This document shows positions 1 through 64,000 of a stretch of DNA of 64,000 nucleotides, piece by piece. The stretch's first letter is position 1; every line of letters starts with the position of its first letter. Location: assembly GCA_002269645.1 (NCBI GenBank), contig NIVC01000555.1:56556-120555 (forward strand), in the 5' to 3' direction. Position numbers and translations under genes: made by a program. This stretch comes from Macrostomum lignano (taxonomy: Eukaryota). The notes under the pieces are model-generated. The model made no database searches. It was not told where the DNA came from and saw only the letters and a program-made list of their open reading frames with translations.

Positions 1-12415: not shown

Positions 12416-13249
12416 TCAGTCATCTGAAATTCCAGCATTTCGGAGTTGCTCTTTCAGTTTCTCATTTTCCTGCTCCTGACTACGTATCGTATCTTTCAGT
12501 TTCTTATTTTCCTGCTCCTTACTACGTGTCGTATCTTTAACTCTCTCCCTTCTTCCGTTTTCGATGCTTCTCGTCATGTCTTTAGTCGATCTCTCAAGGC
12601 TAGCAATCAAGTCAGACAGTTGCATCAGGCACCGACGCATCGTTTTCATGCTTCCGCGAGCTTTGATAAACTTGTCAGAGAGCCTACCAAGCACAGCTGC
12701 ACCAAAGCTAACGAGTGCTGCAAAGTTGCCTTTACGTTTTCTGGCAGATTTCTCTTTTCTCTTGCGGTCCGCTTCCCTCGCTAGCTCTTTAACAAAGAGG
12801 GAGCAGTCATTGATGGCGGTGTTTAATTTCTCTTGAGTCACAGAATATTGCTGTCTGCAAGCGGCACATTTTTCCGAAAGTTTATTCATATCTTTCAACA
12901 GCTTGTCTAATTCGGCGGACCTTAATTCATTTTTCTCTTTACTTGATTTAGCGTAATCATCATCAAATTTTTTCCATTCTTTACAGAGTGCATCGCATTT
13001 ACTTTTCAGCTCATCTCCAGAAGATTTCGCACCGTCCATCGAGTCGAGAAACCTGCATTTACTAAAGTCCACGCTGTAAGGGCTGCAATCTGAGAGAGAA
13101 AGCAGCTCGTTTTTTGCGCTTCTTTCCGTACTACGCAGTTCACAAGCAAATTTGCTTGAATCTGAAGCTATCAATTTAGCATTTTGGGTGGCTGGAATTA
13201 GCCACTCAAGGATACCGTTGTACGGGGAATCATTTTCTCCTTGAGCCAT
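12416..13249 (-). CDS. Coiled-coil/helical-bundle protein, paralog 2 (277 aa), lacking most of the hydrophobic segment
   Basis: Intact ORF; aligns with 1-769 (MAQG, NAKLIAS, AKSS, ELDKLL.DM, AINDCSL). 5'UTR intron at the same position (13259-13376). C-terminal 14-aa duplication KDTTRSKEQENKKL/KDTIRSQEQENEKL. Confidence 0.85.
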   Translation of the reverse strand: MAQGENDSPYNGILEWLIPATQNAKLIASDSSKFACELRSTERSAKNELLSLSDCSPYSVDFSKCRFLDSMDGAKSSGDELKSKCDALCKEWKKFDDDYAKSSKEKNELRSAELDKLLKDMNKLSEKCAACRQQYSVTQEKLNTAINDCSLFVKELAREADRKRKEKSARKRKGNFAALVSFGAAVLGRLSDKFIKARGSMKTMRRCLMQLSDLIASLERSTKDMTRSIENGRRERVKDTTRSKEQENKKLKDTIRSQEQENEKLKEQLRNAGISDD

Positions 13250-13544
13250 TTCTCAAAACTGCAATGGAAAATTTACATTGAAAAAACGTTCTTAATTGCA
13301 TTATAGAAACGAGTTTATAGGAAAATAAAAAAGTTGCTAAATAAAGCAGCCAGTTGAATTAGTTATGAACACTTACTCAGCTATACCGGTATTTCGAAGA
13401 CTTGAAAACCTGAATTAGGGTGTGTAAATATAGCTGTGAATGATGCCAAAGTCTGTGCTATGCAGCCGAAGTCATTCAGACTTATATATTCAGATTATTG
13501 ATGTAGGAACATGGAGCTAAGGTAATGCCATGGAAATACCGCGG

Positions 13545-13575
13545 AAACTCCACGGCTTTCCCGCGGAGTTTTCCC
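13545..13575. promoter_or_regulatory. Shared upstream motif (copy 2)
   Basis: aactccacggctttcccgcggagttttccc about 300 bp upstream of the ATG at 13249. Confidence 0.45.
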
Positions 13576-14408
13576 AGATGTCTTCCGAGATGCAGTAAAG
13601 TACAGTACAGTACTATTAAGTACAGTTATGTTTGCGATTTTATGGTGGACGAAGTATATATGTCTAGTTGTATATCGTTTTTGGATTTAGTTTACTTGAC
13701 CTATATTTTTCAGTTTTCAAGCTCTAAGAAACTACAGGACGTCTATTTCGAATCTATTTCGTCTATCTCGAACGAGTCCGTCAGCATCCGGGTCTGAGTG
13801 GTCTCCACCAGCGCCTGGAACAGCACCACCCTCTGGCGGTCAGTTTCGGGCCTCGGACTGCAGGATTGGCCCTCACAGAACGAAAGGCAGCCCAGATGAA
13901 CTGGTGACAATGCGGAAGCTCTGTCTGTAACAAGTTTGTCTTCTGCGAGCACGCAGCAAGGCAGAGACCCAAAATGATATGCCACAAAAAATCTTCAGGA
14001 AGACTCTGCCAGGCACCATTTTGTTCCGGATTCTCTCGCGTTTCATAAGTGGCCGAGGTCCGAGAAAAGTTGCTTTTACTGGCATAGCTTCATAGAGACA
14101 GGAAAAGTTTTGAATATTTCAGCACTGAATTGACTGGCTTGTATACATTCCACCTTTTTAGCTTCCGAATTTCCATTGAAGCAAGAATGTGTCGTGTCTT
14201 ATGCTGATTCTCAAGTTTAAAATGCAACCAGAGGCCGATAAGACAGCAATATATTTAATTCTGACTTTGATTCCAACTGGGCCAGTAAAATGAGAGCATT
14301 ATCAATAAGTCCCAGTCAGTAAAACCCCATTTAGTAACATCCCGTATAGTAAAATCACTGTCAGTAACATGCACTTAGTAAAATCCTAATAAGTAAAAAC
14401 ACAGTCAG

Positions 14409-14919
14409 CAGGGGCATCGACAGGGATTTTATGGTGGGGGGACAAAGCCAAGAATTCTCCATGTACATGTGCATGACTAAATTCCTACATGTACATTATT
14501 CAGAATCAGAGTTGCCAGCGCTCATTTTCGCGCCGCAGGCTCTCATTTTGACGCCGCAGGCACTCATTTTGACGCCGCAGGCACTCATTTTAGCGCCGCA
14601 GACACTCATTTTAGCGCCGCAGGCACTCATTTTGGCGCCGCAGGCACTCATTTTGGCGCCGCGGACACTCATTTTGGCGCCGCAGGCACTCATTTTGGCG
14701 CCGCGGACACTCATTTTGGCGCCGCGGACACTCATTTTGGCGCCGCAGGCACTCATTTTGGCGCCGCAGACACTCATTTTAGCGCCGCAGGCACTCATTT
14801 TGGCGCCGCAGGTGGGGTGTGGTTGGGGGGGGGGGTTGGGGACAAAGCATTGGCATGTCCCCCCATATCTCTTACAGGGGGGACATGTCCCCCCTGTCCC
14901 CCCGGTGGCGACGCCCCTG
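14409..14919. mobile_element. Non-autonomous hAT-type element (511 bp) with an internal 21-bp tandem array
   Basis: Termini CAGGGGCATCGACA / TGGCGACGCCCCTG; 8-bp TSD ACAGTCAG (14401-14408, 14920-14927); about 14 copies of GCACTCATTTTGGCGCCGCAG. Confidence 0.9.
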
Positions 14920-15084
14920 ACAGTCAGTAGATTCCGAGTAGAGGAAAGTTCAGATAAATCCGAGATGCAGGGAAACAAACACGATATAGTCCAAGAAATG
15001 AGTTGAATTCACTTTACACTTCTGCCCTATACAGCAATTAAAACTCCAATCAAATAAGTCAATCCTTCTCATCGTCAACTAGAT

Positions 15085-15373
15085 TCAGAGGGCTGCGTGC
15101 ACCCAGGCGCACTTTAAGCGACATTGTCGCACAACCGGCGAGAGGCATTGCTGCACACATTCCGCCGACTCCACTGCGCAGGCACACACTCACACAGGAG
15201 TGTACAGCGGCCCTAACTTTATTTAGCATAAGCCATGTACAAGCTTCATTGAGCCTTGGGTTGGCCCTAAAGAGCATTAATTACACGAGCAGAGCCAAGC
15301 CGAAATTCCAATTCAGCCCCCAAATTAATGCATGTGCCGCTGGCACGTAAGAGCGCTCTAGGCTACGGTCCCC
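15085..15373 (-). mobile_element. SINE family A, diverged second copy
   Basis: Reverse complement matches 1244-1621 (GCTGAATTGGAAT.TCGGCTTGGCTCTGCTCGTG; AAATAAAGTTAGGGCCGCTGTACACTCCTGTGTGAGTGTGTG). Confidence 0.85.
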
Positions 15374-15576
15374 ATTAACTACAACTTTATGTCACTTTAT
15401 GTCTCTTGCGTCACTGCTAAAAATACCAATATGCTTGTCAACGTGCAATAATATTCAATGAGAGGAATATAAAATACTAAGCAAAAAGTGAACGAAAACA
15501 AGAGTCAGACAGAGACAGTTGCAACTATCCAGCAGGTCAGAGAAGTGATAACCAACGCAATTCCAACGCACTACCG

Positions 15577-15837
15577 ATGCAGGATTCAACAGTCAAAGCT
15601 CCAACAGACATTGTCCCTGCTGGTACTGGCGGGGGCAGCAACGTGAGTACGAGTAGCTGCATGGAGCACTGCCAGCTTGAGCAGGAGCCAGAAGTTCCAA
15701 CAGACATCACCCGTGCTGGTACGGACAATAAACGCAGTGACGCAAGGGAAAATGCCTGCGCCTGTTTGATCATCTGTATGTGCTGTATGGAGTGCTGCCA
15801 GTTCTTTCTAGATATTTTTAAAGATTGTAGCAATTGA
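15577..15837 (+). CDS. CYSTM-like protein copy 3 (86 aa)
   Basis: Polar N-terminus with internal repeat PTDI; tail ENACACLIICMCCMECCQFFLDIFKDCSN. Confidence 0.7.
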   Translation: MQDSTVKAPTDIVPAGTGGGSNVSTSSCMEHCQLEQEPEVPTDITRAGTDNKRSDARENACACLIICMCCMECCQFFLDIFKDCSN

Positions 15838-17034
15838 TTTAAATTTTAATTTGCTAGTCGACGTAGTCGTTGCTTTTTTCGGACTTTTACAAGTCTTTGT
15901 ATTTTAGAAAAACAATTTACCATTTACCATTTAAATGAATACTTTTTAGGAAAGTAAGAACTTGCTTCCATTATTTAATTTTACTCAATAGTAGTTCTCC
16001 ACAATAACAAAGTTTTAATGCGTTATAGCTTGCCATACTTTATTTCGAAGCAAAACTTAAAATATTAAAGTAATGCATGTTTCAGTCTGATACAAACTCA
16101 GCAGTATATGTTAAAGCTTCCACCACGAAACCAGTAGCTCGTAGTCAAATTTTCTCAGATAAGAGTTGGATTAAAGCTACCACTCTCAGATCAGTCCTTA
16201 CGAACTGGTTTTTGGTGGAAAATTTCGAATTGTACTTATTAATTTTATATGTATTATTATTTTTCAATACGATGTTTCGGAAAAATATCCAACTATTTTA
16301 TAGTGGAAAATAAACTGATAACCACAAAGGGCTTGGAAATTTTTCGATTAGGGAGCTCGACAGTGAAAAAAAGCAGATACGCTCACATGTACTTATTTAT
16401 TTCATCAATTCAATCGGTTTTCTTAACTAGAGGCTTGATGTTCTAGCTTGATGTTCTTGTGTAGTGCCAGGCATATACTCGTATTTATAGGTATATTTAA
16501 TTGAAGTGCGTCTAGAATTTTGTACAATTATAACAAATATAAGGTATTTTATTCAATATATTACAGCACTGTCAGAAGTAAATGTCGAAAATATACTCAG
16601 CAACATCGGAAAGTTCGCCATCACAGAAGATTCCGTCTGTGGTCGCCACTTTTGAGAGTGCAGGTAAAGCCTCTCAATCCTTGCGAGTGACGCAACTCAG
16701 CTACGCCACGCGGCAGACTTGAGTTGAGGGATGAAGTGAGGGGAGCGGTGTGCGAGGGTTGGGCGGATTAAAGCTACCTCTCAGTTTTCTCGCATCGTTT
16801 AGTTCAGAATAGTCCAGGAGAAATTGCTATCTGGCACATAGAGTGGCGGAGTGGCGAATTTTCAATTTTGCTGAGTAGACTAATATAGCAAATAGTTAAA
16901 CTATACATAATACGCAGTTCATGTGTAGAAATATTTTGTCAAGGAAGTTCGAAGAAAAGGGGAGAAAATTTTTTTGACTTAAATAGGAATAATTGTTATT
17001 TATAGAAAGTGCATATGTAATAGCTCCTACGTTT

Positions 17035-17225
17035 GGGGTTGTATCTCAGTGGTTAGAGCTTCGGACTCACGACTTGAAGGTCGCGGGTTCGTTTCTCGAC
17101 CCACTGGGAACTATTTGTGTTCATGAGCAAGACACTTAACTCTCTCTGCATTGCTTCAGTTCACCCAGCTGTAAAATGGGTGCCAGCATTAGCTGGGGTA
17201 ATTGAGGGTGTTGTATGCAGCGATG
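17035..17225 (+). mobile_element. tRNA-derived SINE, family B, with CORE-like central domain
   Basis: A-box TATCTCAGTGGTTAGAGC and B-box GGGTTCG, then GAGCAAGACACTTAAC...CAGTTCACCCAGCTGTAAAATGGG, which resembles the MIR/CORE consensus; second copy at 59121. Confidence 0.75.
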
Positions 17226-17419
17226 GAGAGATGTCATTAATACTTATCATTTACTGGAAATTTAGAAAGCTACAATGGAAGCTACAATAACGTATGGAAA
17301 CTTTTAGGTCCTGCTAACTATTAGTAGCAAGATGCTATTTCCGCTCGTAGCTATGTCATAAATAACTAAATTCTCAGTTTCCCCCGAGATAGAAAGGTTT
17401 CGCAGCTAACTTATATTCG

Positions 17420-18214
17420 TATCGTCGGTCTGTTACCAGACGCCTTGGTGATTGACACTGGCTGTACAGTGAACCGATGTAGTGCTTCTGCCATGGTGAC
17501 AAACAATAACTGGATACCCGTCTTGACTTACTTGACTTAGCTGCAGGGGGCGTCCGGCGGATGCAGCGAGGAGGCGGAGGAGACCGCCCATTCCGCTAGC
17601 CCCTGGCGACCAACGACTTCCGTTGAAGTGGTGTCGCTCAGGGGGACCCGTCGGTCTCGCCTGCAGCGCGGTCCTCCTCACCGATGGTGGGGAAGAAATC
17701 AGCTCGTCCGGTGTCCCTGAAGTACCGGGCGAGCAGCGGGATGCTCTCGGGCCTGCAAACGTCGGAGAGAACCGGGTTTGGCCCGAGGTGAGTAAGCCTG
17801 GCCCTGGTGAAAACCGGGCAGTGGCAGATAAAATGCTCGGCGTTTTCACTGCCTGAGCGGCAGAAGGGGCACCGCTCCTCGGGTACTTGGCCCTGAAGGA
17901 AACGGTGGCGAGAGAAGCAGCCATGCCCGGAGAGGGCCATGCTAACTGCTCTGAGGTCTCTGCGGTTGAGCCTGAGGAGGGCTCTACGCAGGAGAGGGGA
18001 GGGGCAGGGGACGGCAGCACGGGATTGCCTACAATTCCGGGTGTCGTGCCACCTGCGGAGATGCTCGGAGTCAGCCCAGCGCTTAACGCGGGAATTGATC
18101 ACCGAGGCGGGGATGGGGGCTCCCGGGCCCGGCCCCAGCAGCGCGCCGACGGAGCCAGCCTTGGCCAGCAGGTCAGCGCGCTCGTTGCCGAGGAAGCCGG
18201 CGTGGCCCGGGATC
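17420..18214 (-). mobile_element. 5'-truncated non-LTR retrotransposon 3' end (RNase H C-terminus plus Zn knuckle; I/R1/Loa-like)
   Basis: IPGHAGFLGNERADLLAK (RNase H), LSGHGCF, CPFCRSGSENAEHFICHCP, then a GC-rich 3'UTR. The 3' boundary is approximate. Confidence 0.85.
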
Positions 18215-18526
18215 ACAGTGAACAATAATGTTTCCGTGACAGCGCACTAATCAGCAGCACATGTGTGTGAATCATCACAGCGGTTGGAGTGTGTGACGGT
18301 GAGGACAATTGGGCATGCGCTGCCAAGTATATTGAGTCTCTTAAAATTCGGTTAAAGCCCCATCTCGAACTGCGATTGCAAATCTCGAAAAACTCGAGCA
18401 AGCGATGCTCTTCATCCGGTCTAAACTGTGAATGTGTTCGCTCAATTAAACCATGAGGATAAACAGGCAAAGAGGCAAACAAAGCTGCGTTTGGCGAGCA
18501 AGAGGCGGCAACAGCGCAACGAAGCA

Positions 18527-19513
18527 TTAAAGGGAAAGCAGCATCTGACCAACCGCCCGAGATTTGCGAGCCACAGAAACACCGTCACTGAAGTAGCGCT
18601 TCACACAGTCAGAGCGCCAGTCAGCCAGGGCCATGATATCAGGCAAGGCCACCTCCGCCTGCAGGGCAAAGCTGGCCCCACCGCGCCGCAGGCTGTGGCC
18701 GGAGAAGGCGGACGGGTTGAAACCGCAGTTACGCAGTGCCTGCCGCAGAAGCGAGGTCAGCAGACGAGGCTTCAAACGCTGCCTTCGCGAGCCCACGAGG
18801 AAGGAGAACAACGGGACTGTGGCGCCGATGCGATTCTGGCGCAGGTGGCGCAACACCGCACCGATAGGGCACCAGCCCGGAGTCGGAATAGGACAGATGG
18901 CTAGAGCGCAGCTCGGCAGCTCCAGAGTCCAGCAGCAGGTCGCCAACTCGGATCAGCCCCCACCAGGACACCAGCAAGGCGGCGCAGAATGCAAACCACA
19001 GGTTCGGGGTACAGTGTCGAGCGCCGTCGCCTGCTTGGTCTGAAGCCCCAGGAAGCGCCGAGCGCCGCTCAAAAGGAACTGCAGCCGTGCCGCCCCTCGA
19101 GCTGGGTCTGGCGAGCCGGCCAGCTGGTGGAGCACCGAGACGGCATTGATGTAGGACCACAGGGCTGAGGAGGCGCTAATCCGTGATTGCACCAGGTGGA
19201 CGATGTAATGGCACAGGTCGCTCTCGCTGGCGGTGGTCGGACCGATGCCCGCCTGATCACATAACGCACGCCAGGCCTTGAATTGGCTGCTGTGAGATTT
19301 CCACAAGCTGTCTGCGAGGGCGAGGCGGCAAAGCAGACCGGCGGAGACCGCCTTCTTGGGCGGCCCGTCTCCAGAGCGGAGGCGACCTGAAAGCGAAGGG
19401 CGGCGCGAGAAGACACCGAGATTGTCAGGCAAAAGGCAGGTATGACCGTAAAAACGAAAGTGGTGTCCCCTTTCATTCGACATCCCCTTGAGATAAGTTG
19501 AAAAAAAATCCAT
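18527..19513 (-). pseudogene. Tyrosine recombinase of DIRS/Ngaro- or Crypton-type element, frameshifted
   Basis: N-terminal ALADSLWKSHSSQFKAWRALC; catalytic residues across three frames: LIRVGDLL (R), GHSLRRGG (HxxR), ADWRS (W), VKRYF (Y). Confidence 0.85.
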
Positions 19514-19917
19514 TTAAGGCGACATAAGTCCACTGAAAGAGTTCGCTAAAGCGATAGAAACTTCGCCTCATTTAACTTTTACTTTAGTTGTTCGCGTCCA
19601 TTCGGCAGTAGAAAGACCCAACAAACTGTTCTGATACAGAAGAATGCTTTTATGTTTGCGTGAAGAAATCGAAGAAGATCTTTGAAAAAGAATCGGCAAG
19701 ACATGTGCACCACATAAGTTCTAACTGAAGAAAATATATATGCAAGGTCCTTTGTAGACAATAGTAACAGCAGACAACAGACGCAATTAGCTGTCTCTGC
19801 AATATTTAGGATTAATCATTTTCATGCATGACAGGAAGACTTTTGCTGTCTTTGCTTCACGAAGATCTTTTATTAAGAGACTTTTTTGACACAAGTCTGC
19901 AATTCTTGTCGCTATAA

Positions 19918-20391
19918 ATGCCAGCTATTTTTGTGGAAAAAATTAGCAAAGTTGTCAACTTTCTCGAAAGATCGGGCTCAAATTTAGCTGAAAATTATTC
20001 GACTAAGAACAGAAGCTCCACAATGTCAATTGGTGAGAAAACTCTATGTACTTGGTCTGAGATGGAGCAGCAACCGCAGGAGCAGCAACCGCTGGAGCAG
20101 CAACCACAGGAGCAGCAACCACAGGAGCAGCAACCACAGGAGCAGCAACCGCAGGAGCAGCAACCACAGGAGCAGCAACCGCACAAGCAACATCCGGAAG
20201 AGCAGCAACCGCAGGAGCAGCAACTGCAGCAGGAACCACTGCAACCAGAAGAATCATCAGATGAAAAGCTGACAGCCCGTCAGGTCTGCTGCTGCCTTTG
20301 CTGCTGCATCTGGCAGGTCTTCAAAGTTATCGTGACCATTTGCTGGGTTTTTCACGGTGTCATTGAACAGATTTTGCGACTGCGGTGCTGA
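19918..20391 (+). CDS. CYSTM-like protein copy 4 with (QQPQE)n tract; start may be 20023 or 20062
   Basis: 15-bp coding repeat, then RQVCCCLCCCIWQVFKVIVTICWVFHGVIEQILRLRC. Confidence 0.7.
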   Translation: MPAIFVEKISKVVNFLERSGSNLAENYSTKNRSSTMSIGEKTLCTWSEMEQQPQEQQPLEQQPQEQQPQEQQPQEQQPQEQQPQEQQPHKQHPEEQQPQEQQLQQEPLQPEESSDEKLTARQVCCCLCCCIWQVFKVIVTICWVFHGVIEQILRLRC

Positions 20392-21857
20392 CTGGCTATA
20401 TCATATACGTAGCGAGCACGCAGAAAGTTCAGACTGAATTAACAAAAGTACACAGCGACTATGCTCCTAAATCCATATTTTATTTATTGGAGCAATTATT
20501 CTCTGAGACTGTAAAGTAGCTGTCTTTAGTTGTGCAAAATAATAAAAGCAATTATCAGAGCAGCTGCAGCCGACTCTGAATACCAAGCATGTGGAACGTC
20601 TCTGTAGAATCTGTCGCTTTAGACATTGCTTGTATATCGTCTAAGGCTTTTTCTGCATGCCTCCTTTGAGAAGCTTTTACCAAGCCTTGCTAAATGTCTA
20701 TCTGTGTCGCAGATTAATTTGTTATTATTACTGTTATATTATACTCGTCATCATAAACAGTGAGAAACAACAACGAAGAATCAATAAAAAGCTTACAAAC
20801 CGGTTTTTATAGCTTCAGATTAACTTTCTAAAATGTGTTTATTAGTCGCTACTACGTACCCATGTCAAGTTTATTTTAACAAAAATTACGGTTCGAGAAA
20901 CTCACTTCACATTTTCAACCATGAATTGGTTTAGTAATGAAAATCAGATGCGTACTTTCGCAAAGAAACTATTTCAATTTAAAAAGTGAAATGTCTTTCT
21001 ATATATAAATAAAATATAAATGAATTCTGATTAATAATAGCCGTATTATAAGAGAAACTCGCGTAGTTAGAATAGAAATTATCTAGTTTCTGGCAATCCG
21101 AATTATCAAGAATTTACGTCAGACAAACGCGGCACAAAAGTTAAGCAATGTATCTAATGTTATTTTAAGTTTTATTTTTATTTTATTTCTATTTAAATGC
21201 AGCAACTGTGAGCATGCAAAAGTGTAATCACTTGCAGTGGCATCCTAATTAACAGCTGGTGATGAACTATTAAGTCTTATAGGGCAATTCTGCGATGCTC
21301 CCTTCTGAACTCTCCATTTTACGAAGTCTCAGACATTCTCGATGGGGTTCATGTCTGGAGAGACTTTGACGGCCTATTTGATATGCAAATAACGTAGCAA
21401 AACAACCCCCATCAGTTCCCTTCTGCTGTAATTTTTGCGGCAGAGCTGTTGTAACTGGGGGTTAGCTGTTGCGAAGTCTGGGAGCACCATGATGACAGTA
21501 AAATTTGAAACAGCACCGACCAAGCTCTTGGAGTTATAAGACGAAGCGGGTAAAGACAATAGAGAGGAAAAACTTTACAACTAGCTACTGCACAACGGCA
21601 TATGTACATATAATATTATATTGTATTCGTGGAAAATATCGATGAATAATAAATTCGGGAAAAAAATTTCATAGGCAAAAACAACAATGTTCGATATGCT
21701 CTACTGAAAGTAGAAATTAAGAAAATATAGCGTAAATGTAAATATTTAATGAGCAAGAGATGCCCTGGTCTTATTTTTTCCTAGGCAAAGACTTGTTTTT
21801 AATTTGGTGCAAACTGTGCTCTTCTTAGATTCCTTTACTCCAGGCTTGAACAGATCA

Positions 21858-22457
21858 TCAAGAGCATACACAGCTTGACGAAGATCCAGAGGATCCAGAG
21901 CTTGACGAAGATCCAGAAGATCCAGAGCGTGATGAAGATCCAGAGGATCCAGAGCTTGACGAAGATCCAGAGGAACCTCCCCCAAATAGAGACCCAAAAG
22001 ATAGGCGAACCAGTTGAAATGGCATTGTGAGCGGAATAAATGTAGCGCGCGATTGAAAGCTGACGCTTTCACCATTTATAGCCCAGCGGACAATGTGCTC
22101 ACAATTGTTCGACACTGCATTGTAGCCGCCTTCTCCGAGTCTACTCTTACATCTTCGTATGACATCAGACCTTTTTGATTCGGAACAGTTGCAGCGATAA
22201 ACGCGTATAGTGCAGCCTTGAATAACGTCGCGAAAGTCGTCTATTCGAATTCTCATGTTATCAACAGGACCGTAGTAATGCCAGATAGCAGGAAAGCTTG
22301 TACCGTCTGGTTTATCTTCCATTCCCATGTAAATTGCGAAGTGATATACACTGCCTCTGTTGAAACTTACACTGGATCCTGGTTTTAAATGTTTCAGCGC
22401 CTCTTCGTAGTTGCATGGTTTGTAGTCAGTATATCCGTTTGTGAATCCGACGCACAT
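21858..22457 (-). CDS. LRAT/PLAAT (HRASLS)-like permuted NlpC/P60 phospholipase/acyltransferase
   Basis: YHFAIYMG (His), WHYYG (His), YNAVSNNCEHIVRWA (NCEH, catalytic Cys); likely ATG 22457 (the ORF extends to 22496); Gly/Ser tail ending CVCS*. Confidence 0.9.
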   Translation of the reverse strand: MCVGFTNGYTDYKPCNYEEALKHLKPGSSVSFNRGSVYHFAIYMGMEDKPDGTSFPAIWHYYGPVDNMRIRIDDFRDVIQGCTIRVYRCNCSESKRSDVIRRCKSRLGEGGYNAVSNNCEHIVRWAINGESVSFQSRATFIPLTMPFQLVRLSFGSLFGGGSSGSSSSSGSSGSSSRSGSSGSSSSSGSSGSSSSCVCS

Positions 22458-22573
22458 TTTTTCTACGGTCTGTGGCAAAAGCAACGAGCGCAACAAGAGA
22501 AAACAAGATTAGTAAAGAAACTTTTATAGGACGCACTACTAAATCACAAAATAAATAAATTTCTGGGTTTTTA

Positions 22574-22606
22574 ACGGATTTTTCGTGGAAATTTCACGGA
22601 GTTTCC
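22574..22606. promoter_or_regulatory. Shared upstream motif (copy 3)
   Basis: acggatttttcgtggaaatttcacggagtttcc, about 120-150 bp upstream of the LRAT-like ATG. Confidence 0.4.
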
Positions 22607-23874
22607 TTTGCATACAGACTGCACTTGAATTGTAACAGTACCAGCTATACGCTTAAGATGAAATGCAAAAACAACTCGAATTTTTTTTAAAACTGCAATG
22701 ATGTCTGGTGCTGGAGCCCCTCAAGTGAAAAATTTTGGCTTTTTCTCTGCCTTAAACTGGTTTCTTTCATATGGTTGAAGGGGACAGATAATGGAATCTT
22801 GTATATAAGAGAATCCTTAAAGTAATGCTGTTGTTGTGCTGTGGGCTGGTATAGCTGTTGTTAACTCATTTCAAATGGATACATCGATCACTCTATCACT
22901 GAATCGATACATTTTAATATCATTCAACAGCTGAACTCAAAATAAAGTATGAAATGGGCTATAATATGTAATGCATTAATGTCAATTCTTACTCGCAGTT
23001 GTGGCAAGTTCCTAGCAAGCGCGGTTTTTCCACGGACAGGCCATCAGAATTTTCTGGCTGTTCCGTTTCTTGTTGCACAGCTAAAGCGTACATCTACATG
23101 TACAATTTTCAGTAAAATTTTCTTCACTTAGGGGAAGGTCACTCCATATCAACGAGTGAAGTATGTTGTACCAGTGTCTCATGATGTATTGTACTGATGA
23201 TCTTATATAGAACACTGTACACTATGCACACTATGCGATACATGGTGCGTTTAATCCTGAAATTCTTTTTGGCGCCACTAAAAGTAAAGTGTTTGGCCTC
23301 TTCTTTCTTTGTGCTGACTGCTATTGCCGAACCCTGTTTACGCTAGCCATGCCACTATATAGTGTACATAGAGAAAATATAAAACTTTCCTGAAATATAG
23401 TCTCTTGAATACATGTAGAAGCAGTTGTAGCTAACCTCAAGAAGCTAAAGAGTACTATTAGTTTTGGCCATTGTTCCATAGTTGTTTCGATCCCCATGAA
23501 CAGTTAACCCCTATATGTAAGTACGCATTTCATCACGTGACTGCACTCCCGCCTTTTATGCTTGTACAGTAATATCTATTCACCTCCTTTTACTTTGCAT
23601 TAGCGAGAAATAAGTTCGTGAAATAATGACTGCTGTGAAAAACGTACATATGCAATACACTTGTTTCGTGTGTAGCTAACTCGAACGTACAAGTATTTTG
23701 TTCCTTATTTAACTAAGCAATCTATATAAGCAATAGAAATTATTGTTTTGATTGTCACATACAAAAAACTCGTAATTCCTATTACTTGTAGCTATAGCTA
23801 ACAGTTAACTTTGTTGTATGTCATTTTGTGAAGAAACCTGTATAGCTTAAGCAAGTATTTCTAAAAGCAAAGCA

Positions 23875-26183
23875 ATGGCATCCGAGGTGGACACTCCAGC
23901 TCAGCTGGTAGCCGCTGCTGAGTCTGATGCTAGCCGGATTAGCTTGCAGCTTTTCAAAAAGCTCTTTGATGCCTACGGACTGGTGGAACAAGAGACCCAG
24001 CTGTGTGAGTCTATCGCCTATGTTCTGTCTAGATCTCCCGGTTTAAACGCTTCAGAACTACACCAAGCGAATGACGAGTGGGCTAACGTACGACACTGGT
24101 CCAAAAAGATCGAGGAATTTGCTATTCCTCTGAGATCGATGAATTTAGTCGACAGTATTCTGGTACTGCCGTCAGAACAAAGGATGTTTTAGAATCGATG
24201 CATTCGATGAGCTGCATAGTCAGCTTGACCTGGCTATTGAAGCACTCCACACGTTCAGATTGTCCCTGGGAAAATTAAATGCTATTCAGATACATCTGCT
24301 GGACAAATGCATCACAATTCGAACTCGGCTTCAATCACATCCCGATACATTGGCAGACCAGAATGAACATTTTTCTGTTACAAGTTTGCACAATCATCTT
24401 GACCGCATCAGAAACAGCAGTGCCGTTTTGATTATTGCGCAAGATTAGATGGATTCAGATGCTGAACGATGCTGATGGCGTGGTGACGCGCTTGATGGTA
24501 GCCGGAAGTTTGGAGCACCACTCATCTGAACTAGGCAATGTCATCACCAACATTAAACTGCACGTGTCGGAGGCACTCACTTTGGAGAAGAACGAGACTC
24601 AGCAGTGTCGCGAAGTGGCCCAACATCTGGTGGAATCCAGCCGCCTAGAAACCTCGGACGCTAGAGCCGTACAGCGCGCAGAGAATTATATAGCAGCTTC
24701 TTCAGCGAATCTTCATTCGACTGCAACGAGGCTGCTTCTAACCCAGGGACGGTAAGGCATCATTGCAATACATGTAGCTCACAGTATTGGCGTTAGTAAA
24801 GTCTTGCGATGTATCCAATGCGTCTACTTTTATAGGTGGTTGCCTCCGATCACAGATTTGCTGATGACTATTTCTTATCCTACTCACAATACTTTGCGCT
24901 CTACATCTCATCCGACATTCATACCTATTCGAATACTCGGTTGTAGCTCGTACCGCAGACTATGCACAGAATGTTCAATAATGGTTCCTACTAAAAAGGG
25001 AATTAAAATTTGCACAGCCTACTTATGTTGGGAACTTTAGCAGTAGTAAGAATTAAATTTTTACAAACTTCTGAAAACTCTTGATTCTCTTTTTTATAAG
25101 ATAGACAGTCAGAGTGGCCAATCGATGAAAAAGACTATAGCATTTCATGGAGCTCTTCACTGTAAAAATCAATTTACCGAAACTAAACAAAGTTGAATTA
25201 AAATAAAGGAAATGGTAGCTTATTGGATTCTACGTAAATAGCATTCCAGCCGTCTGGAACTGACAAACCAGCAATACAATAGCGTATATTGCAAAGAAAT
25301 TTCAAAGTGCCCTTCAGCCTACTTAATTTTTCTTCACAATGAGAGTAGCCAGTGTAGTGTATAATGTACTTCTTGTGCAAGAAAATTTTCTCAAAATGAA
25401 TGATTAAGCATTCTTTGTAGGAGCGTATATTGTGTGCTCTTGAACAGTAACTTACTGTAACCTAACTATGTAACTATCTAACTTACGTAACTACATGCAC
25501 TGTATATCAACACATCATCGGCAAATGTGTATTCAAAATAAAGTTAAAGACTATTATTACTTTGGGCCATTGTTCCATGTTGCTATCTAGCTCGTATAAA
25601 CAGCTCCCCCCAAGTACGCTCGTAGTCATTTCATGTACTCGTAGCTGACTCGCGCGTGCGAGTATTTCGGTGCTATTTTAACTCAACTGTGTCATAAGTG
25701 TCATTCGTGAGGGCAGTCTAGTATCACACCTGTCGGTTACCTGACGGTGCCACACCTGCCTATTGTGTAATACGCGCTTGATTGCTAGTAGCTGTGATTT
25801 TAAAGCTCACTTTGCGAAAAAAATATTATTTCAGCCGAGTAGAAGAACTGAAAAGCAATCTAGACAGCTTCATCAGCTGCCTGAGAACTTACAATGTCCA
25901 TCTGCCGAATGTGCATGGCAAACTAGCGGAGACATTGGAGAAGTACTCTGACCAGCTGTCTGACAGAACGGGAGCTACCGTGTCTCATGCAGCCACACAG
26001 ATCGTAGATCACCGGAATCATTCCTGGCCAACTGCCAGCTCAGTTGAAGATATCAAAAACCAACTGAAAGGAAACGGTAGCACCTATCTTGAACTGGACA
26101 AACATGCTGAAGAGCTGGAGAAAGAACGGAATAAGTTGGATGCCTGCTTCTCAGTCCTGGAAGTTCAGTATAACACGGCGTAG
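23875..26183 (+). CDS. Two-exon gene for an unrecognised helical protein; two frameshifts in exon 1 (pseudogene or assembly error)
   Basis: ORF pieces 23875-24192, about 24165-24448 and 24435-24751 chain together. Donor cg|gtaag after 24751 and acceptor tttcag|c at 25835 are phase-compatible (R-R-VEELKSNLD); stop at 26183. Confidence 0.55.
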
Positions 26184-26453
26184 TGACGTATTGCGTCTGA
26201 CTTGGATGAACACAATTTGACCATCATAACTAACTCTTAATTTGTCTGCAATACTGATTACTATTGATTGGCGAGCGTGAAAATTTATTTCTGCATAGAT
26301 CGCCCTAACTCAAACCTCCATAACTCTGCTCCAAAATCCCTGACCAGGTATACCATCTGTAACATCCTGACATCAGTTGAACACCCTATCACACTTTAAA
26401 CCGTTAAACTACACCCAAAATATATATAGCATGCATAGAAACGCTCTTGGAAC

Positions 26454-27010
26454 CACTCTAGTACTCATGAAAACACTCTAGGAGTGCTAATGGAAACACT
26501 CTAGTACTCATGAAAACATTTTAGAATCCTTGGAAACACTCTAGTACTCATGGAAACACTTAAGTACTCATGAAAACACTCTAGTACTCATGGAAACACT
26601 CTAGTACTCATGGAAACACTCTAGTATTCATGGAAACACTCTAGTACTCATGGAAACACTCTAGTACTCATGGAAACACTCTAGTACTCATGGAAACACT
26701 CTAGTACTCATGGAAACACTCTAGTACTCATGGAAACACTCTAGTACTCATGGAAACACTCTAGTACTCATGGAAACACTCTAGTACTCATGGAAACACT
26801 CTAGTACTCATGGAAACACTCTAGTACTCATGGAAACACTCTAGTACTCATGGAAACACTCTATAGTACTCATGGAAACACTCTAGTACTCATGGAAACA
26901 CTCTAGTACTCATGGAAACACTCTAGTACTCATGGAAACACTCTAGTACTCATGGAAACACTCTAGTACTCATGGAAACACTCTAGTACTCATGGAAACA
27001 CTCTAGTACT
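26454..27010. repeat. 20-bp tandem repeat (TGGAAACACTCTAGTACTCA)n
   Basis: Over 20 near-perfect adjacent units, no spacers. Confidence 0.95.
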
Positions 27011-27904
27011 CTAACACTTCAGCTAACCTGGAACCATTCTAACTTTCTTAGAACCACCTTACCCACCTGGCTCGTAGAACTAATTCTAGCACGTTCAGAA
27101 GAAAGTGTACCCAGTGAATCCCTAATATCTATAACCATTTATGTAATTTTTACTTTCCTTTGCTTTTTTTACTTTTTACTTTGGGCAGCGGCAGCAAGTT
27201 TACGGTCTGTTTTTTAAGTGCGTCTCTACCACGAAATTTGAGCGTTAGTTCTAATTTTATGAAATTACTGGTTTACTTTTACATGCATGCTTATTCAAAC
27301 CACTATTACTCGTACTCGAGTGCTTCCAACAACCAAGTTGGTGAAAACTTTTCTATAATAAACAAGTGTTATCGAAACAAATCTCGGTAAACAACTCTAA
27401 GTCAACAACTTTTTTTGCCAAAATTTTACTTCCAAAGCTCTACGTTCTACTATAAGTAGCGTTTTGGTAGTTCTGTCTTTCAATTAATCCTTGAAAAAAG
27501 TAAGCAAAAATTCTAAAGAATTATTTTATGAATGAAATTTTATGATGAACAATATCAACAATAAAACGCATTGAAATAAATTTTATTTATAAAATTTTAT
27601 TACACACAAACAGGTATACAAATTTATCTCCAAGCAATTCAATTAAATACATCTCATATCTGTACAAGAACAACAGGAACAGCATGAATAATGAAGAAGA
27701 AAATTTGAGCTTGAGAGCAGACAGAGGATATTCGAAATTGCAGATGGCGCAAGCAAGAAACAATTTACACAAGACACTTGCTGCTTCTACAAGACACTTC
27801 TCCATCTAGTCAATGCTAGATCTGCAGATGTTTTCGGCTCTCATGTGTAAAAAGAATATGAATATTAAAATATTAAGCCAATATTCGTTAGTTATTAAAA
27901 CTTC

Positions 27905-29326
27905 TCAATTGAGTTCGGCCACTTTCGGACAGCCCAATCGGACGGCCTTCACCGGACCGGAGGCTCGCACTGTTCTCCTCGATGGTTGCTGCCACAACGA
28001 GGCTGTCGATGCCGAAGCGGACAGCGACATCGTGGCTGCCGAAGATAGCAGCGGCACCATCGCTGGAGGCGGCGGCGGCGGCGGCGGCGGCGTCGGTGTC
28101 GGCAGCGGTCGCCTCGGCCGCCGAAAGTCCGGATGCGGCGAGCTGGCGAAGCTGCTCCGACGTCGGGCGCATTTCGAACGGACGCCGTCGAGAACTGTCG
28201 ATTGAACGCCGCCGCCGCCGGCGCTGAGTCGGTGATGACGACGACGTCGAAGACAAGCGGCCGCGACTTCGGCGACGACTGCCGAGCTGACTGCATCCTC
28301 AGCGGGACTGCATCCTCCTGACGGGCTGCGGCTGCGACCGCGGCTGCGACTGCGGCTGAGGCGGGAGACGACGCGACTGACCGCAGCTCGGAAGCCGCCG
28401 CTGCCGGTACTTCGCCTTCGGTGCTGCAGAGGCTGCAAGGATTTGATCGGCGTTGGATCAGGGACTGGACTGTCATCGTCGACGGCGGCAGCTGCATCAG
28501 GGATGTCTGGGGCGGAGCGGATGAGAAGGGCGACGCCGCGGTTGAGACGAGCGGCGGTCTCGGCAGAGTCGGCAGTCGCTGCGCCGTACAGGCAGGGCCC
28601 GAGGCAGGTGGCCAGACTGGCCGAGTCCATCCGGTTGCCATGGAAACCAGCAGCGGCCAGCCGGTGCAGCAGCAGGCACAGCAGGCGCAGCGCTCTGGCC
28701 CGGCAGCCGCCGTCGCCGCCGAGATTCGCCGCCGCCACCGCCCTGAGGGCCGACAGTCGCTGCTGAACGTCGCCGTCGCAGTCTTCGCGAGCCGAGTTCA
28801 CAGCGCCGGCCAAAGCCTCAGCGGTTGCAGCCGGCAGCAGCGGCCGCGGCAGCTGCCTTAACCAGGCCTTCAACGTGGAACAAACGTCCTGCGGCGGCGT
28901 GTCAGCCGGGATGTCGCAGCTCCGGTCGGCGTCCAGCCTGGCACGCAGCAGCAGCAGCCGCGGCCGGGCGCCCTCCACCCGGAACAGGCCCTCGGCTGAC
29001 TGCGCCGCCTCCGAGGACAGGAAGCGGCAGCTGGCGGCCAGCAGGCTTGGCACCGGGCCCACTCCGGCCACGACTGTCTGCGGCTGGTCACGCAGCGCCC
29101 TGCCGAAATGGAAGCCGCTACTATTGCTGCAACTACCGCCGCCATCGGATGACGAGACTTCGCAGCCGCCGCTACTTCTTCGCTGAAGGCGCCTTGGAAA
29201 CAATAGAGCAGTCAGCTTGCTGGCAGATGAAAAATTGCTGCTATTGCTACTAGAAGCAATGCTTCTAACGGAGCTTGGCGAGACGCGAATGCCAAGCGGA
29301 CGATCTCCAGCAATGCGGCTGCACAT
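27905..29326 (-). CDS. RhoGAP-domain protein (473 aa, intronless, GC-rich; ARHGAP11-like motifs)
   Basis: EGLFRVEG (arginine finger), DVCSTLKAWLRQLPRPLL, NRMDSASLATCLGP; low-complexity Ser/Arg/Pro C-terminus. Confidence 0.88.
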   Translation of the reverse strand: MCSRIAGDRPLGIRVSPSSVRSIASSSNSSNFSSASKLTALLFPRRLQRRSSGGCEVSSSDGGGSCSNSSGFHFGRALRDQPQTVVAGVGPVPSLLAASCRFLSSEAAQSAEGLFRVEGARPRLLLLRARLDADRSCDIPADTPPQDVCSTLKAWLRQLPRPLLPAATAEALAGAVNSAREDCDGDVQQRLSALRAVAAANLGGDGGCRARALRLLCLLLHRLAAAGFHGNRMDSASLATCLGPCLYGAATADSAETAARLNRGVALLIRSAPDIPDAAAAVDDDSPVPDPTPIKSLQPLQHRRRSTGSGGFRAAVSRVVSRLSRSRSRGRSRSPSGGCSPAEDAVSSAVVAEVAAACLRRRRHHRLSAGGGGVQSTVLDGVRSKCARRRSSFASSPHPDFRRPRRPLPTPTPPPPPPPPPAMVPLLSSAATMSLSASASTASLWQQPSRRTVRASGPVKAVRLGCPKVAELN

Positions 29327-29984
29327 TGTGTGGGCTTGTTGAACGAATAACCGTCGGATTAAAAATTCTAAGAGCAGAATTAAAAGCTTCTATAATAATA
29401 TGTAGTAGTTTATAAGACTGCTGTTTGACTTTATCAGTGGGGGGTCAGTTGTCAGTCAGTTGGTCGCGTGCGGGCCTGGTTTTAAGCCCTGGTGGAACTG
29501 GCAAACCACCCCCCAGGCCCCGCCGGCCCAATGAAAATCACCCCTTCGCACAAACCCCCTCCAGGAGGACTTTTCTCGCATCGGACCCCCGTCGTGCCCA
29601 CACTGGCACACCCACCACCCCAAAAAACGGTCAGCTTGTTCAACCAACGCCTCCACCCTCAGCCAGCCAATCAGAGCCGGGGGTGGGGCACGATAATGTT
29701 TTCACATCAGGGTGAAAACGGTTGTTAAATAATGCTGGCACTACTCCTATATTCTAAGCTAAGGTTAAGTGTTCATCAATGAGATGCAATGGATGGTTGA
29801 TAGATAGATCGTTGAAAAGTTTTTGACCCGATAATACCCTTAGCGAATCCCTGCAGATTCCCAGATATTGGATTTTGATTTTTGATACCCAAACTATTCC
29901 TGATTAGAGAAGATCCCAATCCCCTACCAATCCCTGAACATCTTCAGATGAATATCAAACGAATCTCCCACGATCCTCAGATAT

Positions 29985-30300
29985 GCCATAGCAAACCCTG
30001 AAGATCCCTGATGTCCCATAGCAATCCCTGACGATCCCAGTTATCCCATAGCAATCCCTGATGATCCCAGTTATCCCATAGCAATCCCTGACGATCCCAG
30101 TTATCCCATAGCAATCCCTGATGATCCCAGATATCCCATAGCAATTCCTGACGCTCCAAGATATCCCATAGCAATCCCCGAGGATCTCAAAAATCTCATA
30201 GCAATCCCAGATATACCATAGTTATCCCTGACGATCCCAGATATCCCATAGCAATCCCTGAGGATCTCAAAAATCTCATAGCAATCCCAGATATACCATA
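29985..30300. repeat. 30-bp tandem repeat (ATCCCATAGCAATCCCTGACGATCCCAGTT)n, degenerating
   Basis: Direct reading. Confidence 0.9.
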
Positions 30301-31176
30301 TAGTTCTGATATATCCTTAAACCTTTGATATTGATCTGAGCCTCTTTCTGACAACCTAGCTTTTTACCCTTTCGGAGGTTAAAGTGATGCGCCTTGCACC
30401 TCGCAGCTGTCTTCCCCGTAGATAAGGATCAAGACTCCTACAAAACACCTGCTCGTGCTCAGCTTATAACGTGCGTATAGGCATTGATAAAAAAAACTGG
30501 AAATTTCGACAGGCACCATCCTAGCTGCATGCAGGTATATTATTTAAACTCAATTTTGTGACTCTAATTCTATAAAGGCGTGACACGCGTGCCGCGCCCA
30601 CACGTCAAGTCTTAATTGAATGCCTCTCAGACATGCAGGTTGATTCTTGGAAAATCCTTAGGCTTCCAACCCCCCGTATTAGCTCAATTTGTCTTGTCGC
30701 TTCCTTCGATCGAAGTCGCTTCCTTTGAAGACAAAAGCATGCAGGTTAAAGTGTTGCCGCATCAATTCTTCTCGGTTCCTTTCAGTCCGCTTTTTCTATT
30801 GCGCACGTGGATGCCTGTAGATCTTCATCGCACACCCTATAAACTGCGGATCCCCTCCACGCATCCCAAGGCTGTTTTATATACGGGCTTTTGTTAAGAC
30901 AAACTCGAAATTCGAATCTTAATTCTCAAATTCTATGCTTCCATATTTTCGGATATATAGGCTCATTAATTACCTTATCGGGTATAAATCAATCAACATG
31001 AGCAAGACTATACCAGCTGTACAAGTCGATCTAATCTCACCTTGATATATGCTGGAGCGAACGTGTTTAAGAGGCTGTTCTTTGCACCGGGAAATATCTG
31101 CGAAATGAAAAACCGTTTTCTTTATTTCCAGGATTCGTCTTTAGGGATTTAATATTGATTTATTCCTCAATACCTG

Positions 31177-32007
31177 TGTCATGAATGTGTTATGACAATG
31201 TGCTCTTTGCTTAGTTGCTGCACCGGGCCAGTGGGCCGTCCTCTCCCCCTCCCCCCTCCTTAGATATTTTCTGACTCACTCACCTGCACTTCTGCGCGTG
31301 CGTACCCCTCCCCTCCCTGCCTAGACCTTTTCTGTTGAGTCAACCCCCCATGCTCTGCGTGCGACCCCCCCCCTGTGCGACCCCGCCCCATTTTTGTTAG
31401 CTTTGCTGCCCCGCCCCTGTTTGTGATTGGCTGCCAGTCCCAGTCTGCCGTGCTGCGCCCCGGCGATTGGCTGGTACAGCTCATGCGTTGCCTTGGCTGA
31501 TGTCTAAGTCCCCTTTTCTGCCTTTATCCCGCGCCCTCGACCCCCAGTTTGCTGCCTATTTTTTCGGCCCCTTGAGACCCCATTCTCGTCGTCTTCGTGG
31601 CTCCTCGGCGATTGTGCCAGTGTTGGTTGCTGAATTGCTATTCCTCGCAGAATTGCTAGACAAATATATAAGTAAAGAATATCGAGATCACCACTGCTCT
31701 GACGGCGCTGTTTCTTGTACGACTGAAATCGCGGCTGGTAAGCCTTCCAATTTGTACGTCATTTGGGTCTGCATCTGTACTAGGCACCTTAGAGGGATTA
31801 AGTGCGTCGTACGCCGGTCCCACCCCAAGCAGCTCTGCGTCGTACGCGAGTCTGTAGGCTGTCGTGCGTCGTACGCTCGAGCAGCCTAGTCCCGACGGAC
31901 ACCGCGTCGTACGCGTGTCAGTGGAGGACCGCAGCCAGGGTCAGTACACGAACCCGGGTCTGGGAAAGGGGCACGAAAGGACCGAGCCCTTGAGCCTCAT
32001 CATCACA
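31177..32007 (+). repeat. 5' LTR of gypsy element 2
   Basis: Differs from the 3' LTR by one substitution and three C-run lengths (by eye, not exhaustive). Confidence 0.97.
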
Positions 32008-32115
32008 AATTGGCATCCTTGGTGGGACCCTGCGCTGTGGAAGACTAAGTAAGGAAGAAAGCTCGAGGCGCGGAATATTGTGAGAAATTAAGGTTGGAAA
32101 CTGTGACGCCGTGGT

Positions 32116-33195
32116 ATGGATGCTGGAGGTGCTGCTGGAGGTGCTGCTGGAGGTGCGGCTGGAGGTGCGGCTGGAGGTGCTGCTGGAGGTGCGGCTGGAG
32201 GTGCGGCTGGAGGTGCTGCTGGAGCCTTTGGTGTTAATGATCTGGTCGCCGCCTTGACTGCCCAGATTCAGCAGAACATGCAGCAAGCGGGTGCCCTCAG
32301 GATTCAGAGGCCGGTGAAGTATGCTCCAGGAATGAATTTCGTGAAGTGGTTGAGGCTCTTCGTAGCTTATTGCGATGCCATGCAGATTCCGATGCAGAAT
32401 CGGCGCGCTCAGTTGCTCAGCAATCTAGACTTCAGCACATTCCAAGTTGTCGACAACATGAACCTTGGGGACGACTTGCAGTTCGAAGAATTTACCCAGG
32501 CCTTGAGGGATAGGTTCACTATGCACCGTACCGTCGTCGACTACCGCACAGAACTGAGCAATAGAGAGCAGAGCGAGAAGGAGTCGGTAGAAGATTTCTC
32601 TGAAGCTGTGATTGAGTTGGTCGCAAACGCCTTTCCTGATGCGCCTGCCGATGTGCGCGATGATCTTGCGAAAGAGCGATTTATGCGAGGCGTCCGTGCG
32701 GGGGTGGCTGTGCGGGAGCGATTGTACATGAGCCAGCCGGAGACCTTAGCAGACGCGATGCGTCTAGTGCATCAGCTGGAAGCGGCGGTTAGGGCAAGTC
32801 ACGGTCCACCAGGTCAGGGATCAAAAAGAGCTACCGTCTGTGCTGTCACAGCTGAGACTAGAAATGAGGCTTCCGAAAGCAGTGAGGTCGAGATGCTTCG
32901 AAAACAGCTTGCGGCCATGGAGATGCGAATGAAAGAGATGGAGGAGCGGAGGTCTGGAGAAGCGGAAGAGCCGACCCCGGCGAGTCGGAAGGCTGTGCAG
33001 TGTTTTTCGTGTCGAGAGTGGGGCCATATCTCATCAAAGTGTCCCAAGAAAACCAGCCAGACAAGTGGAAACGGGAAATCGCCAGTACGATGTCACAAGT
33101 GCAACGGTGAAGGCCACCTATCCTTCAAGTGTCCGAAGTCGGGAAACGGGCCGAGGGGACCGACCGGGGAGAGTCGGGACCCTGCCAGGAAGTGA
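32116..33195 (+). CDS. Gag (359 aa)
   Basis: N-terminal (GGAA)n repeat; capsid-like QSEKESVEDF region; two CCHC knuckles CFSCREWGHISSKC and CHKCNGEGHLSFKC. Confidence 0.93.
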   Translation: MDAGGAAGGAAGGAAGGAAGGAAGGAAGGAAGGAAGAFGVNDLVAALTAQIQQNMQQAGALRIQRPVKYAPGMNFVKWLRLFVAYCDAMQIPMQNRRAQLLSNLDFSTFQVVDNMNLGDDLQFEEFTQALRDRFTMHRTVVDYRTELSNREQSEKESVEDFSEAVIELVANAFPDAPADVRDDLAKERFMRGVRAGVAVRERLYMSQPETLADAMRLVHQLEAAVRASHGPPGQGSKRATVCAVTAETRNEASESSEVEMLRKQLAAMEMRMKEMEERRSGEAEEPTPASRKAVQCFSCREWGHISSKCPKKTSQTSGNGKSPVRCHKCNGEGHLSFKCPKSGNGPRGPTGESRDPARK

Positions 33196-33203
33196 AGTCT
33201 CCC
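33141..33203 (+). other. Candidate -1 ribosomal frameshift signal (G GGA AAC plus stem-loop/pseudoknot)
   Basis: The heptamer is in the gag frame as X XXY YYZ and the protease ORF is in the -1 frame. Stem ccgac/gtcgg with flanking aggg/ccct; loop gggaga is complementary to tctccc at 33198-33203. Confidence 0.7.
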
Positions 33204-36200
33204 AGGGGCGAGGAACCGGTGTTGCTCACTAACTCTGTAAATAAATCCAAGTGCGTCTCTGGTGATGGGAATTCAAAGAGCAACCTGGTTCATGAGGCGT
33301 GTTCGTCGGTATCAACGGAGCCTCTGACAGTTTTTATTTCCGGTGCGGTTTCCGGCAAGCCAGTGGCTCTGCTGTTAGACAGTGGTGCGAGTGTGTCAGT
33401 GCTGAGCTGTGATGTTTTCCTGAGGCTGCCGCAAGAGGTGAGGGAGAGACTGACTGCAATGGACGGTTCCCTTTCAACGGCCAATGGAGGTGCGATGAGG
33501 ATGAGAGGCTGCATTGTGCTGGACGTGGAGATTGGCGGCGAGCGGTGGTCAGCGAATTTCTTCGTAGTGGACGGATTGCGTTATGATGTCATTCTCGGGT
33601 CCGAATTTTTCAAACAGCATCGTTGCGTCATCAACTATTCGAGTTTGTCTTTCGAGTGGGCGATGTTAGAGTTCCGATACGGCAGAAAGGCGAGCTGCCC
33701 GTGGTGTGTCGAATCAAAGCCGAGACAACGGTATTTCTGGAACCGGCGCAAGAAGTGGTCATGCCAGCCAGGGTAGAGAAAAAGGGCGCAAGAAACTGCG
33801 GATCGGTCGGCATAACGGAAGAAAAGCCGGTGAAGGCCGCTGAGAAGGATTTGGCGATGGCTCGAGCTCTGGTAGCGCCCGGTGTGGATGGACGGCTGCC
33901 GATGAGATTGCTGAATACGTCCAGTTGTAGGAAGAGGGTCAAGAAAGGAGAGACGATTGGCTGGTTTATTCCTTTGGAACCGAACGGAGGTATCAACGTG
34001 GTGCGCTTGGACGACGACGTAGAGGCCAAGAATGAAGCGGAGGCATGGGACCCGATCGAAGAATTCCGCGAGTGGGGTTCATGTGGCCTGTCGGAGGAGG
34101 AGGAAGCCGACTTCAGGGAGCTGATTTCCCAACATCGGGCTGTCTTTGCTAAGGACTCCAAGGATCTCGGCTGTACGACGGTGATGAAGCACGAGATCGA
34201 CACTGGAGATGCCAGGCCTGTGAAAGAAGCGGCGAGGCGGATTCCCCCGTACCTGCGGCAGGAAGTGGACAAGGAGTTGGATGACTTGCTGGAAGCTGGG
34301 AGAATCAGCGAGGTTCAGTCCCCATGGTGCTCTCCGGTGGTGTGCGTGAAAAAGAAGGACGGTTCCCTGAGGTTCTGTTGTGACTACCGGAAACTGAATG
34401 AAGTGACCAAGAAGGATGCAGTGCCGTTGCCCAGGACAGATGACCTGTTGGAGAGCCTAGGCGGTGCCAAGATTTTTTCGACCATGGACATGCAGTCGGG
34501 ATACTGGCAGATGGCGGTGGAACCCAGCGACAGACTGAAGACGGCCTTTGGCGTTTCACACCGGGTACAGCAGTACGCCTGGAACGTTATGCCATTTGGA
34601 TTGACAAATGCACCGGCTTCATTCAGCCGGCTAATGAATGTGGTGTTGGGGAAGTTGTGCTGGAAGACGTGTTTGGTGTATCTGGACGACCTGCTAGTGT
34701 GGTCACGAACGGTAGAAGAGCACCTGGAACGGTTGCAAACGGTTTTTCGACGGTTGCGAGCAGCGAACATCAAACTGAAGCCGAAGAAGTGCGCATTCCT
34801 GCTGAAGTCAGTGACCTTCCTGGGACACGTAGTGTCAGCTGATGGGATCGCCACGAGTCCAGAAAAGATTGCCGAAATTCGTGACTGGCCAACTCCGAGA
34901 ATGTGAAGGAAGTAAGGTCATTCCTGGGACTGTGCGGGTATTACCGGCAATTCATCGCAGATTTTTCCCGCATTGCTGAGCCGATGCTGCGACGGACCCG
35001 ACATGATTGCCCGTGGAGCTGGGATGAGGAGTGTCAAGCCGCATTCGAGGCCCTGAAGGAAAGGTTGCAGGGATCTGAGGTCATGGCGTTTCCAAACTTT
35101 GCGGAGGACGCTGGAGAATTCGTTTTAGACACAGACGGTAGCACAAAAGAAGGAATTGGCGCTGTGCTTTCGCAGGTGCAGAAAGATGGGAGTGAGAAGG
35201 TAATAGCTTACGGAAGCAGGACGTTGTCGCGAGAAGAACGGAATTACTGCACGACACGAGTCGAGTTGCTGGCCGTGGTGTTTTTCGTACAGAAGTTTCG
35301 TTATTACCTGATGGGGCGAGAGTTTCTAGTGCGCACCGATCACAGCAGCTTGAAGTGGCTGCATTCGCTGCGGGACGTAGAAGGACAACTGGCCAGATGG
35401 CTGGAACTCTTGGCTCCGTACAGGTATCGCATCGAACATCGTCCGGGAGTGAAACATCAACACGCGGACGCTCTCTCCAGGAAGCCACGTCGGCGCCATC
35501 AAGGAAGCGAGAGTTGTCCTGGATGTGCACAAGAGCAGATCGGCGTGAACGCGTTGGGATTGCAGAAGTGGACCTCGGAGGAGATCAGAGAGAGCCAGAA
35601 GATGGACAGCGACATTCGTCAGGCGATGGAGCTGCTGGCACACGGCGACGGAGAGATAACCGAAGAGCATTTGCGGCATATCACCGACGGCAAGGAGGAT
35701 TGTCGAAAGACGTCGTGACCTTGAGGTGTCGGACAGTGAGGTGTTGCTGTGTCATACGGCCAGTAGACGTCAGCCGCAAGTGGTGTTGCCACGGAATATG
35801 CTGAGAGCGGTGCTGGAAGAAGCTCATGGTGGACGGAGTGGAGGGCACGTTGGGATTTTCAAGACCAAGGAGAAGGTGCGGCAATCGTTTTGGAGGCCGG
35901 GACTTGGCCGCGAGGTCGAAGAGCACGTAAAAGCCTGTTTGGACTGCACCAAGGCCAAAGCTGGCAAGAAACCAATTGCACCGATGGAGCCGATTCCGAG
36001 TTCAAGCCCATTCGATATCGTGATGACGACGTCATCGGGCCGTGCCACGGAGCAAGAAAGGAAACTTCTACATCCTCACGGTGCAAGATGCGTTCTCAAA
36101 GTGGCCTGACGCTTATGCCATCCGGAACCAGAAGGCGGCAACGATCGCAAGGGTGCTATTCGAACGCTGGATTGCCAATCACGGGTGCCCCCGGGTACTT

Positions 36201-37328
36201 CACTCAGACCAAGGAAGGAACTTTGAGTCGGGGATCGTCAGGAAGCTGTGCGAGCTGTTGGGTGTGAAGAAGACCAGGACGAGCGCCTACCACCCAGTGG
36301 CAACGGACAGGTGGAACGATTTAATGGGTTCCTGAAGAACAGTTTGCGCTCGTATCTGGTACAGAAGGGTCAGAACGCCTGGGAGGAGTACCTGCAAGTG
36401 CATTGATGGCTTATCGATCGACGGTCCAGGCGTCCACCGGTTACACGCCCTACTACATGCTGCATGGTCAGGAGATGCCGCTGGGATTCGAACCAGAGGA
36501 CCTTAGGCGAAAGACGGACAGCTATCCCTTGTTTGTGCAAGAGATTCAGCAGAACCTGCTTCATGCCCATGAACACGTTCGAGAAGGGCGCGAGACGGTT
36601 CAGCGACGCCAGAAAATGAACTACGATCGGAAAGTGAAGGGCAAGCGATTCAGAAGGGCGACTCTGTCTTGCTGTACTATCCGTGCTTGGAGATGGGAGA
36701 GAAAAGCAAATTCCATATCAACTGGCGCGGCCCAGTGAAGGTCCTGGAGAAGCTGTCAGATGCGTTGTATCGAGTGCAGGATCCGACACAGCCGCAGAAG
36801 ACCAAGGTGGTGCACTTCAACAATCTCCGGCCGGTTCAGGTTCAGACGGAGGCGGCAGACGGTCAAGAGACAAGAGAGGAAATTGGGAGGGCCAGTTCGA
36901 GAAAAACCAGACCGCGACGCGGTAACTCCGCTGCTGGACGAAGCCGAAGGCAGAGAGTGCAACGGGGCGAGACCCAGAGGTGGACCGCAGCGCGAGGGCC
37001 GCAGGACCAGGAATCCGAGCAGGAAGATGAAGAGTTTGAAGATCTTCAGCTGCGGTTTCAAGATCCAAGAGATCACGCTCCGCCGGACACCCGAAATCTG
37101 GCCGAGGACCGTGAGCCCGGACCTGAGCGTCCAGAAGCAGACGATGACGAAGAAGAGCACTTTGATGAGGCGCGGTACGACGAGGAGCAAAACGAAGAGG
37201 ATGAGGCAGAGCCGAACGACGCCAACGTACCCGAGCAAGAAGTGAGGACGGCACAGGAGGAAGCAGGGCGACCAAGACGTCTGCGGCGACCGCCGGATCG
37301 GTTTGGGGTCCCGGTGTACTACTACTGA
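33141..37328 (+). CDS. Pol (PR-RT-RH-IN), split by several 1-nt deletions
   Basis: LLDSGAS (protease), YLDD (RT), LDTDGS...ELLAVV (RNase H), HGGRSGGHVG...CLDC (integrase Zn finger), VQDAFSKW/HSDQGRNF (DDE), WRGPVKV (GPY/F); acidic tail ending RRPPDRFGVPVYYY*. Confidence 0.93.
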
Positions 37329-37427
37329 AGAAGGGTCCGGTGTACGGCGCTTGGATAGCCAAAGGGGAAGGGAGGTACATGTCGTGCGTGTCTCATTGCT
37401 CATCGGAGTTAGGCCGGACTGTTACAG

Positions 37428-37847
37428 ATGGCGGACCTCTACGAGTGTCTTGGAGTGCAGCTGTGGGCGTCTGCGGCACAGATTCGGAAAGCGTTCTACG
37501 GTCGAGCACGCGAACTGCACCCTGACAAGAGCGCAACAGAGGAGACGCGGAAGAGATTCCAGGAGTGCGAAGAGGCGTACCGAATACTGTCGTGTCCGTT
37601 CCTTAGAAAGCTGTACGATATCTTTGGAAATGCTGTTCGTGACCGGGATGAGATGCTTCGGCTCGCAGAAGGGATGTTAGAGGATGAAGACATGCCCGAC
37701 GATCTCCGAGAAGAGATAGAAAGACTACAAGAGAGCGACCGATTAGCTGAGGAGGCGTACGAGAGAGAACAGGCGAGGAGGGATGAGGAGCACGTCAAGA
37801 TGGAGGCAAGTGAGGAGGCCTCAGACGATGAGCGGACGAAGAGATGA
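37428..37847 (+). CDS. DnaJ J-domain ORF inside the LTR element (probably the N-terminal half of a J-chromo fusion)
   Basis: DLYECLGV...AQIRKAFYGRARELHPDK...RFQECEEAYRILS...RKLYD, with the HPD tripeptide intact; followed by an acidic helical linker. Confidence 0.9.
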   Translation: MADLYECLGVQLWASAAQIRKAFYGRARELHPDKSATEETRKRFQECEEAYRILSCPFLRKLYDIFGNAVRDRDEMLRLAEGMLEDEDMPDDLREEIERLQESDRLAEEAYEREQARRDEEHVKMEASEEASDDERTKR

Positions 37848-38413
37848 ACGAGGCGAGTGAGACACTGCCGGAGGAGTACGAGGTCGAGAAGGTCTTAGGA
37901 GTACGAGTTACGGAGCGAGGAGCGGAGTATCTGCTGCAGTGGGCCGGTGTAGAGGAGCTTGAGACGTCATGGGAAGCGGAGGAAGATTGTGCCGGATGTA
38001 GAAACCTGATTGAAGAATATCTGCAGAGAGCGTACCGGCTTCAGACAAGACCGTGCCGACCAGTGACCGTCGCGGAACTGGAGAACGTAGGACCCAGTCG
38101 GAAGAAACTGCACCAGGCAATGCGGAAGGGCGACCCGTGGGGCATCTTTGAGGTGCTGCTAGCCCTGAAGGGGAAGTGCGCCACTGCCTTGGTGGATTTC
38201 AAGGAATTCGGTCCGGAGTTGATGCTGCAGATCCTGGGCTACTTGGAGCGAGACGGTCGCAAGTATCCGGGGCACGGAGTTCGTCGGTGGAGTCGCCAAG
38301 CGTGTCAAGCTGTCTACATGTCGGTGATGGTGGTGTTCCCGCTGTTTGACCTGCGACGCCAGGGTTTGGTCCTGGGTGCCCTCCGTAGGCTGTGGGATTC
38401 GTGCTCTGACTGA
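37844..38413 (+). CDS. Chromodomain ORF with unknown C-terminal domain, inside the LTR element
   Basis: EEYEVEKVLGVR...EYLLQWAGVEELETSWEAEEDC..CRNLIEEY matches the HP1/Polycomb chromodomain pattern. Confidence 0.88.
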   Translation: MNEASETLPEEYEVEKVLGVRVTERGAEYLLQWAGVEELETSWEAEEDCAGCRNLIEEYLQRAYRLQTRPCRPVTVAELENVGPSRKKLHQAMRKGDPWGIFEVLLALKGKCATALVDFKEFGPELMLQILGYLERDGRKYPGHGVRRWSRQACQAVYMSVMVVFPLFDLRRQGLVLGALRRLWDSCSD

Positions 38414-38829
38414 GGCTATGTCTTCCTAGGGACTTTGGGGCTAGGGACTTTGCAGTGCAGACCCAGGGACAGCGGAGCGGAGGTGGACCGGCCTTAACGG
38501 GTGCTGACGGAGCGACACGGCTGTGCAGCAACCGCAGGACTCGACGACCAGCGCAGAGCGACCAGAGCAACCGGCGACAGTAGCGACAGGGAGACGAGGC
38601 ACCAGAGCGACGGCCGTACTCGGCGGGATGCAGGGAAGCAGTGCTAGTATTACTTGTGAGGGTAAATGTTTGACGGTTTCATTTTTTTGTTTTTTGTTCG
38701 AACTAGTTGCCATGCGAGTCCAAAATATTTTTCAAATGCGGTTTGTTCCTCTGTTCAATTTTTTTGTTATAGTAGCATCATTTCAATATTCGACTTTTCG
38801 AACTCGAACTTTTGTCTAGGGGGAGGGAG

Positions 38830-39660
38830 TGTCATGAATGTGTTATGACAATGTGCTCTTTGCTTAGTTGCTGCACCGGGCCAGTGGGCCGTCCTCTCCC
38901 CCTCCCCCCTCCTTAGATATTTTCTGACTCACTCACCTGCACTTCTGCGCGTGCGTACCCCTCCCCTCCCTGCCTAGACCTTTTCTGTTGAGTCAACCCC
39001 CCCATGCTCTGCGTGCGACCCCCCCTGTGCGACCCCGCCCCATTTTTGTTAGCTTTGCTGCCCCGCCCCTGTTTGTGATTGGCTGCCAGTCCCAGTCTGC
39101 CGTGCTGCGCCCCGGCGATTGGCTGGTACAGCTCATGCGTTGCCTTGGCTGATGTCTAAGTCCCCTTTTCTGCCTTTATCCCGCGCCCTCGACCCCCAGT
39201 TTGCTGCCTATTTTTTCGGCCCCCTTGAGACCCCATTCTCGTCGTCTTCGTGGCTCCTCGGCGATTGTGCCAGTGTTGGTTGCTGAATTGCTATTCCTCG
39301 CAGAATTGCTAGACAAATATATAAGTAAAGAATATCGAGATCACCACTGCTCTGACGGCGCTGTTTCTTGTACGACTGAAATCGCGGCTGGTAAGCCTTC
39401 CAATTTGTACGTCATTTGGGTCTGCATCTGTACTAGGCACCTTAGAGGGATTAAGTGCGTCGTACGCCGGTCCCACCCCAAGCAGCTCTGCGTCGTACGC
39501 GAGTCTGTAGGCTGTCGTGCGTCGTACGCTCGAGCAGCCTAGTCCCGACGGACACCGCGTCGTACGCGTGTCAGTGGAGGACCGCAGCCAGGGTCAGTAC
39601 ACGAACCCGGGTCTGGGAAAGGGGCACGAAAGGACCGAGCCCTTGAGCCCCATCATCACA
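38830..39660 (+). repeat. 3' LTR of gypsy element 2
   Basis: Direct repeat of 31177-32007, preceded by the PPT. Confidence 0.97.
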
Positions 39661-39900
39661 CCTGTCTTTATCTCTTACCTGTCCTGTCGCTTACCTGTCT
39701 TTATCTCTTACCTGTCCTGTCGCTTACCTGTCTTTATCTCTTATCTGTCCTGTCGCTTACCTGTTCTTATCTCCTACCTGTTCTTATCTTTTCAGGTATA
39801 TTTATTTTACCTGTCCTACCTGCTATTTCTTACCTGTTTATCTGTGAATCTCCTACCTGCTCATCTTTCTTATCTTATCACTTTACAAGGCCTAATTCTT
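39661..39900. repeat. 33-bp degenerate tandem repeat (CCTGTCTTTATCTCTTACCTGTCCTGTCGCTTA)
   Basis: About 3 good copies, then decay. Confidence 0.8.
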
Positions 39901-40581
39901 TAATTCGTTGATAGAGGCTCCCAAATTAAATATCGTTTGTCGTCATATGCCATTATTTTATATAAGCATGCTTAAGCATCTTGCAAAACTTTCAAATCCC
40001 CTTACGATTATGAAGTCATTAAATATCCTCATTTCACTCTGCCTTTTCTCGCCAACAGCTTGCACTAATAGCATATGAGCACTATCAAGCTCAGCGAGTG
40101 TCCCTATCCCTATAGTAATAAAGCAATTATTATAATTCTTTCGACAGAAGTTAAATCGACGTCACAGCTGGATAATTTTCCGAGAGTTGCATTTTGGCCA
40201 ATTTTGGCGCGAAGCATGAAAACCATCTGCCGAGTCTCCTATATTGAGCATAGCAACCAAATTCTGTGAAATCGAACTGCATTCACTTTAAGAAAATTAA
40301 TAGAAATCTTTCAGTTTTTTTTAATCTGCGAAGCAATTTTCTGGCGCTAAGAAATTCCACATACGGTGCACAGATGCGAATTATGAAATTGTGTGATTTT
40401 CTACATCGCATGCGTAATATCGGTGATAATTGTCGAAATTCATTGTTGATAAGGTCGCTAATTTTGGTTGCTAAATGGTTAATGCATTTGTTTCATGCAT
40501 GGGGAAATTGGTTCGCTCAGGTCAGGTGACTGCTGAGGCAGGATTTTGATTTCATGTTTAACAATATGCGGGGCCTGTGGT

Positions 40582-40800
40582 ATGGCAGAGACGGGGAGAG
40601 ATGGGGAGAGATGGGGAGAGATGGGGAGAGATGGGGAGAGATGGGGAGAGATGGGGAGAGATGGGGAGAGATGGGGAGAGATGGGGAGAGGAGATGGTTA
40701 GAGATGGGGAGAGTTGAGGAGAGATGGGGAGAGATGGGAAGAAATGGGGAGAAATGAGGAGATGGAGAGAGGAGATGGAGAGAGGAGACTGGAGATGTTG
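40582..40800. repeat. 10-bp purine repeat (GATGGGGAGA)n
   Basis: Direct reading. Confidence 0.92.
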
Positions 40801-41734
40801 AGAGAGGATGAGAGGCAACAGAGACAGGGAGAGAATATGAGGAGGGAAGGCATGCCGCAAAAGATTAAAGAGACCCAGCATTAAAGATGCAATCAAAGCA
40901 GACAGATACTGGTATAAGAAATATGAACATGAATCGCGTCACAATATAGATACTCGTTTATAGGCATCAGAGATATGTCTCAGTGCTTCCCAGCGAAACC
41001 TGTAATCAATTCTAGGTGAACACAGGCTCGGCTCCAGTCCGCACTGTTTGAGAAATCTTTACGATTTCGTAGAATAGAGAATAAACTTCTGCTTTGATTT
41101 ACTTAGAAAAAAGGAGAAAAAAGCAGATGGGGGCAAGCCAGGGGGTATCGCAGTGAGCGCAGAGGCCTGGCAGCCGCGGGTCTCTAAGCCTGTAATAACA
41201 GGGGGATTTTAGCTCAGCCATGGGCAGTTATTCCGCTTGAGTTGCAGCCATTGCGTCACTACAATATTACTCTGCCATGGGCCTTCATGCCTCATCTCAG
41301 AGCGCTACTAAAGCTCAGCCTCCTCGAGAACCGCGATATCGAAGATCTCGGGCTTTCTTCCTCAATACGGGGAACCCGCGCGTGTCTTCGTCCGCCCCCT
41401 CCTCCTCCCCGCGGGTGGGGGTGCTGGATGAGGGCTTCGGACCCCCCCCCACCGAGGAGACGCTTGACTTGGCTTCCACACCGCCTCAGGTTCTCAAAAT
41501 CGGGATGCGGCTAGCGCTGGGCGGGTCCAGGATCGCCCTCCGGTGTCGAATTCCCCTCGATGGGGATAAGAGGAGGAAAGGAGGCGATGGGAGCCGATCA
41601 AAAACCCGGATGGTCCTCCATCTGGTGGCCCTCGCGACCCTGTAGGCGAAAAATGAATCATGCTGGTCTCTGAATTTGTCTTGGGCATCATATTTTTATT
41701 GGGCACAAGTCAGATGATATATTGTGATAGAAAA

Positions 41735-42440
41735 AGAGAAACAGGGAGAGAGACAGGGAGAGAGACAGGGAGAGAGGCAGGGAGAGAGACAGGGAGAGAG
41801 ACAGGCAGAGAGGGAGACAGGGAGAGAGACAGGGAGAGAGACAGGGAGAGAGACAGGGAAAGAGACAGGGAGAGAGACAGGGAGAGAGACAGGCAGAGAG
41901 AGAGACAGGGAGAGAGACAGGGAGAGAGACAGGCAGAGAGGGAGACAGGGAGAGAGACAGGGAGAGAGACAGGGAGAGAGACAGGGAGAGAGACAGGGAG
42001 AGAGACAGGGAGAGAGACAGGGAGAGAGACAGGGAGAGAGACAGGGAGAGAGACAGGGAGAGAGACAGGGAGAGAGACAGGGAGAGAGACAGAGAGAGAG
42101 ACAGGGAGAGAGAGGGAGAGAGACAGGGAGAAAGACAAGGAGAGAGACAGGGAGAGAGACAGGGAGAGAGACAGGGAGAGAGACAGGGAGAGAGACAGGG
42201 AGAGAGAGGGAGAGAGACAGGGAGAAAGACAAGGAGAGAGACAGGGAGAGAGACAGGGAGAGAGACAGGGAGAGAGACAGGGAGAGAGACAGGGAGAGAG
42301 ACAGGGAGAGAGACAGGGAGAGAGACAGGGAGAGAGACAGGGAGAGAGACAGGGAGAGAGACAGGGAGAGAGACAGGGAGAGAGACAGGGAGAGAGACAG
42401 GGAGAGAGACAGGGAGAGAGACAGGGAGAGAGACAGGGAG
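41735..42440. repeat. 12-bp purine repeat (ACAGGGAGAGAG)n
   Basis: Direct reading. Confidence 0.95.
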
Positions 42441-43069
42441 TGAGGTTAAGAGACATAAATTGCCCTGAGACGAGGTCTGACAAAAGATAGTGCTTAACTT
42501 TAAATAAATGAAAAAGATTCCAGACTCTGAAGAAATGGAAAGCCATTTTTGGAGGGCCACGTGAGCGAGACTTTCCGAACCGAAATTCGACGCGTGAGGT
42601 GCGAATCTCAGCGCGAGGGTGTTGAGCCGGGCACGAGAGGCAGGTGGACAAATAAAATCGAGAATTCGAGTGCCCCCCTTACGCGTGCTTTTTTATTTCG
42701 TTAGTTCGTTACACTCCCGCCCCACGTAAATGTGTTAAGCCGCTGGTCCAGGGGGCACTTGACTCTCGGGCATACCAGCCTCCCCACAAATAGGGTCTCA
42801 AAGAATTAGCAGCCACAAGCTTTCAGCTATCTCTTGCAGAGGAATCTAGCGAAAGTAATTGGCATCTGCTAAGCCATCTGTGCCTGTGCGACTGCTAACT
42901 TGATTTGCCAATAGAGTGCAAAGTCTGTTGGCAAATATGAGTCTAATATGCCATAATTACCCGGATAAGTCCGCTGTTTACCCTGGGGTGATGAGCAATG
43001 TGCACGCAGCTGAAATGCTTGCAATTTTGTTCCAGAATCGATCATGGCGCTCAACGGAGCATCTGGGCA

Positions 43070-46000
43070 TGGATGGCGCTAAACTGTTTATTGATGGCGC
43101 TTAACTGTTTATTGATGACGCTAAACTGTTTATTGATGGCGCTAAACTGTTTATTGATGGCGCTAAACTGTTTATTGATGGCGCTTAACTGTTTATTGAT
43201 GACGCTAAACTGTTTATTGATGACGCTAAACTGTTTATTGATGGCGCTAAACTGTTGATTGATGGCGCTATACTGTTTATTGATGACGCTTAACTGTTTA
43301 TTGATGGCGCTAAACTGTTTATTGATGGCGCTTAACTGTTTATTGATGACGCTAAACTGTTTATTGATGGCACTAAACTGTTTATTGATTACGCTCAACT
43401 GTTTATTGATGACGCTCAACTGTTTATTGATGACGCTATACTGTTTATTGATGACGCTATACTGTTTATTGATGGCGCTAAACTGTTTATTGATGACGCT
43501 TAACTGTATATTGATGGCGCTAAACTGTTTATTGATGACGCTTAACTGTTTATTGATGGCGATAAACTGTTTATTGATGGCGCCTAACTGTTTATTGATG
43601 ACGCTAAACTGTTTATTGATGGCGCTTAACTGTTTATTGATGACGCTAAACTGTTTATTGATGACGCTAAACTGTTTATTGATGACGCTAAACTGTATAT
43701 TGATGGCGCTTAACTGTTTATTGATGACGCTAAACTGTTTATTGATGGCGCTAAACTGTTTATTGATGACGCTAAACTGTTTATTGATGGCGATAAACTG
43801 TTTATTGATGGCGCTAAACTGTTTATTGATGACGCTAAACTGTTTATTGATGACGCTAAACTGTTTATTGATGGCGCTTAACTGTTTATTGATGACGCTA
43901 AACTGTTTATTGATGGCGCTAAACTGTTTATTGATGACGCTTAACTGTTTATTGATGACGCTCAACTGTTTATTGATGACGCTATACTGTTTATTGATGA
44001 CGCTATACTGTTTATTGATGGCGCTAAACTGTTTATTGATGACGCTAAACTGTTTATTGATGGCGCTAAACTGTTTATTGATGACGCTTAACTGTTTATT
44101 GATGACGCTCAACTGTTTATTGATGACGCTATACTGTTTATTGATGGCGATAAACTGTTTATTGATGGCGCTAAACTGTTTATTGATGACGCTAAACTGT
44201 TTATTGATGACGCTAAACTGTTTATTGATGGCGCTTAACTGTTTATTGATGACGCTAAACTGTTTATTGATGGCGCTAAACTGTTTATTGATGACGCTTA
44301 ACTGTTTATTGATGACGCTCAACAGTTTATTGATGACGCTATACTGTTTATTGATGGCGCTTAACTGTTTATTGATGACGCTATACTGTTTATTGATGGC
44401 GCTAAACTGTTTATTGATGACGCCTAACTGTTTATTGATGGCGATAAACTGTTTATTGATGGCGCTAAACTGTTTATTGATGACGCTAAACTGTTTATTG
44501 ATGACGCTAAACTGTTTATTGATGGCGCTTAACTGTTTATTGATGACGCTAAACTGTTTATTGATGGCGCTAAACTGTTTATTGATGACGCTTAACTGTT
44601 TATTGATGACGCTCAACTGTTTATTGATGACGCTATACTGTTTATTGATGACGCTATACTGTTTATTGATGGCGCTAAACTGTTTATTGATGACGCTTAA
44701 CTGTTTATTGATGACGCTAAACTGTTTATTGATGACGCTAAACTGTTTATTGATGGCGCTTAACTGTTTATTGATGACGCTAAACTGTTTATTGATGGCG
44801 CTAAACTGTTTATTGATGGCGCTAAACTGTTTATTGATGACGCTTAACTGTTTATTGATGACGCTCAACTGTTTATTGATGACGCTATACTGTTTATTGA
44901 TGACGCTTAACTGTATATTGATGGCGATAAACTGTTTATTGATGGCGCTAAACTGTTTATTGATGACGCTAAACTGTTTATTGATGACGCTAAACTGTTT
45001 ATTGATGGCGCTTAACTGTTTATTGATGACGCTAAACTGTTTATTGATGGCGCTAAACTGTTTATTGATGACGCTTAACTGTTTATTGATGACGCTCAAC
45101 AGTTTATTGATGACGCTATACTGTTTATTGATGGCGCTTAACTGTTTATTGATGACGCTATACTGTTTATTGATGGCGCTAAACTGTTTATTGATGACGC
45201 CTAACTGTTTATTGATGGCGATAAACTGTTTATTGATGGCGCTAAACTGTTTGTTGATGACGCTAAACTGTTTATTGATGACGCTAAACTGTTTATTGAT
45301 GGCGCTTAACTGTTTATTGATGACGCTAAACTGTTTATTGATGGCGCTAAACTGTTTATTGATGGCGCTAAACTGTTTATTGATGACGCTCAACTGTTTA
45401 TTGATGACGCTATACTGTTTATTGATGACGCTATACTGTTTATTGATGGCGCTAAACTGTTTATTGATGACGCTTAACTGTATATTGATGGCGCTAAACT
45501 GTTTATTGATGACGCTTAACTGTTTATTGATGGCGATAAACTGTTTATTGATGGCGCTAAACTGTTTATTGATGGAGCTTAACAGTTTATTGGTGGAGCT
45601 AAACTGTTTATTGATAGAGAAAAATTGTTTATTTATAGAGGCAACCTGCTTATTGATAAGAAATAAACTGTTTATCCATGATGCAAAACTGTTTATTAAT
45701 GGAGTTAAACTGTTTATTGATGGCGCTAAAATGTTTATTGGTGGAGCTAAACTGTTTATTGGTCAAGCTAAATTGTTTATTGGTGGAGCTAAACTGTTTA
45801 TTGATGACGCTTAACTGTTTATTGATGGCGATAAACAGTTTATTGATGGCGCCTAACTGTTTATTGATGACGCTAAACTGTTTATTGATGGCGCTTAACT
45901 GTTTATTGATGACGCTAAACTGTATATTGATGGCGCTAAACTGTTTATTGATGACGCTTAACTGTTTATTGATGGCGATAAACTGTTTATTGATGGCGCC

Positions 46001-49000
46001 TAACTGTTTATTGATGACGCTAAACTGTTTATTGATGGCGCTTAACTGTTTATTGATGACGCTAAACTGTTTATTGATGACGCTAAACTGTTTATTGATG
46101 ACGCTAAACTGTTTATTGATGGCGCTAAACTGTTTATTGATGACGCTAAACTTTTTATTGATGGCGCTAAACTGTTTATTGATGACGCTTAACTGTTTAT
46201 TGATGACGCTTAACTGTTTATTGATGACGCTAAACTGCTTATTGATGACGCTTAACTGTATATTGATGGCGCTAAACTGTTTATTGATGACGCTTAACTG
46301 TTTATTGATGGCGATAAACTGTTTATTGATGGCGCTAAACTGTTTATTGATGGAGCTTAACAGTTTATTGGTGGAGCTAAACTGTTTATTGATAGAGAAA
46401 AATTGTTTATTTATAGAGGCAACCTGCTTATTGATAAGAAATAAACTGTTTATCCATGATGCAAAACTGTTTATTAATGGAGTTAAACTGTTTATTGATG
46501 GCGCTAAAATGTTTATTGGTGGAGCTAAACTGTTTATTGGTCGAGCTAAATTGTTTATTGGTGGAGCTAAACTGTTTATTAGTGGAGCTAAATTGTTTAT
46601 TGGTGGAGCTGAATTGTTTATTGGTGGAGCTAAATTGTTTATTGGTGGAGCTAAATTGTTTATTGGTGGAACTGAATTGTTTATTGATGACGCTAAACTG
46701 TTTATTGATGGCGCTTAACTGTTTATTGATGACGCTAAACTTTTTATTGATGGCGCTAAACTGTTTATTGATGACGCTTAACTGTTTATTGATGACGCTT
46801 AACTGTTTATTGATGACGCTAAACTGCTTATTGATGACGCTTAACTGTATATTGATGGCGCTAAACTGTTTATTGATGACGCTTAACTGTTTATTGATGG
46901 CGATAAACTGTTTATTGATGGCGCTAAACTGTTTATTGATGGAGCTTAACAGTTTATTGGTGGAGCTAAACTGTTTATTGATAGAGAAAAATTGTTTATT
47001 TATAGAGGCAACCTGCTTATTGATAAGAAATAAACTGTTTATCCATGATGCAAAACTGTTTATTAATGGAGTTAAACTGTTTATTGATGGCGCTAAAATG
47101 TTTATTGGTGGAGCTAAACTGTTTATTGGTCGAGCTAAATTGTTTATTGGTGGAGCTAAACTGTTTATTAGTGGAGCTGAATTGTTTATTGGTGGAGCTG
47201 AATTGTTTATTGGTGGAGCTAAACTGTTTATTGATGACGCTAAACTGTTTATTGATGGCGCTAAACTGTATATTGATGGCGCTAAACTGTTTATTGATGA
47301 CGCTTAACTGTTTATTGATGGCGATAAACTGTTTATTGATGGCGCTTAACTGTTTATTGATGACGCTAAACTGTTTATTGATGGCGCTAAACTGTTTATT
47401 GATGGCGCTTAACTGTTTATTGATGACGCTAAACTGTTTATTGATGGCGCTAAACTGTTTATTGATGACGCTTAACTGTTTATTGATGGCGATAAACTGT
47501 TTATTGATGGCGCTAAACTGTTTATTGATGGAGCTTAACAGTTTATTGGTGGAGCCAAACTGTTTATTGATAGAGAAAAATTGTTTATTTATAGAGGCAA
47601 CCTGCTTATTGATAAGAAATAAACTGTTTATCCATGATGCAAAACTGTTTATTAATGGAGTTAAACTGTTTATTGATGGCGCTAAAATGTTTATTGGTGG
47701 AGCTAAACTGTTTATTGGTCGAGCTAAATTGTTTATTGGTGGAGCTAAACTGTTTATTAGTGGAGCTAAATTGTTTATTGGTGGAGCTGAATTGTTTATT
47801 GGTGGAGCTGAATTGTTTATTGGTGGAGCTAAATTGTTTATTGGTGGAACTGAATTGTTTATTGATGACGCTAAACTGTTTATTGATGGCGCTTAACTGT
47901 TTATTGATGGCGCTAAACTGTTTATTGATGACGCCTAACTGTTTATTGATGGCGATAAACTGTTTATTGATGGCGCTAAACTGTTTATTGATGACGCTTA
48001 ACTGTTTATTGATGACGCTATACTGTTTATTGATGACGCTATACTGTTTATTGATGGCGCTAAACTGTTTATTGATGACGCTTAACTGTATATTGATGGA
48101 GCTAAACTGTTTATTGATGACGCTTAACTGTTTATTGATGGCGCTAAACTGTTTATTGATGACGCTTAACTGTATATTGATGGCGCTAAACTGTTTATTG
48201 ATGACGCTTAACTGTTTATTGATGGCGCTTAACTGTTTATTGATCACGCTAAACTGTATATTGATGGCGCTAAACTGTTTATTGATGACGCCTAACTGTT
48301 TATTGATGGCGATAAACTGTTTATTGATGACGCTAAACTGTTTATTGATGGCGCTAAACTGTTTATTGATGACGCTAAATTGTTTATTGATGACGCTCAA
48401 CTGTTTATTGATGACGCTATACTGTTTATTGATGACGCTATACTGTTTATTGATGGCGCTAAACTGTTTATTGATGACGCTTAACTGTATATTGATGGCG
48501 CTAAACTGTTTATTGATGACGCTTAACTGTTTATTGATGGCGATAAACTGTTTATTGATGGCGCTAAACTGTTTATTGATGGAGCTTAACAGTTTATTGG
48601 TGGAGCTAAACTGTTTATTGATAGAGAAAAATTGTTTATTTATAGAGGCAACCTGCTTATTGATAAGAAATAAACTGTTTATCCATGATGCAAAACTGTT
48701 TATTAATGGAGTTAAACTGTTTATTGATGGCGCTAAAATGTTTATTGGTGGAGCTAAACTGTTTATTGGTCGAGCTAAATTGTTTATTGGTGGAGCTAAA
48801 CTGTTTATTAGTGGAGCTAAATTGTTTATTGGTGGAGCTGAATTGTTTATTGGTGGAGCTAAATTGTTTATTGGTGGAGCTAAATTGTTTATTGGTGGAG
48901 CTAAACTGTTTATTAGTGGAGCTAAATTGTTTATTGGTGGAACTGAATTGTTTATTGGTGGAGCTGAATTGTTTATTGGTGGAGCTGAATTGTTTATTGG

Positions 49001-49070
49001 TGGAACTGAATTGTTTATTGATGACAATTAATAAACTGTTTATTAGTGGTGCTATACTGTTTATTGATAA
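43070..49070. repeat. 6-kb 21-bp minisatellite (AACTGTTTATTGATG[A/G]CGCT[A/T])n with higher-order structure
   Basis: About 285 units; a diagnostic variant block recurs at 45613, 46391, 46980, 47569 and 48620. Confidence 0.97.
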
Positions 49071-49662
49071 TTCTAAACTGTCTTGCTTAGCAGTTGTCTG
49101 CCAAAATAAACTTTGTTTTAATGCGTCTACTTGCAGTAGAATATTTCTGCTTATTTCAGTCTCATTTTATGAATCCGAACTTAAAATCCAATTTAACTTT
49201 GAATCCTGTTTCAGTTGAATAAATTCTTATTAATAATTATCAAACAGACAAGCTGTACAATTTTTATAATCTGGAGTTCATGCGACCCGTTTGTGAACCT
49301 TCGTTCAACGTTGGTGTTTTAAAGAAAGTCCAAAATGCCTTCTGATACCTGGGCTTATGATTAATAAAAAATTGGAGGGCTTTTATCAGGTGAGTGCCAG
49401 GGTAGCTACAGCTGGTGCAGAGGTCTTATCAACAGCGGGCAGCCCAGCAGGTGGTCTCATGATCGCTGCTTGCCACTTCTGTTATCTCTTAAGTGCCAGC
49501 CGAAAACTTTTACTTTTTTCTGTTTTCTGTTTCTATAAAATCATGCTTGAGGTTATTCTTCAGAGTTGTGAAAGCAAAGCGCTTTTTAAAACCCGAATTA
49601 AATTGTTTTGTTTTCAAAAATCCTTTTGGAATTTTCAAATTGCATTGAGTCAGTTTGGCGAC

Positions 49663-64000
<14,338 letters not shown>

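What the first reader, a model, noticed from the sequence alone, without database searches (positions are those of the whole stretch)
37428..38413. LTR retrotransposon carrying a DnaJ J-domain plus chromodomain module in the env position
Seen: between the pol stop (37328) and the 3' LTR of a young gypsy element lie a J-domain with intact HPD and a chromodomain with a 125-aa unknown C-terminal domain. The chromodomain is not on integrase, so this is not the chromovirus arrangement. Established: HPD J-domains stimulate Hsp70 ATPase; polyomavirus T antigens and DNAJC2/ZRF1 use J-domains to remodel chromatin-associated complexes; chromodomains read methyl-lysine (here Tyr and Trp of the aromatic cage are kept, the third position is Val). 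Inference: the element may encode a factor that brings Hsp70 to methylated chromatin to counter silencing or steer integration. I know of no described LTR family with this cargo, but cannot search.
Basis: partly seen in the sequence, partly recalled or inferred. Interest (0 to 1): 0.92.

Follow-up and report, generated by a model that had tools for sequence, protein, structure and literature searches.

The report
Flatworm retrotransposons carrying a DnaJ co-chaperone
Several families of jumping genes in this flatworm genome have long kept an extra gene for an Hsp70 helper (J-domain) protein, in one lineage joined to a chromatin-reading domain, which suggests a previously unrecognised way for such elements to use the host's chaperone machinery.

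Summary
Real, and larger than reported. The window holds a young gypsy LTR element (31177-39660). After pol it has a J domain with HPD, an acidic linker, an HP1-type chromodomain and a helical domain. In this copy the gene is split by a frame break near 37833, but 17 of 24 near-full sister matches carry one 326-328 aa frame, under purifying selection (26 synonymous to 9 nonsynonymous changes). A related ORF follows integrase in eight divergent lineages of this genome. Similar proteins also occur in unnamed outside assemblies. The constant core is J domain plus a five-helix domain with no family or fold match. The chromodomain occurs in two related lineages only; others carry nothing there or a TatD-like barrel, and one intact TatD family has lost HPD. 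The LTR has a splice donor that one sequencing run shows in use, and an acceptor sits at the ORF start, but that join was not seen. Best reading: an element-encoded Hsp70 adaptor acting on chromatin (mechanism untested, about 0.4). Ten literature searches found no description; Repbase, Dfam and one relevant 2020 paper could not be checked.

The parts
31173..31176 (.). left target-site duplication (4 bp, repeated at 39661-39664)
31177..32007 (+). 5' LTR, 831 bp, TATA-like site at about 31665; no heat-shock element with up to 1 mismatch
31738..31743 (+). splice donor inside the LTR, about 70 nt after the TATA-like site; kept in the 3' LTR of 24 of 24 copies; used in one contig of run X3 from a solo LTR elsewhere
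32011..32027 (+). primer-binding-site-like tract
32116..33195 (+). gag with two zinc knuckles
33111..37328 (+). pol (protease, RT, RNase H, integrase, no chromodomain), in seven frame pieces in this copy
37425..37427 (+). splice-acceptor-like YAG directly before the ORF3 start, in 24 of 24 copies
37428..38413 (+). ORF3; one 326-328 aa frame in 17 of 24 copies, broken near 37833 (codon 136/137) in this copy
37434..37619 (+). J domain, HPD at 37518-37526, followed by a family-specific CPFxRxLYD extension and long helix
37677..37876 (+). acidic linker (46% Asp+Glu over residues 84-150 of the sister-copy protein)
37877..38029 (+). HP1/Swi6-type chromodomain, cage positions Tyr, Trp, Val
38072..38410 (+). 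five-helix domain with a basic loop, conserved across the ORF3 family, no known family or fold
38818..38829 (+). polypurine tract
38830..39660 (+). 3' LTR

Best explanation
ORF3 is an old accessory gene of a group of gypsy elements (shown: position, conservation, selection). It is probably made from a spliced or trans-spliced subgenomic RNA that skips the PBS, gag and pol (inferred; donor use shown, the join to ORF3 not seen). The protein is a targeting co-chaperone: the J domain stimulates host Hsp70 through HPD (follows from established J-protein biochemistry, not assayed), and the helical domain with its basic loop picks the client or nucleic acid (inferred). The swappable modules are a chromatin reader (HP1-type chromodomain) or a nuclease-type barrel (TatD-like), which points to the nucleus. 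Most likely role: Hsp70-driven loosening or displacement of a repressive chromatin complex at the element, in the way polyomavirus T antigen uses its J domain (recalled), with the chromodomain a later addition that improves docking in one lineage.
For: Same position after integrase in 8 of 8 ORF3-bearing lineages read, whose integrases are 38-54% identical (six compared). HPDK invariant in 10 of 10 aligned proteins 24-30% identical to P0001 apart from one close relative. Within family 26 synonymous to 9 nonsynonymous changes, p 5e-10; in 5 copies ORF3 12:3 against integrase core 10:8 and integrase tail 8:21. dN/dS 0.12-0.20 against the C255/C455 lineage for J, chromo and helical parts, synonymous sites near saturation. 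Chromodomain closest to Swi6 and HP1 in the PDB; full aromatic cage in the C455 relative. Basic loop with 4-7 Lys/Arg in 10 of 10 helical domains. No 19-residue hydrophobic stretch above 1.56 in 11 of 11 proteins. Donor used in one run, acceptor-like YAG within 1 nt of the start place in 6 of 8 lineages.
Against: No experiment or binding prediction supports the client or the compartment. A family with 10 copies of an open 571-575 aa frame among 59 matches has a J fold without HPD, so Hsp70 stimulation is dispensable there. Four of eight lineages have no chromatin-reading module. The window family and P0002 lack the third cage aromatic. Contigs of three RNA-like runs cross the pol-ORF3 boundary with no joint listed. 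The TatD match is below Pfam's cut-off in the intact family (E 5e-5, 23 bits against 27).
Confidence: 0.4

Rival explanations
1. ORF3 is a private co-chaperone for the element's own proteins: it brings Hsp70 to Gag particles, RT or the pre-integration complex for folding, assembly or uncoating; chromodomain and TatD are secondary.
For: The core (J plus helical domain) is universal while the chromatin module is not. Hsp70/Hsp40 dependence of hepadnavirus RT and of several capsids is established (recalled).
Against: Most gypsy elements manage with host J proteins (recalled); does not explain selection on a chromodomain (3:0 within family; dN/dS 0.20) or HPD loss in an intact family.
Confidence: 0.25
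2. ORF3 is an Hsp70 sink or decoy that disturbs chaperone control of a host regulator (heat-shock factor, or Hsp70/Hsp90 loading of PIWI/Argonaute), as phage RB43 Rki stabilises sigma32.
For: Rki precedent (PMC3486835, abstract). Other LTR families of this species exploit the heat-shock pathway (PMC12801592). An HPD-less member could still act as a decoy.
Against: No heat-shock element in this LTR; no DnaJ-plus-Chromo transcript among the heat-regulated rows (long cells are cut); does not explain the chromodomain.
Confidence: 0.15
3. ORF3 steers integration: the helical domain binds the integration complex and the chromodomain reads heterochromatin, as chromovirus integrases do in cis.
For: HP1-type chromodomain; integrase has no chromodomain of its own.
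Against: Absent from 6 of 8 lineages; the 3' flanks seen are varied and no bias test was possible; the J domain is left unexplained.
Confidence: 0.12
4. ORF3 is kept because it benefits the host, or is a neutral captured passenger.
For: Public gene models exist for two copies.
Against: It is multicopy (at least 12 different 3' flanks among 17 copies that reach the LTR end), travels with several families, and decays together with old copies. Neutrality is rejected.
Confidence: 0.05

Closest known systems
Gypsy elements with non-env ORF3 cargo in bdelloid rotifers (DEDDy exonuclease, GDSL esterase; PMC5408684, passages)
   Same: Family-specific third ORF between pol and the 3' LTR, non-fusogenic, modular, typically from spliced messages.
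   Different: Cargo here is a J-domain co-chaperone with an unknown helical domain and swappable chromo or TatD-like module; the term DnaJ does not occur in that paper.
Chromoviruses (chromodomain on integrase; PMC6338049 part 1 of 4, and recalled)
   Same: LTR element with a chromodomain.
   Different: Chromodomain is in a separate ORF, inside a J protein, HP1-like, and in one sub-lineage only.
Virus-encoded J-domain proteins: phage RB43 Rki (PMC3486835, abstract); polyomavirus T antigens and pestivirus Jiv insertions (recalled)
   Same: A mobile element carries its own HPD J domain joined to a non-chaperone domain, presumably to aim host Hsp70.
   Different: No sequence or fold link beyond the J domain was found; none of these is a retroelement.
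Errantivirus / Osvaldo env ORF3 (PMC13524379, passages; recalled)
   Same: Position, and probable spliced expression.
   Different: No transmembrane-length hydrophobic stretch, no env Pfam match.
Heat-inducible LTR families of Macrostomum lignano (PMC12801592)
   Same: Same species; link between LTR elements and the heat-shock/chaperone system.
   Different: Those use heat-shock elements in the LTR; this LTR has none, and the paper's main text never mentions DnaJ, J-domain, chromodomain or ORF3.

Membership tests
Ty3/gypsy LTR retrotransposon | pol order PR-RT-RH-INT | tested here: met
Ty3/gypsy LTR retrotransposon | paired LTRs with TG..CA ends, PBS, PPT, target-site duplication | tested here: met
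Gmr1/Osvaldo cluster | RT phylogeny with reference elements | not tested
   No reference RT set was on hand; PBS types of relatives resemble tRNA-His and tRNA-Lys sites from recall only.
Chromovirus | chromodomain at the integrase C-terminus | tested here: not met
   integrase ends at 37328 without a Chromo hit; chromodomain lies in ORF3
Errantivirus / env-carrying gypsy | ORF3 with transmembrane anchor and fusion-protein family match | tested here: not met
J-domain protein (class C) | J domain with HPD and four-helix fold | tested here: met
   not met in the C254 family
J-domain protein (class C) | stimulates Hsp70 ATPase | not testable with these tools
   needs a biochemical assay
Class A/B Hsp40 | zinc finger and/or DnaJ C-terminal domains | tested here: not met
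   no such Pfam hit in the 13 proteins scanned
HP1/Swi6 | chromodomain with three-aromatic cage | tested here: inconclusive
   two of three in the window family and P0002, three of three in C455
HP1/Swi6 | chromoshadow domain | tested here: not met
   no Pfam hit; the C-terminal domain models as all-helical
any known fold family for the helical domain | specific structural match | tested here: inconclusive
   best Z 8.2 (rmsd 3.5, 103 aligned), in the range of generic helical bundles
TatD DNase (sister-lineage module) | Pfam TatD score above cut-off and metal-binding residues | tested here: inconclusive
   31.5 bits in a decayed copy, 23.3 bits (cut-off 27) in the intact family; the shown alignment keeps the first Glu of the GE motif, lacks the His after the next strand and has Ser-Ala for Thr-Asp, so probably inactive

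The most novel reading that the evidence does not exclude
A whole clade of animal LTR retrotransposons encodes its own Hsp70 adaptor, built on a new helical domain, that takes apart host silencing complexes; chromatin-reader and nuclease-fold modules are swapped onto it as the arms race moves, making it an anti-silencing system of a kind not yet described for animal retroelements.
Probability: 0.3. Interest if true: 0.92.

Novelty: new variant of a known kind. Interest (0 to 1): 0.75.

Why it matters
Element-encoded counter-defences are well known in plants and in viruses, but few are defined for animal LTR retrotransposons (own knowledge). Here an accessory gene with a clear biochemical handle (HPD, aromatic cage) is under selection as strong as integrase, comes in natural variants (with chromodomain, with TatD-like barrel, with neither, with or without HPD) and lives in a species with working transgenesis. 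That makes the question of how animal retroelements resist or exploit chromatin silencing and the chaperone system directly testable. It also adds an uncharacterised helical domain family, and shows that some public 'J domain-containing' host gene models in this species are transposon cargo.

Tried and rejected
Two separate genes coupled by an overlapping stop-start at 37844-37847: rejected, 17 of 24 copies are fused. Recent host capture: rejected. Env: rejected. Heat-shock element: none found in the 5' LTR or 37329-38828; the LTR is not that of the heat-induced family Mlig-id38, whose LTR is about 340 bp (part 1 of 8 read). No RNA holder is on record among the 24 runs listed; three runs guessed as RNA and one unlabelled run were laid: no joint to 37428 listed, which shows presence only. 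Context for the outside proteins was not obtained: two metagenome scans and one viral scan found nothing, so they are not shown to be retrotransposon-borne. Atlas searches, a homolog search with the TatD-type protein and three look-ups of earlier findings gave nothing. Fold searches of the helical domain gave no specific match. The full-length model failed on the chromodomain (pLDDT under 50 at 134-213), most likely because only 2 of 10 alignment rows have it. Trees of ORF3 (12 rows) and integrase (6 rows) were too poorly resolved to test co-descent. The integrase and non-coding controls were inflated by misalignment near indels and were replaced. An alignment search of the own genome was not accepted.

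Full report
Observation. The window holds a complete gypsy-type element from 31177 to 39660: LTRs 99.4% alike over 834 columns, TG..CA ends, a 4-bp target duplication, PBS-like and polypurine tracts, gag, and pol in the order PR-RT-RH-INT. After the pol stop at 37328 lie a J domain (Pfam E 3e-16, HPD at 37518-37526) and a chromodomain (E 4e-13). In this copy they are in different frames, with a break near 37833, and pol is in seven pieces. The window's genome (G000) gave 36 DNA matches, 24 of them near full length. Of these 24, 17 carry one 326-328 aa frame with all parts. Copies with the same 3' flank differ in their breaks (L002 open, L004 and L019 broken; L017 open, L021 broken), so such breaks are at least partly assembly or post-insertion noise. 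The 17 copies that reach the LTR end fall into 13 flank groups by script, 12 after merging two that differ by a one-base shift, so raw counts overstate copy number. The sister-copy protein P0001 is identical to a public record named for Macrostomum lignano.

A family, not a one-off. Protein searches of G000 revealed further multicopy ORFs of 292-332 aa and of about 560 aa. I read eight lineages next to integrase: the window family, the C255/C455/C2034 type, C27, C108, C615, C3853, C340 and C254. In all eight a related ORF follows the integrase stop (after 94-464 nt in the six lineages measured). Six integrase ends compared are 38-54% identical. Of four further integrase groups fetched because they had no J hit, one had an HPD-less ORF3 (C254), one a TatD-like remnant, one was interrupted by an insertion, and one, the most distant (39-40%), showed no such ORF in 2.4 kb. 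The constant parts are the J domain, an acidic linker and a C-terminal helical domain (median pairwise identity 0.43, 0.20, 0.30). The chromodomain is in 2 of 8 lineages, a TatD-like barrel in 2 of 8, and 4 of 8 have neither. A profile of the helical domain matched only 7 of 1.84 billion representatives: one gene model of the same species and six proteins from unnamed Logan and JGI assemblies. Three of these, or their cluster mates, were checked against G000 and are at best 46%, 56% and 47% identical to it, and P0002 is 76% identical to P0001, so the family exists outside this assembly. Their genomic context could not be fetched.

Selection and origin. HPDK is invariant in 10 of 10 aligned proteins. 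Among the 17 open copies there are 26 synonymous and 9 nonsynonymous distinct changes (ratio 0.11; p 5e-10, or 2e-6 with a more generous synonymous share). In five copies with open frames in both genes, ORF3 shows 12:3, the integrase core 10:8 and the integrase tail 8:21. Against the C255/C455 lineage dN/dS is 0.12-0.20 where dS could be estimated; two comparisons were saturated. Five of the best non-element-looking hits were fetched: 41-48% identity for J, 31-36% for chromo, no nucleotide match. The captures are old. Against a universal Hsp70 role: the C254 family has ten copies with an open 571-575 aa frame among 59 matches, and its representative lacks HPD, while decayed relatives keep it.

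Domains. The J domain matches solved J domains by sequence and fold. The chromodomain is closest to Swi6 and HP1; its cage is Tyr/Trp/Val here, Tyr/Trp/Leu in P0002, Phe/Trp/Phe in C455. The helical domain folds confidently (pLDDT 89, pTM 0.82) into five helices with a basic loop, and has no specific structural match. None of 11 proteins has a transmembrane-like stretch.

Expression. A YAG ends within one base of the start-codon place in 6 of 8 lineages, against a background of 0.089 each; the lineages are related and the window was chosen after looking, so the p of 1e-5 is optimistic. The LTR has a donor 70 nt after the TATA-like site. One contig of run X3 leaves the LTR exactly there and continues in sequence that, in G000, lies behind an acceptor 1176 nt downstream of the same donor in a solo LTR. 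So the donor works. The join to ORF3 itself was not listed in the four runs laid, whose contigs cross the pol-ORF3 boundary. Trans-splicing is an alternative: 38.8% of genes in this species are trans-spliced (PMC5730564, passages).

Mechanism. Shown: an old, selected, modular, non-membrane ORF3. Following from established knowledge: HPD J domains act through Hsp70, and the attached domains choose the client. Inferred: the client is nuclear, because both swapped modules are chromatin or nucleic-acid folds and the core has a basic loop. I put Hsp70 co-chaperone activity of the HPD members at about 0.75, the chromatin anti-silencing role at 0.4, private chaperoning of Gag/Pol at 0.25, Hsp70 decoy at 0.15, integration steering at 0.12.

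Prior knowledge. Ten searches found no LTR element with a J-domain or TatD ORF; the search for LTR retrotransposon + DnaJ + Macrostomum gave 0 papers. PMC12801592 (parts 1-3 of 6, term search, supplement 1, part 1 of 8 of supplement 5, term searches of the supplements) annotates only core domains in what I read. PMC5408684, PMC13524379 and PMC5730564 were seen as passages, PMC6338049 as part 1 of 4, PMC3486835 as abstract, PMC9289625 (AlkB in orchid gypsy) and bioRxiv 10.64898/2026.09.14.751395 (plant J proteins acting with a chromatin remodeller) as listings only. The 2020 classification paper for this species is not held, subscription journals, Repbase and Dfam were not searched, and bioRxiv supplements are closed; any of these could hold a prior mention.

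Verdict. A real, apparently undescribed kind of ORF3 cargo: new variant of a known kind. Interest 0.75.

Noticed in passing
L068 (G000:C254:570019-571692 +); also C471, C513, C441, C525, C340, C517, C518, C3879, C2475, C222, C150: Sister lineage whose ORF3 is J fold + the same helical core + a TatD-like barrel; the young intact family lacks HPD, decayed relatives C471 and C441 keep it.
   Followed up: partly
L078 (G000:C1528), solo LTR at 664-1498, acceptor at about 2403: A solo LTR of this family lies upstream of a clustered multicopy sequence (24 matches) and one run's contig splices from the LTR donor into it: possible LTR-driven host transcript.
   Followed up: partly
L030/L059 (G000:C455), also C1935 and C636: ORF3 is 53-57% identical to the window family up to about residue 270 and 95% after it, which looks like a recombinant 3' end.
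   Followed up: no
L071, L072, L065: In these TatD-type copies the start-codon place is not ATG and an acceptor-like YAG ends inside it, as expected if a splice supplies the first base.
   Followed up: partly
L025/L027 (G000:C3819): Two partial ORF3 copies lie head to head on one contig.
   Followed up: no
L067 (G000:C349:121800-124200): An element with 90% integrase identity is interrupted right after integrase by a long ORF that reads like a LINE endonuclease region (no useful Pfam hit).
   Followed up: no
window 27905-29389 (-): GC-rich RhoGAP-domain frame 1.8 kb from the 5' LTR.
   Followed up: no
window about 42900-49000, 41700-42500, 39660-39790: Long 21-bp tandem array, purine-rich simple repeats, and a 33-bp repeat at the element's right flank.
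   Followed up: no
PMC12801592 supplement 2, row MligTCv3c-15711.0: A mildly heat-upregulated transcript annotated only as DnaJ domain (score 65.2); the C27-type ORF3 scores 65.3 here with another Pfam version. Not shown to be the same.
   Followed up: no
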